Source of the DNA: Escherichia phage FL12
Reading direction: 5' to 3' (one strand)
Sequence record: PP400786
Length of the DNA: 64,000 nt
In this document: one piece after another, positions 1 to 64,000 of the stretch
Position numbering within the stretch: the first letter of the stretch is position 1
How the letters are laid out: each line of letters begins with the position of its first letter
Position numbers and translations under genes: made by a program
The notes under the pieces: model-generated
The model's database searches: none
What the model was told of the DNA's origin: nothing
Seen by the model: only the letters and a program-made list of their open reading frames with translations

Positions 1-719
1 TCATACTGCCGTGCATATTTCTTAAAATTGCCCTGAACCTTTTTACCATTAAAGGTAAATTGAATATCAGGATAAACAACAGCAAGTGTCTGGAGACGAT
101 CCAGTGTAATGTCAAGATAAACCTGAGACAGCTCATTAGTTTCAAATGACATAAAATCAGGAATGAAAGTAACGCGAGTTCCTTTCCATTTTCCAGGAAT
201 ATCTTCCCATGATTTATTTTCCATGCCGTTTGAACAACGAACTACAATATTATTTTGACCATCGCCAGTTTCACCAACAAACATCACAGAAAAAATGTTT
301 GTCAAACTAGAACCAACACCATTCATACCACCGGTGACACGTTCTTTATCATCACCAAAGTTACCACCTGCTTTTGGAATAGTCCATGCAGCAACAGGAC
401 CAGGAATTTCTTCACCGGTAGGTGTTTTAACCATCGCTTGTGGAATACCACGACCGTTATCTTCAACTGTTACTTGATTGTTTTTAATAGTAACATTAAT
501 TTTATTTGCGAATTTAAACTTAGTACGAATACCTTCATCTACTGAGTTATCGATAATTTCATCAATAAGCTTAACAAGACCAGGTACATACTGAACACTT
601 TCCCATTTACCAAACAGAAAGCGCTCATGCATTTCATTAGCTGAAGAGCCAATGTACATGCCGCTACGCTTTTTGATATGTTCAATATCGCTCAGAATTT
701 TAATTTCATTCTTAATCAT
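1..719 (-). CDS. 39: DNA topoisomerase II large subunit (GyrB-like ATPase), N-terminal part; gene continues beyond window start
   Basis: Own minus-strand translation from ATG 717-719: MIKNEIKILSDIEHIKKRSGMYIGSS...; RBS GAGGA; synteny with dexA/dda. Confidence 0.8.
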   Translation of the reverse strand, partial: MIKNEIKILSDIEHIKKRSGMYIGSSANEMHERFLFGKWESVQYVPGLVKLIDEIIDNSVDEGIRTKFKFANKINVTIKNNQVTVEDNGRGIPQAMVKTPTGEEIPGPVAAWTIPKAGGNFGDDKERVTGGMNGVGSSLTNIFSVMFVGETGDGQNNIVVRCSNGMENKSWEDIPGKWKGTRVTFIPDFMSFETNELSQVYLDITLDRLQTLAVVYPDIQFTFNGKKVQGNFKKYARQY

Positions 720-744
720 CACTTATCCTCGTTTGGTTTCGGGA

Positions 745-773
745 ATATTATACTCCAATAATCATAAAGCTAA
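745..773 (-). promoter_or_regulatory. putative MotA-dependent middle promoter for gene 39 (MotA-box-like TAGCTTTA, ~12 nt, TATAAT)
   Basis: minus strand reads cTTTAGCTTTAtgattattggagTATAAT just upstream of gene 39 RBS. Confidence 0.35.
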
Positions 774-789
774 AGGCCCGAAGGCCTTT
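772..789 (-). terminator. GC-rich hairpin (aaaggcccgaaggccttt) after small lipoprotein gene
   Basis: perfect stem with CGAAG loop flanked by A/T runs. Confidence 0.45.
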
Positions 790-1058
790 TATTTAAAACG
801 AATAGTCGAATCCTTGAAGAATAGTCCAGAACATACTGTTCCTTCTACTTTCTGCCCGGTAGGTCCAATAGCACGAAATCCAGTATGCTGGAAATCATTT
901 TCAGAGCAACCGAACCAATTATATCCAGTGATTTCAATATTAGTAAAACCACTTGAAGACAAAACTTTGGTTGCATTATCAGCATCAGTACATCCTATTA
1001 AAGACACTGCTAATACTAATGCTGCAATAGAACGATTAATATATTTCATAATTTTCAC
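789..1058 (-). CDS. small putative lipoprotein (signal peptide plus LIGC lipobox)
   Basis: ORF track 89 aa; MKIMKYINRSIAALVLAVSLIGCTD. Confidence 0.5.
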   Translation of the reverse strand: MKIMKYINRSIAALVLAVSLIGCTDADNATKVLSSSGFTNIEITGYNWFGCSENDFQHTGFRAIGPTGQKVEGTVCSGLFFKDSTIRFK

Positions 1059-1426
1059 TTAAATTTAATGGCTTGAAGGAGACTAATAACTCTCAAGCGA
1101 CTTCTTTCATCTTTAACTGTAAAAGAAAGAGGGTCACCAGACTTCATAGTAATAGTGCATTCAAAATCAAAATCTTCAGGAACTTCTTCGAAGAAGTCAA
1201 ATTCTTCATCATAAATTAGAACATTACTCTGAAAACTGTGAAGAATTTTTCCATCATTTCCAGATGCTGTACTAATCATTGTAACATTATTACCTTTCAT
1301 ATCTTCAACGATAAATTCGCTTGTAGATATTACAGCATTAATAGAACCATTCCTATAAATAGCAGACATTAGATATTTCTTTTCTTCGCCTTCGCGAATA
1401 CGATATTTCTTACCGATTTTAAACAT
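1055..1426 (-). CDS. hypothetical protein
   Basis: ORF track 123 aa; overlaps neighbours by 4 nt. Confidence 0.5.
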   Translation of the reverse strand: MFKIGKKYRIREGEEKKYLMSAIYRNGSINAVISTSEFIVEDMKGNNVTMISTASGNDGKILHSFQSNVLIYDEEFDFFEEVPEDFDFECTITMKSGDPLSFTVKDERSRLRVISLLQAIKFK

Positions 1427-1428
1427 AA

Positions 1429-1605
1429 TTACCCTTTAAGTAAGTCGTAAAATCCGCCATTCACATGCTTAGGGGCAGAGACTAACCGAATAGCAATCCG
1501 ATGACAATCAGGACATACATCAGTATCTCTTTCAGAAATTTTCTTGATTTTTTCGTATTCTTTTGCGCAGTCTTTTGATTGACATTTATAATCATAAAGC
1601 GGCAT
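1429..1605 (-). CDS. small zinc-ribbon protein (CxxC-N18-CxxC, FmdB-like)
   Basis: Own translation, 58 aa: MPLYDYKCQSKDCAKEYEKIKKISERDTDVCPDCHRIAIRL...; not in ORF track (<60 aa). Confidence 0.45.
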   Translation of the reverse strand: MPLYDYKCQSKDCAKEYEKIKKISERDTDVCPDCHRIAIRLVSAPKHVNGGFYDLLKG

Positions 1606-1607
1606 AA

Positions 1608-2021
1608 TTATTCCTTAAAGTGAGCTTTCAACATCTGATACAAGGACCATGCCTGTTCATCATTTTCAATAGTAACTTTCATTACAGGGAATTTAGATTG
1701 ATCAGTTATCGGTGCAGATTCTTCCTGCTCTTCAGCTGCCTGGTATGGATTTTCAACTTCATTAAAGAATTCAGCTTCATTCGATGAAAGCCAAATAAAA
1801 TCTTCATCCAAAATATCTTTACCAGAAGATAGTACTAAATTTCCAGCAAATGACATAATTTTAATAGGACGCCCAAGAGCATCCACATCTAAAATTTTAA
1901 AAGGATGCATACCTAAACGGCGTGCATAGATTCCGTTATCAGTATGGTCTTTAATAAAATTTTCTTGAGCTTGTTTATTTTTAAATTGATACCATTTATT
2001 AACTTCAAATTTAATAGCCAT
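1608..2021 (-). CDS. hypothetical acidic protein (goF position/size in T4)
   Basis: ORF track 137 aa. Confidence 0.45.
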
Positions 2022-2239
2022 TAATAAATTTCCTTCCAGTAAGTTGTACCATCTTCAGTGATTTCACGAAATACACCGTAAATTGGTTGTTTATCCCCAA
2101 CCTTTTCATACACATAAACCGAAGTCAAGTGAGTAAACTTAGCAGTGTGTTCCTTTTGAACTACTACCAAATCTGGATCGAATAACACATCTTCAAATTC
2201 GTCATTAGTGCAATTCTGAACAATTTTACGTTTCATCAT
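2021..2239 (-). CDS. hypothetical protein (cef position/size in T4)
   Basis: ORF track 72 aa; ATGA overlap with downstream ORF. Confidence 0.45.
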
Positions 2240-2299
2240 AATTTCCTCATTAATTGAACATTGGAGCGATGCGTTTCAGAAGAGTATCAGCGCACCTTT

Positions 2300-2370
2300 A
2301 ACGAATTATTCATTTTATTCTCCAAGTTGTTTTCTGTATCAGTAGTTGATATTGATATAGTACCATAATC
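2300..2370 (-). repeat. copy of conserved early promoter/5'UTR leader cassette (…GGTACTATA…CAACTACTGATACAGAAAACAACTTGGAGAATAAAATG) followed by an 8-codon mini-ORF
   Basis: near-identical to leaders at 22340-22410, 47551-47620 and 62021-62090. Confidence 0.5.
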
Positions 2371-2409
2371 AACTACTGATGTATATAGTTTTATGAAAAA
2401 ATTTAAACT

Positions 2410-2901
2410 TTATGCATAGCGAGCTTTGCTGTAGTGTTTAATCCAACTTTCAGGAATGACTTTGTATGTTCCTAAAAATACCGCGTTGTATAACTTAACG
2501 CCATCTTCTACCCATTGATCAGTAATGTATGCACACATAGCGCGAGTACGGTTAACAACACCTTCCTCACCTTCAGTAAATTCAAACTCATAAGGAGCAA
2601 CGAACTTGATAGCTTGACCGAGTTTCCACTTAAAGTCTACACCTACATGCGAAGTATCAATCGTTTCAATTCCTTTAGCAGGAACAGCTTTCAAAAACGC
2701 AGATTCAAGAAATTTCGCGCGAACATAACCAAACTGAGGTTTAGACTTTCCATCTTTAGGAATGATACGAACTTTTACTTCAGAATCTTCATCTTTAACG
2801 CCGTGTTTAAGCTGAATGCTTACAATTTCGACCAATTTTCCTGCTGCTTTAGAACGGGATTTATCAGATACACGAGCAATTTCACCAATATTAATAATCA
2901 T
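2410..2901 (-). CDS. hypothetical protein, paralog of 3018-3521 (motB-like position/size)
   Basis: ORF track 163 aa; shared C-terminal motif TDQW(V/I)EDGV(K/E)L(Y/L)N(A/V)V with the next gene. Confidence 0.5.
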   Translation of the reverse strand: MIINIGEIARVSDKSRSKAAGKLVEIVSIQLKHGVKDEDSEVKVRIIPKDGKSKPQFGYVRAKFLESAFLKAVPAKGIETIDTSHVGVDFKWKLGQAIKFVAPYEFEFTEGEEGVVNRTRAMCAYITDQWVEDGVKLYNAVFLGTYKVIPESWIKHYSKARYA

Positions 2902-2945
2902 AGTTATCTCTCACTTGTTAAAAAGATTTTATACTCCACAGGACC

Positions 2946-2975
2946 ATTATACTCTGGTCCCAAGAGTTTGTAAAC
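2946..2975 (-). promoter_or_regulatory. T4-type early promoter (GTTTAC-N18-TATAAT)
   Basis: minus strand GTTTACaaactcttgggaccagagTATAAT upstream of ORF 2410-2901. Confidence 0.5.
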
Positions 2976-3017
2976 TATTAATTCAAAATAGCTACCACCG
3001 CACTACGAGGTACTACA

Positions 3018-3521
3018 CTAAAATCTCCTTGCATGGACAACGTTCAGAAGCTCAACACCATCTTCAATCCACTGGTCTGTTACCCAACCACAGACCGAAA
3101 TAAATGGGGTCTTGATAGCTACTGCACGAGTTAGAAGGTCAGTAGGATCAACTTCTTTGAAGAGGATAAGCTCTGCTTCAAAGACTATAGTTTTAATTAC
3201 TTCATCATTATCTAAGCGATGTGCTCGAATCACGTAAGCTTTATTCTTATCATACCAATTACTTTTTGAAAAACTTTTAACCACAAACTCACCTTCACCA
3301 AAAACACTGGTCAATGCTTTATAACCCAAATTTAATTCAGTAGTTTTAATTTCAGTTTCAACCAGTTTGTAGGTTTTGCCAGTTTCGATGGTCCGAGCAG
3401 TCATAAATGTTTCCTTAATTTCCAGTGGTTTAACAGGGCATACATAAGTGCTTACAACATCAAAATCAATCAGTTTAGCTACCGGATTTGGTATGTATTC
3501 AAGATTATAATTAAATTTCAT
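3018..3521 (-). CDS. hypothetical protein, paralog of 2410-2901
   Basis: ORF track 167 aa. Confidence 0.5.
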   Translation of the reverse strand: MKFNYNLEYIPNPVAKLIDFDVVSTYVCPVKPLEIKETFMTARTIETGKTYKLVETEIKTTELNLGYKALTSVFGEGEFVVKSFSKSNWYDKNKAYVIRAHRLDNDEVIKTIVFEAELILFKEVDPTDLLTRAVAIKTPFISVCGWVTDQWIEDGVELLNVVHARRF

Positions 3522-3523
3522 AA

Positions 3524-4024
3524 TTATCTCATTTCAATAAAATCTACGAGTTCAGCATGCGATTTGCGGAACATTACTTGATGCCCACCAATGATAACTT
3601 CATCTTCAGGAACTTCGTATACAGCGAGATAAAATCCTTTAGAAGATAATTCTTCCCGCTCTTCTCGTGTGAACCATCTCATCATATCATATTCGCTAGC
3701 GAAAGCAAAATGATAAAGAGCTATAAACCATCCTGGAATATGATATTCTACTCCAACATAATCTTTCTTGAACTTAGTATTAATTACTATATTAGCGTTT
3801 TTAACTAATAGTTTATCTTCGTGTGGTAAAGGAATTCTTTTATTATTATCGCTATGATGCATAAAATTAGGTCTGTCATAACCTACGTGTAATAGCCACT
3901 CTTCGCTCCATGAATCTATTATACTCCTGTATGGCGTTATTTGAACACAAAGATTTCGACGTATTGTTATAGCATCTTCACAATTAAGAATACTAAACGA
4001 TGATTCAACACGGTAAATTTTCAT
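3524..4024 (-). CDS. hypothetical protein
   Basis: ORF track 179 aa from TTG; start moved to ATG 4022-4024 (MKIYRVESS) with RBS GAGGA, downstream of promoter at 4051-4081. Confidence 0.5.
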   Translation of the reverse strand: MKIYRVESSFSILNCEDAITIRRNLCVQITPYRSIIDSWSEEWLLHVGYDRPNFMHHSDNNKRIPLPHEDKLLVKNANIVINTKFKKDYVGVEYHIPGWFIALYHFAFASEYDMMRWFTREEREELSSKGFYLAVYEVPEDEVIIGGHQVMFRKSHAELVDFIEMR

Positions 4025-4050
4025 TTTATTATCCTCAGTAGCTATGGTGT

Positions 4051-4081
4051 TATAATACCACAACTAACCGAGGAAGTAAAC
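4051..4081 (-). promoter_or_regulatory. T4-type early promoter
   Basis: minus strand GTTTACttcctcggttagttgtgGTATTATAA. Confidence 0.45.
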
Positions 4082-4087
4082 AACTTT

Positions 4088-4771
4088 TTATCGTTTTGTT
4101 GGAAGAGATAGAGGATCGCATTCTTCCTCTGATGGAGCATCTTCAAGACCCATAGCATAGCGCAAAGCATACTTCATCATCAGGATGTCTTTCGCACAGT
4201 CATGAATAGAATCATGTGCAACGAATCCATCTAAAGTTCCCTTTGGAAGGGGGCATGTGGTCATATCACGAACAAGCAGAAGTGCTTCAATTCTGGTACG
4301 AATATCACGCTGATTCCAAAATTTACAAGGTTCTAACTTAAATGTATCAAGCTCATTCTCAGAAACGCCATTAAGACGTTGAATATCACGAATGAGATCG
4401 ACTAAAATTGGAAAATCAAACGACATTCCACGGCACCAGCCTTGAGATTTCCAAGGATCGATATTATGTGCATTGATGTAATCATTAAATTTTGCAATAC
4501 CATCGATAGTGCTTACATCTTCATCGGATGGTGCAATATTTTTTCGAGCTTCAGGAGACTGATTTTTCCACCATTCGATAGTGCTTTTAGTAAAAAGACG
4601 ATGTCCTTTTTGGCTTTTTAAATCAAATTTGATTTTAATGCCACGTGAAACTAATTCATCAAATGTTTCAACTACTTCTGGGTTAGGGTCAAAAGCAATT
4701 ACAGCCAAATCAATAACAGCTGCTTTTTCACCGCTTCCCATTGTTTCAAAATCTATAATAAAATCAAACAT
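4088..4771 (-). CDS. dexA: exonuclease A (DnaQ-like 3'-5' exonuclease)
   Basis: 227 aa as T4 DexA; N-terminal FDFIIDFETMG DEDD-type motif; adjacent to dda. Confidence 0.8.
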   Translation of the reverse strand: MFDFIIDFETMGSGEKAAVIDLAVIAFDPNPEVVETFDELVSRGIKIKFDLKSQKGHRLFTKSTIEWWKNQSPEARKNIAPSDEDVSTIDGIAKFNDYINAHNIDPWKSQGWCRGMSFDFPILVDLIRDIQRLNGVSENELDTFKLEPCKFWNQRDIRTRIEALLLVRDMTTCPLPKGTLDGFVAHDSIHDCAKDILMMKYALRYAMGLEDAPSEEECDPLSLPTKR

Positions 4772-5013
4772 TAAATTTTCCTCGCTAAATCACGAATTTG
4801 GCCTACAGTATAGTCTTGAATATAAACTTTATTAATAGGTTCATCAATAAATTTTGCCATAGATTCAATGTCTTTTTGCATCTCTTCAAGACTGTATATT
4901 ATCTTTAAAGCTTTTTCGCGAATAGTAACATTATCAGGTCCTGAATTTTCTTGAATGACAGCTTTAACATTTGCCGTAAGAGATTTAAACTGATGCAAAC
5001 TTAATTCAATCAT
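4771..5013 (-). CDS. small hypothetical protein, member of tandem paralog trio
   Basis: ATG 5011-5013 overlaps upstream stop (AATGATTGA); stop overlaps dexA ATG (TAATG); ~80 aa. Confidence 0.5.
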   Translation of the reverse strand: MIELSLHQFKSLTANVKAVIQENSGPDNVTIREKALKIIYSLEEMQKDIESMAKFIDEPINKVYIQDYTVGQIRDLARKI

Positions 5014-5251
5014 TAATAACCGCCTTATAAAGATGGCTAATTTCACCTAAAACATAATCACTGATTGTAACAGTTTTCACTTCGCCGCAAAAGAATTCTA
5101 ACGCAATCAAATCTCGTTCAATTTCTTCCAATTGAAGCATTAACTTGCCTGATTCAATTTTCACGTTTTTGCGATTTTTACTATAAGCTATTTCATAAAT
5201 TTCGCTCACTTTATCTTGAAGCAGATAAAACTGGTCTTTAGTTATTTCCAC
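5006..5251 (-). CDS. small hypothetical protein, member of tandem paralog trio
   Basis: probable GTG start 5249-5251 with RBS GAGGAA; shares ...LEE(I/M)(E/Q)(R/K)D(L/I)...DY(V/T)(L/V)G(E/Q)I with 4771-5013. Confidence 0.45.
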   Translation of the reverse strand: MEITKDQFYLLQDKVSEIYEIAYSKNRKNVKIESGKLMLQLEEIERDLIALEFFCGEVKTVTISDYVLGEISHLYKAVIND

Positions 5252-5498
5252 GAATAGCTTCCTCAAATTTAATCAGCAACTTACAGACACTTTCATCTAA
5301 TGTAATTACCGTATCTGTATTACTGTGATATGATTGTTTTTCAATTCGTTTAATTGCTAGTATAGTATCACTTATAAGATTAAGCTTATAAAGGAGCTCA
5401 GCTCCTGTTACCATAACACTGAGGTTATCTTGCTTATCAGTGTGCTTCTTTATACCATCTATTAGACGATTTAAATATTTTGAATTGATGTTAATCAT
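5238..5498 (-). CDS. small hypothetical protein
   Basis: ORF track 86 aa. Confidence 0.45.
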   Translation of the reverse strand: MININSKYLNRLIDGIKKHTDKQDNLSVMVTGAELLYKLNLISDTILAIKRIEKQSYHSNTDTVITLDESVCKLLIKFEEAIRGNN

Positions 5499-5504
5499 AT
5501 ATCC

Positions 5505-6824
5505 TCACACATAAAACACATCATAACGACCACGAGTGACACCAACATAAAGAAGCTGCTGAGCCAATTCAGCATCTGCATAATGAATACAAGGCGTATA
5601 GATGAAAGCACGGTCTACAGACATACCCTGCGCTTTATGGAATGTTGATGCAGGAAGTGCTTTCACTTTACTAAACTGTGATTTAGCATCCCAAAAATCA
5701 CTCCACGGAGCTTTTCCACCTTTATTCCAATTTTTATAAGTTTCTGCTGTTTTACCTAAAAATAGGTTAAACTTATATAGCTCTTCATCAGATGAAATTA
5801 TTTTAATCTTTTCACGATAATATTCATCATCGCCGTAAGTTTCTACTGTTAAATCCCAATGACGAATTAGATATTCTCCAGGAACACCACGAGCTTTAAC
5901 AAACGTTGATGTATACTCTGCTTCTATAATACGAACTAATTGTCCGTTATTAAAAATAATTTCTGACACAGGCTTTCCATCAATTTTATATGTTTTAATT
6001 AATGGTTCCTGCATTACAATAATTTCACCGACAATAAAATCTTTATCAGTTTCAAAAATCTTTTTACGAATAATGCTATTTAACTTGTCAACAGATTTAT
6101 TCGTAAATGCCATTACGCGATTTTCAAACAAATCATCTAAAGATTTGACGATTGAAAAATAATTTACCATAAAATCGCGTAAAGCGGTATCACCAGTAAA
6201 TCCACGTACTCCATGCCCGTCAACAACTTTATCATAAATCCACTTACCGTTACGAACATCAGTAGCTACATCAATAATAGGAGCATTACTGCGTTTAACT
6301 TCAGTGAGTTCACACTGATAAAAATCTTTGTGTGTAAAGAACGGACTGATATAAGCAGTGTTTTCTCCTGGGTCAACAGGTCTAATTTGCTTATTATCGC
6401 CTATTCCAATTATAGTACACCAAGGTGGGATAGTTGAAAGCAGAATTTTAAATAGCTTTCTATCATACATTGACACTTCATCGCAGATTAATACTCTGCA
6501 TTTAGCTAAATCTGGTACTTCCTTCTGTTCAAAAAGAACATTTTCTTCATATGTTACTGGGTTAATTTTAAGAATACTATGAATAGTACTTGCTTCTTTC
6601 CCTGATAGTTTTGAAAGAATCTTTTTAGCTGCATGAGTAGGAGCTGCCAAAATGATACCAGTTTCACCCGTAGATATTAAAGCTTCAATGATGAACTTAG
6701 TAAGAGTAGTCTTACCGGTACCAGCAGGTCCATTAATAGTTACATGATGTTTCTTTTCTTTAATAGCCTTCATAACAATGTTAAAGGCATTTTTCTGGCC
6801 TTCGGTCAAATCATCAAATGTCAT
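5505..6824 (-). CDS. dda: Dda SF1B DNA helicase
   Basis: 439 aa as T4 Dda; Walker A GPAGTGKTT; Walker B LICDEVSM. Confidence 0.9.
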   Translation of the reverse strand: MTFDDLTEGQKNAFNIVMKAIKEKKHHVTINGPAGTGKTTLTKFIIEALISTGETGIILAAPTHAAKKILSKLSGKEASTIHSILKINPVTYEENVLFEQKEVPDLAKCRVLICDEVSMYDRKLFKILLSTIPPWCTIIGIGDNKQIRPVDPGENTAYISPFFTHKDFYQCELTEVKRSNAPIIDVATDVRNGKWIYDKVVDGHGVRGFTGDTALRDFMVNYFSIVKSLDDLFENRVMAFTNKSVDKLNSIIRKKIFETDKDFIVGEIIVMQEPLIKTYKIDGKPVSEIIFNNGQLVRIIEAEYTSTFVKARGVPGEYLIRHWDLTVETYGDDEYYREKIKIISSDEELYKFNLFLGKTAETYKNWNKGGKAPWSDFWDAKSQFSKVKALPASTFHKAQGMSVDRAFIYTPCIHYADAELAQQLLYVGVTRGRYDVFYV

Positions 6825-7132
6825 CGTAAATTCCCTGCAATTGGAATACTAACAATACGCCCAGTATCTAAAATTCGCTGATATAATCTTTGTGTGTCTA
6901 CGTCAGGCTTAACATGTTTAACTTCTATTTTATTAAACCAAAATTTACGTGGAGTCTCAACTAATCTCGGAATTCCCATACCTAAAGCTAGTCGATACTG
7001 CTCTTTAAGAGTTGTAAAAACTTTATCAGCAATCTCCCTTTCAAAAAATACAGCAGGGCGGTGTTCATCAAGAGGAACTGGCGCCGTAAATCCGTCTTTG
7101 TCTCGGTAAACTATCGCGTATACATAAACCAT
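6821..7132 (-). CDS. hypothetical protein (dda.1 position)
   Basis: ORF track 103 aa; ATGA overlap with dda. Confidence 0.5.
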   Translation of the reverse strand: MVYVYAIVYRDKDGFTAPVPLDEHRPAVFFEREIADKVFTTLKEQYRLALGMGIPRLVETPRKFWFNKIEVKHVKPDVDTQRLYQRILDTGRIVSIPIAGNLR

Positions 7133-7133
7133 A

Positions 7134-7880
7134 TTATCCTCGGATAAGTTTAAAAATTGAACAATTTAGCGGGTATCCTCTTTTCAGTTTAAGTTTATCA
7201 ATAAAAGACAAATTTTGATACCGCTCTACACCTTGAATAATTTTATCACACATATCATATTGCATTTCTGCTTCTGACAACTTTTTCACAATTTTCCAAT
7301 CCGAGCCTTTAAGAAGAACATTCAGTTTAACAACTTCAGCGCCTTCTGCTATGCGAGAACCATCAATACGTGCTTTAAGTGCTATAATCCTTAGCTTAAT
7401 GTCAGAGGTCTGTTTTGATTTAGAAAGCTGAGAAATGTGTTCAATTCGGTTTTCACGTTTTTTCTGTATAGCTTTAATTTGATTATAAGTCTTTTTGATT
7501 TTAGCCCATTTCTTTTCATCTAAATTTAGTTTATGAACTTTTTTCGCAGATGAACGACCAATTCGCAAAGCAAATAAATCCCGTTTTTCAATCAACTCCT
7601 CTAAAGTATAATCAGAACGAAATGTATTATACTTTTTCTTTACTGCAATAACATTCCCTTTAATGTATCCAACGTTATTATCAAAACGTTCTAATGATAA
7701 TTTCTCTCCTTCAATACGATTATCAAAAGGTTCTCCCGAGTAAGCACAAACTTTTTGATCTAAAATGTTCTTAATGTAATTGAAGTCTAAGTTAAAATCT
7801 TTAGAACGTCTTTTTGCAGATGCCTGAGTATGCTCTAAACGACGTTTAATTTTACGAATTTGGTTATTAGACAGCTTCAT
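7134..7880 (-). CDS. hypothetical basic protein (srd position/size in T4)
   Basis: ORF track 248 aa; early promoter directly upstream. Confidence 0.4.
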   Translation of the reverse strand: MKLSNNQIRKIKRRLEHTQASAKRRSKDFNLDFNYIKNILDQKVCAYSGEPFDNRIEGEKLSLERFDNNVGYIKGNVIAVKKKYNTFRSDYTLEELIEKRDLFALRIGRSSAKKVHKLNLDEKKWAKIKKTYNQIKAIQKKRENRIEHISQLSKSKQTSDIKLRIIALKARIDGSRIAEGAEVVKLNVLLKGSDWKIVKKLSEAEMQYDMCDKIIQGVERYQNLSFIDKLKLKRGYPLNCSIFKLIRG

Positions 7881-7911
7881 ATTTTTCTCACATCTTACGG
7901 ACGGTTAACTA

Positions 7912-7946
7912 CTTATACTATAACATTTTTACTTTAACTTGTAAAC
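7912..7946 (-). promoter_or_regulatory. T4-type early promoter
   Basis: minus strand GTTTACaagttaaagtaaaaatgttaTAGTATAAG. Confidence 0.45.
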
Positions 7947-8003
7947 AACTTTATGTAAAAATGCTTTAAAAATTTCATGGTATAATGAATCTAAGTCCTT
8001 CCA

Positions 8004-8606
8004 TTATAGATTAAATCCTTCAAAATCAAGAGTATAGATAGTGTATGTTGAATACTTTTTGTACTCATATCTATCTGCAATTCTAAATACACTTCCAGCT
8101 GGTATCATTACTTCTTGTTCATCTGAAACTAATTCCATATTACGATAACGATGGCTATCTGGAAACTTAAAACTTGGACTATATTCTTTACAACGTAGAG
8201 CTTTTATAGCATACTCCTGGAAATTAAACACCATAGGAGCTTTGAATTCAAAAATAACTTGTGTGTTGTATTCTAATCCAGAAGCAAAATGTAGAGCTAT
8301 ATTTTTATCATATGAAGCTGATACTACTTTATCAAATGTAATAATATCAATTCCTTGATTTAACACCTGTTTAGTCTCAACTGGAACACCTCTCCAAAGA
8401 GGTTTATCGTTTGGAACCAAACGAGATTTGATTATTTCATTTAACCAAGAATGATCGTCTGGCTTATTAGTAATACAATGAATTAAAAGTTCAATTTCGG
8501 ATAAATTAAATCCTTCAGAAAGTAATTCTTCACGAATAGAAGCACGCACCGATGCATCCATTGATTTGATTTTAAAATCTTTTAATTGCATTGCTGAATA
8601 TTTCAT
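8004..8606 (-). CDS. modA: ADP-ribosyltransferase ModA-like
   Basis: 200 aa as T4 ModA; R...S...EQEVMIP ADP-ribosyltransferase signature. Confidence 0.6.
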   Translation of the reverse strand: MKYSAMQLKDFKIKSMDASVRASIREELLSEGFNLSEIELLIHCITNKPDDHSWLNEIIKSRLVPNDKPLWRGVPVETKQVLNQGIDIITFDKVVSASYDKNIALHFASGLEYNTQVIFEFKAPMVFNFQEYAIKALRCKEYSPSFKFPDSHRYRNMELVSDEQEVMIPAGSVFRIADRYEYKKYSTYTIYTLDFEGFNL

Positions 8607-9226
8607 TCAACTACCTCAATATCATACACTTTAAATGTTCCAAACGAATCGTGTAATTTTTCTTTTGAAATAGAAGTTATTTTATACTTTCCAATTGGAA
8701 TCATCCATTCTTGTTCACGTACAATCATCATTAAGTTATCAGTACGTTCTGAATCTAATCCATCTGTATCTTCATATGTATACTTAAACTCAGTATTAGG
8801 AGAAGAAAGTATAATATCGCTGATATGGTCAGAATAATTAAAAGCTTTATCAGTTTTTAAGCGAAATATTATTTCAGTGAAATACTCAAAATAAGAAAAA
8901 CCACATGCTGTGTGCAAACTAGTAGTAAATGAATCTACTCTGTTCGTTGAAAACACTTCTCCGACTTGTAAATCTTTAATGAGTTCTTTTGTCGATTTTG
9001 ATATACCACGATATAACTGATAAGGCGATTTAGTTAAATGCTTTTTAACGATTTTATTCAACTGTTGATGAAGAGCTTCATTCTTTTTGGCTTCCATACA
9101 TTGCCAAAGAACTGACTGTTCAAAGTCAGTAAATTTTTCACAGACCTTTTTATACATATCATATTGAAAATCAACACTTTCAGCTTTTATAGATAATTGT
9201 TCAACATCTGCAAGATTAATAATCAT
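8603..9226 (-). CDS. modB: ADP-ribosyltransferase ModB-like
   Basis: start moved to ATG 9224-9226 (RBS GGAGG) giving 207 aa as T4 ModB; YRG...S...EQEWMIP signature. Confidence 0.6.
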   Translation of the reverse strand: MIINLADVEQLSIKAESVDFQYDMYKKVCEKFTDFEQSVLWQCMEAKKNEALHQQLNKIVKKHLTKSPYQLYRGISKSTKELIKDLQVGEVFSTNRVDSFTTSLHTACGFSYFEYFTEIIFRLKTDKAFNYSDHISDIILSSPNTEFKYTYEDTDGLDSERTDNLMMIVREQEWMIPIGKYKITSISKEKLHDSFGTFKVYDIEVVE

Positions 9227-9252
9227 GATAGCCTCCATATACTTCAGAAGCT

Positions 9253-9282
9253 ATCATATCATTGTTAGGAAGGAAAGTAAAC
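9253..9282 (-). promoter_or_regulatory. T4-type early promoter upstream of modB
   Basis: minus strand GTTTACtttccttcctaacaatgaTATGAT. Confidence 0.45.
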
Positions 9283-9293
9283 AACTTTTTGAA

Positions 9294-9476
9294 TTATTTT
9301 GCCCAGGGAGCCCAGGGCGGAGGGTCAAGATGGTATGAAGCTAGTTCTTCTAGAAGAGCATCTGGGGCTTCAATTCCATAATTCTGTAATACTATACGGT
9401 ACTCTTTCTTATAATCACTAGAATCATTCTGGATATTCGTAGAATGATTATCTTCTAACATCTCAAATAAATCCAT
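9294..9476 (-). CDS. small hypothetical protein
   Basis: ORF track 60 aa. Confidence 0.4.
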   Translation of the reverse strand: MDLFEMLEDNHSTNIQNDSSDYKKEYRIVLQNYGIEAPDALLEELASYHLDPPPWAPWAK

Positions 9477-9484
9477 ATTAATTC

Positions 9485-9967
9485 CTAGCGATAAAAACCA
9501 AACCGACGATTAGTTTCAATAATCTTTCTTTCTTCTTCGGACATTCTCCAGCGTAGTCCAACATCAAAATGAGCCCAGACCATCTTAACAAATGCATTTA
9601 TATCTTTAATATCTTCAATAATGAATGTTTTACTTTTAGAAGGTTGACCTGCTAAATTAAGTGCTAATTTAACTTTATCGTCTTCAAACATGTCAAAAAG
9701 ACCATATTCATGAGCTCTTTTATAGCCTTTAATAGTTAAAGCTTCGGAAGAAGAAAACGGTGAATCTGTATTCTGCAAAATATCTTCAGTATGCTTTATA
9801 ATTAGAATAACATTTTCTGGATATTTTCTTTCTTTTATATCTTTAATTAAAATATCCGGATTTTCTGCTAAAGGAATAATTAACGAGCATTTTTTATCAA
9901 GTGTATTTACTGATTTACCTTCTTTAGACATAAATTCTATTGAATAATGTTTTGCTACTTCAATCAT
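9485..9967 (-). CDS. hypothetical protein (mrh position/size in T4)
   Basis: ORF track 160 aa. Confidence 0.4.
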
Positions 9968-10124
9968 GGGATTTCCTTTTGCCTACTAATGGACCATCGG
10001 GAATTTTGTTTTCCTGAATGTATTTCTCATTTTCTTCCATCATTTTACTACCGATTTTAAGAAGCAAATCCAAGGCTTCATTTGCTTTTGCTTTGGCCTC
10101 TTCTAACGTCATATCTTTGCTCAT
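9960..10124 (-). CDS. small hypothetical protein
   Basis: Own translation 54 aa [25 protein letters not shown]...; ATGA overlaps with both neighbours. Confidence 0.4.
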
Positions 10125-10324
10125 GATTTATCACCGTAAATATCTCTCATTAATTTAAGAGCTGAGCGCTCTAATTTCTTTTCTTGCTCAGCTTTAATCA
10201 TAGATTTCATCCACTCTTCTGATTCGTTCTGCATTTCTTTATTTGCTTGTTCAACCCAGCCATCGTCAATATACATTGAGTTTGATCTATTGAACCATTC
10301 AAGCATTTTCTTCAGAACTTTCAT
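10121..10324 (-). CDS. small hypothetical protein
   Basis: ORF track 67 aa. Confidence 0.45.
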
Positions 10325-10333
10325 TTGTTTTAC

Positions 10334-10801
10334 CTAAAACAATAGTAGGAGCATCGTCAAATTCATGAATTTTAGCAATTTTGGATTTAAATTATTCCAT
10401 ACATAATAAATAAAGTATGATAAAGCATCTTCACTCGCAATTATAAATTTATTTCCTTTATCTATTTTCCAACTATATAATGAATCGTACGAATAGAAAG
10501 ATAAAGGTTTATCATTATATTGTTCTGCGCTAACATTAATGTATTCGGATTTAGTAAATGCTTCAATTGCTCTAAACGGAATATTTGGTACAGTTTCAAT
10601 AATACCAATCTTTTTAAGTTTTATTTCAGCATCTTCTGGAACTGGCATTGAAACGAAATTTTCTACGAGATACATAGGGTTACAATAACCCTTATCAATC
10701 ACTACGGCTACAGTAATTGGAACATCTTTAGCAAACGACATGCTATTACTGCTAATATACATTTCAAACAAAATCGCTTCCATAATTTTCCTCAATCGCA
10801 A
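10334..10801 (-). CDS. hypothetical protein
   Basis: ORF track 155 aa. Confidence 0.45.
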
Positions 10802-11133
10802 GATGTAGATGAACAGCCAGAATCACAAGAACTTCCACATGAATCGCCCATCCATACATGAACAGGAACATTAGTATCATATGAATCAGAACTAGACTGT
10901 GTATTCTGTGCATTAGATGATGTAGTAGGTACTGACCAGCGCCAAGGATTTTTATAATATTCTTGGGCTTCTTCATAAGTCATAGTAACTGCTTCTACTG
11001 TTCCATCTCCCATATAAACATACTCAACTACAGTTAAAGGAAGATAGTCATTTGAAATAGGAACTACACCTTCTCCGGGAGTTGTAGAGAAAAAATCTGT
11101 AAAGAAACTTTTAAACCAATTAAAGATAAACAT
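10792..11133 (-). CDS. hypothetical protein with Cys/Ser-rich C-terminal tail
   Basis: ORF track 113 aa; C-terminus [18 protein letters not shown]. Confidence 0.45.
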
Positions 11134-11339
11134 TACAAAAAGCCTCTCTTGAATTCGACTTGCTTTTCGCCATAATCATATCGAATCTCTGCATTAAATT
11201 CGACAGAACCATCTGCGTACATCATAAATGAATGCACAACAACTTCTGTGGACCATGGCTGCAGTTCATATTTCTTCATTACATGCCGTGAAATGATAAT
11301 ATCTAAATCTTCATTTGGTTTAATCCAACGATTTAACAT
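11133..11339 (-). CDS. small hypothetical protein
   Basis: ORF track 68 aa. Confidence 0.45.
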   Translation of the reverse strand: MLNRWIKPNEDLDIIISRHVMKKYELQPWSTEVVVHSFMMYADGSVEFNAEIRYDYGEKQVEFKRGFL

Positions 11340-11365
11340 AGTGCTCTCCTCTATAAGATAATTCT

Positions 11366-11395
11366 ATTATACCATACTCATTTTGATATGTAAAC
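11366..11395 (-). promoter_or_regulatory. T4-type early promoter
   Basis: minus strand GTTTACatatcaaaatgagtatgGTATAAT. Confidence 0.5.
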
Positions 11396-11407
11396 TGCAA
11401 AAACGAA

Positions 11408-11430
11408 AAAAGGAACCCCGAAGGATTCCT
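11408..11430 (-). terminator. hairpin with T-run after soc
   Basis: aggaaccccgaaggattcct stem-loop followed by TTTTTT on the minus strand. Confidence 0.45.
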
Positions 11431-11436
11431 TAAATT

Positions 11437-11694
11437 TTAACCACCAATACCTGGAGTTGGCGTAACAGTCCAAAGACCTTCATTAGCAGTAATCCATTCA
11501 GTACGCTGATTTTCTTCATATACTGTAGAATATGCTGCTTTTTCAGAAGGGAATGTCTGATAATGAGCACCAGAAATTTTGTGAACATCAGAATAAAGAG
11601 GGAAAGCTACAGAAATTTCTTTACCCTGAATTGTACCACCATCAACTGCTTGGTCAAATGTTTTGATATTAACATAACCGCGAGTACTAGCCAT
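11437..11694 (-). CDS. soc: small outer capsid protein Soc
   Basis: MASTRGYVNIKTF...ISVAFPLYSDVHKISGAHYQTFPSEKAAYSTVYEENQRTEW closely matches remembered T4 Soc. Confidence 0.85.
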   Translation of the reverse strand: MASTRGYVNIKTFDQAVDGGTIQGKEISVAFPLYSDVHKISGAHYQTFPSEKAAYSTVYEENQRTEWITANEGLWTVTPTPGIGG

Positions 11695-11710
11695 GTAATT
11701 CTCCTTTTAT

Positions 11711-11920
11711 TTAAATTACATGATTATTTATAATAAATTCTCGCGGAACGTTAAAATATCCGATTTTAGTTAATATAACAACATCACCGTTAATAATTAC
11801 CGGAGAATAATCTTCTGGAGCATTAAATTTCCAATGGGCTCTAATATTATATCCATCAGAACCAAATGCTCGAGTAGCCGGTCTCCCGGCTTTTTGCCAC
11901 GCGTAGAAATCAAATTTCAT
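11711..11920 (-). CDS. small hypothetical protein
   Basis: ORF track 69 aa. Confidence 0.45.
   Translation of the reverse strand: MKFDFYAWQKAGRPATRAFGSDGYNIRAHWKFNAPEDYSPVIINGDVVILTKIGYFNVPREFIINNHVI
11725..11732 (-). promoter_or_regulatory. T4 late promoter box TATAAATA upstream of soc
   Basis: exact TATAAATA on the minus strand ~30 nt upstream of soc ATG. Confidence 0.5.
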
Positions 11921-12117
11921 TTTGAATGCTCTATAATTAATTTTAAGGCTTCTTCGCTGACAAAAATTTCGTCAGGACCTTCTTCTATAACCCAATCAAC
12001 CATACGAAGTTGATTAGTTAAGAGCTCACATACGAGCTCCTTGTTATAATCTTTAAATAGCTGGTTAATACGTTTCTTATGGGCTTTCTTAAGCTGACGC
12101 TTATTTAAACGAGCCAT
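11917..12117 (-). CDS. small basic hypothetical protein
   Basis: ORF track 66 aa. Confidence 0.45.
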   Translation of the reverse strand: MARLNKRQLKKAHKKRINQLFKDYNKELVCELLTNQLRMVDWVIEEGPDEIFVSEEALKLIIEHSK

Positions 12118-12635
12118 TAATAACCTCGGTCTTGACGAGCGAAGTTTTCAGCATTTTTCAGGTAATAAAGTTTAAAGATTTCTTCAGCTGACATTCCAAG
12201 AGCAATAAATTTATTCATGAAAAAGTGAAATTGGTCAATCAGTTCAAATTTAATTTCAAGCTGATCTTCGGGAGATAAATCTTGAATTTTCTTGGATTGC
12301 ATTTCAGAATAACGTTTCTTCCAAGGTTTCCATACAGCAGAAGCTTCTTTTTCACCATTACTCATACCACCAAGAGAAGTATATAGTTCGCGAGTTTCAT
12401 CTGCGATATAATCGTCTTGGTTTCGCAACCAAGCAAGAACTTCTCCTGCGGTTTCAAGTGAATCAGGATGACGATTTGTTTCTGGTTTATCATTAGCCAA
12501 ACGAATCTGTAAATGCCGCTGCATATCAAGCATAACCTGCAGTGGGTCAATATTGTGCATAATATTCTCAGCATATGCACGATTTGCTTTATCAACACCT
12601 TCGATCAAATGAGCACATTCATTAAAGTAAGCCAT
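12117..12635 (-). CDS. 56: dCTPase/dUTPase (MazG-like)
   Basis: start moved to ATG 12633-12635 (MAYFNECAHLIEG; RBS AAGGAAAAA) giving ~171 aa as T4 gp56; MotA-box-like TTGCTTTA plus TATAAT upstream. Confidence 0.7.
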   Translation of the reverse strand: MAYFNECAHLIEGVDKANRAYAENIMHNIDPLQVMLDMQRHLQIRLANDKPETNRHPDSLETAGEVLAWLRNQDDYIADETRELYTSLGGMSNGEKEASAVWKPWKKRYSEMQSKKIQDLSPEDQLEIKFELIDQFHFFMNKFIALGMSAEEIFKLYYLKNAENFARQDRGY

Positions 12636-12706
12636 TATTTTTCCTTTCAATTCATGGGTTAGTAGATTAATTATACAATAAATATATAAAGCAATAAGGA
12701 GGACAT

Positions 12707-12907
12707 ATGGTACAAAAATTAATGGCACTTGTTAATGCCATAAAAGGTAATAAAAAACGTATAGCTTTTACTATTTCTGCTATGGTAGGAATTTTACTCT
12801 GGAACTTTATTCTATCACCTGTTGCAATTGCGCATGGTATTAATATTCCAGTAGTTACTCTTGATACATTTGTAGATTTAGCATTTGCTTTAGTTGGGTT
12901 GATTTAA
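12707..12907 (+). CDS. plus-strand small membrane protein (two predicted TM segments)
   Basis: ORF track 66 aa; strong SD AAGGAGG 5 nt before ATG; sits in the 268-nt gap between genes 56 and 61. Confidence 0.45.
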   Translation: MVQKLMALVNAIKGNKKRIAFTISAMVGILLWNFILSPVAIAHGINIPVVTLDTFVDLAFALVGLI

Positions 12908-13932
12908 ATCTTAGCATATTTAGATAGCCGCATTTTAGCCATCAACCCCTGGGCAATATTATTTTTCATATATTCCATAATTTGTTCAGGGGTTGCACCT
13001 TCCTTTCTAATCATATCATTGACATCTTTTGATTTCCAGGGAGATTTATCCCAAAACATAACCCTTTCTCCTGCATCAACTAATTTAGTCATTCGTTTGA
13101 TAGTGTCAGGGTGACGAGGTTCATTATCTAAAACCCACACTCGTCTATCTTTAAATGGAACAACTTCTAGGTCTAATTGACCACCTGTAATAGCTATACC
13201 ATTTTCAATAAAAAGTGAATCTATAGGTCCTTCTAGAACATATACATCACCATCTTTAACTCGTTCAACTCCATAGATTTTTGTTGCCTCAGGATAAGCT
13301 TTGATGGTGATATATTTTTGAGGAGCATCTTTCTTTAATGCACGTCCTTGAAAAGACTCAGCTTTTCCATTAGCATTATAAATTGGAATAACAAGACGAG
13401 GCTCAGATATTTCCTTTTTATATGTTCCCGGTGCTATACTATTAACTAATTTAGGCCATTCGGTTGTAAACCAAAGATATTTCCATTTATCCTTTGGAAT
13501 ACAACGAGCTTTTACGTATTTTATAATTGGGTGGTCTTCCGCCAGTTTATCTAATCTAACACATGACGGAAGAGATTTAATTATTTTCTTCTCAGGTTGT
13601 TTAGGAAGTTCTTTAGGTTTTTCTACTGGACGACTTTTACCTTTTTCTTTTCTTATTTCAAAGATATACTCACGATATAAATCAGGTTCAAACTCCTTTA
13701 AATATATTCCGATTGGTGCATGATAGTTACAGTTATAACAATGAATATTTCCTTCATTATTATCACCATAATACCATCCACGAGCTTTATTCTGGTCGGT
13801 TTTTGAATCTCCACAAACAGGGCATCTAAACCGCAATTTAAAAGTTGAACTATTATTTACTTGTGTGAATTTAGGTAAATGAGCTAATGCACGGTATGCA
13901 AACTCATTATCAATCCAAGGTATTGATGACAT
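12904..13932 (-). CDS. 61: DNA primase
   Basis: 342 aa as T4 gp61; zinc ribbon CPVCGDSK...CYNC. Confidence 0.9.
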   Translation of the reverse strand: MSSIPWIDNEFAYRALAHLPKFTQVNNSSTFKLRFRCPVCGDSKTDQNKARGWYYGDNNEGNIHCYNCNYHAPIGIYLKEFEPDLYREYIFEIRKEKGKSRPVEKPKELPKQPEKKIIKSLPSCVRLDKLAEDHPIIKYVKARCIPKDKWKYLWFTTEWPKLVNSIAPGTYKKEISEPRLVIPIYNANGKAESFQGRALKKDAPQKYITIKAYPEATKIYGVERVKDGDVYVLEGPIDSLFIENGIAITGGQLDLEVVPFKDRRVWVLDNEPRHPDTIKRMTKLVDAGERVMFWDKSPWKSKDVNDMIRKEGATPEQIMEYMKNNIAQGLMAKMRLSKYAKI

Positions 13933-13934
13933 TT

Positions 13935-14099
13935 TTACTCTTCTTTTTCTTTAGATTCCTCTTTTTTCTTTTTAGGAATCTGCTCAGGACCTTTATTTAC
14001 TACAGCGCCTGACGTTGTTCCAGTAGAGATATTTTCAGGATTACCACCTGAATCTCCAGCGACCATATCTTCTTTGATAAATTCTTTATATGTTTTCAT
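13935..14099 (-). CDS. small protein with internal-protein-like capsid targeting leader (MKTYKEFIKE)
   Basis: Own translation 54 aa MKTYKEFIKEDMVAGDSGGNPENISTGTTSGAVVNKGPEQIPKKKEESKEKEE; RBS GAGG; not in track. Confidence 0.45.
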   Translation of the reverse strand: MKTYKEFIKEDMVAGDSGGNPENISTGTTSGAVVNKGPEQIPKKKKEESKEKEE

Positions 14100-14100
14100 A

Positions 14101-14456
14101 TTAACCTCTATTCATAAAAGCATTAAAAATTTGGTCATCAATAGATGGCGCAGTAATATTTTCTGCATCATTTAGCAAATCATTAATTTCATCAGATAGC
14201 ATAACACATGTACCTTTATTTCCTGTAATTGTTACTGCACAATTACGAACGTTTTCTTTATCAAATTTTAGGTTAATATTTTCGTAGTGAAAATCCTTTA
14301 ATGCCGAATATATCTTTAAAATGAAATTGTCTTTTACTACAATAAACCCAACCTCACTATTAAAACGTGGTTCATGGAAACTGTAATAAACCTTTTCATC
14401 TATAAAATCGTATGAAATTTTTCCATTTTTAAATATGAAAATTCAGAACTATACAT
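14101..14456 (-). pseudogene. degenerate partial duplicate of the downstream 210-aa gene; no clean start
   Basis: ATG 14454-14456 opens an 18-codon frame; the +2 frame encodes ...VGFIVVKDNFILKIY...SIDDQIFNAFMNRG paralogous to 14458-15090; ~45-bp near-identical junction repeat at 14097-14144 and 14454-14501. Confidence 0.45.
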
Positions 14457-14457
14457 A

Positions 14458-15090
14458 TTAATCTCTATTCATAAAAGCATTAAAAATTTGATCGTCAATA
14501 GAAACTTTTACTTTAGGCTGTTCTTCAAACGGTAATTCATATCCACATATTACAATTTTGTGATCGATACCAAAATACACAGAAGCAATATTATTAATAT
14601 TATTTTCAGTGAAATCTAAATCAACATCAATATCTTTTTGACTAACGCTCAAAGGATAATTAATACGAATAATTCGATTATCTTTAACAAAGATTCCACC
14701 GACATACTCTGTGCTGCGTTTAAAGTTTACACGTTTCCTAAATGAAAAATATTCAGGTTCTTTATGGGCTCGACTCATAGGGCTTAAAGTGTATTCCGAA
14801 TATGAAATATCAAATCCTACACCTTCAATATGAGCCAAAGTGTCATGATTAAACCAATTATAATCGTATGCCAAATCCATTAAATTGTAATATGTGAAAG
14901 GCACCGGATTAACATCATATGTTGTACCTTTAAAATCTGCCCAGGCAACGATTTCGTTATCTTTAACAATTACAAAAATTGTGCCAATAAGATATCCACG
15001 GTTATTTTCATCAGGCGTTATATTATAACATTGTGCATCAGGAAATTTACCGTATTTAAACGGTGGATTTTTGTGCATATAATAAATCAT
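14458..15090 (-). CDS. hypothetical protein with internal repeat (61.2 position in T4)
   Basis: ORF track 210 aa; repeated IFV(I)VKDN modules. Confidence 0.5.
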   Translation of the reverse strand: MIYYMHKNPPFKYGKFPDAQCYNITPDENNRGYLIGTIFVIVKDNEIVAWADFKGTTYDVNPVPFTYYNLMDLAYDYNWFNHDTLAHIEGVGFDISYSEYTLSPMSRAHKEPEYFSFRKRVNFKRSTEYVGGIFVKDNRIIRINYPLSVSQKDIDVDLDFTENNINNIASVYFGIDHKIVICGYELPFEEQPKVKVSIDDQIFNAFMNRD

Positions 15091-15091
15091 A

Positions 15092-15385
15092 TTATTCGCC
15101 TGTGATTTCGGTTACGATATTTTTATTATTGAAGTTTTTATCACAATACAGAACGTAATTATACTGCATTACCCCACCAGACTTAAGCTGTTTTTGTACT
15201 TCAGCTTTCATTTCAGGACGATCACGCTCAACGATATTCATAATATCTGCTTCAATTTGAGTTTCAACCTCAGTCTGATCCGCAGTCATAGACCATTCGC
15301 ACAAATCTTTATCATAGCCTGCCATAGCAGGCTGAGCAGCACAAGAAGATAAAGCAAAAATTGTAGCAAAGATAAATTTTTTCAT
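15092..15385 (-). CDS. sp: periplasmic protein Spackle-like
   Basis: 97 aa with signal peptide MKKFIFATIFALSSCAAQPAMA; length and position as T4 Sp (61.3). Confidence 0.55.
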   Translation of the reverse strand: MKKFIFATIFALSSCAAQPAMAGYDKDLCEWSMTADQTEVETQIEADIMNIVERDRPEMKAEVQKQLKSGGVMQYNYVLYCDKNFNNKNIVTEITGE

Positions 15386-15443
15386 GATAATCTCCTCAGT
15401 AGTTTATGTTTATAGTATCTCAATTTCCAACAAAAGTAAACAG

Positions 15444-15701
15444 TTATTTTAAAACTTCTGCATAATCACATGTTACAAACTGTTTCTCTAACTTGACGAT
15501 TTTACGAAAGTATCTTTTGCATTGGCGAATCTGCCGCTTCGTAGGGCGAACAGCAAACTTAATAAATTCCACTCGACCAAATGGAGGGTTTTCTTCTGCT
15601 GGAATATCTAACACCAATTCCCACGTATCCGCAATAAGTGCTTTGAATTGAGTATTTTTCCTAACGTTATACGGAGTAGGTTTAAATAAAACAATATGCA
15701 T
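15444..15701 (-). CDS. small basic protein (61.4 position; possible TifA-like)
   Basis: start moved to ATG 15699-15701 (MHIVLFKPT; RBS GAGGA), 85 aa. Confidence 0.4.
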   Translation of the reverse strand: MHIVLFKPTPYNVRKNTQFKALIADTWELVLDIPAEENPPFGRVEFIKFAVRPTKRQIRQCKRYFRKIVKLEKQFVTCDYAEVLK

Positions 15702-15702
15702 A

Positions 15703-15885
15703 TTATCCTCGGCAATCCACTTCACATACTTTCTTGTCATCAATAAAAGCTTCAACTAATGCTTTATTAACTTCAGCATACTGAGTAGTAGCCCATTGAA
15801 CGTCATCTTTCATCATTGTGGTTTCTTTAGTAAACATGCTTTCATTCTTAAACCACCCCATAAAAACTACCTTTACCAATTCCAT
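15703..15885 (-). CDS. dmd: Dmd-like antitoxin (inhibitor of RnlA/LsoA)
   Basis: 60 aa MELVKVVFMGWFKNESMFTKE... as remembered for T4 Dmd; directly downstream of gene 41. Confidence 0.6.
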   Translation of the reverse strand: MELVKVVFMGWFKNESMFTKETTMMKDDVQWATTQYAEVNKALVEAFIDDKKVCEVDCRG

Positions 15886-15912
15886 AACAATCTCCTCATT
15901 TAACCAACAAGA

Positions 15913-15944
15913 CTACTATACCATAGTCTCGTCAGCTTGTAAAC
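15913..15944 (-). promoter_or_regulatory. T4-type early promoter upstream of dmd
   Basis: minus strand GTTTACaagctgacgagactatgGTATAGT. Confidence 0.45.
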
Positions 15945-17371
15945 TAAAATTTTAATTCATTCGCCAAAGCATCTAACTGAGCTCGAGCTGATTCGTTTCT
16001 TTGATAGCGATTCTGTTCAGCCTGAATCTGTTGTGAACCTGCTACTTCGTTCACTTCAGTTGGAGTAGAATCTTGTTCAATTTCTACCCATTTCTGATTT
16101 CCCTTTTGAACACCCATCAAAAACTTATTCCATTTGTTCTTATCGCCATATCGTGATTTGATTTGCTTAATGAGTTGTTGTTCAGCAGCTGCTAGCTCCT
16201 CGGTTTCAATGACTGCAAGCATAAAATCAGCTGTTGCTGGAAGACCGGCAGATTCTGCAATATCGCTCATGTTAACATCGGAAGAGTCCCAAGCTTGTTT
16301 ACCAACCTGTGCTGCAGTCCAAAGAACAGTTTCGGTTTCAACAGCCAGAGCACGCAATTCCTCGGCAATAGCTTTAACAGTTGTGTAACTATTTTCTGAA
16401 TAAACTCTAATGCGGCAAGATTTACAAATACCTAGATAGTCGACAATAATGATTGTTGGAACAAAATTCTTCTTGAGCTTCAATTCGTTTAAAAGTGATC
16501 GAAATGTATTAGCATCTGCTCCACCAGTAGGATATTGTTTAACGATTAAACGACCGAGAGTAGATTTCTCACGCCATTTTTCCATTTTTCCTTTATACTC
16601 AGCGTAAGAAATATGCCCATCATCAATGTCATCAAGAGAAACATCAAGCATATTAGCGTCAATACGTTTAGCACAGACTTCTTCTGCCATTTCCATGGAG
16701 ATATAAAGAACGTTATGACCAAGCTGTAAATAATCTGCTGCCAATGAACACAATCCTAATGATTTACCAACGTTAACGCCAGCCATTAAAACGTTCAGTG
16801 TTCCAGTCTCAGCTCCGCCTTTAGTAATTTTGTTTAGAATTCTGAGTTTAAATGGAACCTTACGAGCTTTATTCATATAAGATAGCCAGCGTGCTTCGTA
16901 GTCATCCATCCAATCATGACCAACGTAGCTATCAAATGAAATTGATAATGCTTGACGCATGATGTCAGGAATAGCACCAACATCCGGCATTTTCTTATTT
17001 CGTTTTTCCGGAGGAAGCTCAGCATTAGTTTGAATTTCGATTATTTTAGACGTAGCATTAAACATCGCCCTTTGCTGAACATATTTTTCTGTTTCTTTTA
17101 CTAACCAGCTGTGGTCTTCTGGAGAATCGGCTAGTTTTGAAATAAGTGTTTTTACACCAGAATATTCCGTTTCAGTAAATGAACTATTTTCTAATGCAAC
17201 ATTTAACGCATTAATAGATGGAACGCTATGATACTCATTGACATGAGATTTAATTAATTTGAATGTATTTTTAGCTGGACCACTTTCAAAATATTCTGAA
17301 TCCATATATGGCCAAACTTTTGAAAAATAAGCTTGATCAAATATGAGATGAGAAAGAATAATTTCTACCAC
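15944..17371 (-). CDS. 41: replicative DNA helicase (DnaB family)
   Basis: 475 aa as T4 gp41; Walker A GVNVGKS. Confidence 0.9.
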   Translation of the reverse strand: MVEIILSHLIFDQAYFSKVWPYMDSEYFESGPAKNTFKLIKSHVNEYHSVPSINALNVALENSSFTETEYSGVKTLISKLADSPEDHSWLVKETEKYVQQRAMFNATSKIIEIQTNAELPPEKRNKKMPDVGAIPDIMRQALSISFDSYVGHDWMDDYEARWLSYMNKARKVPFKLRILNKITKGGAETGTLNVLMAGVNVGKSLGLCSLAADYLQLGHNVLYISMEMAEEVCAKRIDANMLDVSLDDIDDGHISYAEYKGKMEKWREKSTLGRLIVKQYPTGGADANTFRSLLNELKLKKNFVPTIIIVDYLGICKSCRIRVYSENSYTTVKAIAEELRALAVETETVLWTAAQVGKQAWDSSDVNMSDIAESAGLPATADFMLAVIETEELAAAEQQLIKQIKSRYGDKNKWNKFLMGVQKGNQKWVEIEQDSTPTEVNEVAGSQQIQAEQNRYQRNESARAQLDALANELKF

Positions 17372-17380
17372 ACTTACTCC

Positions 17381-17725
17381 TTAAAAGAATTTAAACTTTT
17401 TCTTTGACCTTTTATTAAATGCATCTTGTAGTTGCATTGTAATACATTTTTCTACATGAGGAGCTAACTCAGCTTTTCTTTCTTGGTCAAGAACAGCAAA
17501 GTCCATTACGACTTTTCCATCAACCCAATCTAATTTTGTCACATACACAATGTGCGTAGAACCATCTTCTAGTTTAATGACAATCTCCTGGATAACATTT
17601 TCCATGGCAGATTTAATTATCTTAAGAGACTCATTAAAAAGACGTTCTTTTCTTTCTTCTTCCCCCTCCGAAGAGGGGGATTCATCGATAATTTCTAGAT
17701 CTAAATCTAAATCATCTTTATTCAT
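17381..17725 (-). CDS. 40: gp40-like protein (head vertex assembly chaperone position)
   Basis: start moved to ATG 17723-17725 (MNKDDLDLDL), ~114 aa; between 41 and uvsX. Confidence 0.5.
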   Translation of the reverse strand: MNKDDLDLDLEIIDESPSSEGEEERKERLFNESLKIIKSAMENVIQEIVIKLEDGSTHIVYVTKLDWVDGKVVMDFAVLDQERKAELAPHVEKCITMQLQDAFNKRSKKKFKFF

Positions 17726-18893
17726 TAAATTCTTCCATATCACTTAACTGTTCGAGGTCAGTTTCTAAATTAGCAGCTGATTTACTTTTACTTTCTGGAG
17801 ATTTAAATTTTTCAACCTTTGAGTTAATCAATTCATCAACTTCAGCTTCAACAATTTCATTACTATCAATAGCACCTAACTGATAAGCACGTTTAATAGC
17901 ATCTCGGAATGGTTGATGCTTAAATAAAGGACCCCAGAATGTAGTGCAGTTGGTATCTTTTGCACGCCAAGATTTTTCTTCGCGAATCATCTCGCCGGTT
18001 TCTTCATCAAGAAATTCACGAGCATACCAGCCATTTTTAGGTTTTACCACGAATCCTAATTCTAGAGCCATATCTAACAATCCAGAATAAGGATCGATAC
18101 CACCGTCAAATTTAACATCAATAAAGAATTTACTTTTTTCTTTAACGGTACGAGATTTTTCTACATTTAGAACAAATTGATACCCTTGAAGATCAGAACC
18201 ATCTTTAATCTGGCGTTTACCGATAATGAATACGGTATCAGCCGAATACATCGGTCCAGTACCACCTCCCATAACTGTTTTACTAAACATTTCTTGTGTT
18301 TCGTATGTATGGTTAATAGCAATACATGGAATATTTTTAGTACTAAAATAGGGAGTTACGATACGAAATAAGCTTTTCATTGTTTTAGCTCTAGTCATAT
18401 CACTAACAACTTTTTCATTTAAAGCATCTTCAGTTTCTTTCTTAGAAGCTAAGTTACCAAGTGAATCGATAAAAACGACTACCTTTTCGCCACGTTCAAT
18501 TGCATCCAATTGATTAACCATGTCAATACGTAATTGCTCAAGTGATTGAACCGGAGTATGAATTACTCGTTCTGGATCGACTCCCATAGACCGCAAATAA
18601 GCAGGAGTAATACCAAATTCACTATCATAAAACAAACATACTGCATCAGGATATTGACGCATGTAAGATGACACCATTGTTAATCCAAAGTTTGATTTAA
18701 ATGATTTTGATGGACCTGCCAAAATTAACAGACCAGATTGCATACCACCAGTAATTTCACCAGAAAGTGCAATATTCATCATAGGAATTTTTGTTCGAAC
18801 TACATCTTTTTCATTAAAGAATTTAGATGCTGTTAATTCTGCAGTCAATTTAGAAGTAGAAGCTTTAATCAAACGAGATTTTAAATCAGACAT
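17718..18893 (-). CDS. uvsX: UvsX recombinase (RecA-like)
   Basis: 391 aa as T4 UvsX; Walker A GPSKSFKS. Confidence 0.9.
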   Translation of the reverse strand: MSDLKSRLIKASTSKLTAELTASKFFNEKDVVRTKIPMMNIALSGEITGGMQSGLLILAGPSKSFKSNFGLTMVSSYMRQYPDAVCLFYDSEFGITPAYLRSMGVDPERVIHTPVQSLEQLRIDMVNQLDAIERGEKVVVFIDSLGNLASKKETEDALNEKVVSDMTRAKTMKSLFRIVTPYFSTKNIPCIAINHTYETQEMFSKTVMGGGTGPMYSADTVFIIGKRQIKDGSDLQGYQFVLNVEKSRTVKEKSKFFIDVKFDGGIDPYSGLLDMALELGFVVKPKNGWYAREFLDEETGEMIREEKSWRAKDTNCTTFWGPLFKHQPFRDAIKRAYQLGAIDSNEIVEAEVDELINSKVEKFKSPESKSKSAANLETDLEQLSDMEEFNE

Positions 18894-18901
18894 ATAATAC
18901 C

Positions 18902-19567
18902 TTATAGTAGTGTTCTTGTTCCACGAAATACTTCGAGCATTCTTGCATAAGATTTATTTGGAAATCCAGCTTCAATTGCTAATTTTTTAAGCTTAATAGC
19001 ACCGGGTTTTCCAGAGTTTTCCCATATTTCTTTAATCTTTTCAATGTTATCCCACATTATTGGGTCACGTTTATGTGATGGTTTATTTCTATTATAACCA
19101 TATGGATTATTAAGCAAAGCTTCTTTTCGTTTTGCTTTAGTTTCTTCTGACTGCTTTTTGCCTAGCTGGGCTTTCCGGCAAACATCACTAAATCCAAGAT
19201 GTTTTGGTTTTCCTTTTTGAGCTTTTGAAATTTTTTCTTTGGTTTCTGATGAAACTCTATAACCAATTCTTCTACCACCCTCTCCACCAATTTTTAAATT
19301 ATAAGTCATAGGATCATTTACCACATCTATTGTTACTAATTCTCTTTCAGCATCACGGGCTGATTTAAAATCTTTATAAAACCCAAGAATGCTTAAATTA
19401 AAATTTTTCTTACCATACTTTTTCTTGGCTTGTGCTAATAAAGTTCCTGATCCCATATAACCATCATTTAAATCATCGGTTGAATGAGTTCCATAGTAAA
19501 TTTTATTATTAACTAAATTAGTTATAACATAAGTATAATTATATTTCTTTTCTTTATGTCTTTTCAT
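18902..19567 (-). CDS. segA: GIY-YIG homing endonuclease SegA-like
   Basis: start moved to ATG 19565-19567 giving 221 aa; KYNYTYVITNLVNNKIYYGTHS GIY-YIG motif; between uvsX and beta-gt. Confidence 0.7.
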   Translation of the reverse strand: MKRHKEKKYNYTYVITNLVNNKIYYGTHSTDDLNDGYMGSGTLLAQAKKKYGKKNFNLSILGFYKDFKSARDAERELVTIDVVNDPMTYNLKIGGEGGRRIGYRVSSETKEKISKAQKGKPKHLGFSDVCRKAQLGKKQSEETKAKRKEALLNNPYGYNRNKPSHKRDPIMWDNIEKIKEIWENSGKPGAIKLKKLAIEAGFPNKSYARMLEVFRGTRTLL

Positions 19568-19731
19568 GTCATTAATCAACTGCTATTCGATGAACTTCTC
19601 TCTTTTCTAATCAATATAACAAAAGAAGTCCCAAAAAGCAAACAGACCTAAACCGATAATAAGCAATAAAGGTCCTAACATTTATTCCACCGGTTAAAGA
19701 TAAATAACTTTCTAATAATAGTTCATAATTT

Positions 19732-20787
19732 TTATAAATCAATAGCTTTTTTGAACGCATCTTGCCATTCGGCTTTCTTTGCACGGGTTTTATTTAAAAT
19801 ATCATGTTGAATAGAAAGCATCTCTTTACGTAAAACATCACTGTGTTTTAACTCATTGACTCTATCAATGAGTTCAGCACGATTATTTACATAAAAACGA
19901 GCATCATTAATAATTCGATGTTTGGTATCAAATTCTTCGTCAATTAGCATCACTGCATCAGATGCCATTGTTTCCCAGACGCGTAAGGTAATAAAGTTGT
20001 CATTATAATTCTTGTCACCAATAATTAATGCAGCAATAGCTTGACTATTCTTTTCAGATACCATGTTCATAGGAATTTTTCCAGTAAACGCCGGAGCTTT
20101 GGTCCAAGGATATTTAGGATTTTTAAACTGTTTTTCTCGTGCATTGCCAAAAAACTCAATATTTAAACCGGTGTCAAATAAGAATTCTACCATCTTGGAT
20201 TCGCGTTGACCGGACCGAAATGAACCGCCATAAATAACATCCAAAGTTTTCTTGGTAGGCTTAGATAATTGAAAATCGTTCATATGAATTTTATATTGTT
20301 CAATAGGAAAATATTCAAATTCAATAACATTATCAACTTTCTTATGCGCAGCCTTAGCAATGTCTAAATTTATACCTTGGGAAATCACTTTAATTGGTGA
20401 TTTAATTAATAGCTCTTCTTCAGTGTACAAATATGCCCATGGTCTATTTTTAACATTTGGCCAAGACTGCGAAAACGGCAAACGTATATCTGTAAATAAA
20501 TAATAAATTTTACTTTTGTATTTTGCCATAAATTTTTGCGCAGATAAAATTGCTAAATTAAGTTTACCGCCAAAAAAGTTAATAGAAGAATTAACAACTA
20601 TCAAACGGTCATAATCATTAACATCTACTTCATCAAAAGATTTAGTGTAAACACCATTTTTAAGAGAAATAATGTCGACATTAAGACCCATTTCAGAAAT
20701 AACTTTAAAAAGATAAATAGTTTCAGAAGATGGAACAGTTTTAAAATTAATAACATTATTACCCATATTAATTATAGCAATTTTCAT
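19732..20787 (-). CDS. bgt: DNA beta-glucosyltransferase
   Basis: 351 aa; MKIAIINMGNNVINFKTVPSSETIYLFKVISEMGLNVDIISL matches remembered T4 BGT. Confidence 0.85.
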   Translation of the reverse strand: MKIAIINMGNNVINFKTVPSSETIYLFKVISEMGLNVDIISLKNGVYTKSFDEVDVNDYDRLIVVNSSINFFGGKLNLAILSAQKFMAKYKSKIYYLFTDIRLPFSQSWPNVKNRPWAYLYTEEELLIKSPIKVISQGINLDIAKAAHKKVDNVIEFEYFPIEQYKIHMNDFQLSKPTKKTLDVIYGGSFRSGQRESKMVEFLFDTGLNIEFFGNAREKQFKNPKYPWTKAPAFTGKIPMNMVSEKNSQAIAALIIGDKNYNDNFITLRVWETMASDAVMLIDEEFDTKHRIINDARFYVNNRAELIDRVNELKHSDVLRKEMLSIQHDILNKTRAKKAEWQDAFKKAIDL

Positions 20788-20810
20788 ATTATTCCTTTTA
20801 TGTTAAACGA

Positions 20811-21551
20811 TTAAGCGTATTTTCCTACATAATCTTTTTTCGAAATATGTGTTTCGCCAGTTTTCCACCAATGATCAACCAAATAAAAATGACGAGAATA
20901 CACATGTAGGCTTCCAACATTCCATATAATGGAACCTGCTTTATACTGGCGAGTTGAATCACCTGCATTCAAATCAGATACTAATTTATCTAATACGTAT
21001 TTTTGCCATGCATAATCATTACGGAATCCGAAGACCACGTCATTTGAGCGCATGCTTACTACTGCATTGACTTTCTTGTCACGAATCAGGTATTGTACTG
21101 TATTCGTGCACATGAAATCTGACATACCATCTTTATTATAGTCAAACTGCATAGATGGACGAGTATAAATCATGATACCACGTCGAGAATCAGGATTTTG
21201 ACCAAGTTCAGCTAAACACATGTCATATTGAGCATAGTTATCTTCTGACCAGATAGCCCAACCATAATTCGAGTTAATTTCACCTTTAGAAGATGCTACT
21301 TGTTGCCAAATCTTCGGTGTTTCACCTGGAATATCTTTAACAAACAAACTCTTAGATTTATACCATTCAAGTTCACGCTGAATGTATTCATCATTAAGAG
21401 CGCCAAAAATAAAAGGTTCATCTGCTACAAATGATGCGCCAATAATTTCAATAGTTTTAACACCAGTTTTATCAACTACGAAATCTTTTTCTTTTAATGC
21501 AAGCCCCAAATGAAGACGGATTTCTTCAACTGTCATAGAGTCACTAATCAT
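20811..21551 (-). CDS. 42: dCMP hydroxymethylase
   Basis: 246 aa as T4 gp42; thymidylate-synthase-like; between beta-gt and imm. Confidence 0.8.
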   Translation of the reverse strand: MISDSMTVEEIRLHLGLALKEKDFVVDKTGVKTIEIIGASFVADEPFIFGALNDEYIQRELEWYKSKSLFVKDIPGETPKIWQQVASSKGEINSNYGWAIWSEDNYAQYDMCLAELGQNPDSRRGIMIYTRPSMQFDYNKDGMSDFMCTNTVQYLIRDKKVNAVVSMRSNDVVFGFRNDYAWQKYVLDKLVSDLNAGDSTRQYKAGSIIWNVGSLHVYSRHFYLVDHWWKTGETHISKKDYVGKYA

Positions 21552-21558
21552 TTAAACC

Positions 21559-21708
21559 TCAATTGATACATTCATATTTAACTTGTAACAGTAATAAACC
21601 CCAACCTAAAATAATAGTTGGAATCATAAGAGGAACCGTTACACTATAGTATATACTTATTATAACCATCAAGATTAAAAGCAATGCTGCTATAATTTTG
21701 CTTTTCAT
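21559..21708 (-). CDS. small hydrophobic membrane peptide
   Basis: Own translation 49 aa MKSKIIAALLLILMVIISIYYSVTVPLMIPTIILGWGLLLLQVKYECIN; ATGA overlap with imm stop. Confidence 0.35.
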   Translation of the reverse strand: MKSKIIAALLLILMVIISIYYSVTVPLMIPTIILGWGLLLLQVKYECIN

Positions 21709-21956
21709 TCCTTCTCTCTGATGATAATTACCTGATTTGGCTGTGCAGACTTTTTAGTTTCACCTGCAATTGACCAAATAAATGTAATAAACCAACCAAT
21801 AATTGACCAGTTAAACAGTAAAGATGTGAAAAAGATTCCTACTGTCGATTTTGACCCACGCATCAAGGCGATAAACCATGGAAGCATGTATATAATAATA
21901 GCCAACACACCTGAAACTAAAACCATAAAAATTGAACCTGCTACTAAAGTTTCCAT
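21705..21956 (-). CDS. imm: immunity to superinfection membrane protein
   Basis: 83 aa polytopic membrane protein as T4 Imm. Confidence 0.75.
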   Translation of the reverse strand: METLVAGSIFMVLVSGVLAIIIYMLPWFIALMRGSKSTVGIFFTSLLFNWSIIGWFITFIWSIAGETKKSAQPNQVIIIREKE

Positions 21957-21963
21957 CTTTTCC

Positions 21964-22344
21964 TCACTTAGTCAAATTTTTTACACATGAATTATAAGAA
22001 TTCACTACATACTCCATCGGAGCAGTTTTACCTGTGCGCCATTGGTAATTATTAGCCCAATTTGCCCAAAGTTCAGCGCAGTAGTTTTCAATTTTTTCTT
22101 CGCGTGTAATTACATCAGAATTACGATATGCTTGAGCAGATTCATCTGGACGAATAGCTTCGTCAAAATTCGCCTGCATTTGTTCTACTGTCTGTTTTGG
22201 AGCTTCTTTATAACACTTGACATTAGGATTATAAAATTTGCTTGAACAGTTTACAATTTTTCCTACATCAGACTGATTTACTACCGGTCCTTGAGCTACA
22301 CAACCAGCAAGACCTAATGCAATAACCAAAATAGCGATTTTCAT
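21964..22344 (-). CDS. lipoprotein (imm.1 position)
   Basis: start moved to ATG 22342-22344 (MKIAILVIALGLAGC lipobox; RBS GGAG), 126 aa. Confidence 0.5.
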   Translation of the reverse strand: MKIAILVIALGLAGCVAQGPVVNQSDVGKIVNCSSKFYNPNVKCYKEAPKQTVEQMQANFDEAIRPDESAQAYRNSDVITREEKIENYCAELWANWANNYQWRTGKTAPMEYVVNSYNSCVKNLTK

Positions 22345-22410
22345 TTCATTCTCCAAATCCGTATCAGTTGATAGTTGTATAGTACTATAGAAGAGCAGGG
22401 ATGTAAACAG
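22340..22410 (-). repeat. conserved early promoter/5'UTR leader cassette (GTTTAC...GGTACTATACAACTATCAACTGATACGGATTTGGAGAATGAAATG)
   Basis: ~45 nt identical to 47551-47598; similar to 62021-62090 and 2300-2370. Confidence 0.55.
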
Positions 22411-22490
22411 TTATGTGAAAAAATTTTTAGGGAATCCAAAGGGTCCAGAATCATCTCTTTTTCATAAGTATAGATTTATATTACTTGTAT

Positions 22491-22512
22491 GAAAAAGGGA
22501 CCTGGAGGTCCC
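22491..22512 (-). terminator. rho-independent terminator after gene 43
   Basis: gggacctggaggtccc hairpin followed by TTTTT on the minus strand. Confidence 0.55.
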
Positions 22513-22525
22513 TAGATTTATTCTA

Positions 22526-25222
22526 TCAGCCAAACAGGAAGTCTAACGAAGCTTTTTCTTCATAGTCCATGCCAGCCGATTCACACATACCCGCAAGCGG
22601 TTTAACAAACGATTTTTGGAACAAAGTTGAGTAGTCAATCCAAGACAATACATCAGAACGAATTTCTTTTGGAAGTTCTGTACCCGACGGCCAAGCAATG
22701 CACTTATCACCAAATGGATTTCCTTCACGCAATGGAAGAACCATTACCTTATTTCCATCCAAAATTGGAGCTACACCTAGACCACTAACAGCTCGACGAT
22801 AAGTTAGCACCCCACGAATGTGGAACGGGCATTTAAATCCTGGCCAACCTTTATCATCATATTTCGCTATATCGTTCGCAGTTTTTACTTCAGCAATAAC
22901 TTTATAGTCAAGTTGACGATATTCTTTCTCGAAGTTCTTGTAATATTCTTGGACAGACTCTTCACCTTCCTGAAGAATACGACGAATACTTTCTTCGAGA
23001 GCTTCTTGTACTGCTTTTGGTGTTGAACTCTGTTGAGTTTCCATACCCATGATTTTTAGATGCGGTTCAGCAAATCGCTTATCTTCCATATCATAAACGT
23101 TCAGAGCATAACGCTTTTTCGCTTTCCAAAATCCACCAACGCCCTTTGAACCAAGCGGAGGGCAAGAAATAGCTTCACGGTCCATATGCATCAGATGCTC
23201 GCGGTTATTCATATAATCACATAACTCGCGATATGCAACATCAATCATAGGTTCCATCTTTTTCTTACCGAACTGATTCATGAATTCAACTAAATCGTTC
23301 TGCTCTTTGAATCGGTCAAGACCAGCTTTTTCAATAACTTTATCTACACAAACATATACCGAATCAGTATCACCTGCTGCGATGAAATCTTCATCATTAG
23401 TTCCGCATACTTTATTCAGATATTCATTAATTTTGCGAGCAATCCACTGAATACCAACTTGACCGAAAATTGTGATAGCAGTAGCATTTCGCAAATCATA
23501 GTAGCGGAAATGAATATTACCAAGAGCACCATAAAGACTGTTAATAAGAATTTTACGGTTCAGCTGATTTGTGTTAGCAAGTGTAGCAGCTTTTTCACAT
23601 TCTTCAATCAGACTATTAAGAACAGATTCGGTGTAATTCGATAATTCGTTTAAGAAATCATCACTGAACTTAACATATCGTTCAACTTCCGGTTTAGTTG
23701 AACAAGACCCTGCACCTTTCATAATAATTTTTTTAATAGCTTCGGCATTCATTTCTTCCGCGAACATTTTCTTTTTCCAGTCTTTACGCTGGAAAAATAC
23801 TTTAGCGATTTCCTTTGGAATGATACCTTCTTGATGCTTATCATACATCCATCCATTCGGAGAACAAGAATATTCATCACTCGGTTTAGGAGCTGTTCCT
23901 GCAATATATTCATGAATTGGATGAACTTTAAACTGCCCACGAATAGTCTCAGGACTAATGTTAACCTGACGAATAATGCTAGGATACAGAGACGTCAAGT
24001 CAAAACTCATAATATATCGACGAGCAATTGGTTTAGGTTCAAACACAAATGCACCCGGAAAACTTTGTTTAACGTGCGAACCCTGTTGAGGAATAACCTT
24101 ATGTTCACCTTTCAATGAGTTAAAAATAATAGCATCCCAAGTTTTAATAGGACTCATTACACCAGAAAAAGGCATTTTAGCATAATAAGACATACTTAAA
24201 ACTAGATCGATAAACCCGCGAATTTTATCAATTGCTTGAACTGATTCTACGTCAATGATGTTATAACTAATGTATCGTTGATGATTAGTCTCACGAAGTT
24301 TATTAATAGGACCGTCGTATGGTAATTTACCTTTTTTGGTTTCATGTTGAGCAACTGATTCCAAAGAGAATGACGGCAAATTAGTAAATGCGAATTTCTT
24401 GTACAAATCTAAATAATCAAGAATAGATACACCATCAATAGAATAAATTTCTTTGCTACCGTACACATTTTGAATTAGTTTAGATTTTACCCGACCGATT
24501 GGAGAGAAACGTTTCATACTGCGTTCACCGAGAACCATTTTAACGCGATTCATGATATATGGAACGTCAAACCCCTCAATATTCCAACCAGTAAAAATAG
24601 CAGGTCGTTTCTGTTCCCAGAGATTGATATATTCCATGAGCATATCACGCTCATTATCGAATGGCATATAAATTACTCGGTCAAGAATTTCTTGAGGAAC
24701 TTCATCACCACCTTCACAGTCAAGCTTAGCAGCTAACTTTGCATCCCATTTTGATACTGAACCGTACATTGAATTCAAAAGGTCGAAAACATAAAAACGA
24801 TCATCAATTGAATCGTAATGAGTGATAGCATCAATTTCATATTCAGCTTTCATTGGGTCAGGAAATTTATCACCAGTAACCTCAATGTCACAGTTAGCTA
24901 CACGAACAAATTTTCGGTCATAAACAATTTCTGAACCGTATGTATCACTGATATAAGCGAGTTTAAAATCGTTCATACCGAGAGCTTCGAGACCGATGTC
25001 TTCCATTCGCTTCATCCAATCTCGAGCATCTTTCATTGATGGAAATTTTTGAGGAGAGCAGTTTTTACCATAGATGTCTTTGTATTTTGACTCTTCCTTA
25101 CAATGTCTAAACATAGTTGGAAGATATTCTACTTCACGAGTACGTTCCTTTCCGTTTTCATCAATATAACGTTCAACAATGTTATTTCCGACTGTTTCAA
25201 TAGAGATATAAAATTCTTTCAT
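22526..25222 (-). CDS. 43: DNA polymerase (family B)
   Basis: 898 aa as T4 gp43; MKEFYISIETVGNNIVERYIDENGKERTREVEY...; polymerase motif AAGDTDSVY. Confidence 0.95.
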   Translation of the reverse strand: MKEFYISIETVGNNIVERYIDENGKERTREVEYLPTMFRHCKEESKYKDIYGKNCSPQKFPSMKDARDWMKRMEDIGLEALGMNDFKLAYISDTYGSEIVYDRKFVRVANCDIEVTGDKFPDPMKAEYEIDAITHYDSIDDRFYVFDLLNSMYGSVSKWDAKLAAKLDCEGGDEVPQEILDRVIYMPFDNERDMLMEYINLWEQKRPAIFTGWNIEGFDVPYIMNRVKMVLGERSMKRFSPIGRVKSKLIQNVYGSKEIYSIDGVSILDYLDLYKKFAFTNLPSFSLESVAQHETKKGKLPYDGPINKLRETNHQRYISYNIIDVESVQAIDKIRGFIDLVLSMSYYAKMPFSGVMSPIKTWDAIIFNSLKGEHKVIPQQGSHVKQSFPGAFVFEPKPIARRYIMSFDLTSLYPSIIRQVNISPETIRGQFKVHPIHEYIAGTAPKPSDEYSCSPNGWMYDKHQEGIIPKEIAKVFFQRKDWKKKMFAEEMNAEAIKKIIMKGAGSCSTKPEVERYVKFSDDFLNELSNYTESVLNSLIEECEKAATLANTNQLNRKILINSLYGALGNIHFRYYDLRNATAITIFGQVGIQWIARKINEYLNKVCGTNDEDFIAAGDTDSVYVCVDKVIEKAGLDRFKEQNDLVEFMNQFGKKKMEPMIDVAYRELCDYMNNREHLMHMDREAISCPPLGSKGVGGFWKAKKRYALNVYDMEDKRFAEPHLKIMGMETQQSSTPKAVQEALEESIRRILQEGEESVQEYYKNFEKEYRQLDYKVIAEVKTANDIAKYDDKGWPGFKCPFHIRGVLTYRRAVSGLGVAPILDGNKVMVLPLREGNPFGDKCIAWPSGTELPKEIRSDVLSWIDYSTLFQKSFVKPLAGMCESAGMDYEEKASLDFLFG

Positions 25223-25240
25223 AGATATTCCTTAGTTTAT

Positions 25241-25258
25241 AGCCCGAGTTATTAGGCT
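25241..25258 (-). promoter_or_regulatory. gene 43 translational operator hairpin (gp43 autoregulation site)
   Basis: minus strand AGCCUAAUAACUCGGGCU (5-bp stem, 8-nt loop) just upstream of the RBS, as remembered for T4. Confidence 0.55.
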
Positions 25259-25280
25259 CTTGATATATTATACTCCAAAT

Positions 25281-25298
25281 AAGGGGCCGAAGCCCCTT
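25281..25298 (-). other. stable GC hairpin (aaggggccgaagcccctt) after regA
   Basis: perfect stem with CGAAG loop; no T-run. Confidence 0.4.
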
Positions 25299-25300
25299 GC

Positions 25301-25669
25301 TTAATTACCAATCGTATATTTAGGAACGAGTTTCCATTCATGTTTTTGTTTAAAAGAAATAACTCGGAAGTTATTAGTTAAATCTTTCATAAAAGTTCTT
25401 TGACCAGGGACGATTTCAATCAGTCCCCAATCTTCTAACAACCATGCAATCGAATCACGACGAACTTCATCTTCTTCTGTCATTTCAACTTGGCGACCAT
25501 CCATACGAAGCATTTCTTTAAAATGAACGATATAGTATAGTCCTTTTTTCTGAAGAATATGACAGGACTGATACAGAACTTTATCTTTATTATTAGCAAT
25601 TCCCATACGAGTCAAAGTTTCTTTTACTTTCAGAAAATCTTCAGGTTTTTTAAGAGTAATTTCAATCAT
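25301..25669 (-). CDS. regA: translational repressor RegA
   Basis: 122 aa as T4 RegA; between 62 and 43. Confidence 0.8.
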   Translation of the reverse strand: MIEITLKKPEDFLKVKETLTRMGIANNKDKVLYQSCHILQKKGLYYIVHFKEMLRMDGRQVEMTEEDEVRRDSIAWLLEDWGLIEIVPGQRTFMKDLTNNFRVISFKQKHEWKLVPKYTIGN

Positions 25670-25670
25670 T

Positions 25671-26234
25671 TTACCATTCCAATGCTAGTTTTTTGAGTTG
25701 TTTCTGTTCTTTTACGTTCTTAGTCACTTCTTTCAAAAAATCATCCGTGACTAATCCTTTTAGTTCTTTTAATACTAAAGGTAGTTTTCCATTTTTAGTA
25801 AGAATTGATTTATAGTTAATTGCATCATTTGTATTAACTTGATACCGCTTAGCAAGTAACTTAATAATCAATACTTCGGTGGAATCTTCAACTAGTTTTG
25901 CCCATTTACCATATCTTTTACCACGAGGAACTGCAGCCATTAGATAATTAAAATGAGCTTCATCACTTAAGCCTGATCCAATTAAATTCATAGCATATAC
26001 AGCTGGCATGCACTCCGGAAATTGCGATAATGCATTTTCAACCATGAATTTTGAATAATCTTTTTGAGCAATAGAGCATTTAGTTTTATTATTAATAGCT
26101 CCAATTATTTCAAAAAACTCATTTTCAGCTTTTTCTTTAAAAGAATCAGCAGCGGATTGGACAGCTGTCCAATCTTTAGAATACCAAGCAACTTGATGCT
26201 CGTTTAATTGAATATCATCTTCAAATAAGCTCAT
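25671..26234 (-). CDS. 62: clamp loader small subunit
   Basis: 187 aa as T4 gp62; adjacent to 44. Confidence 0.8.
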
Positions 26235-26235
26235 A

Positions 26236-27195
26236 TCACTTCCACTGCATTTCGCATGCTAATTGAATGAAAAGATAAGCTAGATGCAATTCAGTATTAG
26301 CTGCAATACCATGATACTGATTATTTTCGCCGACAATTTCGTACATACGAATAATACTTTGTGGAGTTACACGTGAATAGATTTCTTCGGCAAGTTTACC
26401 TACGAACCACGAATAATCAGCTGCATATTTTGGTGCTAAAGCTCTGAGTTGTTTAACATCTTTATTTTTGAGAGATTCAAGAACATCATCAATAGCACCA
26501 CGATCGTTAGTAACCAGTGATAAAATACCAGCATCCAAAACACCTTTAGATGAATAACTATCGAGCTCGCCAATAGTTTTACGAAAATCAGGAAAATTCT
26601 TTTTAACCAAAGCTGCTACAACTTTCATATCAGCTATAGCAATTCCTTCGTGCTTACAGATTTCAGTCAATCGACGAATCATCTGCTTCATCATTTCAAT
26701 TTTATCTTCATCAGTCGGTTGACCGAATGTAATAACTCGGCAGCGTGACTGAAGTGGTTTAATAATACCATCAATGTTGTTAGCAGTAATAATAATACTA
26801 CAGTTTGAACTATAAGCTTCCATAAAGGAACGAAGATGTCGCTGAGACTCTGCTAACCCTGAACGGTCAAATTCATCAATAACGATTACTTTTTGACGAC
26901 CATCAAATGAAGCTGCACTGGCAAAATTAGTCAAAGGACCACGAACGAAATCAATTTTACAGTCTGATCCATTTACAAACATCATATCAGCATTTACATC
27001 ATGACACAATGCTTTTGCTACAGTTGTTTTACCTGTTCCTGGAGAAGGAGAATGAAGAATAATATGTGGAATCTTACCTTTACTTGTAATAGATTTAAAG
27101 GTTTCTTTATCAAAGGCGGGAAGAATACATTCATCGATAGTAGATGGACGATATTTCTGTTCAAGAATGTGTTCTTTTTCATTTACAGTAATCAT
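26236..27195 (-). CDS. 44: clamp loader ATPase subunit (AAA+)
   Basis: start moved to ATG 27193-27195 ([19 protein letters not shown]) giving 319 aa; Walker A GTGKTT. Confidence 0.9.
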
Positions 27196-27229
27196 AATTT
27201 CCTCATTCAAGTTTTAGTGTAAATTATAA

Positions 27230-27243
27230 AGGGCCGAAGCCCT
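27230..27243 (-). other. GC hairpin (agggccgaagccct) in the 45-44 intergenic region
   Basis: CGAAG-loop hairpin. Confidence 0.35.
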
Positions 27244-27246
27244 CTA

Positions 27247-27933
27247 TTAAAAATCGTGGGTAGAATCAGCTTCAAGAGCTACTACATAATTCGAGTGTTC
27301 ACCTTCAAATTTAGCAGCGCCTTGTTTACCTTTTGCCCAGAGCAGAAGTTTATAATTTCCTGGTTGCATTTTCATATTTGCCATATTGATAATGAAATTA
27401 AATGTATTTTCACCATCATAATCACCAAGAGTCAAAGAATATTTAACACGGGTCAAAGCAGAATCTTCTACTTTATTAAAACCGTTAATTACGATTTTAC
27501 CTTCTTTTACTGTGATAGCAATTGTATCAATTTGCAGACCACGAGATACACGCAACAGTTGTTGAAGGTCTTCAGCTTTAATTTCAGTAACAACAGATGC
27601 TACCGGGAATGGAATTGGTTTATTAGGAGCAACTACTGTACTCGGATCGGCTGCTGGCCAAAAAATTGTTGAGCGGGCATCAGCAATTTTAATATTTCCA
27701 TCTTCTGACTGGGAAATTTCTGCATCATCATTAACTAGAGACAGAATACCGAGAAAACCGTTCAAATCGTAAATTGCTACATCAAAATCAATAACGTCAG
27801 AAATATTTGCTTCCGCATAAGTTGTACCATTAACTGCACGAGTCATAATAAATTGACCTGATTTAAGCATAATACCGGAGTTAATAGTAGCGAAATTTTT
27901 CAAAATATTCAGTGTATCTTTAGACAGTTTCAT
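27247..27933 (-). CDS. 45: sliding clamp
   Basis: 228 aa as T4 gp45. Confidence 0.85.
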   Translation of the reverse strand: MKLSKDTLNILKNFATINSGIMLKSGQFIMTRAVNGTTYAEANISDVIDFDVAIYDLNGFLGILSLVNDDAEISQSEDGNIKIADARSTIFWPAADPSTVVAPNKPIPFPVASVVTEIKAEDLQQLLRVSRGLQIDTIAITVKEGKIVINGFNKVEDSALTRVKYSLTLGDYDGENTFNFIINMANMKMQPGNYKLLLWAKGKQGAAKFEGEHSNYVVALEADSTHDF

Positions 27934-27988
27934 GTAATTTCCTTCAATTCAAATGAGATTTAATTTTATAACTAATTTAATAAAGCAA

Positions 27989-28378
27989 TTAACGATTAAA
28001 ATCAGCCGCAATTGTTTCCGCAACAATTTGAGCAGCAACAATTAGACGTTCATCTGCATTACCGCAATATTCATCTTCTAAACGTTCACCGCATGAAGTC
28101 ATAATAAATTTAGCACCAGCGTTTAGGGATTCTGTAGTATGTTTGCGCATTAGTTCAATCCATTTATTACTTACTTCACGATCGATAGCTTCATAATACG
28201 CATGACGAGCAGGTGCAGATTTAATTTTATTCTGAATAACTTCCATTGCGTTATCAGAAAGAGACAAAACCCATGCTCGACGAATTTTATTTTGGTTTTG
28301 TGGATTTGATTCAGAACGCACGTGTTTTGGCTGAATATCTTTTACATCAACAGTATAATTCACAGTAATTTTAGTCAT
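27989..28378 (-). CDS. rpbA: RNA polymerase binding protein RpbA-like
   Basis: 129 aa as T4 RpbA; between 45 and 46. Confidence 0.55.
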
Positions 28379-28387
28379 AATACACCT

Positions 28388-28576
28388 TTAGTCATAATAA
28401 TCAGTAACAGTCCAAGCTTCATTTCTATTGGACATTATTTTTGTATATTCTGCTTTAAATGCATTCCTAAGCATAGATTCAGTAACTATATGCTCTTCAT
28501 TAGAAAAATTATTTCTCAGAATATATCGTTTTATTTCAGGAATAGTTAATAGATGCTGTCCAGTTGAATATTCCAT
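28388..28576 (-). CDS. small hypothetical protein (45.2 position)
   Basis: ORF track 62 aa. Confidence 0.45.
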   Translation of the reverse strand: MEYSTGQHLLTIPEIKRYILRNNFSNEEHIVTESMLRNAFKAEYTKIMSNRNEAWTVTDYYD

Positions 28577-28593
28577 GTTTTTCCTCCATAGAG

Positions 28594-28619
28594 ATTATAC
28601 TCTAATAAATTAAAGCATA
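28594..28619 (-). promoter_or_regulatory. MotA-dependent middle promoter (TATGCTTTA-N11-TATAAT)
   Basis: MotA box consensus at -30 and TATAAT on the minus strand. Confidence 0.5.
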
Positions 28620-28631
28620 ATCTCTTATAAA

Positions 28632-30314
28632 TTAAACCATTACAGTAAATCGACCAACTTTCTTCATTTGAAGATGCTGACCATATTCTTGCGGGTCATG
28701 GTCTTTATGCGAAATTATAAAAACATTAGTGTTTTTCATTGAATTTATAATATTAGCTACACCTTTAATACCTTCGGCATCAAATGACCCATCAAACACT
28801 TCATCAAGAATTAATGTACTAATACTAACACCAGATACGATAGAAGCAATATCACGCCAAGTAAATAAAAGAGCAATATCAATTCTTGCTTTTTCACCTT
28901 CACTAAATGAAGCATAACTAAAATCTTCGCGACCACGGGATTTAATTGTCTCATTAAATTCTTCATCTAATGTAAACACATAATCCGCTTCCATTATTTT
29001 AAGATAATGGTTAATCTGCTTATTAAATAATGGAATGTACTTTTTAATAATAGCACCTTTAATACCAGAATCTTTGAGCATATCAGTCAAAATTCCTCGG
29101 TGGTATTTTTCCATTACTAAATTAGTTTTTGTCTTAACAATTTTATCAAGTTCTTCTTGAAGCAGTGCTATTTCATCAGCATGGTCAATAAACTCAGAAG
29201 ATGCTTTTTCTATAGCCGCTTTAACTTTTTTAGCTTTATCTACTGCTGCAATCAGAGATTGCTTTTTATTGCGAATATCATTTGCCAACGACTGTTGGGT
29301 TTTAATATTATCTCGGTATTCATCAACAAGAACTTTTAAATTATCACGATGCGTTGAAAGCAGTTCAAACGAATGCGTACATTCAGAAACTTTATCTTTA
29401 ATTTTAGAAACAACTTTATCACCGGAACTCAATTGTGACAAACAGGTTGGACATAATCCACCTTCGTGATACATATTAATGACTTTATTATATGAGTCAA
29501 TTTTTGATTTAATTAAAACTGCTTCTTGACCGATTTTATTAAATGCATCAGTCGGGTCTTCATCTAAAACAATATTAACTAATCTTTCATTAGCTTCTTC
29601 TATTTCCGATTTTAGCGTTCTAGCTTCTTTTGCCAAATCATCATACATATTTTGCAGACGAGTAAGGTTGTCACCCGTTAATTTTTTCTGGCGTTCAACG
29701 TTATCATTATATATTTTAATTTGTTGGATAATACTATCTTTTTTAACATCAAGCACTTGGTTTTGTGAATTTAATTCGCGTATTAGTGCTTTATTAAGCT
29801 TATCCATTTCAGCTAATGTTCCTACCTCGAGCAGGTCTTCCACAAGCTTTCTTCGCGCAGGGGTCGACAAACCCATGAAAGGGGTATACCCTGCTGTACC
29901 AAGGACAACAATCTGCTTGAAACTGGCATATGACATTCCGATAAGCTGTTCAAATTCTGCTTGGAAATCTTTGCTGCTGGCAGATTCATTAAGACGTGTA
30001 CCGTTAACGGTGATTTCGAAAACGTTTGGTTTTTGTCCTCTTTTGATATAGTACTTTTTCTCATCATATTCCATCCACAGTTCAACTAAAAGTTCTTTCT
30101 TATTTGTGCTGTTTATTAATTGACCTTTCTTTACATCGCGAAATGGCTTGCCAAAAAGCCCAAATGTGATGGCTTCTAACATAGTAGACTTACCACCGCC
30201 ATTTCGTCCAGTAATAAGAGTTTTTTGAACCTTATCTAATTGAATGTCAATCCCATTTTGACCAACTGACATTATATTTTTATATTTTACTCTATTAAGT
30301 TTAAAATTCTTCAC
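28632..30314 (-). CDS. 46: recombination nuclease subunit (Rad50/SbcC-like ATPase)
   Basis: 560 aa as T4 gp46; Walker A GRNGGGKST; zinc hook CPTC. Confidence 0.9.
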   Translation of the reverse strand: MKNFKLNRVKYKNIMSVGQNGIDIQLDKVQKTLITGRNGGGKSTMLEAITFGLFGKPFRDVKKGQLINSTNKKELLVELWMEYDEKKYYIKRGQKPNVFEITVNGTRLNESASSKDFQAEFEQLIGMSYASFKQIVVLGTAGYTPFMGLSTPARRKLVEDLLEVGTLAEMDKLNKALIRELNSQNQVLDVKKDSIIQQIKIYNDNVERQKKLTGDNLTRLQNMYDDLAKEARTLKSEIEEANERLVNIVLDEDPTDAFNKIGQEAVLIKSKIDSYNKVINMYHEGGLCPTCLSQLSSGDKVVSKIKDKVSECTHSFELLSTHRDNLKVLVDEYRDNIKTQQSLANDIRNKKQSLIAAVDKAKKVKAAIEKASSEFIDHADEIALLQEELDKIVKTKTNLVMEKYHRGILTDMLKDSGIKGAIIKKYIPLFNKQINHYLKIMEADYVFTLDEEFNETIKSRGREDFSYASFSEGEKARIDIALLFTWRDIASIVSGVSISTLILDEVFDGSFDAEGIKGVANIINSMKNTNVFIISHKDHDPQEYGQHLQMKKVGRFTVMV

Positions 30315-30574
30315 AAAAGATTCCTTTTAATGTATCTTTTAGACCATTCTATCATATCATCATAATCTAAAAAGTATTCATCAAATTCAGCCATGCAAAC
30401 AACACCTTGTGCTGCTTTTGATGTGATATAAATTATTCCAACATATCTAGAATCTTCTTCGGTATAATCAATATTTGCTATGAATTCATCATTAATGTCA
30501 AATGTCGAAAACTTCACAGTATGCATCCTTAATACAAGATACAGCCATATCTCGTAATGATTTAGGTGTGTCAT
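30311..30574 (-). CDS. small hypothetical protein (46.1 position)
   Basis: ORF track 87 aa. Confidence 0.45.
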   Translation of the reverse strand: MTHLNHYEIWLYLVLRMHTVKFSTFDINDEFIANIDYTEEDSRYVGIIYITSKAAQGVVCMAEFDEYFLDYDDMIEWSKRYIKRNLL

Positions 30575-30761
30575 TATCTAAAATGTTGAAGTTAAAAGAT
30601 ACAGCCCAGTCAGTGCAGACCGTGACCTTTTTAATACAATTATCTTCAACCTCTAGCGGTTCAAACCAATATTCAATAATTTCTTTATGACCAATATCAT
30701 CTTTTACTTCGCATTCAAAATGCTGACTCATCATAACATTTTTAAATTCATCAAAAGTCAT
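30498..30761 (-). CDS. small hypothetical protein (46.2 position); start probably internal
   Basis: ORF track 87 aa overlapping previous ORF. Confidence 0.4.
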   Translation of the reverse strand: MTFDEFKNVMMSQHFECEVKDDIGHKEIIEYWFEPLEVEDNCIKKVTVCTDWAVSFNFNILDNDTPKSLRDMAVSCIKDAYCEVFDI

Positions 30762-31777
30762 TGTGTTGCCTCTACATATAGCTGATTTGCATATTGAATA
30801 AGTGCTTCACGGTCAGAATCAGTGATGTCTGGAATTGCATTAATGTATTCTTCCATCAACGTCTGAAGCGATTGAACTTCAACTTCTTCACTGTCATCTG
30901 ACTCGACAGAGTTATCAATCTTTGACACAACTCGTAACGAATGCACAACTTTTTCTAGTTCAGATTCGAACTTCGTCAGATTTTTGTCTACTTCAGTTAC
31001 TATAACACGTACTGATAGATTTGTAAAATCTTTATAGTCAATTTTTCCTTTAAATGGATAATGAATTCTACGATGCCAGGTAGTATTGTTTGGAATAAAT
31101 TCCATTCGTTCTGTTTCTGTATCAAACATCCAGAACCCACGAGGGTCATTCTCGTCACCTGCAGTTAGTGTCCATGGTGTCCCAATATATCTGACGTTTG
31201 CAGCCTCAGAAATAGTATGGAAGTGACCAGACCACACTTCTTTATAAGTCTTAAGGAAATCAGGTTCAAGACCGTGAGATTTCATTCCTTTATAAAAATA
31301 AAATCCATTCAGTTCCCAGTGACCAACACAAAAAGAAGCAGATGAAGTTTTGATGTGCTCAAGAATTTCACCAGTATTTTCTTCGCACATCCAAGGAATC
31401 AAATCAATCAAACACCCGTCAAAATCTACTGTAGTAGGCTTATCATACACTTTAACATTAGGATATTTAGCCAAAAGCTCAGTAGAGGCATTTGGATGCA
31501 TTACATTTTTGTAGTGGAGATCGTGATTTCCTACAATAGTGTGTAATGTAATTCCAGCAGCATTAAGCGTTTGAACTATTTCACGGGCAAACTCCATAGT
31601 TTTATGTGTGATCGCTTTTCTCACATCAAAAATATCACCGTATTGAATCCAGGTAGTAATTCCATTTTTCTTAGAATATTCTATTGCTTGTTTAATTCCA
31701 TCAATTTGAATACCGCGAATCCACTCATCATCAGCTTTAACACCTAAATGCCAATCACCTAAATTTAAAATTTTCAT
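30758..31777 (-). CDS. 47: recombination nuclease subunit (Mre11/SbcD-like)
   Basis: 339 aa as T4 gp47; phosphoesterase motifs GDWH and GNHD. Confidence 0.9.
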   Translation of the reverse strand: MKILNLGDWHLGVKADDEWIRGIQIDGIKQAIEYSKKNGITTWIQYGDIFDVRKAITHKTMEFAREIVQTLNAAGITLHTIVGNHDLHYKNVMHPNASTELLAKYPNVKVYDKPTTVDFDGCLIDLIPWMCEENTGEILEHIKTSSASFCVGHWELNGFYFYKGMKSHGLEPDFLKTYKEVWSGHFHTISEAANVRYIGTPWTLTAGDENDPRGFWMFDTETERMEFIPNNTTWHRRIHYPFKGKIDYKDFTNLSVRVIVTEVDKNLTKFESELEKVVHSLRVVSKIDNSVESDDSEEVEVQSLQTLMEEYINAIPDITDSDREALIQYANQLYVEATQ

Positions 31778-31929
31778 ATATCAAGAACCGTCATTGAAAT
31801 GCAAAATAAAATTATTGAAATAAATCCATCTGGAGTGCTAAAGAACCCAATCCAACATGCTCTAGTGAGCAGATAAAATGCAAGAAAAAGTATCACATAT
31901 CCAAGAAATATCATTATATCAAACTCCAT
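31774..31929 (-). CDS. small hydrophobic membrane peptide
   Basis: Own translation 51 aa MEFDIMIFLGYVILFLAFYLLTRACWIGFF...; stop overlaps gene 47 ATG. Confidence 0.35.
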   Translation of the reverse strand: MEFDIMIFLGYVILFLAFYLLTRACWIGFFSTPDGFISIILFCISMTVLDI

Positions 31930-31937
31930 ATAAAGCT

Positions 31938-31955
31938 AAAGGGCCGAAGCCCTTT
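31938..31955 (-). terminator. GC hairpin (aaagggccgaagcccttt) at end of alpha-gt
   Basis: perfect stem, CGAAG loop, A/T flanks. Confidence 0.45.
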
Positions 31956-33156
31956 ATTTTGTAATAATGTCAAACTGTTCTTTAAAGCAGAAGCTTGAAT
32001 CTTGATGCTGATACAAAAATTCATATGCTTTTTCTCGCTCACGGTCATAAAGAACTCGGTCAGATGACAATTCTTTAATACGTTCAAATGTTGATTCCAT
32101 GTCATTTTCATCAAACCAAATGATACCGCTATCATGTGAGGTCAAAGGAGTATTATCAACACGGAATTTTAAATTTTCGCCAGTAGATTTCCAGAAAACA
32201 GGAATTGTACCGCAAGCACCTAATTCAAGATGAGTATATTCGAGTGAGCGTTGTAAGTATTTCTGGTTAAGTTTACTCAACTGATATCCAAAGCCAGATT
32301 TACTCATTCGTTCAAGCATTTCACTATTAATATAACAATCTAGGATTTGTGCCGGTTGATTCGGCGCGAGATTCATTTTATCAATCTCACGATTACCGTA
32401 ATATTCATGCGGAATACCTTTTTCCTTAATTGCAATAAAAGCAGGGGAACGTTCAAGACCTTCCATTACAGTGGATTTACCAGCAGGTTTTAAGAATTTT
32501 TCATGAAAATCAAACATCTGATAAAAACCTTTCCATGTAGTCGTACGACCAATCCAACGGTTGGTGTTCATGTTAATTTCAGAAACATCTTTCCAATAAG
32601 TTGACCGAACCTTCGCAATATCCATAGGAGGCTGAAAATTATATACTGTTGGTGCTTCTTCAATATCATCAAACAGAGAAACAGTTTCTGGATACCATTC
32701 TTTCATCAGAACTTTATTAAAATCACCATTATCAGAATGGCTAAAAATAACATCAGCTCGACGAACAGTTTCTTCTAATCCCAAATTTCGACGCAAAGAA
32801 AGAACAGAATGATCATGCTGATAAACTACAACACGAATAGAAGGTTTAATATTATCTAAAAGTTTTTTATAGTTATTAATCGTAGCTTCTTGAACGGAAG
32901 TAGCAGGAACAGAATTAATAATTAGAATATCACAATCATTTACCAGCTTAAGTGCTTTATCGTATTCTTTAGCTAAAATAACTGGAATTGAAAATGATTT
33001 GTGGTCATGAGAACTTGTACGAGTAAATGATTTATCTTTAGCATAAACCAAAGTTACTTCATGGCCATTTTTAATAAACCAATCACGCTGCTCAAGAGAA
33101 AATTTAGTTACACCGCAACCTTCAAGACCCCGAGCCAGAAAAATGCATACTTTCAT
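31954..33156 (-). CDS. agt: DNA alpha-glucosyltransferase
   Basis: 400 aa as T4 AGT; between 47 and 55. Confidence 0.8.
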   Translation of the reverse strand: MKVCIFLARGLEGCGVTKFSLEQRDWFIKNGHEVTLVYAKDKSFTRTSSHDHKSFSIPVILAKEYDKALKLVNDCDILIINSVPATSVQEATINNYKKLLDNIKPSIRVVVYQHDHSVLSLRRNLGLEETVRRADVIFSHSDNGDFNKVLMKEWYPETVSLFDDIEEAPTVYNFQPPMDIAKVRSTYWKDVSEINMNTNRWIGRTTTWKGFYQMFDFHEKFLKPAGKSTVMEGLERSPAFIAIKEKGIPHEYYGNREIDKMNLAPNQPAQILDCYINSEMLERMSKSGFGYQLSKLNQKYLQRSLEYTHLELGACGTIPVFWKSTGENLKFRVDNTPLTSHDSGIIWFDENDMESTFERIKELSSDRVLYDREREKAYEFLYQHQDSSFCFKEQFDIITK

Positions 33157-33207
33157 TTAATATCCTCTTTGTTTTGGTTTATTTTATCAAAAAAATTTAT
33201 AAAGCAA

Positions 33208-33227
33208 TATAGGAGCCGAAGCTCCTA
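33208..33227 (-). other. GC hairpin (ataggagccgaagctcctat)
   Basis: CGAAG-loop hairpin. Confidence 0.4.
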
Positions 33228-33401
33228 TCCACATAATACGCCATACAGAGGCTCATTAGAGCTTCTAAATTTTATGCGCTTATATGTTATAGTTTCTTCT
33301 GCTTTAGCTTTATCATGAGACTCTTTAAAGCGTCTCATCATTTCCTCTTTAGAGGAACGATTTTTATTATAATCTATTTCAGAAGTCTGGATGTTCATCT
33401 T

Positions 33402-33608
33402 TCATAACTGCCACCATTTTTTGACTTGATAAGAATCAACCCACACTTTCATATTAGGGTCTGCTCTTACAATAGGAGGATTAACTTCTTTAATTGAACT
33501 ATCATGGTATTCTTTTTCAGAAATTTTCACACAAAGATGACCATTCAAAGATTCAGTAAATCCTGCATTAATTTTAAGACGCTTGAATTTTACGTGTGTA
33601 AGCATCAA
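33402..33608 (-). CDS. small hypothetical protein
   Basis: ORF track 68 aa. Confidence 0.4.
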   Translation of the reverse strand: MMLTHVKFKRLKINAGFTESLNGHLCVKISEKEYHDSSIKEVNPPIVRADPNMKVWVDSYQVKKWWQL

Positions 33609-33891
33609 TCATATCCTCAATCTGCGATCTAGTAGTCTTCCAAAGAATACTAATGAGTTCATCGTTATATGGCTGTTTTAGAATATCCCGACTTTTCTTG
33701 ATAGCATATTCGTATTGAGCAAAATTATTATTTTCAGCTGCAATCTGAGCGTGCTTATAAAGACGATTCAGTTCGCGTTTGTTTTTAGACAATAACTTAT
33801 TTGCTTTTCTTTCTGCTTCAAGACGGTTCTTTTCTTCAATAGAAGAAATAAGCTTTTCCACTTCATCATTAATTTCGGGTTTATCAGTCAT
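33574..33891 (-). CDS. hypothetical protein
   Basis: ORF track 105 aa. Confidence 0.45.
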   Translation of the reverse strand: MTDKPEINDEVEKLISSIEEKNRLEAERKANKLLSKNKRELNRLYKHAQIAAENNNFAQYEYAIKKSRDILKQPYNDELISILWKTTRSQIEDMIDAYTRKIQAS

Positions 33892-33892
33892 A

Positions 33893-34111
33893 TTATTTCT
33901 CTAATATAAAATAAAAATCATCATCTGTTAATTGATACCGATAGTTTAATTCTACACCATTAGATTTAAAAGCGGTATCATACGGATTTTCTGGATCAAT
34001 ATCAATGTCAAGAGCTAAAACTTCCCTGAGATACATTTTAAGTAAATAGGGAATAGCTTCAACTTCAGGTATTTCTTCCAAGAATCCGGAGAGGTTAATC
34101 GTTAGCCTCAT
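33893..34111 (-). CDS. small hypothetical protein
   Basis: ORF track 72 aa. Confidence 0.45.
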
Positions 34112-34652
34112 ATAAAAAATCCAAACTAGGAGAATCGTCTACAACACTTTTCTTTTCAGCCCCCGGTGTTCTATAGGTTGATTCTTCGTAATGCGTCATT
34201 TTATCGTAGATGTCTTGAATAAAAGTTTCATCTACTAACGCAACCATATCGTCGTCACGACTGTCATAGACATTGTGAACGAAGTAACTATATTTCTTTG
34301 CAACTTCCTTACGTTCTTTTTTAATACGTTGGACGAATGCATTAAAACAAGCTTGAGTTATATACGCATGTGGGTTTTTATATTTCGTTTCATCAAAATT
34401 GTGAAGCCCCTTAATAGAAGCTTCTATACCATCTGCAATCATTTCTTGTTTCCAAGACTGGGTGTATCCTGAAAAGTTGAAACGTTTAGATAAGCCTTCT
34501 GCAATAAGCATAATGGCTAATCCGATAATATCATTTTGACGAACTACTTTATTTGGGTCTTTATTATTTGCTAGTTCTGTTTTCCAATCAATAATAGCTT
34601 GTAAAAGCTCTTTATTGTTTACGTAATTATATTTAGGCTTAGTTTCTGACAT
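34095..34652 (-). CDS. 55: late transcription sigma factor gp55
   Basis: start moved to ATG 34650-34652 ([20 protein letters not shown]; RBS AGAGGTGA) giving 185 aa as T4 gp55. Confidence 0.85.
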
Positions 34653-34734
34653 TTTCACCTCTTAGCTCAATTCATAGATCTATTATATCATAATATTTGA
34701 AGATCTATCTTAAAGCATAGAGGATGAATCAATT

Positions 34735-34950
34735 TCAAGAATTCATCAGCTTAGCCGCTCCAAGAGCTGCATCTAGTGAATCAAATTGGTCAACATATTC
34801 AATCAATTCGCCGTAATTAGCATATAACCACCATTGGCTAAATTCATACTCAAGGATGAATCCATTTCCTTCAATTTGAGTTAAACCACTGCCATTTGTA
34901 TTTACTTCATATCCGGCAAGACGCAAATCGTTAATAAGAGCTTCGTTCAT
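34735..34950 (-). CDS. small hypothetical protein
   Basis: ORF track 71 aa. Confidence 0.45.
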   Translation of the reverse strand: MNEALINDLRLAGYEVNTNGSGLTQIEGNGFILEYEFSQWWLYANYGELIEYVDQFDSLDAALGAAKLMNS

Positions 34951-34952
34951 AA

Positions 34953-35279
34953 TTATACCTTAGTAATTTTCAGGTCTGCAAATTTTTTCTTGCGTTGATT
35001 TTTCATGCGACGAATAGTTTTATCGGAAATTTCATGCTTTTGATAAGCTTTAGATTCTACACCAAAAGCTTTAACATCAAATTCTGACAAGATATATTGA
35101 ACCAACAATTCACGGACAGTATTGCGTCCAATCTTCTGATCATTCTGTTTCATCGTTTGATGAAGCTCTTTTTCCCATTTATCCAAACTTTGAGGAGTTA
35201 CAATATCGCCTTTTTCTAGCAAAGAAACTACTTTATCATATGCGTAAGAATTAATGGCATTTTTAATTTGAATAGTCAT
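34953..35279 (-). CDS. hypothetical protein
   Basis: ORF track 108 aa. Confidence 0.45.
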   Translation of the reverse strand: MTIQIKNAINSYAYDKVVSLLEKGDIVTPQSLDKWEKELHQTMKQNDQKIGRNTVRELLVQYILSEFDVKAFGVESKAYQKHEISDKTIRRMKNQRKKKFADLKITKV

Positions 35280-35307
35280 ACATTATCCTCAATTACGTTA
35301 AAATTTT

Positions 35308-35323
35308 ATTATCCAAAAAGGGC
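35308..35323 (-). terminator. GC hairpin (aagggccgaagccctt) with T-run on the minus strand
   Basis: plus-strand AAAAA precedes the hairpin. Confidence 0.45.
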
Positions 35324-35335
35324 CGAAGCCCTTAG

Positions 35336-35533
35336 CTAAACTTTTTGGGCACCCTTCCAGCCTTCATACATCATTGCGGCTGATATTAATATTGCTCCTG
35401 AGCAACTCGAATATTTGTGATTCCAAAACCAGTTTAGAAAAACTTCATCATCAATACCTTGGGCTATCATATTTTCAAAGAACTGACGACGAGATTCGGC
35501 AATTCGCTGTGATAATTTAGATTCAGGATTCAT
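35336..35533 (-). CDS. small hypothetical protein
   Basis: ORF track 65 aa. Confidence 0.4.
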   Translation of the reverse strand: MNPESKLSQRIAESRRQFFENMIAQGIDDEVFLNWFWNHKYSSCSGAILISAAMMYEGWKGAQKV

Positions 35534-35752
35534 TTAAATTTCCCACCAATTGCCATTTTCATCAATAAATTTAATCCAGTCATTTACTGACCACTTGGTC
35601 GTATCGCCTTTTGGAGTAACATTTAAAGTATATAGTCCTTGTTTAAAAAGCATTCGTTTGATATTCATATTTTCCTCAGCTGTAACGATAGCACTCGTTT
35701 GATTTACGTTTAGCAACTCGTTGAGAAGTATTATAATCAAAATCATCGTCAA
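35534..35752 (-). CDS. small hypothetical protein
   Basis: ORF track 72 aa. Confidence 0.4.
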   Translation of the reverse strand: MTMILIIILLNELLNVNQTSAIVTAEENMNIKRMLFKQGLYTLNVTPKGDTTKWSVNDWIKFIDENGNWWEI

Positions 35753-35969
35753 TGTAAACTGATTTTTTCAACTTTCTTACTTCACCGCGTAATTGGCGAT
35801 TTAGCTCATCTTTAACTTCTGAATCAATACCTTTCATTCTACGCCATTTATCTGAGCGAAAAATGTTTTCAACCATATCTTTATGACTTACACCGTCTGG
35901 AGCTTTACGCTTTCCGAAATAGTCATAATCACGCACTTTTAAGTCTTTACGACGATACGTTTTACCCAT
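35676..35969 (-). CDS. small highly basic protein
   Basis: start moved to ATG 35967-35969 (MGKTYRRKDLKVRDYDYFGKRK; RBS AAGGAA), 97 aa. Confidence 0.4.
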   Translation of the reverse strand: MGKTYRRKDLKVRDYDYFGKRKAPDGVSHKDMVENIFRSDKWRRMKGIDSEVKDELNRQLRGEVRKLKKSVYIDDDFDYNTSQRVAKRKSNECYRYS

Positions 35970-36138
35970 GGAGTTTAATTTCCTTAGCAACTGAACTAAA
36001 TACAGCACGATCACAAATCATACGTTTGTTCCATTTAATCACAGTATAATGAACATCTAGATCATCGACTGCTGTAACAATAACGATATGTCCGTTAACA
36101 CGATAGTACTGGTCAATTTTAATCTCTTTATCAACCAT
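35962..36138 (-). CDS. small hypothetical protein
   Basis: Own translation 58 aa MVDKEIKIDQYYRVNGHIVIVTAVDD...; early promoter upstream. Confidence 0.4.
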   Translation of the reverse strand: MVDKEIKIDQYYRVNGHIVIVTAVDDLDVHYTVIKWNKRMICDRAVFSSVAKEIKLHG

Positions 36139-36168
36139 ATCAATTCCTCAAAGGTAATTCATATGTTA

Positions 36169-36198
36169 ATAATACCATGGTTTGAACTTGTTGTAAAC
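36169..36198 (-). promoter_or_regulatory. T4-type early promoter
   Basis: minus strand GTTTACaacaagttcaaaccatggTATTAT. Confidence 0.45.
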
Positions 36199-36279
36199 AA
36201 CTTTGTGAAAAATATTTTAGGGAATGATAAGAAAGGAACGATAGCTTAGAATGGTAATATACAGAATGTGAGAAAGAAA

Positions 36280-36293
36280 GGCCCAGAGGGCCC
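36280..36293 (-). terminator. GC hairpin after nrdH
   Basis: ggcccagagggcc. Confidence 0.35.
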
Positions 36294-36296
36294 GTC

Positions 36297-36605
36297 TTAG
36301 TCTTCTATGATATCTCTATCATATCCAAGTGAAATGAGAGTTTCTTTGAAGTGTTTAATGTTCTTTTGTCTAGAATCATTAATGAAAATGACTGGATAAC
36401 GAATGTTAAGAGATGTGAATCCAGCGCGTTTAGCAAGAGATACAATCAGTGGACGATCATACTCAATCTTACCATTATTTGTAAGAACTTTATAGAAAGT
36501 AAAAGGAGCATTGAGCTCCTTTAGAAGTTTTGTAACTAATTGACATCCAGGACAACGACCTACTTCATCTGGAATTCCATAGACTTCAATCTTATTTTGT
36601 TTCAC
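36297..36605 (-). CDS. nrdH: glutaredoxin-like NrdH
   Basis: 102 aa; CPGC redox motif; upstream of nrdG/nrdD. Confidence 0.7.
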   Translation of the reverse strand: MKQNKIEVYGIPDEVGRCPGCQLVTKLLKELNAPFTFYKVLTNNGKIEYDRPLIVSLAKRAGFTSLNIRYPVIFINDSRQKNIKHFKETLISLGYDRDIIED

Positions 36606-36607
36606 AA

Positions 36608-36844
36608 CTATTCCTTACTAAGAGCAGCATTCAGCTTGTTAGTAATTTTATCCAGACGCTCATTGAACTCACTAGAAGATAGTCCTTTTTCTGGAGAAAT
36701 CAAACTAATCACGAAAAATATAGCAATAAAAGGAATAAGGAAAATAGCTCCAACTGCCATAAACAAAAAGAATGTTACGGTTGTAAGAAAATCAGCTAAA
36801 CCTTTACGAAATTTATACATATTTACCCTTAATTGATTAACCAA
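36608..36844 (-). CDS. small membrane protein
   Basis: ORF track 78 aa; hydrophobic core TFFLFMAVGAIFLIPFIAIFFVISLI. Confidence 0.4.
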   Translation of the reverse strand: MVNQLRVNMYKFRKGLADFLTTVTFFLFMAVGAIFLIPFIAIFFVISLISPEKGLSSSEFNERLDKITNKLNAALSKE

Positions 36845-36934
36845 GCATTGATAAGCACTAAACTATATTGCGAATAAAATTCTGGACCAAAATGAAAAAT
36901 CATATCATTTATAGTGTCCATAATATAATTCAAT

Positions 36935-37405
36935 TTAATCATGTTTCCACACCCCATCGGTATTTGACCAAAGTCGCTGATTATCTGATCCTCGCCACAG
37001 CTTTTTGGTCGGAAGATTTTTCTCATACTTCCCATCAATAATAACATCAACATATTTAAGCATTTCTAGTTGTTTAATATCTTCAAATTTATATCCTGTC
37101 CACAACCAAATGCTTTTATTGGGATAAAGATTTTTTACTGTTTGAACAATGCAATGAACAACATCTCGGTTATCAGGATAGAGAGGGTCTCCTCCAGTTA
37201 TAGTTAATCCTTCTATATAATCATTATTCAAACATTCAATTAATTGTTCTAGTGTTTCACCAGTGAATGGAACGCCATTTCTAGCGTTCCATGTTGATTT
37301 ATTATAACACCCTTCACATTTATGCAAACAACCTGTAACGAAAAGAACGACCCTGCATCCAGGGCCATTCACAAAATCGCAAGGATAAAATCTATCATAA
37401 TTCAT
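36935..37405 (-). CDS. nrdG: anaerobic ribonucleotide reductase activating protein (radical SAM)
   Basis: 156 aa; CLHKCEGC CxxxCxxC motif. Confidence 0.85.
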   Translation of the reverse strand: MNYDRFYPCDFVNGPGCRVVLFVTGCLHKCEGCYNKSTWNARNGVPFTGETLEQLIECLNNDYIEGLTITGGDPLYPDNRDVVHCIVQTVKNLYPNKSIWLWTGYKFEDIKQLEMLKYVDVIIDGKYEKNLPTKKLWRGSDNQRLWSNTDGVWKHD

Positions 37406-39219
37406 TGGTGTTTAACCCTATGCATGATTTCTTTATTTTTGCCGAGATTAAATCCACGTTCGTTCGGATTTCCCAAATAACCACAAGTTCTTCTTATTGT
37501 GTTCATCTTTTTAGGATCAGTTTCTCCACAAATAGAACAAACAAACCCGTTTTCAGTAGGAGTCATTTCATGGGTACTTCCACACGTAAAACATTTATCT
37601 ACTGGCATGTTAACACCAAAATAATCTAAATGTTGTGCAGCATAATCCCATACAGCCTCAAGACCTTTTAGGTTATTTTTCATATCAGGAAGTTCAACAT
37701 AAGAAATGTGACCGCCTGTCGCAATGAAATGATATGGGGCTTCGCGAGAAATCTTTTCAAACGGAGTAATATTTTCTTCTACTGAAACGTGGAAACTGTT
37801 AGTGTACCAGCCTTTATCAGTAACATCCTTTACACTTCCATATTTCTCAGTATCAAGTTTACAGAAGCGATAACAAAGGTTTTCAGCAGGTGTAGAATAC
37901 AAGCTAAAAGCAAAACCAGTTCTTTCAGTCCACTGCTTAAGACGAGCATTCATTTTAGTTAAAATTTCCTGTCCAATATCACGACCGACAAGAATATTCA
38001 ATTCGTGAATACCAATGTATCCTAAGGACACTGAACTTCTACCGTTTTTAAATAACTCAATTATATCATCATCGGGTTTAAGACGAACCCCGAATGCACC
38101 TTCTTGGTAAAGAATAGGAGCAACAGTAGCTTTAACTCCTTTTAATGAACTAATTCTACACATCAATGCTTCAAAACACAAATCCATTCGTTCATTGAAC
38201 AATTCGGCAAATTTCTGTTCATTGAACTGTGTTCCAATATAAGAATCTAATGCAATACGAGGAAGATTCAGTGTTACAACGCCAAGATTATTACGTCCAT
38301 CAAGAATTTCATTACCAGTCGAATCTTTCCATACGCTCAAGAAACTGCGGCAACCCATTGGAGAAACAGGAATAGATGAACCTGTGATAGCTTTATTGTT
38401 CTTAGCTGAAATAATATCAGGATACATTCTTTTGCTTGCACACTCTAGAGCAAGCTGCTTAATATCATAGTTCGGATCGTCTTTATAAAGATTAACACCT
38501 TCTTCAACGAACATAACAAGCTTAGGGAAAATAGGAGTTATCCCATCGCGACCAAGGCCTTTAATACGATTTTTCAGAATTGCTTTCTGAATCATTCGTT
38601 CAGTCCAGTCAGTTCCCGTGCCAAATGTAATTGTTACAAAAGGCGTTTGTCCATTTGAACTAAAGAGAGTATTTACTTCATATTCATAAGCTTGGAACGC
38701 ATCGTATACGTCTTTTTCTGTTTTAGATTGGGCATAATTCAACGCATCAGCGATTTGCCATTTTTCTGCATCCTCAATATGTTTTGCATAGGTGCGTTTA
38801 ACATAAGGAGAAAGGACTTTGTCTACATTTGCAAAAGTCGTTCCACCGTATTGATGGGAAGCAACCTGTGCAGTAATTTGTGCCATAATTGCAGTAGCAA
38901 CACCGATTGATTTAGGAGTTTCAATCTGTGCATTACCGAGCTTAAATCCGTTCTCAAGCATTCCTTTTAAATCTACTAAACAGCAATTAGTAAATGGAAG
39001 AGCAGGGGAATAATCAATATCATGGAAATGAATAATTCCGCTTTCATGCGCTTTCATAATAAAAGACGGGACCATATTTTTGGCAATGTGTTTAGACACA
39101 ATACCAGCCATAAGGTCCCGTTGAGTTGGAAAAACACGAGAATCTTTATTAGCATTCTCGTTCAAAAGGTCTTTATTAGTTTTATGAATCAATCCTTCAA
39201 TTTCTTTTTCAATTGTCAT
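37402..39219 (-). CDS. nrdD: anaerobic ribonucleoside-triphosphate reductase (glycyl radical enzyme), uninterrupted
   Basis: 605 aa; C-terminal glycyl radical motif RRTCGYLG; zinc ribbon CFTCGS...CSIC. Confidence 0.9.
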   Translation of the reverse strand: MTIEKEIEGLIHKTNKDLLNENANKDSRVFPTQRDLMAGIVSKHIAKNMVPSFIMKAHESGIIHFHDIDYSPALPFTNCCLVDLKGMLENGFKLGNAQIETPKSIGVATAIMAQITAQVASHQYGGTTFANVDKVLSPYVKRTYAKHIEDAEKWQIADALNYAQSKTEKDVYDAFQAYEYEVNTLFSSNGQTPFVTITFGTGTDWTERMIQKAILKNRIKGLGRDGITPIFPKLVMFVEEGVNLYKDDPNYDIKQLALECASKRMYPDIISAKNNKAITGSSIPVSPMGCRSFLSVWKDSTGNEILDGRNNLGVVTLNLPRIALDSYIGTQFNEQKFAELFNERMDLCFEALMCRISSLKGVKATVAPILYQEGAFGVRLKPDDDIIELFKNGRSSVSLGYIGIHELNILVGRDIGQEILTKMNARLKQWTERTGFAFSLYSTPAENLCYRFCKLDTEKYGSVKDVTDKGWYTNSFHVSVEENITPFEKISREAPYHFIATGGHISYVELPDMKNNLKGLEAVWDYAAQHLDYFGVNMPVDKCFTCGSTHEMTPTENGFVCSICGETDPKKMNTIRRTCGYLGNPNERGFNLGKNKEIMHRVKHQ

Positions 39220-39689
39220 TTTAAACTCTTTCTAAGCTGCTTCTTAAATGAAGCTATTAATTGTGTTTTAGTGTCAGATTCATTATATTCAAATCCTCTT
39301 TGAAGCATCTCAGCCATCATTTCCTCTTTTCCTAAACGAGAAAATTCCTTTGATTTATCTCCAACGAAGTTAGGGTGAATATTATTTTGGGTGTAATCGG
39401 ATTTTAAATAAGTAAGTAAATTTTCTAACCATTCAAGATAATCAACACCCTGTCCCTTTAAGCCAGAACGATTAAATTTATGCTTCATTTGACCTTCTGC
39501 GGCATTGCATAGATTACAAAGCAATCCACGTACCTTTCCTGCTTTTGGTCCATTTAATTCATGGTCATGGTCGAGGTGATTAGCTTGAACGTCAGGATTT
39601 AGTTCTCGTTGGCAAATTAAACATTTACCGTTTTGTGCATCATAAAATTTCTGTTTTTCTTCTTTATATAATTTGCCAGTCAATAACAT
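39216..39689 (-). CDS. 49: endonuclease VII (Holliday junction resolvase)
   Basis: 157 aa as T4 gp49; zinc motif CLICQ...CNLCN and HLDHDHE. Confidence 0.85.
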   Translation of the reverse strand: MLLTGKLYKEEKQKFYDAQNGKCLICQRELNPDVQANHLDHDHELNGPKAGKVRGLLCNLCNAAEGQMKHKFNRSGLKGQGVDYLEWLENLLTYLKSDYTQNNIHPNFVGDKSKEFSRLGKEEMMAEMLQRGFEYNESDTKTQLIASFKKQLRKSLK

Positions 39690-39730
39690 AATAAACCCTT
39701 ACCTTAAATAGATAAGGGTATTTATTATTT

Positions 39731-40216
39731 TCAAGTATTGTAAAACATTTGATTCAATCGCTTATATTGCCGAATCTTTTGGTCAGAAAAAGAAATTTGA
39801 GTTTCAAGCCATTCAATGTACTCTGCGGCAGCTTGCATCAAATTTCCTTCATAGCCATCGTTATTTTCTTGTGCAGCTAATTTAGCTAATGCGTATGAAA
39901 TACGTTCACCTTGAAAATCGGCTTTAGGCTTCTGAACAACTTGATTAGTTCGCTCTACAACTTCTTCAATTTCGCCGTTTTCGACTGATTCAGTATTCCA
40001 TAAGCACCAATACGTAATTGGCTTATCGTAGATGTTAATAATCTTTCCATCAGAAAGTTCAATTTCAATAATTCCAGTATCAGGTTCTATATCATCTTCG
40101 CATTCTTTTGCAAGTTCACGAACTTTAAAGACAGTACCTGCACTAAGTTCCGGCCAGTAATTACATAGCCCTGTATCAGCACGATTAATTCTAAACCACT
40201 TATCTACTGTAATCAT
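39731..40216 (-). CDS. pin: Pin-like protein (Lon protease inhibitor position)
   Basis: start moved to ATG 40214-40216 (MITVDKWF) giving 161 aa as T4 Pin; downstream of gene 49. Confidence 0.5.
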   Translation of the reverse strand: MITVDKWFRINRADTGLCNYWPELSAGTVFKVRELAKECEDDIEPDTGIIEIELSDGKIINIYDKPITYWCLWNTESVENGEIEEVVERTNQVVQKPKADFQGERISYALAKLAAQENNDGYEGNLMQAAAEYIEWLETQISFSDQKIRQYKRLNQMFYNT

Positions 40217-40338
40217 GTCCCATCTCCATATCAATTAAGTCATTTATCGTTGGTTCATTATATACTGTTTCTTCATCAGTGTAAACCGGTTCTTCCGGCT
40301 CTGGCTCTACAGTTTCCCATCTAACCGCCCACCAGGGT

Positions 40339-40548
40339 TTAACCCCGAAGCTTATTAAGTTCTTCATAATCAATCCAGGATTCTAGTCCTGATGGCAAAT
40401 CAGATTCAATTTCCCAAAGAAGCTCTTCAATTTTCTGAAGACGATCTAGTTCTTCGGCTGGAATAGTAACCATTGACGGAGTTCTTGATACACTAATATC
40501 GTAAATCATATTTATCCCAGTTTGACCATACAATCGCCGTATTTCCAC
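40339..40548 (-). CDS. small acidic hypothetical protein
   Basis: ORF track 69 aa. Confidence 0.4.
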   Translation of the reverse strand: MEIRRLYGQTGINMIYDISVSRTPSMVTIPAEELDRLQKIEELLWEIESDLPSGLESWIDYEELNKLRG

Positions 40549-40727
40549 TTAGAAATAGACTTTTCACCATTAGAATAATAAACTTCAAGTTTAGCACGAT
40601 TATTTTTAATTTGAATAACCTTTGCTGTCATCAAAGTTCCATACCCATAATAAACTGCAACTTCATCACCTACATATACCGCGCTTCCGCGGTAATCGTG
40701 AATATAGTCAGTTCCTTCGAGCATCAT
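40512..40727 (-). CDS. small hypothetical protein
   Basis: ORF track 71 aa. Confidence 0.4.
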   Translation of the reverse strand: MMLEGTDYIHDYRGSAVYVGDEVAVYYGYGTLMTAKVIQIKNNRAKLEVYYSNGEKSISKWKYGDCMVKLG

Positions 40728-40987
40728 TTAAAATATTCTCGCAGTTGGTCAAATCCACCAATATAACTTTCATCAGGAGCAAATACCTGAGGCATTGTCA
40801 AGCCGATTTGAGTATCACGACCTAATTTAGTCAGAAGCTCAGCGATTTTCTCATCATCAAAAACACCTTTTTCCGGCATAATGTTGATAAATTCAAACGG
40901 CTGTTTCTTCACGGTCAAAAGACGTTTTGCATTATCGCAATACACACATTTATGAATGTTGCTATCATAACCATATACTTTAAACAT
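40724..40987 (-). CDS. nrdC: thioredoxin/glutaredoxin NrdC
   Basis: 87 aa; CVYC active site; MFKVYGYDSNIHKCVYCDNAKRLL. Confidence 0.85.
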   Translation of the reverse strand: MFKVYGYDSNIHKCVYCDNAKRLLTVKKQPFEFINIMPEKGVFDDEKIAELLTKLGRDTQIGLTMPQVFAPDESYIGGFDQLREYFK

Positions 40988-40988
40988 A

Positions 40989-41231
40989 TTATTCCTTAAT
41001 TCCTAGTACTTGTTTAAAAGTCTCGTCGTAATCAAGACTTTGGCCCGTTTGTTCTTTATGTTTGTATATAATATCACTTACTTCTGATAGCATATTTTTA
41101 TATGAACGAGTTAAAGCAGATTTAAGCACGCTGTATCTATCAGGAAATTTACCGTGTTCATTATAATAAGCTATTGCTAATTCACGGACTGCCTTTTCAG
41201 CAGCCTCCATATATTCTTTACGCTTGGTCAT
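40989..41231 (-). CDS. small hypothetical protein
   Basis: start moved to ATG 41229-41231 ([15 protein letters not shown]), 80 aa. Confidence 0.4.
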
Positions 41232-41532
41232 TTTCTTCTCGGTCAAATCGGTGTTTACAATGGCGGCATTTATAACGAAGATTACTAGTCTGCCAATGGA
41301 CCAATTGCACCTGTTCAGTTCCACATTCAGGGCAATTAGGAACGTTTTTAGAAGCACGTTCGCGGCGTTCAACCATGACCATTACAGAATCCCAATTAAC
41401 AGGAGGGCTATAATCATCACAACCATGAATCTTTCCACGCATTTCTAGATCGTCTTCTTCACCAGCCATAATAATTTTAATTAAACTGGAATTACTTGAA
41501 GCTGCAATGTCTTCTAATAGACGCTTTTTCAT
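41218..41532 (-). CDS. zinc-ribbon protein
   Basis: ORF track 104 aa; CPECG-N18-CRHCKHRF. Confidence 0.45.
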
Positions 41533-41574
41533 TTCAATACCTCAATAGCATTACGTAAACCATTTGCTTTTGCA

Positions 41575-42207
41575 TTAAGAGCTTTTAACAATTTGGTGTG
41601 TTCTGCAATTTGGGGCTTCAACTTCAATCAAACGAGCATTGAGATATTCGCGTTCTTCTTTCATAGTATCATTCCCATGATTGGGTTTTGGTGCAGATTT
41701 AAATTCACTAGGGTCCTTTAATTTAATAACAAATTTAGTTTCAAACAGTGAAAGACCATAATTCGTATTATCATCAAAGGATTTGACTACATCCATATCA
41801 GATAATAACACGCGCAAATTATAAGCCAAAGAACTAATAGTTTCATTGTGTTTATTAGCTTCGCGTGGTTTCATATACGGAAGATTTTTATATATCTCGT
41901 GCGGAGCACAAATGATAATTGACAATTCAAATTGTCCATTCTGGGACGATGGAGTGAATTTAGCCGTAACCCAGTCTTTTACATTCACATTAATAGTACG
42001 GTTATCACCATGACAAAACAGTCTACGAGAATGCTTAAAAAGCATATTCACGTTATTATTGAATTCGTGTGAAAATTCACTAGCAAATTTTTCTTTACTA
42101 CATTTAGAAAGCCATTCTTCTGAATAAGTTCTTTTCACGTCGTTAATAATATTAAATGTAACAACACTAGCATTTGATACATTAGTCTCAATGTAGCTTG
42201 GATACAT
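41575..42207 (-). CDS. hypothetical protein
   Basis: ORF track 210 aa. Confidence 0.45.
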   Translation of the reverse strand: MYPSYIETNVSNASVVTFNIINDVKRTYSEEWLSKCSKEKFASEFSHEFNNNVNMLFKHSRRLFCHGDNRTINVNVKDWVTAKFTPSSQNGQFELSIIICAPHEIYKNLPYMKPREANKHNETISSLAYNLRVLLSDMDVVKSFDDNTNYGLSLFETKFVIKLKDPSEFKSAPKPNHGNDTMKEEREYLNARLIEVEAPNCRTHQIVKSS

Positions 42208-42452
42208 AAATTTTTAACATTATTAACAGCTATTATAGAAGATAGTAATCGGGAACGTTTGAACCACTCGAGCAAAGAACCAAGAGAATGTGAATACGCA
42301 TTTTGTGTATCTTTACAAATATGGTTTTCCCATCCAATATAGTCTAAAAAATCACGAAGAATATTATTGATTACTGCTCTGTGTCCTATCTGATAATTAC
42401 GGTGTTTAGTAATAAGACTGTCAAAATAATCAATATAATGTTTACGAGTCAT
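42135..42452 (-). CDS. hypothetical protein
   Basis: start moved to ATG 42450-42452 (MTRKHYIDYF), ~105 aa, downstream of early promoter. Confidence 0.45.
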   Translation of the reverse strand: MTRKHYIDYFDSLITKHRNYQIGHRAVINNILRDFLDYIGWENHICKDTQNAYSHSLGSLLEWFKRSRLLSSIIAVNNVKNLCIQATLRLMYQMLVLLHLILLTT

Positions 42453-42480
42453 AATAATCTCCTCAGTAGAAAATAAGAAC

Positions 42481-42510
42481 ATTATACCACATCCTTGTGG
42501 CAAAGTAAAC
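42481..42510 (-). promoter_or_regulatory. T4-type early promoter
   Basis: minus strand GTTTACtttgccacaaggatgtgGTATAAT. Confidence 0.5.
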
Positions 42511-43532
42511 TAGTTCAGTGCATTTAGTGCATTGTTCAGTTTAGAACGTTGCTTCGTGAGATTTTTGACTTTTTCTTGTGCTTTTTCTAGCATCTTTTCA
42601 GCTTCTAACACTTCATTGGTCGCTTTAATGAGTTCAGCATCTACTGCCTTAAGAGACTTCTCAATCGCATCCGCGTGCCATTTTTCTACAGGTTTAAAAT
42701 TTGAATTTTCAGTAGGAAGAAAACTCACTTTATTAAGTTTACATGCATCTATATTGCTTGAGCTATACATCCAAAATTTAGGATCGTTTGATGAGTAATT
42801 AGATGAATTTAAGGTATCTTGCACTTCCTGCTTTTTCTCTTGCGGGACTTCATCTTTTCTCAAAAATTCATATTTAAATGAAACGATCATATCAAGTTCA
42901 TATGATGTTGTATCTAACTTAAATCGTTCAAAACGAGGTAAAATCTTAGATTGAACAGCAGCAACAACATCCATATACTTAAATGCTTCTGTCAACTGCG
43001 ATTTAAGGCATTCGCAAATTGAAAGAGAATTTTTTGTATTAGGTTTAAAGCTAATTCGTGCAGTTCTATTATTTTCTTTTAATGGTCTTACTTCCATCTG
43101 AAGAGTATAACCATCAAATTTCAGGTTCTTTAAGTTAATATCAGAACCTTTTAATCGACTCGCAGTTGATAAAATTTGCTTTAACTGTCTACGGAACAGA
43201 GCAATAAATCTCCATTCAATACGATAATGATTTGGATTGAAGAATCCAGATGATAAATCGACCTTACTTTGACCAACGCCTTGAACAAATAGAGGATTTT
43301 TATAATCAATAGTTTTACAGAAATCGGTGAGCTGCTCACGAGCCGTCATTTGTGTGATATACCCTGCTTCATTAAAATTACGCACCCATTCACTGCTGTT
43401 CAGATGTTTAAAGGCGTGAATGGAACAATTAACTTTATTAAGGTCTAAATTATTTTCACACAAAAATGTCATAACATCACGAGTATAACTGGCATTACGA
43501 ACCATATCTTCAATTTGAGAACGAGTTTTCAT
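42510..43532 (-). CDS. hypothetical protein with C-terminal coiled coil
   Basis: ORF track 340 aa. Confidence 0.5.
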   Translation of the reverse strand: MKTRSQIEDMVRNASYTRDVMTFLCENNLDLNKVNCSIHAFKHLNSSEWVRNFNEAGYITQMTAREQLTDFCKTIDYKNPLFVQGVGQSKVDLSSGFFNPNHYRIEWRFIALFRRQLKQILSTASRLKGSDINLKNLKFDGYTLQMEVRPLKENNRTARISFKPNTKNSLSICECLKSQLTEAFKYMDVVAAVQSKILPRFERFKLDTTSYELDMIVSFKYEFLRKDEVPQEKKQEVQDTLNSSNYSSNDPKFWMYSSSNIDACKLNKVSFLPTENSNFKPVEKWHADAIEKSLKAVDAELIKATNEVLEAEKMLEKAQEKVKNLTKQRSKLNNALNALN

Positions 43533-43540
43533 AGTGTTCC

Positions 43541-44449
43541 TTAAGATTTAAGTAAATCAACAATTTTAATTAACTTTTCACGCTCAGATTTAGCTTTACT
43601 ACTCAGTCCAGATAGTCTGAAAATTTCATCGTCATATTGTTGAATAGAAATATTCAGCTCTTCAATTTGCTTATTAAAATAATCAATTTGTTCAGAATGT
43701 TTTTCGTTACTACGAACTGGTACAGGTTTTGTAGGCAATTTAGTTGAACTGGATTCATCCGGGCGATAAATTAAAATACAACTTGAACCAATCGGGCATT
43801 TAGCACCAGATGAATATTCTAACGTTCCAGCTTCTTTTAAAACTTCAAAAGCTAAACAGAGATGATGCCCCATATTAACATAATCTGTAGAGCGAGCTCT
43901 GATATAATAATCATCGCCGCGAATACTAAATTTAAAGCATTTAAGGTCTTCTGTATTATTGGTCTTAAAAATCATTTGTTTATCTAGACCTTTAGCCAAT
44001 CGAGCGCCTAATGCTAATAATCGTCTTTGATTTTCCCACAAATCTGCGATCATTTGGTCAAATGATAATTTCGGCATTAGTCGACCATAAAGGTCGTATC
44101 CTTTATTATAATTGCGAAGGATTTCACTCGCATTAATACGAGACAATGCTCCAATTTTATTAAGGGCTTTCATAATGCGATTAGATAAACCCATTCCAGA
44201 CCCGTTTGTTCGCTGCAAATGTTTTTCTAATCCAAATCCAATATCAACTTTAAATTTATCTAAAATTTCAGCATGAACATCTCTGTCAATAATATTCAAA
44301 TCCAAAGTTGGGTTAAATCTATGAAAAAATTTATCTGGCTCTCCACGACGAAGTACAGTCCATTCATTTAATTTTTTATTAACTAAAGATTTAATTACTG
44401 CATTGACATTATTAATTACTACTGACATATTTTCCTCACTCAATTTCAA
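43541..44449 (-). CDS. hypothetical protein with C-terminal coiled coil
   Basis: ORF track 302 aa. Confidence 0.5.
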   Translation of the reverse strand: MKLSEENMSVVINNVNAVIKSLVNKKLNEWTVLRRGEPDKFFHRFNPTLDLNIIDRDVHAEILDKFKVDIGFGLEKHLQRTNGSGMGLSNRIMKALNKIGALSRINASEILRNYNKGYDLYGRLMPKLSFDQMIADLWENQRRLLALGARLAKGLDKQMIFKTNNTEDLKCFKFSIRGDDYYIRARSTDYVNMGHHLCLAFEVLKEAGTLEYSSGAKCPIGSSCILIYRPDESSSTKLPTKPVPVRSNEKHSEQIDYFNKQIEELNISIQQYDDEIFRLSGLSSKAKSEREKLIKIVDLLKS

Positions 44450-44843
44450 TTTTACTAAATATACAGAATAAGATGGAACAGACTATATAAGCACCGCATA
44501 CAGATTGAACTAATACCATTCCAAAGAACCAAACAATATTATCAAACAATGTCTGTTTTACGTCGAAAGGACGTAAACTTACAGTAATATTATCACCTTT
44601 TTCTATTGAAGAATACATCTCTGGGGAAATATATTCGCTAAATCTATAACCGTCTTTGAGTTCATATACGGCAATAAACGATAAACTAGACCCTTTTCCT
44701 TGTGTTCCTGTAATGGTATTAACTACAGTAACATCATAATCTTTATAATGCATATAATCATTAATTGCGTAATAACCATATGCAACTACTACACATAAAC
44801 AACATATCAATAAATTCAATCTTTTAATTATCAACTGTTTCAT
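44436..44843 (-). CDS. membrane protein (N- and C-terminal TM segments)
   Basis: ORF track 135 aa. Confidence 0.45.
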   Translation of the reverse strand: MKQLIIKRLNLLICCLCVVVAYGYYAINDYMHYKDYDVTVVNTITGTQGKGSSLSFIAVYELKDGYRFSEYISPEMYSSIEKGDNITVSLRPFDVKQTLFDNIVWFFGMVLVQSVCGAYIVCSILFCIFSKIEIE

Positions 44844-44898
44844 AATAATCTCAATTAAAAGGGCTTAGAACCATTATACCATCCTTGGTATAAAGCGG

Positions 44899-45426
44899 TT
44901 ATGCGAGTACCGTCTTTAACCGTTCTTCAAACTTCCGAAGAGTATTTTGGCGTTCAGCTCTTTGCTTTTTGTAAGTTTCAATACGCTCTGAAATGAGAGT
45001 GTATCGTTCATTTACTGATTCTTTCATAAAATCAGGAATTTCACGAGAAGCTTTAATCTCATCAAATTTATCAATAACAGCTTGCTCTTCAGCAATTAAG
45101 TTATCATACATCAAAATATCTTTCTTGATGAACTCAATATCTTCTTGAGTTACACGAGATAATTTAGATGCTTTATCCTTTTTGTACTGTTCGTTAGTAT
45201 CACGAGACCAGTATAATGTACGATTTTTATTCGTATTTTTGTAAATTTCTACAATACCAATTTCATCAATAATAACGATCCAATTCCAACGAGATTTGTA
45301 AATTTGTCCTCCATCAACAGTGATTTCACCTCCGATTGAGATGTCATTAAAGAACTTGCTTTGTGCTTCAGATTTAAATTTACCATCGTTATAATTTACC
45401 AGGTTGAAAATATCTTTAGCATTCAT
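44899..45426 (-). CDS. hypothetical protein
   Basis: start moved to ATG 45424-45426 (MNAKDIFNLVNY; RBS GGAGGAA), 175 aa. Confidence 0.45.
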   Translation of the reverse strand: MNAKDIFNLVNYNDGKFKSEAQSKFFNDISIGGEITVDGGQIYKSRWNWIVIIDEIGIVEIYKNTNKNRTLYWSRDTNEQYKKDKASKLSRVTQEDIEFIKKDILMYDNLIAEEQAVIDKFDEIKASREIPDFMKESVNERYTLISERIETYKKQRAERQNTLRKFEERLKTVLA

Positions 45427-45485
45427 TTTTGTTCCTCCGTAGTTGATAGTTGTATAGTACCACAGAGGAACAGTCTTGTAAACCA

Positions 45486-45800
45486 CTAAAAGAAACTTCT
45501 TTCACAATTTTTTCCACTGAACCACGCGCTCACTGCTTTCTTAGTCTCAGGAGCAGTGTTATCCATAAACCATTCAAAAGCAGCCTTTTTATGATTCTGG
45601 AGGGCTTCTCGGGCTTTAATCTGCTCACGGTCTATTAACACTAACATATGAGCCTTTCTTGTCACCAAGGGCTTCTTATGATTTTTTGAATACTCCCAAT
45701 CATTTGTCCATCGCATCGTTGTTGCGAACTGAAATACAGCTTCTTTAATTTTAGTTTCGTAAATTTCACGAGCCTTTGAGTATAACATCACTACCTCCAT
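45486..45800 (-). CDS. hypothetical protein
   Basis: ORF track 104 aa. Confidence 0.45.
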   Translation of the reverse strand: MEVVMLYSKAREIYETKIKEAVFQFATTMRWTNDWEYSKNHKKPLVTRKAHMLVLIDREQIKAREALQNHKKAAFEWFMDNTAPETKKAVSAWFSGKNCERSFF

Positions 45801-45870
45801 TTACCAGTTTAATTCTAGTCATCTTTTTGATGGCAGTCCATATAATCTATTTCTGAACTGCCTTTTTGTC

Positions 45871-46590
45871 TTAGGATTCTTCTAAATGTCTTTTCTGAAA
45901 AGTTGATACCATACTACGATACGGTTCATTTGGATATCCGTGTTTTATAGCTTCCTTTGTAAATTTTCTCCATCCACATTTAGTTTCTTTCCAGAGCTCG
46001 AATAATTCATCTTCATACTGCCATATAGTTAAATGAGAACGCTTTGCAGCTTTAATTCCATTAATATGCTTTTCTTTTACTGCAGGATTGCTTAGTTTCT
46101 TTTTAATAATATTACTAACTTTTCTAACAAAAACCGGGTCCTTATATCGTTGCGAAGTTTTTATTGAAGTGTTTTAATTTAGCTTCCGGCGTGGATGTGA
46201 CCTCTTTCATCTTTTTCTTCATATGCTGTATATGATTAGGATTTTTCCATAAATTTATAGAATGCTTTTTGCATTTTATCCTAGTTTCATCTGCAACCTT
46301 TCCTCCTTCACCCCCGTATGACAGGTTAACACAGTTTTTCCCATATTTCAATTTACCTGCCATGATATATAATATTTCAGCTTGTACCATTTTATCATAA
46401 TTATCAAAAACTTCTAAAACCGTTTTTGATAATATGTGGTCATTTGACACTTTTACACGTTCTATATAATTTCCACTACCAACATACGAATCATTGATAT
46501 TATTAGTTATATGTCGACCATAATAGTATTTCTTAATACCTGTCTTTAAATTTAATATTTCAGTTTTATAGATAGTAAAATATTTTTCAT
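45871..46590 (-). pseudogene. decayed GIY-YIG (Seg-like) homing endonuclease gene with two frameshifts
   Basis: ATG 46588-46590 then A5 run; GIY-YIG motif (FTIYKTEILNLKTGIKKYYYGRHITNN...SYVGSG) is in the +2 frame; GGEGG middle segment is ORF 46142-46450; C-terminal remnant (…KKKLSNPAVKEKHINGIKAAKRSH…) is in a third frame to 45871. Confidence 0.55.
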
Positions 46591-47555
46591 TTTAATAATA
46601 CCGTTTCAGCGATTTCTTCCCAATGGTTTTTGTCGGTCATAATAAAGTCAGCAAGATAAAGAGCAGTACGCAGTGAAACATTGCGTAAACGATTAACATT
46701 GACTTTCATCCATGATAATGCTTTATAAGTTTCTTCATCAGAAAGACCGCGTTTTTGCATCATGTCAGTTGAAAGAATAACATCTTCAACCCTGACCATA
46801 ATTTCTTCATTAGTGTGAACACCCAAATCTAAATAAACTGAGCGGGAAACTAATGCTTGTAAATGTGGAGCAAGTTTAGTACCACGGTCTAATTCGCGGT
46901 CAATATCAACGTTTGTGATAAAAACAATCGTTCCTTTAAATTCAAACTCGCGCTCAATGCCTTTTTCTTCTAAGTAAGAAGATGCAGTGCTCCAGCAGAC
47001 TTTACGGGTCTCTCCAGTGTCCAGAGCAGCTTTCAGAAGATTAAGAATGTCCATATCAGAGAAAACATCCACATCATCAATCAAAAGGACAGAATTCTCT
47101 TCACGATTATTCCAAAGCTGCTCATAAAGACCAATACCAGAGATTTTACCGTTAATGCTTTTATATTCAATGTATCCAATATCATTTGCTTTATTCAAAG
47201 CTTTATCTAAAGAATACGTTTTACCAATACCCGCCGCACCAGAGATAATTAATGAACGAATGTTTCCGTTAATAATACCATTCGTCATCATTCCCATAAC
47301 ATTAAATCTTTTATTAATGCGGGTTTTCATATCTTCATATGATTCTTTAACTTCTTCAACTTTTACACCATCATATGAAATGTCTGATTTGTAAACCCAA
47401 ACACCGCGACGCTTACCGTCAATTTCAACAAAAACTTTACCATCTCCTTGTGCATCTACCGGAGCATTATCTGGGAACCATTCGCCTAAGAGCTCAAAAG
47501 TTCCAGAGATTTCTTTACCGAAGTAGATACCCTTATTGATAGTTACAGTTTTCAT
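46587..47555 (-). CDS. P-loop NTPase (AAA-like)
   Basis: start moved to ATG 47553-47555 (MKTVTINKG; RBS GGAG), 322 aa; Walker A GAAGIGKT; Walker B VLLIDDVD. Confidence 0.55.
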   Translation of the reverse strand: MKTVTINKGIYFGKEISGTFELLGEWFPDNAPVDAQGDGKVFVEIDGKRRGVWVYKSDISYDGVKVEEVKESYEDMKTRINKRFNVMGMMTNGIINGNIRSLIISGAAGIGKTYSLDKALNKANDIGYIEYKSINGKISGIGLYEQLWNNREENSVLLIDDVDVFSDMDILNLLKAALDTGETRKVCWSTASSYLEEKGIEREFEFKGTIVFITNVDIDRELDRGTKLAPHLQALVSRSVYLDLGVHTNEEIMVRVEDVILSTDMMQKRGLSDEETYKALSWMKVNVNRLRNVSLRTALYLADFIMTDKNHWEEIAETVLLK

Positions 47556-47648
47556 TTTATTCTCCAAATCCGTATCAGTTGATAGTTGTATAGTACCATA
47601 AAGCTTTATGCTTGTAAACAGTTTTGTGAAAAATTTTTGAAATAAAAA

Positions 47649-47668
47649 AGGGAGCCCGAAGGCTCCCT
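47649..47668 (-). terminator. GC hairpin (agggagcccgaaggctccct) with T-run on the minus strand
   Basis: plus-strand AAAAAA precedes the hairpin. Confidence 0.5.
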
Positions 47669-47669
47669 A

Positions 47670-48680
47670 TCATTTATAATAACTTCGGTGGTTTTCAAGA
47701 TAGACCTTCTCAAGGAAGTCATCCCAAAAACCCATGTCTACTTTTTGCTGCATACCGTTCTTAGAAGCTTCAATAGATGCTGCTTCTACTTGATCGACCA
47801 CATCTTCCAAAAACTCTTGAACCGTTTTAAATGGATGTTTACCCAACTTCACGTCGAGAATAAATGGAGCATCTTTGAGTGGATAAACCAAGTCACCAGT
47901 TTTGTAAATTTCCAATAGTTGAAGTCCACCACGACAAGCATGACTCAAAGCTTTCCAGTCAATACCTTCGTTGGCTTCGGCCTTACGAGCACGTTCACCA
48001 TATTCAGCATCTAGTTTGTTCAGTGACTGCTTAAGCTCAATAAGAGAAAGCGTTGTCTGATATTTACGACCCAACACAGTGTAGAACGTTTGTGGGCCTG
48101 TTTTCTCATGATTATGGAACACCCATTCACAAAATTCGTTTTCTGGAAGACGATGCTTAATATCTTCAACTTTAGTGCGACGTTGCTTAATAGAACCATC
48201 TTCTTGGTAATCAACCCATTGCTCAGGGATTTGATTAACTACTTTCAATACATCACGTAATGCAGCCAAACGAGAACCCTTGACACCGTATTTAGAAGCT
48301 TGCTTGCGGACATATCCTAAATATGATTTCATGTTAGTCGTATAAAAACGAGAACGGTTGTCTTGAATAAACTTCCACACATCAGGCAAATCAGATTTAA
48401 CCACTAGCTCAGGTGGAGTGTGAAGCATATCTAATGCTACAGTTTCACCATCTGCTGCTAATTTAAAGAAATATTTAAGACTGTATAGTTCATGGTCAAT
48501 ATCATCTTTAGTGTTTTTAGATGATGTGTTGTTAGTGTTTTTACTCATGTGCTCTTTGACATTTCCGATAAGAATATCGCGAGCAGGAGGAACAAAAATT
48601 TCTTTAAAATCTACATCAGATTCTGGGGTAGAAGTTCCATAAAGATGACTACCAAAATAAGACTTAACTACAGTTTTCAT
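47670..48680 (-). CDS. Pol-beta superfamily nucleotidyltransferase
   Basis: start moved to ATG 48678-48680 (MKTVVKSYFGSHLYGTSTPESDVDFKEIFVP; RBS AAAGG), 336 aa; hG[GS]x9-13Dh[DE] NTase signature. Confidence 0.5.
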   Translation of the reverse strand: MKTVVKSYFGSHLYGTSTPESDVDFKEIFVPPARDILIGNVKEHMSKNTNNTSSKNTKDDIDHELYSLKYFFKLAADGETVALDMLHTPPELVVKSDLPDVWKFIQDNRSRFYTTNMKSYLGYVRKQASKYGVKGSRLAALRDVLKVVNQIPEQWVDYQEDGSIKQRRTKVEDIKHRLPENEFCEWVFHNHEKTGPQTFYTVLGRKYQTTLSLIELKQSLNKLDAEYGERARKAEANEGIDWKALSHACRGGLQLLEIYKTGDLVYPLKDAPFILDVKLGKHPFKTVQEFLEDVVDQVEAASIEASKNGMQQKVDMGFWDDFLEKVYLENHRSYYK

Positions 48681-49443
48681 TATTAGACCTTTCATAATCT
48701 TCATTAAATTGTACAATCAATCGATGATAATTAGATTTTGGATATCCTAATTTACTTATATAAGTTCCGAATGACCCACGTTTAGGTCTATTTAATTTAA
48801 TCCATAACTTATAAAGTAAGTCATAGTCTTGCCAATGTTTACCAGTTCTTTGTCTAATTTTAGATGAATTTGATTGTTTCTTTTTAGTTTCAAAATTATT
48901 CAAAGATTTTTTGACTGCAGCAGAGTGTTTTTCTTTAACTCCCGGTCGTTTAAAAGCAGCTTTCACCCCTTTAGATATTTTTTCTTTAACTTCCGGTTTG
49001 TTTTGTGCTTCTAACTGGGATTCTGAAATTTTAGCCCTTATTTCAGGAAGACTTAATGTTATCGAACGTTTTTCTCTGTATTCATTAGACTTCCACATTT
49101 CTTTCATTGTATTAGAATGTATTTTTGAAAATTTTTCTCTAACTAACTGATATCCTCTTGAAGTTAATTTGAGATTTCTTCCTAAAGAATCTTCTCCAAA
49201 ATTATAAAATGACCACCATGCATAAATTAATCCAGGCGAATTATAATGAATTTTAGCTAAAAGCCAATGGGCTATAAAATGCTCTCTAGCTGTTAATAAA
49301 ACTAGATTATCAGAATCATCATTACCACCAATACAAGATGGAATAATATGATGCTTTTCCGTATAAAAATTTAATTTAGATTTATCTAATTTTCTGAGTT
49401 TTCCTTTCTTAATTAAATTATTATATACTTTAGTATAATTCAT
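48664..49443 (-). CDS. mobD: HNH homing endonuclease MobD-like
   Basis: 259 aa; HNH motif HHIIPSCIGGNDDSDNLVLLTAREHFIAHW. Confidence 0.55.
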   Translation of the reverse strand: MNYTKVYNNLIKKGKLRKLDKSKLNFYTEKHHIIPSCIGGNDDSDNLVLLTAREHFIAHWLLAKIHYNSPGLIYAWWSFYNFGEDSLGRNLKLTSRGYQLVREKFSKIHSNTMKEMWKSNEYREKRSITLSLPEIRAKISESQLEAQNKPEVKEKISKGVKAAFKRPGVKEKHSAAVKKSLNNFETKKKQSNSSKIRQRTGKHWQDYDLLYKLWIKLNRPKRGSFGTYISKLGYPKSNYHRLIVQFNEDYERSNNENCS

Positions 49444-49517
49444 TGGTTCTTCGTCTCATTTAATTTTGCTTTGCATTTATAACACATGTCTGTTCCACCT
49501 GAAATAAACATATTTCC

Positions 49518-50075
49518 TCACTTTGAAATCATAGTTGGAATGACAGAATCAAGATAAGTCTTTAGCGCAATAGCTTCGTCTTTGGTAAATGTGACAATAT
49601 GTGATCGAAAATCGTCAATTTGGCGAATAGATACTACATCTCCCTCTTCATAACATTTTGATACATTTAAAAGAGTTTCATCATTCTGATTGCAAGCGTT
49701 AGTAATAATAGCATTGCAATTTTTGAGCCATTTTAAACTATGTTTTCTTTCATTAGAATAATAAAAATATTTAATCTTAGCTATAAAACTATCCCAATGG
49801 ATAACTGATAAACGCATTGACTCACTTTTAATATTAAATCCTGGGCATGAAGAATAAAAATGAATTTTGTGCTCATCATTGATGCTTACAATTTTATCAG
49901 TATAAGGATATTCAATTTGGGTTAAATGAATAATTTCACTAGATGTAAAATACAGCATATCGTCTTTTTGCGTCAAACGATACATGTTATTTACTTTTTC
50001 TATAGCCAATTCACCAAAAAGCGGACTAACTTCTAATACTAATCGTTTCATATTGATTCTCTTCGACTCGCTCAC
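49518..50075 (-). CDS. hypothetical protein
   Basis: ORF track 185 aa. Confidence 0.45.
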   Translation of the reverse strand: MSESKRINMKRLVLEVSPLFGELAIEKVNNMYRLTQKDDMLYFTSSEIIHLTQIEYPYTDKIVSINDEHKIHFYSSCPGFNIKSESMRLSVIHWDSFIAKIKYFYYSNERKHSLKWLKNCNAIITNACNQNDETLLNVSKCYEEGDVVSIRQIDDFRSHIVTFTKDEAIALKTYLDSVIPTMISK

Positions 50076-50201
50076 AATTACATACTCCTTTGAATAATAT
50101 CAATAATGTTGTTCACCAAATTATAAGTAAACATTGGGTAATTTTATATTGAATCATCACATACACAACAAACAAAATTTTCATTCTCTTCTCCCCAGCA
50201 G

Positions 50202-50242
50202 TTGACAAGATTACTATACCATAATCTTGTCAACTTGTAAAC
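50202..50242 (-). promoter_or_regulatory. T4-type early promoter whose -10 is embraced by a perfect 12-bp inverted repeat
   Basis: minus strand GTTTACaagTTGACAAGATTAtggTATAGTAATCTTGTCAA; arms TTGACAAGATTA/TAATCTTGTCAA. Confidence 0.45.
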
Positions 50243-50244
50243 CA

Positions 50245-50418
50245 TTAAATGACGTTTTCAATAAAATTTTGAAGCTTTGTGTGAGCATCAACCATGATTT
50301 TCATTTCTTCTTTGGCGAAAGCTGTACCTCTTTCCCGAGCAGAATACTCATAGTCAGAAACTGCATTAGCATATTCTTCAATTAGCTTCATTAAAAACAT
50401 CTGCTTTTCAGTTTTCAT
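50245..50418 (-). CDS. small acidic protein
   Basis: Own translation 57 aa MKTEKQMFLMKLIEEYANAVSDYEYSARERGTAFAKEEMKIMVDAHTKLQNFIENVI. Confidence 0.4.
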   Translation of the reverse strand: MKTEKQMFLMKLIEEYANAVSDYEYSARERGTAFAKEEMKIMVDAHTKLQNFIENVI

Positions 50419-50602
50419 TATTCCACCTAATCATTTCAAGATATTGAACTAACTTAGCTTTAGATTTATCCAAATCCTTTTTAGCTGCTTCTATACCGTC
50501 GTATGAATATCCTTCACAATGCTCAACTGCTAATTGATATGAATCCATTTCAATATCACGTGCTAATTTAATGATTTTTTCAAACTGTTCGCATGTTAGC
50601 AT
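50408..50602 (-). CDS. small acidic protein, tandem paralog
   Basis: ORF track 64 aa; MLTCEQFEKIIKLARDIE similar to next ORF. Confidence 0.45.
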   Translation of the reverse strand: MLTCEQFEKIIKLARDIEMDSYQLAVEHCEGYSYDGIEAAKKDLDKSKAKLVQYLEMIRWNNEN

Positions 50603-50604
50603 AC

Positions 50605-50808
50605 TTACACTCTCGTGTTATGATCGATAATTTCATCAAGAAACATATCTAACGCTTCTAAAGCATTATCAACTTTAGCTTCAAGTTCATCAATGCCTTT
50701 ATTTGCAATGCCTGACGAAAACCAAGCAAAGTCACTAAGTTCCTCGTCTGCTTTACGAATTAAAGCTACCAATTCTTTAATCTTATCCGCTTGTTCGATA
50801 CTAATCAT
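50605..50808 (-). CDS. small acidic protein, tandem paralog
   Basis: start moved to ATG 50806-50808 ([19 protein letters not shown]), 67 aa. Confidence 0.45.
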   Translation of the reverse strand: MISIEQADKIKELVALIRKADEELSDFAWFSSGIANKGIDELEAKVDNALEALDMFLDEIIDHNTRV

Positions 50809-50996
50809 TATTCCACCACATATGAAAGAGAGAATATTGCACACGCCATGTGAGTTGCAACTTCATCACACATATTATAACGTTTCTTAAGAAGTTCTAC
50901 AAGTTCTTCACTAGTAACTTCATCCATGTCGACGAAAAAATCACCATTAATGATGACGTAGATATTTCCTTCTTGATTGAGTGCTTCAATTTTCAT
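50808..50996 (-). CDS. small acidic protein
   Basis: start moved to ATG 50994-50996 ([21 protein letters not shown]; RBS AAAGAGGAGAA), 62 aa. Confidence 0.45.
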
Positions 50997-51069
50997 GATG
51001 TTCTCCTCTTTATCCGATAGTTGTATAGTACCACAGCTCAAACGGAAAGTAAACCGGTAAAATGAAAAA

Positions 51070-51087
51070 AGTCTCCCGAAGGAGACT
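51070..51087 (-). terminator. GC hairpin (agtctcccgaaggagact) with T-run on the minus strand
   Basis: plus-strand AAAAAA precedes the hairpin. Confidence 0.5.
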
Positions 51088-51091
51088 AATG

Positions 51092-51478
51092 TTATTCGAG
51101 GGAAAGAAGATACTTACTCTGATAAAACATTCCAGTAATATCATCTATCGTGCTTTGGATGGCTGGAGGCATTTCTTTATAAATGCTGTTAGATTGGTCT
51201 AGTATGCGATCAATCATTTTAATTGTGTCGGTAGGAAGTTTACTAGCATCTGGAATTGAAGGTGTGTATTTTCTACCAGAATACCCCAAATATTGCTCAC
51301 CAAATTTATCAATCAAATCTGGCAACTCGGAGAAAATAAAATCGTATGCTTTGTGTCTAGCATAACTTTTAGTTTCAAAATGTGCAGAATGAAAATAAGC
51401 TTGTGCAGCCATTAATAAACCTAAGTATTCATCTGCCTTTGAAGGTTTTCCACTTTGTGAAAAGTCGCTGAATTTCAT
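51092..51478 (-). CDS. hypothetical protein
   Basis: ORF track 128 aa. Confidence 0.45.
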
Positions 51479-51768
51479 TCAGTCTCCAATTTAATGTTCA
51501 TAATTCTAGCGTATGATTGTGCCATCTCCGCGCCTCGTTCTATACATTCAAAATCAGAAGAGCACGGGTCATTTTTATAGGTCGTTCTCATAAAACTATA
51601 GAATTGTTCAGACGATTCTACGCTTTTATTTTCAAAAAGTGTATAAACGTGCCTAATACCAGATTCCATAAATTTATCAAAATGAGGATCGACATTCGCT
51701 TCAATCGGTGGAGATAAAGCAAACGCTAATCCTAGCATGGCAAATAGTGCCGTTGCTTTTAAGGCCAT
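51475..51768 (-). CDS. rI: lysis inhibition regulator RI
   Basis: 97 aa; MALKATALFAMLGLAFALSPPIEANVDPHFDKFMESGIRHVY matches remembered T4 RI. Confidence 0.8.
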   Translation of the reverse strand: MALKATALFAMLGLAFALSPPIEANVDPHFDKFMESGIRHVYTLFENKSVESSEQFYSFMRTTYKNDPCSSDFECIERGAEMAQSYARIMNIKLETE

Positions 51769-51780
51769 AAAGGCCTCCTA

Positions 51781-51993
51781 TCATTTTTGTCCTGTATTTA
51801 CTTTATGCCGATGCACGGCCTTAACTTTATCAAGGTATTTTTCAAAATTTCGCAATCTAGTATAGTCTGCCGGAGATTGGTTGAGTGATACTTCTCGACG
51901 CAAAGCTGAAATGATATTTCCAACTTCCCTACGAATTTCATCTAATTGAAGAACAGTAAGATTGCGAAGTTGCTTTTCAGTTAATTGTAGCAT
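51781..51993 (-). CDS. small hypothetical protein
   Basis: ORF track 70 aa. Confidence 0.45.
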
Positions 51994-52035
51994 ATATACC
52001 CCTTTAGTTAGATAAACCTATTTATAACTTTTGCA

Positions 52036-52617
52036 CTAACCGAGCTTTTTGGTTAATTCATTCCAATGTTTTCTACACAAAGAAACATAAATTTCATCAC
52101 CAATACAGATTTGATTACCTTCTTTAACTGGTGTTCCATCTTCCATTAATCGAGCTGTCATAATCGCTTTTTTACCGCAATGACAAACTGCTTTTAGTTC
52201 AATAAGTTTATCTGCAATCGCTAAAAGTTCTTTAGAACCTTCAAATAATTTTCCAGCGAAATCAGTCCTTAATCCATAAGCCATAACAGGAACATTATAT
52301 GTATCAACAATTCGGCTCAATTGATGCACCTGTTCAGTTTTTAAAAACTGAGCTTCATCTACAAATACGCAATGAATATCTTTTTGTGCTTCAGCCCATT
52401 TATAGAACTCGAAAATATCCATATCATCTGTAATAATATTCGCTTCCTGCTTAATTCCAATGCGAGAAACGACTTCACAGACAGAATCGCGAGTATCAAT
52501 AGCAGGCTTAAGAACTAATACACTCATTCCACGTTCTTTATAATTATGCGCAGCAGTCAAAAGAGAAGCAGATTTTCCAGCATTCATTGCTGCATAAGTA
52601 AAAATTAAACTCGCCAT
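52036..52617 (-). CDS. tk: thymidine kinase
   Basis: 193 aa as T4 Tk; P-loop NAGKSAS; C-terminal zinc ribbon CHCGK...CRKH. Confidence 0.85.
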   Translation of the reverse strand: MASLIFTYAAMNAGKSASLLTAAHNYKERGMSVLVLKPAIDTRDSVCEVVSRIGIKQEANIITDDMDIFEFYKWAEAQKDIHCVFVDEAQFLKTEQVHQLSRIVDTYNVPVMAYGLRTDFAGKLFEGSKELLAIADKLIELKAVCHCGKKAIMTARLMEDGTPVKEGNQICIGDEIYVSLCRKHWNELTKKLG

Positions 52618-52626
52618 ATCACCTTC

Positions 52627-52818
52627 TTAAAGCGTATTCACATAAGCTATTAATTCATTTTCTTTCTTATCAAACCGATCAGCAAATTCTTCCTGCTGTT
52701 CAGGAGATAGCGGGCCGTATTCATCATAAAAGGTGTTTGCTTCTGTATGCTCATCTAGAAGTTCATTGATAAGCTCAAACAATTTATCTTTTTGTTCTTT
52801 ACTCAGACTCATAACCAT
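52627..52818 (-). CDS. small acidic protein
   Basis: ORF track 63 aa. Confidence 0.45.
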   Translation of the reverse strand: MVMSLSKEQKDKLFELINELLDEHTEANTFYDEYGPLSPEQQEEFADRFDKKENELIAYVNTL

Positions 52819-53036
52819 GTCACCTTTAAGCAGTATTCTTCTACATGCTGTTTACGACCTTTCTTATCAATAAAGGTATATTCAACGAATGTTCCAATGT
52901 AGTCTTTATCTACATCATGTGGACTATTAATTGGACATTTAGTACGGCAAATGCGTTCCCATTGACGAATAATTACTGCCTTATTCTTTGGGTCATACGG
53001 ATGTGGATAATGTATATTCATAATAACGGTTCCCAA
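52809..53036 (-). CDS. small hypothetical protein
   Basis: ORF track 75 aa. Confidence 0.45.
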   Translation of the reverse strand: MGTVIMNIHYPHPYDPKNKAVIIRQWERICRTKCPINSPHDVDKDYIGTFVEYTFIDKKGRKQHVEEYCLKVTWL

Positions 53037-53485
53037 TCAACAATCACAATTTCTAATTTAGAGGAATATGTATCTAAAATCCCCTCAATAATATCCCAGT
53101 TCCCTCTACCTATGCCTGCACCAATCCTAGGCACATAGATTGTAGGTTTAATCAGTTTATTTTCACCAAACTCATTTAATTCTAACATACAATTCATTAA
53201 AGCGGAATACTCAAAATTTGGCCCTGGTTGAAATTGAGTATAAAGGTTGAAGCAATACGCTTTATGAGTCCTAAAGTATTTTTCATAGACTGAGTAAGAA
53301 CCGAGTTTAGTTACATCACCCCATTCAGTCTGTAATTTATCAGCTTCCAAAATTTTAGGGAAAGCTTTGGTTAATTGACCCGCTACGCCTGAACCCATAG
53401 TATGAAAACAATTGCATCCATGCGCAATATTTTTACCTTCAGCGAAAAGGGCGACAATATCGCCCTTGATATATTTTACAATCAT
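53018..53485 (-). CDS. macro-domain protein (TARG1/OARD1/DarG-like ADP-ribose hydrolase fold)
   Basis: 155 aa; GDIV-x7-NIAHGCNC-x4-MGSGVAGQ and C-terminal VPRIGAGIGRG; ATGA-coupled to upstream gene; RBS GAGGA. Confidence 0.55.
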   Translation of the reverse strand: MIVKYIKGDIVALFAEGKNIAHGCNCFHTMGSGVAGQLTKAFPKILEADKLQTEWGDVTKLGSYSVYEKYFRTHKAYCFNLYTQFQPGPNFEYSALMNCMLELNEFGENKLIKPTIYVPRIGAGIGRGNWDIIEGILDTYSSKLEIVIVDWEPLL

Positions 53486-53829
53486 CTAGTACTCAATCCT
53501 CGATTATAAGAATCTACCAAACGGTCAACCATTGAATGACAAGCGGCTTTATCTTTCTCCTCCGCAACTGAGCATTCTAAGGTATTCCACTTTTTAGCAT
53601 ATCGTTTTAATAATGTATCGTTTTTGTATCTGCTTGATTTATCTCTTTCTCCGTCTTTATATGCATATATTAATTTCTGTGCAAATTCAGCTTGGCATGC
53701 TTTATTTTTCCCACAATAATCTGCCGCAGTGCGGTTTACATATTCTCTAATTTCAGTATATGATGTATCTGCTGACGCAGAAGCAGAAAATGAAATTAAT
53801 CCTATACATAAAACCAAAATTTTAGTCAT
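53482..53829 (-). CDS. secreted/periplasmic Cys-containing protein
   Basis: 115 aa; signal peptide MTKILVLCIGLISFSASASA. Confidence 0.45.
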   Translation of the reverse strand: MTKILVLCIGLISFSASASADTSYTEIREYVNRTAADYCGKNKACQAEFAQKLIYAYKDGERDKSSRYKNDTLLKRYAKKWNTLECSVAEEKDKAACHSMVDRLVDSYNRGLSTR

Positions 53830-54367
53830 TTACTATTTCCAAAAGTTTATTATTTTTAAGGTAATTAGCCTTTTCTAGGACTTCAGAAGCATATTTAGAA
53901 CCAGCTTTAACATTCCATCCCGAATTATAAGAGGATATTGCTTTTCTTATATCACCCTTATGTATATTTAACCAATAAGAAAGTTCAATGTACGCCCAGG
54001 AAGCTGAATTGGATCGTTTATTCAACATTCTTTTTATTTCAGCATCGGTCATATTATAACCAAGTTCCTTAACTCTTGCTCGCATAGTAGGCAAATAATT
54101 TTGGAACATTCCGTAGGCGTGATGCTTTGGTTTAGATTTTAAATTAACTCCGCCAGAGCTTTCTTGCCATAAAATGGCTGCCATTATATGACCTAATCCA
54201 CTCTTGTGGATATTTTTGTGTGTTTTATATTTTCCATCCTTAGAAAATTGTTCCCCGAATTGATATGCATAACGCATGTTATCGAGTTGGACATTACTGA
54301 AAGTATGCTCGGAGCTATGTGCCATCATTGAAATGGCCAATAGACCAGCGAGTAGTGCTTTTCTCAT
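53822..54367 (-). CDS. secreted lytic transglycosylase-like (SLT/lysozyme-like) protein
   Basis: 181 aa; signal peptide; ILWQESSGG and AYGMFQ motifs. Confidence 0.5.
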   Translation of the reverse strand: MRKALLAGLLAISMMAHSSEHTFSNVQLDNMRYAYQFGEQFSKDGKYKTHKNIHKSGLGHIMAAILWQESSGGVNLKSKPKHHAYGMFQNYLPTMRARVKELGYNMTDAEIKRMLNKRSNSASWAYIELSYWLNIHKGDIRKAISSYNSGWNVKAGSKYASEVLEKANYLKNNKLLEIVND

Positions 54368-54374
54368 GCTTACC

Positions 54375-54836
54375 TCATTGAGTTTTAATTACTGCTTTAG
54401 AAGCCTTTCCTGGTAAACGACGACTGTTAATAATTGCCATCCTGCATTGAAGTGACGGGTTTTTGAACTTCTCATTAGGCTTACAAACTGTAAATCCAAG
54501 CCAAAGATTTCCATCTGTGATTTCTAAACGTCCAGGACGATATTCAACCCCATCAATAAAATCCTCATCAATGTCAGGACGCGGAGGCATACTTAGGAAT
54601 TCATTAACTTCTAAAACATGGTCTTTTATTTTATGGAATAATTCAAAAACATATGTCTCATCAATCTCCCGTTGAATTGCACGATCAAGAAGATGTTGAG
54701 AATATTTTAGATGAAACGATGAGACCCCTGCTGCTTTTGATGCCTCACGAATCTCATTGTTAATTTGACGAAACTCCGACTCAAAGTGACGACGAAGCTT
54801 ATTTCGACGGATAAAAACTTCTGTATTGATAGTCAT
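54375..54836 (-). CDS. regB: endoribonuclease RegB
   Basis: 153 aa as T4 RegB; MTINTEVFIRRNKLRRHFESEF. Confidence 0.75.
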   Translation of the reverse strand: MTINTEVFIRRNKLRRHFESEFRQINNEIREASKAAGVSSFHLKYSQHLLDRAIQREIDETYVFELFHKIKDHVLEVNEFLSMPPRPDIDEDFIDGVEYRPGRLEITDGNLWLGFTVCKPNEKFKNPSLQCRMAIINSRRLPGKASKAVIKTQ

Positions 54837-54864
54837 GTTATTCTCCTCTTAACTGATAGAAAAA

Positions 54865-54893
54865 TTATACCACAGTCAAGAGGAAAAGTAAAC
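54865..54893 (-). promoter_or_regulatory. T4-type early promoter upstream of regB
   Basis: minus strand GTTTACttttcctcttgactgtgGTATAAT. Confidence 0.5.
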
Positions 54894-54895
54894 AG

Positions 54896-55171
54896 TTATT
54901 CTTTAAATCTAATCAATTTATTCATAGACTTTGAAACTTCGGCACGAACCTCATGTAGATTTTTGAGCTGTTCAAGACGCTGCGTATAGTAAGCAATTTC
55001 ATCTTCTTCGAGACAGTCCTGCGAATCTTCTTTAAGATAGCGTGCATAGTCCTGGAAAGCGTTACGGACTACTTCCTGGAAGTCATCAAGACTTTGAATT
55101 TTCTTAGGAGCAACAGATACACGACGAGGTGCAGTATAATACTCATAACCAAACCCTGCGCTTAATTGGGC
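54896..55171 (-). other. 91-codon open frame lacking any ATG/GTG/TTG start, in frame with and homologous to the upstream gene across a TAG codon
   Basis: Own translation [91 protein letters not shown]. Confidence 0.4.
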
Positions 55172-55438
55172 CTAATATTTTTCCTCTGGTTGGAACACAG
55201 CACGACAAGCCCACATACTGGCTTCTTTGAGTTTCGTTTTAGCAATAGTTAACTGATCGAGGCTTTCGGCGTAATTCTTCGCGAGTTCATCATCTTCACA
55301 GCTATCAAATGCTTCCCAGAATTCATCATATAAAGCATCAAAGATAAGTCCTAAACGAACTTCAGCGTCTTTGATAGCATTCACTTTACCGATTTTCTCT
55401 TCAGTATGTGGCTTATAACCCTTAATGTCTTCAATCAT
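55172..55438 (-). CDS. hypothetical acidic protein terminating at an in-frame amber codon
   Basis: start moved to ATG 55436-55438 (MIEDIKGYKPHTEEK), 88 aa; TAG stop at 55172-55174. Confidence 0.45.
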   Translation of the reverse strand: MIEDIKGYKPHTEEKIGKVNAIKDAEVRLGLIFDALYDEFWEAFDSCEDDELAKNYAESLDQLTIAKTKLKEASMWACRAVFQPEEKY

Positions 55439-55652
55439 ATTTGACTTCCTCACCAGTACATAAATCATATTCAACTAAACGAATAGGTTCATGAATGCCA
55501 TATCCCTGAACAGAAATTTCTGTCGTAGGATAAATTCCATCAATATCACCCATATTCCACGCTTCATTAAATTGCTGTTCGCCTGAATTACTAAACCATT
55601 CTGCGAAAGCATTTAGCACATCTTCAGAACCTTCAATAATTATCTTTGCCAT
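55431..55652 (-). CDS. small acidic protein
   Basis: ORF track 73 aa. Confidence 0.45.
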   Translation of the reverse strand: MAKIIIEGSEDVLNAFAEWFSNSGEQQFNEAWNMGDIDGIYPTTEISVQGYGIHEPIRLVEYDLCTGEEVKYD

Positions 55653-56014
55653 TACAAACTCTCGGTGAAGGTACGAGCGATAACGTCGCGCTGCTGTTCC
55701 GGAGTCAGAGAGTTAAAGCGAACTGCATAACCGGATACACGGATGGTCAGCTGCGGATATTTTTCCGGATGCTTAACTGCATCTTCCAGAGTTTCACGAC
55801 GCAGAACGTTAACGTTCAGGTGTTGACCACCCTCAATTTTAACTGTAGGTTGTGTTTCAATTTCAATTTCACGGGCATGCAAACCATAGAAAATTTCTGG
55901 GTCTACAATAGCGTCTTCTTTAAAAGTCTTAGAGACAATAATCCGGGCTTGAATACCGTCTTCAAAATAAATAGTACCTTTATGCGTGCCTTCAAGAATT
56001 TGATATGCTTTCAT
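55652..56014 (-). CDS. autonomous glycyl radical cofactor (GrcA/YfiD-like)
   Basis: 120 aa; C-terminal half [60 protein letters not shown] is the GrcA glycyl-radical domain; T4 encodes the homolog Y06I. Confidence 0.8.
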
Positions 56015-56021
56015 ATAAACC

Positions 56022-56351
56022 TCAATTAGAAAATAAATTTATCCAAGATTGTTCTTTAATTAAAAATGGCTCAGAATCATATGCCATTAAACTTTGGGTG
56101 ATTAGTCCTTTAAAAGGTCCATCAATAAATTCCATGGTAAAATATGGAATTTTATTCATTAGCCGTGCATTAGGAGCAGTACACAAAACTCTGCATCCTT
56201 TGAATACGCCTTTTTGTAATTTGTATTGCTTAGGATAAAATTCGCTCAAGACGTTGTTATTTGCCAAAATTTCAAAATGATTCACCAATTTATTTTTAAT
56301 AGTTTTTGGCGAAAAATAAAGATATTCGAAAAGCTGAGTGTCTGTCATCAT
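56022..56351 (-). CDS. hypothetical protein
   Basis: start moved to ATGATG 56346-56351 ([13 protein letters not shown]), ~109 aa. Confidence 0.4.
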
Positions 56352-56887
56352 TGCATTCCGATTACGAAAAACTGTGGACGAGTAATACCACCAATGCAGC
56401 ATTTACTATTGCAACAGTGGTGCACAGTTTCAATATGAGCATCATAAATCTTATCCATATCAGGAGATTTGACAGGCTCATCAATTATATACAAAATTCG
56501 CGAAAGCGATAAACCTCTGAACTTGCTTCCTTTATTACCAATAAAACTGCGCACAGAATCAGTAAATAAACGAAAACGTATATCATCATTAGAATAACGC
56601 GAAAATTCCTTTTTAATGTCATCTGCGGAATTTTTAGCATAAACTGAAGTATTAGAAAGAACAATAACTGTTCCGCCATCATACAACCAGTTAGCAGCGA
56701 AGTTAGTCACAGCAATTGATTTACCGGATTGACGTCCACCATCTATACGAAGTGTACAGTACTGCTTGAGTACGTCTTCAAATGGTGGGACATAACCGTT
56801 CTTACAAATTTCTTCTACTCTAGCATCAGAATGGTGTGTAAAAGCATTCATCAGGGATAGATAAGGTCCAGTTAAAAATGTTCTCAT
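56348..56887 (-). CDS. small P-loop NTPase with C-terminal Cys cluster
   Basis: 179 aa; Walker A GGRQSGKS; Walker B LYIIDEP; HHCCNSKCC. Confidence 0.5.
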   Translation of the reverse strand: MRTFLTGPYLSLMNAFTHHSDARVEEICKNGYVPPFEDVLKQYCTLRIDGGRQSGKSIAVTNFAANWLYDGGTVIVLSNTSVYAKNSADDIKKEFSRYSNDDIRFRLFTDSVRSFIGNKGSKFRGLSLSRILYIIDEPVKSPDMDKIYDAHIETVHHCCNSKCCIGGITRPQFFVIGMQ

Positions 56888-57000
56888 TTAGTTTCTCTTT
56901 TAGGTTGGGCCATTCCGTGGCGCATGAATTGTCCATTTCTGTATTTACCCCTCCAAGTAATTATGAATATACTATCACAATTCTAGGAGAAAGTAAACTG

Positions 57001-57304
57001 TTATTTACCTTTAATTACTTTAGCTGCTTCGATAGCCGCTTGCTGAAGGTCATCCATAGACATACCGAATTTAGAAGCAAAGTTATCAATTTTCTTTTCG
57101 ACAGCATTCAAAGGCTTTGCCTGTTTACCTTCATTAGCGCCAGGAAGAGCGAGAATACGCTCTTTGTCAATATAAAGGCTTACAAGTTTCTTACGGTCTT
57201 TATCGGACAAATCATGAAATGAATGGGCCTTTTTATTTATAGCGGGCTTCTAATTTACCTGCACTCACTCGCGCTTCAGTAATAAATTCTTTATATGTTT
57301 TCAT
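57001..57304 (-). pseudogene. internal-protein-like gene disrupted by a +1 frameshift
   Basis: ATG 57302-57304 encodes MKTYKEFITEARVSAGKLEARYK then TAA; the body (…SDKDRKKLVSLYIDKERILALPGANEGKQ…) continues in the +1 frame to 57001. Confidence 0.5.
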
Positions 57305-57367
57305 TTTTGTTTCCTTGTTTGTTTTGATAGAGTAATTATACCATATTAATACTTAAGCGTAAACAAT

Positions 57368-57628
57368 TTAAGCTTTACCGCCAGAAATAATTCCGAAGTT
57401 GTTAAAATCGTATCCAATATCGTCAACATCTACTTTAGGACTTGCTACAACATAAGCAATTTCACTACGTTTTGCATAGGTGTTGATTTCTTTACCATCG
57501 CCACCTAAGAAAAAGTACCCATTACGTTTTAATGAGCCAAAGTCTTCCGCATCACCAATGAAAGCTTTAACTTTAAATTTAGGACCTTTGGCATCTGCTT
57601 CAACGATAAATTCTTGATACATTTTCAT
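57368..57628 (-). CDS. internal protein (capsid-targeted), IPII-like position
   Basis: 86 aa; N-terminal capsid targeting sequence MKMYQEFIVEA. Confidence 0.6.
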   Translation of the reverse strand: MKMYQEFIVEADAKGPKFKVKAFIGDAEDFGSLKRNGYFFLGGDGKEINTYAKRSEIAYVVASPKVDVDDIGYDFNNFGIISGGKA

Positions 57629-57795
57629 TTTTCCTTAGTAAATTGATTTACCAAAGTATTTGTACCAAGTCGGGCGTTGAGCAATTTTTTATCTAAGCGT
57701 GCTTGACTTATCGCAATGGACGCTTCGGACGGGTCATAATTTCCTCCAAGTAGTTGATGAATGTATAGTATCAAAACCCTTGGAGGAAGTAAACA

Positions 57796-59036
<1,241 letters not shown>

Positions 59037-59055
<19 letters not shown>

Positions 59056-59540
59056 TCAGTGATAAAGTTATTTAAATTTTGAGTATATTTCTTTTCATCA
59101 AAAATCTTTTGTTGTCTGCGTAACCGCCATGGCATTTCAATGAACGCGCACCATATCCCAGATAATATTGCTGCTGTCAAAATATTAACAAGCATAATTA
59201 AAAGAATCCAATCTCCTGTTCTGCCTATTGGACTTTCTCCAAAGAAGCAAAATACGAATGATGACACAGGAAGACTAATAATATACCACAGAATCATAAT
59301 TTTATTTGTAAACCAATCAGCATTTGTTAACTTAGCGCGACCATTATGAATACACACGAATTTATCATCTGTTATAATAGATGGCTTAGCTGCTTGATAT
59401 CCCATTCTAAACTCCCTAATCAACAAATTTTTCATATCTTCGGAACAACCATTCCAGTCAACTCTATCAACTGAAATGCCATCATCCCCGTCATCTAAAT
59501 CATACCAGCGAGTTTTTAAAATCATTTGATTTTCCTGCAA
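59037..59540 (-). CDS. membrane protein
   Basis: ORF track 167 aa; two hydrophobic segments. Confidence 0.45.
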
Positions 59541-59884
59541 TCACTCACAAACTCTTCCATTGATTCTTTTTCAATATAAGACATGTAGCTATTATATTCC
59601 TTTAATTGTATTTTGTAATCTTTTTTTCTTTGCCAATTTATTTTAAAATTATCATAATGAAAATATAACATGGTACCAAAGAATGAAAATAATGAAATAA
59701 TTTTAGTATAGTGAAGTTCACTCCAAACTTCTATTATATTTACTGTGCCGTCAATGTTTAAAATAAGACAGTCAATTAACAATCCAAAAAGACTACCCGC
59801 AAGAGCTGCAGCCAACGCCACAGCAAAAATTAAAAATGACTCAGGAAGCGAATATTTGACTTTATTTAGTTTTGGCTTTTGCAT
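59522..59884 (-). CDS. membrane protein
   Basis: ORF track 120 aa. Confidence 0.45.
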   Translation of the reverse strand: MQKPKLNKVKYSLPESFLIFAVALAAALAGSLFGLLIDCLILNIDGTVNIIEVWSELHYTKIISLFSFFGTMLYFHYDNFKINWQRKKDYKIQLKEYNSYMSYIEKESMEEFVSDCRKIK

Positions 59885-60279
59885 CGTGATTCCTTAACAA
59901 ATTTCATAATTTCATCAAATTCATACGCAGCAAGTTTAAGCTGATGTTCCTTTTTAATCTTTTTACACTGTGCTTTCCAATCACGTACACGTTTACGATA
60001 GTGTCTTCCTTGATACCAGTATCCTATCCAATTTACAGGTACTAATAAAAGCGGAACTACCAATGGAAGAATTAGTGTTGCTCCAAATATTGCACCAGAT
60101 TCAATATCAGTCATAACGTCTATAACTATTCCAGCAATCAGCAGAATCACAAATGATACGGCTACCACAGGACCTATTAACACATCAGTAGAAATTATCT
60201 GACGCTTTAATTCATACTTCAAAGGTTTACTTGGAAGGTATAGTGATGGCTTTGACATATTCTCTACATTCCTTAACAA
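59866..60279 (-). CDS. membrane protein
   Basis: ORF track 137 aa. Confidence 0.45.
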   Translation of the reverse strand: MLRNVENMSKPSLYLPSKPLKYELKRQIISTDVLIGPVVAVSFVILLIAGIVIDVMTDIESGAIFGATLILPLVVPLLLVPVNWIGYWYQGRHYRKRVRDWKAQCKKIKKEHQLKLAAYEFDEIMKFVKESRCKSQN

Positions 60280-60835
60280 ATTTTTCTAGTAATAAATCAC
60301 TTTCAAAATTAGGATTTTCCACTAATTTATCAAAAAGATCATCAACAATAGTTAAGATATTCTTTTTACTAAGAATACGTTTATTTTCATGCTTCGTTTC
60401 AGAATCAACTATAAGAGTAAAGAAATATTTCTTGCCCTGAAATTTTACAGTAGTATCAATATAGAATAAATTTGACTTTTGTAAATTACGTTTAAACCAT
60501 GCATCACTTAAACTATAAACGCCAAGATAATCATAATCGTCGTTTAAATAACAGACCGTCCATTCAGGAGAAACAAAATCAGTAAATTCAACATCAAAAT
60601 CACACGTCAATAAATGAATTGATTCAATACTGTTAATAAGTATTCCAGGACGTATTAAAGACTTTTTACCTCTAGAAAATCTTCCAGAAAGACTTTCATC
60701 AGTTTCATATGAAGAACCCCAATAATAATTACGTCCTTCTGCCATACGTTTAAGAGCATTTAGTAATTGGTCTGGAACATCAACTTGTCTTTGGAACTCT
60801 TCAAACATTGAATTGAAATCATTTTGCATTCTCAT
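60227..60835 (-). CDS. hypothetical protein
   Basis: ORF track 202 aa. Confidence 0.45.
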   Translation of the reverse strand: MRMQNDFNSMFEEFQRQVDVPDQLLNALKRMAEGRNYYWGSSYETDESLSGRFSRGKKSLIRPGILINSIESIHLLTCDFDVEFTDFVSPEWTVCYLNDDYDYLGVYSLSDAWFKRNLQKSNLFYIDTTVKFQGKKYFFTLIVDSETKHENKRILSKKNILTIVDDLFDKLVENPNFESDLLLEKFVKECREYVKAITIPSK

Positions 60836-60855
60836 TCCTATTTACTCCAAGTAAT

Positions 60856-60871
60856 AGGGGCCGAAGCCCCT
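60856..60871 (-). terminator. GC hairpin (aggggccgaagcccct)
   Basis: perfect stem with CGAAG loop. Confidence 0.4.
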
Positions 60872-60876
60872 TATCA

Positions 60877-61470
60877 TTATTTCAGAGAATTAATGTATTC
60901 CTGAACATCGGCAGAGGTAGTTTCAACCCCGGAAATATTACCGTTAAAGGTTTCAACTCGAGCAAGGGTATCTTCAATATCAACCTTAGTCAGTGCTGCA
61001 ATTTCAACTACATCATCAGCAGTACTAATTCCAAGGGCATTTGCCGCACGAGTTTCACGGATATATTCCAATTTAACTGCAAGTTCTTGGCGAGCATCAT
61101 CTAACTCAACTACTTTCTTGGCGATTTCAATTCGCATTTCAGCATAACCATCAGCTTTAGTAGTCAACTGTTCAGCTGTTCGACGATATAGCAAGCCGAG
61201 TTTAGCATGCATTGTTACATCTTGACCTTCAGAAAGAAGCTTGCGAATTTCACGCTCTTTTGATTCAGCCTGTCGATTCTTTTCAACAATAAGTTCACGA
61301 ATACGTTTTTCTTCATTAATAGATTTAATAGAAGCAGTTTTTAGATCTTTAATTTTATCAAGCAGTTTTGCTGCTGCAACAGTATACTGTTCTTCAACAG
61401 ATAGATTTTTAGCCATAGCAGAACCAAGTTTAGTGCGAATAAACTCAACAATTTTCTTCAGTGTGTTCAT
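60877..61470 (-). CDS. coiled-coil protein (possibly PspA/IM30-like)
   Basis: ORF track 197 aa; long amphipathic helices; family assignment is tentative. Confidence 0.4.
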
Positions 61471-61513
61471 AGTATTTCCTTAGGTTGATTAAGATTTAAA
61501 ATCCGTGGGAGTA

Positions 61514-61690
61514 TTATACTCCAAAGAGTTTATAAACTATTTCGACATCGCCTTTTGCTGCTTTATAACCTTCAGCCCAGGATACAACTGAATTTTTATC
61601 TGAAGATTCAAACTCTGGCATTGGGCTTTCGCCAATGTTCACACAGTATGTTTCTTCATTTTCGTCGAACCAAATAATTAAAGTAGTCAT
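61514..61690 (-). CDS. small acidic protein
   Basis: Own translation 58 aa MTTLIIWFDENEETYCVNIGESPMPEFESSDKNSVVSWAEGYKAAKGDVEIVYKLFGV. Confidence 0.4.
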   Translation of the reverse strand: MTTLIIWFDENEETYCVNIGESPMPEFESSDKNSVVSWAEGYKAAKGDVEIVYKLFGV

Positions 61691-61758
61691 TTATTTCTCC
61701 GTTTCTGTATTTGTTTTGATAAGTCTATAATAACACCGTCCTTGGTGTTTGTACACAA

Positions 61759-62022
61759 TTATTTCATATTATTGAAATATTCTTCTGCGATTTCGTCGTT
61801 ATCATGGTAAACTTTAGAAGACAGTTTAACATAACTTTCAGCAGTGAACATGTTAATCACAACCTTTACAGTATACCACTGACCGTCTTCATTACCCATT
61901 ACTGCATAGGTTTCAAACATCGGATGGTCAGGACCGATAACTTTAATATCATTCACTGTACGACCGAAATCTTCTGAAACACATTTCATAAAGAAGTTGA
62001 ACAGTTCGCCGTAATTATCCAT
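61759..62022 (-). CDS. hypothetical protein
   Basis: start moved to ATG 62020-62022 (MDNYGELFNFF; RBS GGAGAA), 87 aa; conserved leader cassette upstream. Confidence 0.45.
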   Translation of the reverse strand: MDNYGELFNFFMKCVSEDFGRTVNDIKVIGPDHPMFETYAVMGNEDGQWYTVKVVINMFTAESYVKLSSKVYHDNDEIAEEYFNNMK

Positions 62023-62206
62023 TTCATTCTCCAAGTTGTTTTTCTGTATCAGTAGTTGATAGTTGTATAGTACCACGGAAGAACAAGGATGTAAACCGTT
62101 TTGTGAAAAAATTTTTTAAAAAGTTTTGGGGAATTCTAGGGCAGGGAGGGGCAATTAAAGGATAGGATAATATATTATAAAGGATAGAAACTAAATGATG
62201 CCTAGA

Positions 62207-62255
62207 GAGGCCCGGAAAGGCCTAGATACCAAAAAGCCCTATCATTTAGATAGGG
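62207..62255 (-). terminator. two tandem hairpins, the second followed by a T-run on the minus strand
   Basis: aggcccggaaaggcct and ccctatcatttagataggg preceded on plus by AAAAA. Confidence 0.45.
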
Positions 62256-62263
62256 ATTTAAAA

Positions 62264-62830
62264 TTATTTACCTAGTTTAGTTATTATAGCTTCGGCAGCA
62301 GCTTTTAGCTTAGATGCAGTGTTAATACGATTTTTAATTTCAGTATACGCATCGCCAAGAACATCAAGGCTATCAGAATAAACACTTACACTATTGCGTT
62401 CGCTATTTGAAATAGAACCTTTAGTTTTACGATCAAAATCGGTGTACACGTCTTGAAGATCGCGGGCTGCCTTCTTTGCATCATCCAATGCATCAAGAGC
62501 TTTATTCAAAGCATTGACATATTTTTTAGTGTCGAACATATTCTTAGAAATTTTGACAGGTGCACGTTCAGGAGTAGCTAAGGCAGATTTAGGAAGAACC
62601 TGTTTGCCAGATGCCAGTTTCTTAGAAATTTTGAAAAACGCTTTATTGAAATTATTTTCTTGACTCATCGTAAAAGAACTATTATCAATGTTATACATTT
62701 CAATAGCTTTAGCTTTCCACTTAAGAAAATCGCCACGGTCTTTTGGGTCCAAGTGGAAGAATACTTTAGTAAGATCTGCTTCAGATGGTAATTTTGCTGC
62801 TTCGGTTAAAAATTCGGCGTAGGTTTTCAT
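62264..62830 (-). CDS. internal protein, IPIII-like (capsid-targeted, Lys-rich)
   Basis: 188 aa; N-terminal MKTYAEFLTEA; length and composition like T4 IPIII (194 aa). Confidence 0.55.
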   Translation of the reverse strand: MKTYAEFLTEAAKLPSEADLTKVFFHLDPKDRGDFLKWKAKAIEMYNIDNSSFTMSQENNFNKAFFKISKKLASGKQVLPKSALATPERAPVKISKNMFDTKKYVNALNKALDALDDAKKAARDLQDVYTDFDRKTKGSISNSERNSVSVYSDSLDVLGDAYTEIKNRINTASKLKAAAEAIITKLGK

Positions 62831-62916
62831 TTAAAATCCTTGAAATAATTTATTGGTTATTAATTATTTATCACGTTGTTATATGTAACAGCATTCTCCG
62901 AGCGATTCAAACTAAA

Positions 62917-62940
62917 AGCCCCAACCTTTCGGTCGGGGCT
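62917..62940 (-). terminator. rho-independent terminator after the stable RNA cluster
   Basis: minus strand agccccgaccgaaaggttggggct followed by TTTTAGTTT. Confidence 0.5.
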
Positions 62941-62991
62941 AAGCCTTGCGGCAACCTTGTCGGGGTTCCACCTGCTAAGGCAAGTGTTTGT

Positions 62992-63083
62992 ACGAAACGC
63001 CGGGATTCGAACCCGGTTATTAAGCAGTTGACGCTACTCAATATTTTTAAAAGGCCATATCTCGACCATATCCGAACGTTCCG
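62992..63083 (-). ncRNA. tRNA-like stable RNA (canonical T-arm CCGGGTTCGAATCCCGG and acceptor-like ends; ~92 nt)
   Basis: Own inspection; 5' CGGAACG can pair with 3' CGTTTCG; no clear anticodon arm, so possibly a T4 species-1/2-type RNA. Confidence 0.35.
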
Positions 63084-63256
63084 TCAAAAACGCTACTCGG
63101 CTTACGGCAAAGATATTTCCTCGAATCGATAATTCGGTGCGCCGTTTCTGCTGTGATGTAAGAGGGCATTAGCAGATCGTAAAGATTTGTTAATGCCAGT
63201 CCTTAAACAGGGAACATCAGTCCGACGACTTACCGGTAGCGACCCGGTTTCTTATT
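63084..63256 (-). ncRNA. GC-rich structured RNA segment between tRNA-Arg and the tRNA-like RNA
   Basis: no ORF; 7-bp hairpin GGCATTA...TAATGCC; ~50% GC versus ~35% background. Confidence 0.3.
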
Positions 63257-63333
<77 letters not shown>

Positions 63334-63336
63334 TAA

Positions 63337-64000
63337 TTAAAATTTCATTTTTCGACCTTTAAACCATCCTTCTGGAATTGGGTCAGTTTTCTTAATACGT
63401 TTAGAAACTTTTTCATCTAATGAATGAATCCACATCATACCAAATTGGGAATTCTTTTCGCCCTGTTGATGTTTATTTCTGGCGTGAGATTCTTTCATTT
63501 TATTAATAGTTTCAGGAGTATGGGTCTTACCCAAGAAAGATTTAGTATTTAAAAATTTCTCTCTATACTTAGGATTATCCCAAAGCTGTTTAAACCTTTC
63601 TGAACCCATTTTACGATATTTTTCTTTAAGGTCTGGGTCGTTCTCAAATCTGGTTTTAAAAGCGGCAGCTCCTTTTAAGGAAGCTTCTTTCTTTTTATCC
63701 AAATATTCTTTAGTGTTTAAATGGTCCCAACCACCTTCACCACCTAATTTCAAATTATAAGCATCAGGGCGCTTTAAAAACTCTTCAGTCACAATATTCT
63801 TTTCTGACTCAAACATAGAGGTTTTATCGTCAAAGAACTCTAATATTTCTTTAGAAAAATTTTCTATACCATACTTATCTTGGGCTCTTTTTAATAATTT
63901 ACCAGAACCCATATATCCATCATCTAAATTTTCGGTAGAATGAGCGCCTATATAGATTTTATTATTAATTTTATTTGTTATTTTATAAATGTAATGGAAC
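63337..64000 (-). CDS. segB: GIY-YIG homing endonuclease SegB-like; N-terminal few codons beyond window end
   Basis: minus-strand frame open to the window edge: ...FHYIYKITNKINNKIYIGAHSTENLDDGYMGSGKLLK...; adjacent to the tRNA region as in T4. Confidence 0.65.
   Translation of the reverse strand, partial: FHYIYKITNKINNKIYIGAHSTENLDDGYMGSGKLLKRAQDKYGIENFSKEILEFFDDKTSMFESEKNIVTEEFLKRPDAYNLKLGGEGGWDHLNTKEYLDKKKEASLKGAAAFKTRFENDPDLKEKYRKMGSERFKQLWDNPKYREKFLNTKSFLGKTHTPETINKMKESHARNKHQQGEKNSQFGMMWIHSLDEKVSKRIKKTDPIPEGWFKGRKMKF

Follow-up and report, generated by a model that had tools for sequence, protein, structure and literature searches.

The closest described counterpart of the gene considered here is dam.1 of phage T4, which belongs to a family that is already known, annotated in hundreds of phage genomes and uncharacterised. 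The name dam.1 is given in the T4T record (HM137666) and in UniRef, and newer T4 records also annotate the gene. Most relatives label the orthologue simply as "hypothetical protein" (e.g. RB32ORF030w, RB55_p033). Few genomes have been studied as thoroughly as that of T4, but its RefSeq annotation (NC_000866) omits this conserved gene: the gap between dam and 61 carries no annotation even though the ORF is intact at 17738–17938. Our search of the literature on T4 ribosome profiling, small ORFs, start-site maps and gene names returned no mention of dam.1 or RB32ORF030w. Two promoter classes of T4 are relevant to the locus. The middle promoters follow the consensus (a/t)(a/t)(a/t)TGCTT(t/c)A, then 11–13 bp, then TAnnnT. 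The late promoters have TATAAATA at positions −13 to −6; the T at −13 is poorly conserved in most T4-like phages, where A or T is common, and in T4 proper the late-promoter consensus is reported to be highly conserved (PMC1524935). The form NATAAATA has been described for cyanophage S-PM2 (PMC2984593). A T4 dRNA-seq study reports 150 phage start sites, 22 of which are antisense (bioRxiv 10.1101/2024.04.04.588121).

We analysed a 64,000-nucleotide stretch of Escherichia phage FL12 (PP400786), hereafter the window. An initial inspection of the letters and their open reading frames (the sequence-only reading) had drawn attention to a 66-codon plus-strand ORF with an ATG start, lying in a minus-strand region and filling a 268-nt gap between genes 56 and 61. 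These elements are present as described. The ORF occupies 12707–12907 on the plus strand and encodes 66 amino acids followed by a stop codon. On one side lies gene 56 (dCTP pyrophosphatase; 12117–12635, minus strand), whose true start, MAYFNEC, is at 12635, and on the other lies gene 61 (DNA primase; 12904–13932, minus strand), both placed from the ORF list and the annotation of Escherichia phage AV122. The gap between them thus runs from 12636 to 12903. Gene 61 is convergent with the ORF, and the stop codons of the two overlap by 4 nt (12904–12907). The 1.6 kb around the ORF is 99.4% identical to phage AV122, in which the corresponding CDS is identical. Of the 21 features that AV122 has in the 3 kb to each side, this CDS alone lies on the plus strand. 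The same 1.6 kb matches 553 phage records, mainly Tequatrovirus (T4-like) of E. coli and Shigella. A strong Shine-Dalgarno (SD) sequence, AAGGAGG, stands at 12696–12702 on the plus strand, as had been noticed; its spacer to the ATG at 12707, first counted as 5 nt, is 4 nt long (ACAT).

The encoded protein matched PHROG 2024, a family in the category of unknown function, with E = 1.4e−31 over residues 2–66, corresponding to profile positions 1–65 of 65. It was 97% identical to the RefSeq allele of T4 (2 differences) and 98.5% identical to that of other T4 records. Judged by its sequence, the ORF is orthologous to dam.1 of T4 and thus represents an accessory gene conserved among T4-like (Tevenvirinae) phages; its treatment as an unrecognised ORF in the sequence-only reading did not hold. 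It shares with T4 dam.1 and other members of PHROG 2024 (e.g. RB32ORF030w, RB55_p033, S16 gp16.1) the same position tail-to-tail with 61, the same length, the SD and an upstream motif described below. The difference from T4 lies in the surroundings: T4 has the dam methyltransferase gene between 56 and dam.1, whereas in FL12, which lacks dam, the upstream neighbour of the ORF is gene 56 with its probable middle promoter. What our analysis adds to the known family is a conserved late-promoter motif, a constant architecture with a predicted topology, and the spread of the family into temperate phages.

The content of the slot between 56 and dam.1 varied among the phages. It holds dam in T4 and is empty in FL12 (12636–12706 of the window). 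In IMGVR_UViG_2974787500, the same slot is occupied by an ORF of 186 aa on the minus strand, which may contain a PD-(D/E)XK-like motif. The gene upstream of dam.1 in ECO07P3 is a hypothetical one of 651 nt, at the place taken by gene 56 in relatives.

We then considered how far the ORF is conserved as a protein-coding gene. An alignment-based search for the locus yielded no stretch conserved enough to serve. Single-protein scans of viral and metagenome contigs gave 14 loci, and annotated phage records were then added individually. Using tblastn, the ORF was found in 890 phage records, ~500 of them at no less than 90% identity. More distant orthologues (27–55% identity) occurred in Mosigvirus, Gaprivervirus, Kanagawavirus, Jiaodavirus, Gelderlandvirus (S16 gp16.1) and unclassified T4-like contigs. 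The frame conservation that the sequence-only reading had named as a check extends across at least six Tevenvirinae genera. In these the orthologue has the same place and orientation, with 61 on one side and 56, dam or some other inserted gene on the other, and a length of 57–70 aa. The reading frame was open in all 30 loci examined, and the convergent arrangement with the primase gene, also proposed at the outset, was kept in 29 of them. A strong SD (AAGGAGG, TAAGGAG, AGGAGG or GGAGG) preceded every normally oriented orthologue, despite differing flanks. Since frame, length, SD and position are all kept across genera whose DNA is not alignable, the conservation of the ORF goes beyond chance.

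Codon-substitution analysis, the second check named, agreed with this. Across 16 distinct Tequatrovirus alleles, dN/dS in the frame of the ORF was 0.18, the lowest of the six frames, and variable sites at codon positions 1, 2 and 3 numbered 10, 3 and 14, respectively. Amino-acid changes among these alleles were conservative (V/I, A/T, N/S). These comparisons show a genuine gene whose protein product is under purifying selection. The alternative, an ORF open by chance in a non-coding spacer with no content other than the terminator of gene 61 and the promoter of gene 56, would fit the lack of annotation in RefSeq T4, as well as the fact that part of the gap is taken up by a terminator-like hairpin and a middle-promoter match on the minus strand (both described below). 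However, the frame open in every locus, the conservation of length, SD and motif across genera, the low dN/dS and the absence of the hairpin outside Tequatrovirus make such an ORF extremely improbable.

The upstream motif is AATAAATA (12677–12684, plus strand), a late-promoter-like sequence of the T4 gp55 type with the core ATAAATA at 12678–12684. It matches TATAAATA at 7 of 8 positions, with A instead of T at −13, and sits 12 nt before the SD and 23–30 nt upstream of the ATG. To place this match in a comparative frame, ten representative loci were used whose upstream sequences are unrelated (the neighbour being 56, dam or another inserted gene). The NATAAATA motif, with the core ATAAATA, occurred 12–45 nt upstream of the ATG in nine of the ten, against 0.014 expected per locus from local density; most other ATAAATA copies in these loci were the soc late promoter. 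Some variation was apparent between genera. The Kanagawavirus locus carries a perfect TATAAATA, phage S16 has TATTAAATA in place of ATAAATA, and in Jiaodavirus the ATG-proximal motif is too close to keep the SD in the transcript, so that only a distal copy at −41 would be workable.

ATAAATA was also depleted across the window, with 17 copies found compared with 42.6 ± 6.4 expected from dinucleotide-preserving shuffles. The copies that stood closely before an SD and an ATG were those of soc (11725, minus strand), 49 (39719, minus), e (58576 and 58589, minus), a 70-aa ORF (52019, minus), a 188-aa ORF at 62865 (minus) and the dam.1 ORF. The soc, e and 49 genes offer the nearest comparison within the same window: each has (T/A)ATAAATA, 13–30 nt, then an SD and an ATG, the gene 49 site has A at −13 as does the dam.1 motif, and soc is, as dam.1 would be, a late-type gene among early and middle genes. 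Unlike dam.1, which lies on the opposite strand, all three share the strand of their early neighbours.

The sequence-only reading had found no plus-strand promoter. This stands for promoters of the sigma-70 type, of which our scan of the plus strand upstream of the ORF found none, but not for the late type, since a motif of that type is present in FL12 and in nearly all relatives. A gp55-type late promoter is likely, with a predicted start at ~12690 and a leader of ~17 nt that would hold the SD. The late expression that had been suggested as a possibility is thus plausible from the conserved NATAAATA motif 23–30 nt upstream of the ATG. Its strength may be low, because its −13 position is A while the T4 consensus is reported to be highly conserved. 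In FL12, the conservation of the motif could also stem in part from an overlapping probable middle promoter on the minus strand; against this, the motif is retained in T4 and other phages whose contexts are quite different.

That minus-strand element is a MotA-type middle-promoter match of gene 56 (12670–12695), read from the sequence as the box ATTGCTTTA at 12695–12687, an 11-nt spacer and the −10 element TATAAT at 12675–12670. The ribosome-binding site of the ORF had been described as overlapping the MotA box; the box in fact abuts the SD, and the two do not overlap. The plus-strand late motif falls inside the spacer of the middle-promoter match, which would make the two promoters divergent and overlapping. 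A terminator-like hairpin was also detected by scanning on the minus strand at 12722–12741, inside the 5′ end of the ORF. It has an 8-bp stem followed by the U run UAAUUUUUGU (−9.9 kcal/mol, z = −2.4), and possibly ends transcription of gene 61 shortly ahead of the middle-promoter match of gene 56. The hairpin was found only in Tequatrovirus and is not kept in Mosigvirus, Gaprivervirus, Jiaodavirus or Kanagawavirus; given this confinement, we rejected it as the real cause of the long gap.

On the plus strand, our scan found no convincing terminator 3′ of the ORF, so that a late transcript would run on antisense into gene 61. The gene 61 message itself overlaps the ORF only at its 3′ end, through the 4-nt coding overlap. 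Together with the late motif placed inside the middle-promoter spacer, and with a 4-nt stop overlap that recurs in most genera, this raises the question of whether the main product is an RNA, i.e. a late transcript antisense to the 61 message from a promoter that occludes the gene 56 middle promoter, the peptide being secondary. We regard this as very unlikely. It is the protein that is under selection (dN/dS 0.18), and a motif and the architecture of the protein are kept at 27% identity. The SD found before every normally oriented orthologue also argues against it. Furthermore, the overlap is dispensable, as the ORF ends 108 nt short of the primase gene in Gaprivervirus and 18 nt short in Jiaodavirus, and family members outside the T4-like phages have no primase neighbour. 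In view of the selection on the protein, the lack of primase overlap in these two genera and the members without a primase neighbour, RNA-level effects are possible by-products and not the main point. A GC hairpin lies between the ORF and the primase gene in Jiaodavirus; it was considered as a terminator and rejected on its features.

The protein of FL12 has a GRAVY value of 1.25, with a hydrophobic plateau over residues 17–45 that contains a full-length membrane helix at residues ~19–42. The small membrane protein of the sequence-only reading is thus upheld by prediction, with a qualification as to its two hydrophobic segments: one is a clear span, while the other, residues ~47–66, is hydrophobic, contains two Asp and is helical in the model only at 52–65. 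The AlphaFold model, built on a 17-sequence alignment, had a pLDDT of 79 and helices at residues 2–12, 16–42 and 52–65. The alignment of six genera revealed invariant residues that included W32, N33, P38, G44, P48 and L52. At the level of the family, alignments and a table of 14 members define a common architecture, to which the FL12 protein conforms: a basic N-terminal segment, a membrane helix of ~23 residues that carries W-N at its centre, the loop G-x2-L-P-x3-L-(D/E), and, at the C-terminus, a second helix that is short and hydrophobic. Searches outside the family were uninformative with respect to function. Pfam and NCBIfam scans at E ≤ 10 returned no family match, and a fold search retrieved only the family itself from BFVD and nothing meaningful from the PDB, the 66-residue helical model being too simple for inference from its fold.

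The distribution of charged residues was consistent across the 14 tabulated members, with 2–8 K/R in the N-terminal segment before the helix and 0–2 after it. In FL12, there is no K/R after residue 18, so that trypsin would leave the rest as a single hydrophobic peptide of 48 residues, ill suited to proteomics; the protein ends in ...DLAFALVGLI. By the positive-inside rule, the charge skew predicts an N-in, C-out orientation. An A-x-A-like site (A-I-A/HG) is present and could allow cleavage by signal peptidase. However, the h-region is ~23 aa long compared with 10–15 aa for a Sec signal peptide, and six of the 14 tabulated relatives have T or F as the −1 residue of the site; the long hydrophobic core and these −1 residues together favour an uncleaved anchor. 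The dam.1 product is therefore predicted to be a single-pass inner-membrane protein with its N-terminus inside. With this topology, conservation is concentrated at two places, the outer half of the helix (W-N, P) and the periplasmic loop (G-x2-L-P-x3-L-D/E), and this clustering suggests a specific partner of dam.1 in the membrane or periplasm.

We next asked how widely the family is distributed. Searching 1.84 billion representatives with a profile retrieved only 14 clusters, all of 41–72 aa, most of which were T4-like with the same synteny; three lay outside. The members outside the T4-like phages matched PHROG 2024 with E values of ~6e−11 for two that were scanned and 1.8e−11 for the third, P0052. 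One of them belongs to an E. coli prophage inserted in yegD (25 of 5426 genomes), where no other gene separates it from the attachment site, and lies six genes from a pair comprising a lysozyme gene and a DUF2730 gene. Another lies on a siphophage contig between a tail-tip gene and a serine recombinase. The third, P0052, adjoins a RelA_SpoT-domain gene. These contexts hint, from position only, at an envelope-related accessory role in exclusion or lysis.

Some further features of these loci were recorded. The gene of P0052 (59 aa) immediately precedes that for a RelA_SpoT-domain protein of 352 aa (positions 129–1383 of a contig of 2.2 kb), which may be a defence-type neighbourhood. Both siphophage contexts, which are at the ends of temperate genomes, contain a homologous neighbour of 179 or 196 aa (29% identity), as well as a gene for a coiled-coil protein whose N-terminus has a membrane helix; in E. 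coli, PGAP names this gene DUF2730.

The sequence-only reading had placed the ORF among peptides of the holin/antiholin or toxin type. The broader possibility is a lysis-related protein of the inner membrane, whether a holin, an antiholin or a modulator of lysis timing or lysis inhibition. The protein does resemble holins and antiholins (lambda S, T4 T, T4 RI) in being a small, probably late, inner-membrane phage protein. Beyond this likeness, the sole "Holin" label is the source-given name of one orthologue, and one distant member weakly matches a holin PHROG (E = 5e−4). The characters that would mark a holin are, however, missing from FL12. The Pfam and NCBIfam scans, which included the holin families of those libraries, gave no match, and phrog_2024 was the only family matched. 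The protein has one full span, its C-terminus is hydrophobic and it lacks a charged hydrophilic tail. No lysis cassette surrounds the gene, whose neighbours encode the dCTPase and the primase, and the lysozyme gene e lies at ~58.5 kb, ~46 kb away; the lack of an adjoining lysis gene extends to the T4-like phages generally. A dual-start holin (M1/M6) was considered and rejected, as M6 is not conserved and there is no dual-start motif. Moreover, T4 has holin T, antiholins RI and RIII, and spanins, so its lysis set is already complete. A positional point in favour comes from the yegD prophage member and its nearby lysozyme and DUF2730 pair, since the releasin of Mu, with its link to endolysin release, is of the DUF2730 family (PMC9239132). 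Taken together, the holin or toxin assignment was not sustained, and we consider a lysis-related role of any kind unlikely.

A superinfection-exclusion or envelope-protection protein of the inner membrane, which would block DNA entry or guard the infected cell or lysogen, is a somewhat better candidate, but a doubtful one. The distant members with E values of ~6e−11 occupy accessory ("moron") positions of temperate phages, such as the last gene before the attachment site in yegD and the place between the tail-tip and recombinase genes, and P0052 adjoins the RelA_SpoT-domain gene. Accessory positions in temperate phages typically hold exclusion or defence genes, and the logic would be analogous to that of T4 Imm or HK97 gp15, which dam.1 resembles in size class, in inner-membrane location and in having distant relatives in prophage accessory positions. 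On the other hand, no sequence relationship to these or other known exclusion proteins was detectable using Pfam and NCBIfam, and PHROGs returned only the family of unknown function. The timing also differs: T4 imm and sp are early, whereas dam.1 is apparently late and neither early nor lysogenic. The association is, in addition, one of position alone.

The account that we favour, and consider probable as a whole, is that the ORF is the orthologue of T4 dam.1, transcribed late, whose product resides in the inner membrane and binds a partner there or in the periplasm. At late times, RNA polymerase with gp55/gp33 and the gp45 clamp would start from AATAAATA at ~12690 and transcribe dam.1 on its own, the ~17-nt leader carrying the SD. 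The protein would insert in the inner membrane with its N-terminus in the cytoplasm and its last ~24 residues in the periplasm, and would bind its partner through the W-N / G-x2-L-P-x3-L-(D/E) surface. The late transcript would continue antisense into gene 61. As to function, our best guess is an accessory role at the level of the envelope other than that of a holin: the protein may exclude incoming phage or modulate the timing of lysis. A further step, which we put forward only tentatively and think is probably wrong in at least some part, would make dam.1 an overlooked late inner-membrane protein of T-even phages that acts in late envelope events (sensing or blocking of secondary infection, or lysis timing), with its divergent late promoter helping to silence both the middle promoter of gene 56 and the message for primase.

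If dam.1 were indeed to act on lysis timing or exclusion, it would be a new component in two classic T4 phenomena. The practical gain is modest, and consists of a corrected reference annotation together with a membrane location and an expression class for PHROG 2024. The comparative evidence supports a true gene with its own predicted late promoter, which is open to simple experiments in T4.

Among the loci compared, a single departure from the conserved orientation was observed. In Klebsiella phage vB_KpnM_17-11 (MW239157.1), the orthologue, an ORF of 192 nt, has the reverse orientation to that in all relatives, and the inverted segment extends precisely from ATG to TAA (471–662 of the extract, compared with 1471–1662 in a relative). 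The flanks are collinear at 96% identity, and the inversion leaves the SD stranded at the opposite end of the ORF. An invertible switch was considered and rejected, as the arrangement is a singleton (1 of 144 related records); an artefact of the record or a one-off event probably accounts for the inversion.

Follow-up and report, generated by a model that had tools for sequence, protein, structure and literature searches.

The locus just upstream of the primase gene of Escherichia phage FL12 raises the question of why a 54-codon ORF located there begins with the same leader as the internal-protein (IP) genes of the phage, and what its product might do. The analysis covered a stretch of 64,000 nt of one strand from sequence record PP400786 (the window; positions are counted from its first letter). 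In the initial annotation this ORF was described as an orphan with a good RBS. Both the ORF and the RBS are present on the minus strand, and the 54-aa product, MKTYKEFIKEDMVAGDSGGNPENISTGTTSGAVVNKGPEQIPKKKKEESKEKEE, can be divided into a leader, a central module, and a tail:

13935-14099, minus strand: gene 61.1, 54 codons plus a TAA stop at 13935-13937 (from the ORF list and the sequence)
14105-14108, minus strand: RBS GAGG, 5 bases 5' of the gene 61.1 ATG at 14097-14099 (read from the sequence)
14070-14099, minus strand: codons 1-10, leader of the capsid-targeting-sequence (CTS) type and putative propeptide, MKTYKEFIKE (from similarity to IP leaders)
13980-14069, minus strand: codons 11-40, gp23*-like module corresponding to the N-fist and the start of the N-arm, DMVAGDSGGNPENISTGTTSGAVVNKGPEQ (from gp23 homology)
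13938-13979, minus strand: codons 41-54, Lys-rich and then acidic tail, IPKKKKEESKEKEE (from alignments)

The RBS overlaps the end of the preceding ORF, which has its TAA stop at 14101-14103. On the other side, the TAA of 61.1 is followed after 2 bases by the ATG of primase gene 61 (13930-13932; 342 codons). The locus is 98.8% identical to that of Tequatrovirus phages teqdroes, NR1, and Ozark. In near-identical phages the same ORF is annotated as a homolog of T4 gp61.1 (AC No. NP_049649), with which the FL12 product is 96% identical; the T4 gene is located at 18966-19130 and its product begins MKTFKEFIKE. Two PHROG families were matched, the short-form family phrog_1823 with E 7e-34 over residues 1-54 and the long-form family phrog_2086 with E 2.6e-16 over residues 8-53. 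Pfam and NCBIfam contain no family for the short or the long form, and in the searched literature gp61.1 occurs in two papers, each time as an entry in a gene table, with no paper discussing the gene further. The ORF at 13935-14099 is T4 gene 61.1, a real and conserved protein-coding gene, named but uncharacterised. The gp61.1 module was recognized by tblastn in 1493 phage records, with Escherichia, Klebsiella, Aeromonas, Acinetobacter, Vibrio, and other bacteria as hosts. A comparison of the locus across relatives, along the lines of the alignment proposed as a check, revealed the gene at the same place in 56 out of 56 related loci on viral contigs. In each it is located after the helicase gene and shortly before the primase gene, and primase identity in these loci is as low as 38%. 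A gene named in T4 and so widely conserved is no orphan. In eight diverged short-form homologs, pN/pS was 0.29 for the whole gene, with saturated synonymous sites, and 0.23, 0.18, and 0.55 for the leader, the module, and the tail, respectively. A non-coding or spurious ORF is ruled out by this purifying selection together with the wide conservation.

Four IP-type genes were identified in the window. They are all on the minus strand, at a measured distance of 43-49 kb from 61.1, in agreement with the roughly 43 kb originally given:

Start 57304, minus strand: ipII homolog (identified by comparison with T4), leader MKTYKEFITE
Start 57628, minus strand: IP-type gene, leader MKMYQEFIVE
Start 58077, minus strand: IP-type gene with an IP-type leader
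Start 62830, minus strand: IP-type gene, leader MKTYAEFLTE

The leader of gp61.1 had been equated with the leader of these genes, and this is borne out, as 9 of its 10 residues are identical to the leader of the ipII homolog. It agrees with the CTS at M1, K2, T3, Y4, E6, F7, I8, and E10, and departs from the IP group solely at positions 5 and 9, which are variable among the IP genes too. When the six-frame translation of the whole 64 kb was searched with the relaxed leader pattern M[KR].[YFW].[ED][FVILM][ILVM].E, the five matches were exactly the starts of 61.1 and of the four IP genes. No match was obtained in 200 shuffles, and chance as the source of the similarity is thereby ruled out. The first 30 nt of 61.1 and of the ipII-homolog leader are identical at 27 positions, and the 45 nt preceding the 61.1 ATG have no relationship to the corresponding IP sequences. 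A duplication of a promoter or RBS, named in the initial annotation as an explanation of the similarity that would refute its reading, is ruled out by these upstream sequences, which share nothing. Across the eight diverged short-form homologs, pS of the leader was 0.62, which is nearly saturated, and pN was 0.14. Because of this high pS and low pN, and because of the unrelated upstream 45 nt, the leader is considered to be kept by selection at the protein level and not to be a recent block copy. According to leader mutants of ipIII, capsid targeting depends on positions 4 and 7, and processing on positions 8 and 10 (reviewed in PMC9026906). On gp61.1 these are Tyr4 (Phe in T4), Phe7, Ile8, and Glu10. 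With all four key positions of the CTS retained, head targeting is a fair hypothesis.

The gene order on the minus strand is 41 (helicase), dmd, 61.4, sp, 61.2, a frameshifted extra ORF, 61.1, 61 (primase), and 56, which puts FL12 61.1 between the helicase and primase genes, on the same strand and just upstream of 61. The neighbours dmd, tifA (61.4), and adfA (61.2) are anti-toxin genes, and the placement of the ORF in an anti-defence island was correct to this extent; Dmd, TifA, and AdfA have only the location in common with gp61.1 and no sequence similarity to it. The position between 61 and the 61.2-position gene stands in one half only: 61.1 is directly upstream of 61, but a frameshifted ORF of 118 codons separates it from 61.2. 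The elements of this insertion are as follows:

14101-14456, minus strand: frameshifted extra ORF, 118 codons, between 61.2 and 61.1
14097-14145, minus strand: 49-nt direct repeat, copy A, consisting of the 3' end of the AdfA-like ORF with the RBS and ATG of 61.1
14454-14502, minus strand: 49-nt direct repeat, copy B, consisting of the 3' end of 61.2/adfA with the RBS and ATG of the inserted ORF

It is the extra ORF, and not 61.1, that is the AdfA paralog. The extra ORF is missing in T4, where 61.2 adjoins 61.1. The two copies of the repeat flank it, are identical at 46 of 49 positions, and each runs from the last 13 codons of an AdfA-type gene to the ATG of the gene that follows, including its RBS. 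The real cassette joint at the 61.1 locus is this 49-nt repeat ending at the ATG, and not the leader. The shared leader had also been proposed as a recombination joint that moves cassettes. Leader-mediated shuffling was reportedly proposed for the IP loci by Repoila et al. in 1994, and the 27 identical nucleotides out of 30 speak for such a joint. For 61.1 this explanation is extremely improbable: the locus is unchanged in all 56 cases, the body is the most conserved part of the protein and is never swapped, the synonymous sites of the leader have diverged between lineages (pS 0.62), codon bias suffices for the nucleotide identity next to an unrelated upstream sequence, and the actual insertion at this locus used the other joint.

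What follows the leader is homologous to the major capsid protein gp23. In BLASTP, residues 2-38 of gp61.1 were 43% identical to residues 57-93 of T4 gp23 (E 1e-8). When a profile of 18 gp61.1 family sequences was searched against all PDB sequences, only T4 gp23 chains were found (E 7.4e-9), with positions 3-46 of the gp61.1 profile on gp23 residues 58-101. In profile-profile alignment in hhalign, with seven gp23 N-termini from different genera on the gp23 side, gp61.1 2-46 was placed on gp23 57-101 with a probability of 98.2% and E 3.4e-14. The Gp23 model of Pfam (PF07068), which covers residues 88-517 of T4 gp23, was not matched in a Pfam search with gp61.1. Because of the gp23 homology, some records call the ORF "major capsid domain-containing protein".

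Four consecutive pieces of gp23 are copied on gp61.1: nine residues at the end of the propeptide, the cut site, the N-fist, and ten residues at the beginning of the N-arm. In all alignments, Glu10 of gp61.1 is opposite gp23 Glu65, the known P1 residue. The solved mature gp23 chain has 456 residues and begins AEIGGD, and therefore gp21 cuts at Glu65|Ala66. Residues E10, A14, G15, D16, I24, G27, T29, G31, G37, and P38 are invariant in the 18-sequence alignment of the gp61.1 family. Nine of them (E10, G15, D16, I24, G27, T29, G31, G37, and P38) are identical in T4 gp23, and the equivalents of all nine except T29 are invariant also among the seven gp23 N-termini; A14 is replaced by Gly in T4 gp23. 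Common to gp61.1 and gp23 are thus the stretch 57-101, the P1 Glu in register, and most of the invariant residues (GD, NI(A), G.T.GA, and GP). The resemblance extends over a 45-residue stretch only, and the HK97-fold body, propeptide residues 1-56, and the Gol region of gp23 are missing in gp61.1. As judged from these alignments, the body of gp61.1 is paralogous to a segment of gp23, the maturation junction with the N-fist, and gp61.1 is not a capsid protein. Mimicry of Gol towards Lit was considered separately and rejected, as the presumed Gol block starts at about gp23 residue 94 and gp61.1, aligning weakly to residue 101, does not contain that block.

The corresponding part of gp23 is well described. 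The N-fist is formed by residues 66-91 of gp23* (PMC7136217). Residues 66-105 are disordered inside the unexpanded head and probably touch the scaffold, and changes of gp23 at A66, A94, and G97 alter head length (PMC9546572, PMC9958956). After expansion the segment forms the N-fist and N-arm (PMC9546572, PMC7136217, PMC9958956), contacts four subunits, and helps to form the Soc site (PMC9546572, PMC9958956). N-fist sites without a donor are located at the gp24 vertices and at the D subunits that face the portal. In AlphaFold2, short gp61.1 had no stable fold (mean pLDDT 59.5, pTM 0.18), and in the predicted long form residues 10-70 of the N-terminal domain were confidently helical and the module had pLDDT below 50. 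A module predicted to be disordered alone fits a gp23 segment that becomes ordered only once docked on its neighbours after expansion. The module is the most conserved part of gp61.1 both in the family alignment and by pN/pS (0.18). In the tail, the basic cluster is conserved and the remainder is variable in the alignments, and the basic pair is aligned with R100-R101 of gp23 in the profile alignments.

The position of the gene could also be taken as a sign of a small replication-linked protein with a role in the primosome, in which case the gp23-like part would be a fragment captured long ago and without a capsid role. The constant place immediately 5' of the primase gene in 56 out of 56 loci, even where primase identity drops to 38%, the spacing of only 2 bases to gene 61 in FL12, and the Lys-rich tail with its conserved basic cluster all speak for it. 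On the other side, the residues conserved in the family are those invariant in gp23, including the P1 Glu, and in Krischvirus and Pseudotevenvirus other ORFs lie between 61.1 and 61. As head gene 40 is found in the same cluster, position is no guide to function. A replication role is quite unlikely on this balance. The fixed site beside the primase has no obvious link to head assembly, which speaks against a head-targeted product.

Two architectures were found in the family. The short forms (51-64 residues) come from Tequatro-, Dhaka-, Kanagawa-, Krisch-, and Biquartavirus and from some Klebsiella phages; the long forms (about 123-166 residues) come from Mosig-, Pseudoteven-, Schizotequatro-, and Lazarusvirus and from CC31-like phages. 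In the long forms a helical N-terminal domain of about 105 residues stands ahead of the same module and replaces the 10-residue leader. The long-form homologs (phrog_2086; KVP40, CC31, RB69-like, and Acinetobacter phages) resemble FL12 gp61.1 in the C-terminal module with its preceding hydrophobic-x-Glu site, in the basic tail, and in being encoded upstream of the primase gene, and differ from it in this N-terminal domain of unmatched fold; a long form searched against the sequences of solved structures gave no match. Hydrophobic-x-Glu directly precedes the module in the short and long forms examined and in nearly all diverse metagenomic forms examined, for example IKE|D, LNE|D, LFE|D, MNE|E, and VEE|A. 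All 18 sequences of the family alignment have Glu10, and at least 90% of 34 long forms retain it. Very diverse metagenomic short forms mostly start with MK-x-aromatic-x-acidic-hydrophobic, as in MKTFNEFLKE|AEVSGD and MKIKTFDEFVE|AMVAGDHG. A profile search of 1.84 billion representatives yielded 50 clusters, all of them short or long forms, a few with C-terminal extensions; at that database size, no full capsid protein was above the threshold. The two forms occur interleaved in related genera, with the long form in the RB69-like Mosigvirus and the short form in T4 and JS98. The leader and the N-terminal domain therefore look like interchangeable front ends on a constant back end, and we read both the 10-residue leader and the domain of about 105 residues as probable removable targeting pieces. 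To see whether the 61.1 leader varies together with the IP leaders, Krischvirus was chosen as a genus in which it differs (MIGFKQFVEE). In phage kaaroe (Krischvirus), 150 of 164 kb were scanned for IP genes and none was recognisable, the one other match being a UvsW.1-like ORF that starts MISFKRFLVE.

Similarity to the internal proteins is limited to the front of gp61.1. IPI, IPII, and IPIII have a 10-residue leader in the same register (Y/F4, E6, F7, I/L8, and E10) that ends in the I/L-x-E motif of gp21, and like gp61.1 they are small proteins with an early transcript. Internal proteins are highly variable between phages (PMC9026906). The body of gp61.1 differs from theirs in being conserved across the Straboviridae and homologous to gp23 instead of polymorphic. 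The gene has a fixed site by the primase, unlike the variable IP loci, and no late promoter. Its predicted mature product has 44 residues and, unlike those of the IPs, is not basic overall in FL12 (pI 5.0), with Asp after the predicted cut where the IPs have Ala. The variable body, the polymorphic loci, and the late promoters that mark the IP group were thus not found for gp61.1. The propeptide of gp24, MAKINELLRE|S, is also similar to the gp61.1 leader, with 10 residues, hydrophobic positions 4, 7, and 8, and Glu at 6 and 10, and it is removed by gp21; gp24 differs in being a full capsid protein with a mature N-terminus unrelated to the 61.1 module. The register of hydrophobic-4, Glu-6, hydrophobic-7/8, and Glu-10 is common to the IP leaders and the gp24 propeptide, and gp23 residues 56-65 fit it except for Ser at the position equivalent to 6. 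Only gp61.1 has the tag joined to the capsid sequence behind the tag in gp23, and the CTS may therefore copy the end of the capsid propeptide.

Taken together, the leader and the module point, tentatively and with somewhat less than even confidence, to gp61.1 as a prohead-targeted gp21 substrate that would yield a 44-residue mimic of the gp23* N-terminus. The protein would be made from early/middle transcripts and would join the scaffolding core of the assembling prohead via its leader, possibly also via its N-fist-like module; the matching region of gp23 is located inside the prohead and probably against the core. Cleavage by gp21 is predicted after Ile8-Lys9-Glu10 (Glu10 codon at 14070-14072). 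It would free a 44-residue peptide of 4.6 kDa that starts DMVAGD and mimics the mature gp23* N-terminus. It would be recognizable by DMVAGDSGGNPENISIGTTSGAVVNK with Asp11 as a free, non-tryptic N-terminus. The free peptide could take the contacts of the gp23 N-terminus or compete for them, either on the prohead scaffold or at the N-fist sites of the expanded shell. Alternatively, it might stay in the head and enter the next cell.

It is known that gp21 cleaves after Glu in I/L-x-E (PMC12991175). The predicted site in gp61.1 is a sequence fit to this motif with an atypical P1' residue, Asp. Asp or Glu is at P1' in most gp61.1 homologs; gp23, ipII, and ipIII have Ala there, and gp24 has Ser. As an acidic P1' is unlike the known sites, gp21 cleavage may be poor. 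A second explanation is that of a cytoplasmic pseudo-substrate, by which early gp61.1 would soak up or slow stray gp21 by means of the gp23-like junction with its acidic P1'. Such a protein would time maturation or blunt host sensors that are fired by gp21 cutting, such as the CBASS enzyme CdnG. CBASS senses gp21 activity outside proheads (PMC12991175), which agrees with this idea, as do the early transcript, the missing late promoter, the retained hydrophobic-x-Glu followed usually by Asp/Glu instead of Ala/Ser, and the place of 61.1 beside known counter-defence genes. Moreover, one protease inhibitor, inh, is already encoded by T4. We nevertheless consider both versions unlikely. The IP proteins have no conserved sequence past the gp21 cut, and because these gp21 substrates share nothing there, protease recognition does not explain the conservation of the module. 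This and the two known sets of contacts of the gp23 segment, with the prohead scaffold and in the expanded shell, speak for a capsid-related role of the module. About 30 conserved gp23-like residues past the cut would thus be left unexplained by a pseudo-substrate, and so would the CTS-type leader and its exchange for a 105-residue domain.

The data on expression and on virions mostly speak against the reading as a prohead-targeted substrate. The T4 61.1 transcript is classed as early, and so are the T4 transcripts of ipII, ipIII, and head gene 40. In the minus-strand region 14100-52000, the late promoter TATAAATA is absent upstream of 61.1, and two copies are located upstream of the e/IP cluster. 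The minus strand has matches at 11725, which is upstream of the soc homolog, at 52019, 57234, 58576, and 58589, and nowhere else. In a time-resolved proteome of T4 infection gp61.1 was not detected; with 54 residues and one long Lys-free stretch, it is a hard target for proteomics. Mass spectrometry of T4 virions reported IPII, IPIII, and Alt and made no mention of gp61.1, and no extra peptide is described in the high-resolution T4 capsid papers (PMC9958956, PMC9546572, PMC7136217).

A packaged gp61.1 might alternatively act in the manner of IPI*, its cut 44-residue peptide entering the next host and blocking a defence, as an injected mini-protein of the anti-defence island. Known internal proteins are injected defence blockers (PMC3012670), the leader of gp61.1 is of the CTS type, and the gene is within the anti-toxin island. 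We give this little probability: internal proteins are variable (PMC9026906), but the module is strongly conserved from Escherichia phages to Vibrio and Acinetobacter phages, its sequence follows a capsid segment and no host target, and the late promoter is absent. Another use of the capsid-like sequence would be as a decoy, with an early, soluble copy of the gp23 segment binding a host sensor of gp23 without activating it and so masking the gp23 made later. Homology to gp23 57-101, early expression, and the counter-defence neighbourhood are in line with a decoy. The identity of gp61.1 to the gp23 of its own phage was slightly higher than to other gp23s (153 versus 147.2 ± 2.7), a weak signal in a permutation test (p 0.016) with non-independent lineages, which speaks for a decoy by its direction and against it by its weakness. 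The single gp23 trigger that could be placed, Gol, which is sensed by Lit and begins at about residue 94 by our reading of the invariant block, is located just past the copied segment and speaks against a decoy. We know of no sensor of gp23 residues 57-101, and a capsid decoy seems to be a poor prospect.

The gene 61.1 is a known gene, and what is new is a testable reading of its product as a mimic of the gp23 junction. Few assembly pathways have been studied as well as that of the T4 head, but no role has been assigned to this conserved gene of 54 codons. Should gp61.1 prove to be a gp21 substrate that is carried into the prohead, a component is missing from the current list for the T4 head, and the protein would be a natural minimal case of a CTS joined to a capsid-derived peptide. 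As short and long forms are paired in this family, the 10-residue tag and the 105-residue domain may be interchangeable delivery devices, which would bear on the use of the CTS for packaging foreign proteins in T4 vectors. If gp61.1 is instead a cytoplasmic decoy for the protease or for the capsid protein, it would represent a new kind of counter-defence, in which a phage copies a piece of its own capsid. In its widest form, which we consider rather unlikely, gp61.1 would be a free-standing copy of the gp23 maturation junction, conserved across the Straboviridae, that acts as a capsid mimic. It would either regulate the prohead protease or act as its decoy, possibly as a shield with regard to the protease-triggered immunity of the cell, or it would be a detachable N-fist peptide that fills the scaffold and lattice contacts of the gp23 N-terminus, or competes for them, and in this way affects the maturation or size of the head. 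In evolutionary terms it would also be a link, with the CTS of the internal proteins derived from, or copying, the last ten residues of the capsid propeptide (F59-x-x-F62-L63-x-E65).

The gene 61.2 (adfA) and the 54-codon gene 61.1, which adjoin each other in T4, are separated in the window by an additional ORF, designated HY01_0032. This ORF is absent from T4, while close relatives carry an intact copy coding for 118 aa. The intact protein is paralogous to the C-terminal half of the anti-DarT factor AdfA/gp61.2, with 37% identity over 105 aa (E 2e-10). The inserted ORF is flanked on both sides by copies of a direct repeat:

14101-14456, minus strand, frameshifted HY01_0032 ORF
14097-14145 and 14454-14502, minus strand, the two 49-nt copies of the direct repeat, which agree at 46/49 positions

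Each contains the final codons (SIDDQIFNAFMNR-) of the preceding gene, either 61.2 or the inserted ORF, together with the RBS and ATG of the next gene. The repeat looks like the homology by which the AdfA-like cassette was inserted or duplicated.

The frameshift in the window copy is a deletion of one base in the A-run at about 14415 (GGAAAAAA changed to GGAAAAA). The ipII homolog is broken as well:

57001-57304, minus strand, ipII homolog split into ORFs of 23 and 69 codons

Here the split is caused by one additional C (GCCCGC), and GCCGC would restore ...KLEAAINKKAHSFHDL... As both ORFs are broken by a single-base change, homopolymer sequencing errors are suggested rather than two pseudogenes.

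The T4 late promoter TATAAATA has only five minus-strand matches in the window:

57234-57241, 58576-58583, 58589-58596, 52019-52026 and 11725-11732, minus strand, late promoter matches

Two are located upstream of lysozyme e and the internal protein (IP) cluster, one is within the ipII coding sequence, and one (11725-11732) is upstream of the soc homolog.

One further gene has a leader of the capsid-targeting (CTS) type and another has a leader resembling it (the bar marks the predicted gp21 cut):

62264-62830, minus strand, 188-codon gene with leader MKTYAEFLTE|AA, phrog_2280 (function not assigned to the family)
2605-2841 of Escherichia phage kaaroe (Krischvirus, L076), minus strand, UvsW.1-like ORF of 78 codons with N-terminus MISFKRFLVE|AA

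The former adjoins a GIY-YIG-like ORF (63337-63912) and probably encodes an internal protein specific to its lineage, at the ipI-type locus. The latter leader resembles both CTS and the leader of kaaroe's own gp61.1, MIGFKQFVEE. A scan of 150 kb of the kaaroe genome revealed no canonical IP genes.

In some members of the gp61.1 family, the basic tail is followed by an additional C-terminal domain of about 85-95 residues:

L047 (IMG/VR contig 3300033696_000004) and proteins P0129, P0170 and P0157, gp61.1-family members with C-terminal extension

In P0170 and P0157, the leader is merely 7-10 residues long and the gp23-like module is at the extreme N-terminus. The module is therefore joined to other parts at its N-terminal as well as its C-terminal end.

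Follow-up and report, generated by a model that had tools for sequence, protein, structure and literature searches.

The slot between sp (spackle) and gene 61.1 of Escherichia phage FL12 holds two near-identical stretches of DNA on either side of an interval with a broken reading frame, and the question is what this interval represents. An earlier note, made from the letters alone, had taken it for the remnant of a gene amplification. The window analysed here is the whole stretch of 64,000 nucleotides from record PP400786. The phage is T4-like (Tequatrovirus). The locus belongs to its dmd-tifA-sp-adfA "anti-toxin island", where the slot from sp to 61.1/61 (primase) is variable, and all genes at the locus lie on the minus strand. 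It is probable that the slot carries tandem AdfA-family genes, that each ends in a 49-nt cassette which is read in three ways, that genes are gained and lost through these repeats, and that the small gene of this phage was broken by a slip. The observations on which this is built are the anatomy of the repeat, the paralogy, the sequence identity of one repeat copy with promoter P61, the polymorphism in the phage population and the frameshift.

Results and Discussion

The direct repeat is 49 nt long and occurs at 14097-14145 (copy 1) and 14454-14502 (copy 2), both on the minus strand, with 46 of 49 positions identical (94%) and a start-to-start spacing of 357 nt. The repeat is real and non-random: its 28-nt core is found exactly twice in the window and gave no match in 100 dinucleotide shuffles, which bears out the block of about 45 bp that had been noted earlier at these two sites. 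Each copy contains the last 14 codons of one gene (SIDDQIFNAFMNR followed by G or D), a TAA stop, then a single base and then the ATG that opens the following gene. The Shine-Dalgarno sequence (AGAGG) of that following gene is supplied by the same unit as its start codon. In copy 1 these are the end of the small gene (SIDDQIFNAFMNRG), TAA at 14101-14103, a 1-nt spacer and the 61.1 ATG at 14097-14099; in copy 2 they are the end of adfA (SIDDQIFNAFMNRD), TAA at 14458-14460, the spacer and the small-gene ATG at 14454-14456. These are the same two C-terminal ends that had been assigned before to the 210-aa reading frame and to the frame between the repeats. A DNA dot-plot of the region would show the 49-nt diagonal alone, as the gene bodies have only 42.8% nucleotide identity, and the repeat search reported no further repeats at the locus.

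The adfA gene (T4 gene 61.2), encoding anti-DarT factor A, is intact at 14458-15090 on the minus strand. Its product of 210 aa matches Pfam PF23813 (AdfA) over the full length (459.3 bits, model positions 1-210) and has the two-half architecture known from AdfA proteins of 208-216 aa. A test for an internal duplication of the N-terminal half against the C-terminal half gave a weak signal, from which no conclusion is drawn (z=2.6; the observed score was equalled in 42 of 2000 shuffles). Upstream, sp (15092-15385, minus strand) is the boundary of the variable slot, and the sp/adfA junction likewise reads TAA-T-ATG. Downstream of repeat copy 1 lies gene 61.1 (13935-14099, minus strand, 54 aa).

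The interval between the repeats corresponds to a single-domain paralog of the AdfA family (phrog_4122; 14101-14456, minus strand), which is 118 aa long in relatives and frameshifted in the window. It had been described as start-less, and this has to be corrected, as the annotated 118-codon gene of relatives starts at an ATG that lies within repeat copy 2 (14454-14456). That the interval is a paralog of AdfA's C-terminal half, as had been proposed, was confirmed by BLASTP (36% identity, E=1e-11) and by hhalign (97.7%, E=2e-12, 96 columns). With the shared tail removed the similarity is still beyond chance (z=6.5), as only one of 2000 shuffles reached the observed score. Moreover, the repaired small gene matches PF23813 with 31.9 bits (cut-off 27) at model positions 113-211 only, and the PHROG families of adfA and the small gene match each other; PF23813 was also found precomputed for P0001-P0005. 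The small gene is intact, with 118 codons, in 294 GenBank phage records including T2, and one version of its protein is recorded on 159 contigs. Its dN/dS ratio is 0.09-0.33, and the gene is under purifying selection. Orthologs with 46-49% identity were found in other T-even genera, where they stand next to a different upstream gene.

The AlphaFold2 model of the small protein shows a compact domain (pLDDT 83), with one beta-sheet/helix domain in 118 aa as opposed to the two domains of AdfA in 208-216 aa. Common to both proteins are the VKDN strand motif, the residue-164 helix, the C-terminal tail, which is a low-confidence helix in both models (pLDDT about 50), and the position in the slot after sp. 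The half of AdfA to which the small protein is paralogous includes the helix with residue 164, which determines DarT1 specificity. At this residue (RB69 numbering) AdfA alleles carry His, which marks the DarT1-neutralising form, or Arg, which marks the non-neutralising one (PMC11257639), whereas the small protein has Asn. The His164 hallmark is in fact absent from both proteins of the window, Asn being found at N167 of the 210-aa AdfA and at N72 of the small paralog.

Published surveys leave the small gene out of adfA, so that T2 is described as "naturally lacking adfA", yet T2 carries the small gene. AdfN is reported to be required by T-even phages for resistance to DarTG1, and a strain of T2 with adfN deleted is available. 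If that strain is sensitive to DarTG1, as the paper implies, the small paralog of T2 does not neutralise that DarT1 during infection. The small protein, where it is intact, may inhibit a toxin. The family has a very limited spread: an HMM search run exhaustively over 1.84 billion cluster representatives returned only 10 clusters, all T-even-like, and word-based searches returned 5 and 16 clusters. No distant homologs that could inform on function were found by these searches.

The repeat can also be read as a promoter. In T4 the MotA/AsiA-dependent middle promoter P61, with its experimentally mapped start site 19122, is listed in Table 1 of Hinton 2010 (PMC2988021), where the mapping is credited to Marshall, Sharma and Hinton 1999. 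The MotA-box consensus given there is (a/t)(a/t)(a/t)TGCTTtA, located 12+/-1 bp from the -10 element and centred near -30. In the T4 sequence (AF158101) start site 19122 places TAATAT at -12 to -7, where it is made up of the 61.2 stop, a T and the AT of the 61.1 ATG, and places GCTT at -30 to -27, within the codons AAT GCT TTT; the transcript starts 9 nt inside gene 61.1. The sequence of copy 1 is identical to T4 positions -45 to +9 around this start, and has in common with P61 the TGCTT core at -31 to -27, the 12-bp spacer and the -10 element TAATAT. In sequence, copy 1 is the known T4 promoter P61. Its MotA box (TAATGCTTTT) lies at 14116-14125, with the core at 14118-14122, 12 bp upstream of the -10 element at 14098-14103, and transcription is predicted to begin with the A at 14091 (all on the minus strand).

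P61 is present as a single copy in T4. The genome studied here differs in that another copy lies 357 bp further upstream, where adfA ends. There the minus-strand MotA box, again TAATGCTTTT, lies at 14473-14482 and TAATAT at 14455-14460, with a start predicted at 14448 by analogy with P61. In both copies the box agrees with 9 of the 10 consensus positions, has the exact TGCTT core and is followed after 12 bp by TAATAT, as is characteristic of the sigma-70 -10 element of middle promoters; none of the three positions that differ between the copies falls inside TGCTT or TAATAT. In the record of phage Lutter promoters are annotated on both tails, including the site equivalent to copy 2. The motifs suggest that the second P61-type copy is active as well. 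A generic sigma-70 promoter scan did not pick up the 49-nt element because it has no -35 box; it was recognised by its match to the MotA-box consensus and by the start site published for P61. No terminator-like sites were found in 13800-16000.

The variation of the slot among phages points to the repeat as the place of exchange. T4 aligns to Shfl2 in two segments whose overlap is exactly the 49 nt of the repeat, with an offset of 358 nt. Altogether the tail was found in 687 records of Tevenvirinae. In the phage collection about 157 genomes have both genes, 137 have the small gene only (the configuration of T2) and 329 have adfA only. The direct repeats would act as recombination substrates, and the gain or loss of exactly one 358-bp unit would interconvert genomes with adfA plus the small gene and genomes with adfA only, such as T4, while a separate deletion of adfA may have given rise to genomes with the small gene only, such as T2. 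In addition, the final two codons of the tail go with the downstream gene and not with the gene body, and in one genome (L010) the two tails are homogenised relative to its sister L009.

This arrangement is similar to the PeSLs, mobile regulatory cassettes known from T4-type phages (Arbiol et al. 2010, PMC2839356; PMC4122927), in which short repeated regulatory sequences flank non-essential genes in hyperplastic regions and recombination between the repeats adds, removes or swaps genes among close relatives. As with PeSLs, the repeats here flank an indel between close genomes, namely the 358-nt unit with its 49-nt overlap in T4 and Shfl2. However, PeSLs are intergenic and combine an early sigma-70 promoter with a terminator stem-loop, whereas the present element lies inside coding sequence, encodes a peptide, is a promoter of the middle type and has no stem-loop.

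The earlier description of the interval as frame-broken was correct, and one missing A in an A6 run is the only lesion. The run reads A5 on the minus strand (T5 on the plus strand) at 14418-14422, and A6 in all 294 GenBank relatives. The loss leads to a stop after 18 codons, and the residual 5' reading frame (14400-14456, minus strand) has the product MYSSEFSYLKMEKFHTIL*; a -1 slip in the A6 run after codon 13 would have inactivated the small gene. In the original frame only one ORF with an ATG start remains, a residual 3' ORF of 33 aa (MLSDE...FMNRG; 14101-14202, minus strand), which is annotated in Escherichia phage FL12 and called on 22 other contigs. The same A5 allele was found in the metagenome contig UMED01024097.1 and in 8 of 10 contigs among the matches listed (L029, L030, L033 and L035-L039). 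Altogether it is present in at least nine other assemblies, on at least four haplotypes and in all three gene configurations. Exact-pattern scans for the allele gave no match in IMG/VR and none in GTDB genomes. Different lesions of the small gene occur in L032 and L034, and truncated forms of 54 aa in UTI-E4 and ESh36.

The proposal that the 3' part of adfA was recently duplicated in tandem to give the small gene, which is now decaying, has its attractions, as the order is head-to-tail with a near-identical 49-nt junction repeat, the copy in the window is frame-broken, and T4 is known to amplify neighbouring genes through short homologies. The experimentally evolved dmd-tifA amplifications of T4 (Srikant et al. 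2022, PMC9391042) belong to the same island and are likewise tandem products of short-homology recombination, but they are recent, with identical units in several copies and junctions unique to each lineage, while here two anciently diverged paralogs vary by presence or absence only. Outside the tail, adfA and the small gene have 42.8% nucleotide and about 31% amino-acid identity, far from near-identical units of variable copy number, and they use the same codon at only 8 of 27 shared residues, which is below random expectation. As the paralogs are saturated outside the last 14 codons, the duplication is ancient. A recent amplification is also at odds with the intact gene and purifying selection in 294 records and with orthologs that stand beside another upstream gene in other genera, and we consider it highly unlikely. 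The number of small-gene copies per genome is 0 or 1 only, so that the copy-number variation that had been predicted exists as presence or absence of whole genes, and no arrays of more than one copy were found. Since T4 equals Shfl2 minus one 358-bp unit with breakpoints within the repeat, what lies here is a long-established tandem paralog in a slot prone to recombination and not a recent remnant: the tandem paralogs and the frame-broken copy of the earlier interpretation stand, and the amplification remnant is contradicted by the intact records, the purifying selection and the saturated bodies. Another view is that the repeat is kept purely as DNA, for its promoter and ribosome-binding site, the C-terminal peptide being a meaningless by-product of reading frames that run into the promoter. 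The tail does coincide base for base with the mapped P61, its helix is of low confidence in both models, and three gene families end in it that have no detectable body homology to a 145-aa family. (This 145-aa family shares only the tail with AdfA, as hhalign aligns just 15-17 tail residues, and it was rejected as an AdfA relative beyond the tail because the pairwise comparison was non-significant.) Nevertheless, within the conserved peptide S[IV]DDQIFNAFM[NK]R[GD] the residues DDQIFNAFM are invariant across 29 tails and across genera, although synonymous variants are present in 6 of the 9 codons; one of them (GCT to GCC or GCA) affects the core of the MotA box, and the stop varies from TAA to TGA or TAG within the -10 element. 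Invariant residues with synonymously varying codons indicate selection on the peptide, and the same reading frame runs through the element in all families, which makes a role as DNA only quite improbable. The C-terminal peptide, the embedded promoter and the ribosome-binding site with its start codon would instead form stacked constraints which, together with recombination or gene conversion, may keep the 49 nt near-identical despite the diverged bodies, and recency is not required. The same codon is used at 11 of 13 shared tail residues against 7.5 expected (P=0.03), an excess whose significance is too modest to prove that gene conversion took place within this genome.

The frameshift could be a homopolymer undercall in sequencing or assembly, the phage really having an intact 118-codon gene. 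A single base of an A6 run is affected, and the lesion occurs in none of the 294 GenBank records of the small gene; the indel apart, the gene has only one synonymous difference (90G>A) from that of the intact relative NR1. Two conserved accessory genes of the window are also broken by -1 deletions in T5/T6 runs, mrh at about 10370 and nrdC.3 at about 42211. The mrh deletion is matched by none of 195 records, and all six full-length matches listed for nrdC.3 have the extra base, with two other records in the band of at least 99% identity lying outside this comparison. The three -1 homopolymer losses also fit base-calling error. However, a metagenome contig has the identical A5, and so do several SRA-derived assemblies that stem from different projects, on the various haplotypes and configurations given above, and independent lesions have hit the same gene elsewhere. 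Moreover, the essential genes in the 64 kb are all intact and in a single frame, although random base-calling errors would be expected in some of them. An undercall is thus a plausible explanation but, on balance, an unlikely one. As A5 recurs in independent assemblies, it can with some probability be taken for a genuine loss-of-function allele that arises repeatedly, and the lesion of the window is probably biological as well; the small gene, being broken repeatedly in nature, is therefore dispensable and often lost. The recurrence of the A5/A6 length polymorphism on several haplotypes might also be taken as a sign of programmed frameshifting or of a phase-variable switch, and by our own reading of the sequence one -1 slip of tRNA-Lys on the A run would restore the frame, so that the A5 allele would still give a full-length product. 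Against this, the in-frame A6 is the norm (294 of 294 records, and the 159 contigs of one protein version), a tract of A5-A6 is short for efficient slippage, and no stimulatory RNA structure is apparent from the letters. Viewed as a candidate contingency locus, the site has A5 on at least four haplotypes, but the tract is only 6 nt long and other broken alleles have unrelated types of lesion. The other broken genes of the window have the same type of lesion, which fits an ordinary mutational spectrum, and recoding appears extremely improbable.

Conclusions

A wider proposal can be offered only tentatively, and we regard it as unlikely to hold as a whole. The 49 nt would be a portable, triple-coded cassette end, made up of a conserved C-terminal helix, a MotA middle promoter and the ribosome-binding site and start of the next gene, with which T-even phages duplicate, delete and swap anti-toxin domains after spackle through homologous recombination. 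The small paralog, which is the only AdfA-family gene of T2, might act on its own to inhibit some toxin other than the DarT1 that was tested, and repeated slippage in the A6 run might switch the gene off when it carries a cost or when a host defence senses it.

For annotation, the interval between the repeats is a frameshifted copy of a real gene and not junk, with a frameshift that recurs in independent assemblies. One short piece of DNA serves as a protein tail, as a mapped middle promoter and as a translation start, and its duplication gives the homology for gene gain and loss in the slot. T-even phages, T2 included, carry an uncharacterised single-domain relative of AdfA, which is a candidate new toxin inhibitor in the dmd-tifA-adfA island.

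Organisation of the repeat locus

The window derives from a T4-like phage (Tequatrovirus) with ~95% identity to T4 across the first 25 kb, and every gene around the repeat locus is carried on the minus strand. These are gene 41 (helicase, 15944-17371), dmd (15703-15885), 61.4/tifA (about 15447-15701), sp (spackle, 15092-15385), the 210-aa gene (adfA, T4 gene 61.2, 14458-15090), the small gene that occupies the interval between the repeats (14101-14456), 61.1 (13935-14099) and gene 61 (primase, 12904-13932). The genes adfA, dmd and tifA have been grouped as an 'anti-TA island' (PMC9391042). The genes dam and segF, located between genes 56 and 61 in T4, are absent between these genes in the window (region 12100-12910), where a 66-aa ORF is present at 12707-12907 (+) that bears the label of an RB51-like hypothetical protein in relatives. 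Moreover, gene 56 (dCTPase) presents merely 69% identity to its T4 counterpart, T4 denV is found only as a short frame-changing remnant at 57638-57762 (residues about 96-137), and T4 ipIII, e.7, tk.1/tk.2, nrdC.4, 49.2/49.3, I-TevII and mobC have no counterpart in the window above 60% identity.

One direct repeat of 49 nt was detected, at 14097-14145 (copy 1) and 14454-14502 (copy 2), with 94% identity and 357 nt apart. The earlier note had located the repeat blocks correctly, and the two peptide endings that it quoted were also right. For the 28-nt core of the repeat the window contains exactly two sites, while 100 shuffles produced none, and adfA and the small gene have no detectable DNA similarity besides the 49 nt. 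On the minus strand each copy reads TCT ATT GAY GAY CAA ATT TTT AAT GCT TTT ATG AAT AGA GRT, TAA, T, ATG, encoding the C-terminus SIDDQIFNAFMNR(G/D) and its stop, followed by the ATG that opens the next gene.

A half-size paralog of AdfA

The 210-aa gene is AdfA itself, with a full-length match (459 bits) to Pfam PF23813 (AdfA, anti-DarT factor A). AdfA is a DarT1-binding inhibitor in which residue 164 is decisive, as His neutralises and Arg does not (PMC11257639). In the window the equivalent of RB69 residue 164 is codon 167 of the gene at 14458-15090 and encodes Asn, the published alleles having His or Arg. This position lies in a helix common to AdfA and the small protein, and is Asn in the small protein as in the window AdfA.

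In phages NR1, Ozark and RB68 the small gene is an annotated CDS of 357 nt and 118 codons. It is opened by the ATG at 14454-14456 in copy 2, and the interval is therefore not start-less, as had been proposed, although it is indeed frame-broken. Alignment with NR1 and Ozark revealed that an A6 run is short of one A (GGAAAAAATTT to GGAAAAATTT; plus-strand T5 at 14418-14422), and because of this loss the frame stops after 18 codons (MYSSEFSYLKMEKFHTIL*). The missing A is also the sole reason for a repeat spacing of 357 nt and not 358 nt. Apart from the indel there is a single difference inside the gene, a synonymous substitution, and restoring one A gives exactly the protein of NR1.

The repaired protein matches phrog_4122 from end to end, with a cross-match to the AdfA PHROG. 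Compared profile to profile, the small family and AdfA matched with a probability of 97.7% (E=2e-12), residues 20-118 aligning with AdfA 110-210, and the similarity persists without the tail, the last 14 codons shared by both genes (z=6.5; observed score reached by 1 of 2000 shuffles). The paralogy to the C-terminal half of adfA that the earlier note had suggested is thus upheld. Since the protein passes the Pfam AdfA cut-off of 27 (31.9 bits, model positions 113-211) but the two-half architecture of AdfA is missing, the small gene is placed in the family by score, as a single-domain paralog. The superfamily is very narrow, comprising 10 clusters among 1.84 billion representatives.

In the AlphaFold2 model of the small protein (pLDDT 83, core >90) a five-strand sheet and helices form a compact unit, from which a linker leads to a C-terminal helix of low confidence. 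The AdfA model (pLDDT 70.7) has two sheet-plus-helix halves and a similar low-confidence tail helix. Comparison of both models with solved structures gave no convincing match. The C-terminal helix is a putative shared functional motif, and the intact small protein would be a putative toxin-binding inhibitor with a specificity unlike that of AdfA.

Age of the duplication and possible exchange between the copies

The small gene is an old paralog kept by selection. Excluding the last 14 codons, it agrees with adfA at 27 of 88 aligned residues (nucleotide identity 42.8%), and outside the tail the same codon is used at 8 of the 27 shared residues, compared with 13.5 expected from codon usage. Other T-even genera have orthologs at 46-49% identity behind a different upstream gene, and dN/dS among intact orthologs is 0.09-0.33. 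The body divergence, the orthologs in other genera and these dN/dS values led us to reject a decaying product of recent amplification, as which the interval had earlier been read.

The tails hold evidence that the copies may have exchanged sequence. Identical codons are found at 11 of 13 shared tail residues, against 7.5 expected from codon usage (P=0.03). In addition, the last two codons follow the downstream gene and not the gene body: for both AdfA allele types they encode K-G where the small gene comes next and R-G where 61.1 does. In comparison locus L010 the two tails are one base apart over 39 nt, and those of the sister locus L009 have three synonymous differences.

Among the 50,697 records of the phage collection searched, the small gene was found in 294 and the AdfA N-terminal half in 486. 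Both genes, with the adfA-to-small-gene junction, are present in about 157 records (this window, RB68, Shfl2), the small gene only in ~137 (T2, NBG2) and adfA only in ~329 (T4, T6, RB69). The slot after sp holds one or two tail-bearing genes, and the repeats delimit a presence/absence polymorphism of 358 bp. The variation among related phages anticipated by the earlier note does exist, but with a copy number of just 0 or 1. Two of the 294 records each match the 5' portion of the small gene twice; at least one record, OY720014.1, ends with this locus, and the double matches may be terminal redundancy and not a second copy. The alignment of T4 with Shfl2 falls into two segments which overlap by exactly the 49-nt repeat with an offset of 358 nt, the signature of one-unit loss or gain by recombination between repeats.

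In T2-type genomes adfA is missing, the gap reaching from the ATG to a point four codons short of the stop, and sp-TAA-TTAGAGGTTAGT-ATG remains. In the literature T2 counts as a phage naturally devoid of adfA; nonetheless it carries the half-size paralog. T-even phages are reported to need AdfN for resistance to DarTG1, and if adfN-minus T2 is DarTG1-sensitive, as implied by that paper, the paralog in T2 is not effective against that DarT1.

Constraints on the repeated sequence

The near-identity of the 49 nt is ascribed to three overlapping constraints, namely peptide, promoter and translation signals. The peptide DDQIFNAFM is invariant in 29 tails from several genera and three gene families (AdfA, the small paralog and a family of 145 aa), with synonymous variation at 6 of its 9 codons. 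By hhalign the 145-aa family has only the tail in common with the other two, and no homology of its body to either was found. Its members (phrog_8539) likewise follow spackle directly, in L009, L010, L014-L019 and L021 (about 2120-2565 of each locus), sharing the stop/start junction and the 15-17-residue tail (...YS[IV]DDQIFNAFM[NK]R[GD]) and taking the slot that adfA and the small gene have elsewhere; in L009 and L010 they lie immediately upstream of a small-paralog ortholog.

The tail coincides with P61, an experimentally identified MotA-dependent middle promoter with its start site at 19122 (Hinton review, Table 1, PMC2988021), and with the translation signals of the next gene. In T4 (AF158101) this start is 9 nt inside 61.1, the -10 hexamer TAATAT consists exactly of the 61.2 stop codon, a single T and the first two bases of the 61.1 ATG, and the MotA-box core GCTT (-30..-27) lies inside the codons AAT GCT TTT. 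Copy 1 is identical to this region and is P61, and copy 2 retains TAATGCTTTT, the 12-bp spacer and TAATAT. A promoter is annotated on each of both tails in the Lutter genome record. The last codons AGA GGT supply an AGAGG Shine-Dalgarno 5 nt ahead of the next ATG. The window AdfA ends in ...NRD, where every relative examined has ...NKG or ...NRG, and this change turns the Shine-Dalgarno sequence ahead of the small gene into AGAGA (AGAGG in copy 1, AAAGG in copy 2 of relatives). The published start of Pdam (17617) mirrors P61, being 8 nt inside the dam ORF (16846-17625; T4 AF158101, L006), and stop/start-junction middle promoters may be a recurring T4 arrangement.

Probable inactivation of the small gene

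Conserved and constrained elsewhere, the small gene is truncated in the window, probably by a genuine and recurrent loss-of-function allele at the A6 run. A base-calling error in this particular assembly is the less likely explanation, although the lesion is a homopolymer deletion, A5 is shared by none of the 294 GenBank records, and two further -1 homopolymer deletions break the conserved accessory genes mrh and nrdC.3. Nevertheless, more than 100 other genes of the window, including all the essential ones, read in a single frame. Moreover, the exact A5-bearing 42-mer is also found in an unrelated metagenome contig (97% local identity, T2-like start MHSSEF, no adfA), and the residual 33-aa ORF was called on 22 contigs besides the window and has an annotation in Escherichia phage FL12. 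Ten contigs were examined, eight with the exact A6-to-A5 lesion and two with different ones. Together the A5 alleles of these eight, the window and the metagenome contig represent at least four haplotypes and all three gene configurations, and two more isolates have truncated 54-aa forms. Of the 8 SNPs that set these broken alleles apart from NR1, 7 are at third codon positions, which points to recent inactivations on functional backgrounds.

In mrh (10302-10783) a 1-nt loss in a T5 run near 10370 splits two frames, T4 and relatives having one T more; the window 71-mer was identical in 0 of 195 matching phage records. In nrdC.3 (41532-42449) a T6-to-T5 deletion near 42211 shifts the frame, which is regained near 41612 within a diverged stretch; the extra base is present in 6 of the 6 full-length matches listed (118 records), two records of at least 99% identity being left out. 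Other lesions were observed in L032 (OZ035785.1) and L034, where the small gene (about 5750-6102) is broken by 11delC and 41-42delTT, and in L039 (426-1408), where adfA itself is in pieces of 118 and 64 aa alongside an A5 small gene.

Expression and relation to known systems

The promoter predicted in copy 2 would fire in middle mode, giving extra transcripts that run on through 61.1 and 61. As the start predicted for it (14448) is downstream of the small-gene ATG, the small gene would need upstream early transcripts, from which it would be translated, coupled to adfA. The locus resembles PeSL cassettes (Arbiol et al., PMC2839356) in repeat-mediated gene gain and loss. However, the repeat lacks the early promoter, the stem-loop and the intergenic position of a PeSL and so is not one itself; no terminator-like site was found in 13800-16000. 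It also differs from the experimental dmd-tifA amplifications (PMC9391042), as its units are ancient and their copy number is 0 or 1.

The repeat is real, yet known elements account for most of it. The additions are modest but concrete, namely a coding tail that serves both as the P61 promoter and as homology for cassette turnover, the recurrent inactivation at an A6 run and an uncharacterised half-paralog of AdfA that is found in T2 as well.

Follow-up and report, generated by a model that had tools for sequence, protein, structure and literature searches.

The Seg proteins of T4 and its relatives (SegA to SegG and SegH) share an N-terminal GIY...YIG element with the Y-x-GSG insertion typical of Seg proteins, catalytic Glu and Asn residues, and a GGEGG motif; after these come a helical region that carries NUMOD3-like repeats and, at the C terminus, a helical domain. 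Their genes are free-standing between conserved genes and show presence/absence polymorphism among related phages. The structural archetype of the GIY-YIG homing endonucleases is the catalytic domain of I-TevI (PDB 1LN0), which is encoded in an intron. A degeneration phase, part of a cycle of invasion, degeneration, and loss, has been discussed for homing endonuclease genes (PMC2988022). The same work lists the seg and mob genes of T4, and the nrdC.10/nrdC.9 locus is absent from that list (PMC2988022).

Here, we analyzed a 64,000-nt stretch of DNA from Escherichia phage FL12 (sequence record PP400786), which we refer to as the window. The window belongs to a T4-like phage genome (Tequatrovirus), and a gene relic was found in it among minus-strand genes. 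Based on comparisons with related phages, we estimate a probability of about three in four that the locus between nrdC.10 and nrdC.9 is a recently inactivated, free-standing Seg-type GIY-YIG homing endonuclease gene. A preliminary description had proposed that a GIY-YIG homing endonuclease gene is decaying here and that its start carries a homopolymer frameshift. That proposal was supported by the intact orthologues at the same locus and the GIY-YIG fold described below, and further by Seg-family homology and independent frameshift alleles in other phages.

The nrdC.10/nrdC.9 locus and its Seg-type gene

An end-to-end alignment placed the footprint of the ancestral seg-like gene, an orthologue of RB32ORF093c that is a pseudogene here, at positions 45871..46590 on the minus strand. 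The interval from the ATG at 46590 to the TAA at 45871 is the exact 720-nt span of the ancestral gene. Phages RB32, FL23, T6, and RB6 have an annotated intact 720-nt CDS (239 aa) between nrdC.10 and nrdC.9, and the footprint differs from these CDSs by two 1-nt indels and a few SNPs. The annotation of RB32ORF093c reads [quoted passage not shown] In RB32, RB14, RB51, T6, RB5 to RB9, and other phages, the orthologues at this locus are also 720 nt long and share 98 to 99% nucleotide identity with the window copy, but the window copy has two private 1-nt indels (A6 to A5 and A3 to A4) that abolish the ORF. When 2.2 kb of sequence around the relic was used as a query, 518 phage records matched, and the best matches (FL23, FL44, RB32, RB33, AR1, and T6) were 98 to 99% identical.

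Both neighboring genes are intact. The upstream neighbor, nrdC.10 (46587..47567, minus strand), codes for an AAA/P-loop protein and was identified from the ORF list, weak matches to AAA-family Pfam models, and the annotation of relatives. The downstream neighbor, nrdC.9 (45486..45800, minus strand; DUF7203), was identified from the ORF list, Pfam, and the annotation of relatives. The endonuclease ATG had previously been described as coupled to the stop codon of a P-loop gene. Sequence and translation confirmed this ATGA overlap at 46587..46590 (minus strand), where the ATG (46590-46588) lies on the TGA (46589-46587) of nrdC.10, and alignments revealed the same overlap in relatives. In the gap between nrdC.11 and nrdC.10 (47590..47668, minus strand), we noted a strong hairpin terminator with an 8-bp stem containing six G-C pairs and a T-run after it, followed by an early-promoter-like TTTACA-17-TACTAT element with an extended TG. 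As judged from its sequence, this element probably drives the nrdC.10 transcript, the endonuclease relic included.

Homology to Seg proteins extended over both the catalytic and DNA-binding regions. A BLASTP comparison with the SegA protein of the window aligned residues 21 to 232 (E = 8e-9), tblastn matched SegA (6e-14), SegB, and SegH, and PHROG 314 was matched at 1.7e-30. The C-terminal region was all-helical in the structure model, and the BLASTP comparison aligned it with the C-terminal domain of the SegA encoded in the window. The protein has the order of elements given above for the Seg proteins, with the NUMOD3-type repeats and the C-terminal DNA-binding module being putative, and its gene has the same type of placement and patchy presence, but its identity to any named Seg protein is only 22 to 31%, and the copy in the window is frameshifted. 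A Pfam search with the protein itself gave no match, even at E ≤ 10, and Pfam membership was transitive only: PF19835 (SegE_GIY-YIG) was matched by 25 of 63 homologues and PF01541 (GIY-YIG) by 21 of 63. The C terminus had been called NUMOD-like in the preliminary description, a label that has indirect support in the 22 of 63 homologues that matched NUMOD3. As a Seg-family member that escapes the Pfam models, the protein is a reasonable candidate for cleavage and marker-exclusion studies.

The structure model contained a three-stranded antiparallel sheet packed on helices, which is the GIY-YIG alpha/beta fold, and this fold is confidently predicted for the uncharacterized Seg-family member. In the 63-sequence family alignment, G25, E72, and N89 were invariant, and Y8 and Y23 were at least 90% conserved. 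When the family profile was aligned to 1LN0, these conserved positions were opposite the GIY, YVG, E75, and N90 of I-TevI. The candidates for the counterpart of I-TevI R27, the conserved Arg of the first helix, were R26 and R45, neither of which is in a conserved column of the family alignment; H27 was nearly invariant. The protein and the I-TevI domain share 19% identity, and the sequence-profile match was not significant on its own (E = 0.11). The Seg-type domain also differs in that only one helix separates strands 2 and 3 and in having the Y-x-GSG insertion, and I-TevI is encoded in an intron, whereas the window gene is free-standing.

These comparisons indicated that the intact gene is an annotated but uncharacterized gene for a putative Seg-type GIY-YIG homing endonuclease, and a literature search found no paper on the RB32ORF093c-type gene. 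In the intact 239-aa protein, a GIY-YIG nuclease domain at the N terminus would be followed by a helical, putatively DNA-binding C-terminal region, and the protein would be translated at a low level through coupling to nrdC.10 at the ATGA overlap. We infer cleavage and homing from SegA to SegG (PMC2988022). By this analogy, the protein would cleave co-infecting phages without the gene in their nrdC.10/nrdC.9 region, and recombinational repair would then copy the gene into the cut phage.

The records of AR1 (AP011113.1 / NC_027983.1) and RB68 (KM607004.1 / NC_027979.1) call the nrdC.10/nrdC.9 gene segE. We regard this name as a similarity-based mislabel rather than a sign of orthology because T4 segE is at another locus, next to uvsW. 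For the window copy, a frameshifted RB32ORF093c-type seg-like endonuclease pseudogene is a better annotation than two or three small hypothetical ORFs or segE. Between uvsX and beta-gt lies a segA-type GIY-YIG homing endonuclease gene that is intact (225 aa; 18902..19579, minus strand). Thus, the window carries one live Seg gene and one dead Seg gene, the latter at nrdC.10/nrdC.9.

Two A-run lesions and the reading frames they leave

A base-by-base alignment showed that exactly two single-base indels separate the window gene from the intact alleles, and both were located through alignments with relatives. The first lesion is an A5 run at 46583..46587 (minus strand) that was ancestrally A6, and it produces a -1 frameshift at codons 2-3. 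It had been predicted that one extra A in this run would give a GIY-YIG start. When one A was added, the translation began MKKYFTIYKTEIL..., which is the N terminus of the intact 239-aa orthologues of RB32, FL23, T6, and RB6. As the sequence stands, translation of the ATG frame ends after 12 codons (MKNILLSIKLKY*) at a premature TAA at 46552..46554 (minus strand). The second lesion, which was overlooked in the preliminary description, is an A4 run at 46172..46175 (minus strand) that was ancestrally A3. It lies in the context AAATTAAA(A)CAC at 46175-46172, at about codon 139, and produces a +1 frameshift back into the ATG frame, which cancels the first lesion in length. Because a -1 shift is followed by a +1 shift, the total stays at 720 nt and the ATG and TAA share a frame, with about 137 codons between the two indels out of frame. 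Since translation in the ATG frame ends at codon 13 in any case, the +1 shift rescues nothing, and the length cancellation of the two indels is therefore most likely a coincidence.

The GIY-YIG catalytic codons are present in the window but out of frame with the ATG. The catalytic domain remnant (46301..46588, minus strand; ancestral residues about 2-97) contains Y8, Y23, G25, H27, YvGSG at 36-40, E72, N89, and GGEGG at 93-97. The preliminary description assigned the GGEGG middle and the C-terminal region to two further frames; we found only two frames in total. The GIY start and GGEGG share one continuous frame (46588..46145), which runs up to a TAA at 46142..46144 (minus strand) that was created by the second lesion and was identified from the ORF list and translation. 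As indicated by translation, the C-terminal remnant (45871..46171, minus strand; ancestral residues about 140-239), which derives from the helical linker and the putative DNA-binding region, is back in the ATG frame. This remnant has no usable start codon, and the ORF list contained no ORF of at least 25 aa in the segment. The GIY and YIG motifs both lie upstream of the first canonical start codon of the catalytic frame, a GTG at 46450. Thus, the frame is broken relative to the intact orthologues, and no alternative start keeps the functional domains. It is likely that no endonuclease is made because the ATG frame ends after 12 codons, no other start rescues it, and the C-terminal part is startless.

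Alleles in relatives and the origin of the lesions

Short queries spanning each indel were used to compare GenBank copies of the gene. The first lesion site was A6 in 66 of 66 copies and the second was A3 in 64 of 64, so that the A5 and A4 of the window were found in none; 57 of the 60 copies listed were exactly 720 nt long. Searches of IMG/VR yielded neither the A5 nor the A4 allele, and the A4 allele had no exact match in IMG/VR or the genome collection. The exact A5 allele was present in a 9.1-kb metagenome contig (UMED01029746.1) from a different phage, which has 93.4% identity to the window over 8 kb. At the second site this contig retains A3, its SNP haplotype is T6/RB32-like, and a check for further gene-breaking indels in it found none. 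The window gene corresponds to the FL23 haplotype plus one SNP and two indels. Since the contig shares A5 on another haplotype, the A6-to-A5 change has been seen twice, in different backgrounds.

Frameshifted copies were also found in named phages. The AR1 copy is broken by a T5-to-T4 change (nt 458-462), the G157lw copy by an A6-to-A5 change (nt 247-252), and the RB10 copy by a G5-to-G12 change (nt 272-276). Like the window copy, these alleles are independent null alleles caused by a change in homopolymer length in otherwise near-identical genes; they have one hit each, whereas the window copy has two hits that cancel in length. In the RB10 record (KM606999.1), the run is G12 versus G5 in the near-identical sibling RB6 and all other copies. 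An expansion of +7 is unusual, and the G12 could be a sequencing artefact in KM606999.1. The alleles indicate that the gene has been inactivated independently at least five times, each time at a homopolymer run, and the frameshifted AR1, G157lw, and RB10 alleles fit the degeneration phase.

The intact gene contains 11 runs of at least 5 nt in 720 nt, or 15.3 per kb versus 7.0 per kb for the whole window, a density reached by only 1.1% of 720-nt tiles. This homopolymer richness makes the gene a large target for slippage frameshifts. The A-runs of T4 are the textbook case of frameshifts by slippage (the Streisinger model and the rII hot spots). In the explanation that we favor, two replication-slippage mutations in A-runs (A6 to A5 at codons 2-3 and A3 to A4 at about codon 139) would have wrecked the frame, and the resulting copy would be a neutral relic in the degeneration phase of the homing endonuclease life cycle. 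This is an ordinary instance of the decay of a selfish homing gene, and its significance goes little beyond annotation. The five or more independent homopolymer knockouts do provide a clean natural illustration of Streisinger-type slippage in selfish gene decay.

We also surveyed indels across the window by aligning all of it to RB6 and listing every gap that was not a multiple of three. Most of these gaps were compensating pairs in divergent stretches or were intergenic. Isolated 1-nt indels inside ORFs and in well-matched context were found at 10370 (mrh), 35349 (55.3), 41612, and 42211, and two were found in the endonuclease relic. The indels at 41612 and 42211 are both in nrdC.3, in a stretch of 86% identity with several other gaps. 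Further examination covered the mrh and 55.3 indels, whose surroundings are clean. In mrh (about 10334..10786, minus strand), the T5-to-T4 change at 10370 was absent among the matches listed of 195. This deletion swaps the last 23 residues of Mrh for 11 others, and either a recent mutation or a miscalled homopolymer would account for it. In 55.3 (minus strand), the extra G at 35349 (G2 to G3) alters only the last three residues of gp55.3 and is apparently private among about 470 phage records. At the mrh and 55.3 sites, each record listed differs from the window by one base in length. Of the four private 1-nt indels in mrh, 55.3, and the relic, three are in homopolymer runs of at least 3 nt, and one is in a G-G doublet.

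The only serious rival to a decayed gene is a homopolymer artefact of sequencing or assembly, in which the phage really has intact A6 and A3 runs and one or both single-base differences are miscalls. We consider this unlikely, but it stays alive because miscalls would also yield private 1-nt indels with intact downstream coding potential. Both differences are changes in A-run length that are private among the 64 to 66 GenBank copies, homopolymer errors are typical of some sequencing platforms, and two indels versus one SNP relative to the FL23 haplotype is a high share of indels. Moreover, the window has two more private 1-nt indels inside ORFs, those in mrh (T5 to T4) and 55.3 (G2 to G3), and the original frame downstream of each still reads as coding sequence. 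The distribution of the indels is what favors real mutations, because none are in constrained genes, two are in C-terminal tails, and two are in a dispensable selfish gene. The large and essential genes (gp43, gp41, gp46/47, nrdD, gp39, uvsX, and others, covering tens of kb) have no isolated frameshift, and the mrh and 55.3 indels fall in the last 8 to 15% of small accessory genes, as they would after selection rather than through random error. At about four isolated ORF-internal indels in about 55 kb, two random errors in one 720-nt gene are improbable. In addition, the same A5 occurs independently in the otherwise clean metagenome contig, other phages have comparable frameshift alleles of the same gene, and A3 to A4 is atypical for a long-homopolymer miscall.

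In another reading, inactivation was selected in two steps: the A3-to-A4 change came first and yielded a putatively harmful, catalytic-only protein, which was then silenced by the A6-to-A5 knockout. In its favor, an A4 change alone would give a 152-aa protein that retains the complete GIY-YIG domain and lacks the C-terminal DNA-binding region, each mutation has a phenotype if they arose in this order, and the start-proximal A6 run was hit twice independently. However, it is the A5-only allele that exists, and no A4-only allele was found in GenBank, IMG/VR, or the genome collection. A dead gene rich in homopolymers that took two neutral hits would account for the data just as well. We judge this sequence of events, which is a variant of neutral decay rather than a true alternative to it, to be very unlikely. 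It is a highly improbable idea that the start-proximal A6 tract is a contingency switch resembling phase variation, with replication slippage in phage populations turning a potentially costly endonuclease on (A6) or off (A5). The corresponding view that the A5 alleles on two haplotypes are in an off state, and not in terminal decay, is just as improbable. An A6 at codons 2-3 (AAA-AAA) is kept in the 46%-identical homologue of a Klebsiella phage, which bears on the switch. Finally, it is extremely unlikely that the gene is still expressed through RNA polymerase slippage or a -1/+2 frameshift of Lys-tRNA at AUG-AAA-AAU that restores the MK(K)YFTIYK frame. The A-run is well placed, and either one additional A in the mRNA or a -1/+2 ribosome shift would restore the GIY-YIG frame. 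T4-type phages use the E. coli RNA polymerase. Slippage by this polymerase requires at least 7 T residues and more for A (PMC6260861), and genome surveys saw selection against slippery runs at about 9 nt (PMC1088944), so that a run of only A5 is below the slippage length. The sequence C-AAA-AAA gives 25 to 60% -1 ribosomal frameshifting in E. coli over-expression constructs (PMC1851650), which counts in favor of recoding, but the G-AAA-AAU found here does not fit the X-XXY-YYZ pattern of a slippery heptamer, and the only shift that would both keep pairing and reach the right frame is a +2 hop of the Lys-tRNA. Stimulatory structure is also absent, since 121 nt of RNA surrounding the site gave a folding energy of -8.6 kcal/mol (z = 0.57 versus shuffles), and the frameshifted arrangement is not conserved, given the in-frame A6 (66/66) and A3 (64/64) of the GenBank copies. 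The second indel would still truncate a corrected product at residue 152, ahead of the DNA-binding region, and a full product would need a second, opposite shift at a mere A4. Thus, neither run length and heptamer, nor conservation, nor RNA structure pointed to programmed recoding, and the earlier suggestion of expression via transcriptional slippage was not supported.

Occupancy of the nrdC.10/nrdC.9 site

The gene was present in 66 of the 518 records that match the flanks, or about 13% of the Tequatrovirus records matching the locus. T4 has an empty site, with nrdC.10 and nrdC.9 annotated 94 nt apart. In a three-way alignment of the window, RB32, and T4, the endonuclease cassette (45875..46608, minus strand) comprised about 734 nt versus about 37 nt at the T4 empty site. 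Homology to T4 stops a few codons before the end of nrdC.10 (window position 46609) and resumes at TAAGACAAAAAGG after the endonuclease stop (about 45875), so the cassette also replaces the last few codons at the 3' end of nrdC.10. The gene is not in an intron, its neighbors are conserved, its presence is patchy, and its boundaries are sharp. As far as the alignments allow us to judge, patchy occurrence with sharp cassette boundaries is the pattern of a free-standing homing endonuclease gene.

The Klebsiella phage homologue mentioned above (46% identical) is located at 1501..2217 of the vB_KaeM_Nispero record (OL539458.1), directly after a homologue of nrdC.10 (74% identical). The Nispero (Jiaodavirus) homologue also begins ATGAAAAAATAT (A6), without the ATGA overlap. 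Thus, two phage genera carry an endonuclease gene at this insertion site.

The comparison with RB6 also revealed differences elsewhere. The window does not have the seg-type endonuclease gene that RB6 calls segD, between nrdG and nrdD (about 37405-37466), or nrdC.4 (about 42433-42465), which is likewise absent from UMED01029746.1. The absences of the segD-labelled gene and nrdC.4 are therefore further presence/absence polymorphisms in the same region. A 210-aa ORF in the window (14458..15090, minus strand) has no counterpart in the aligned RB6 genome and lies within about 1 kb of unaligned sequence (14110-15091).
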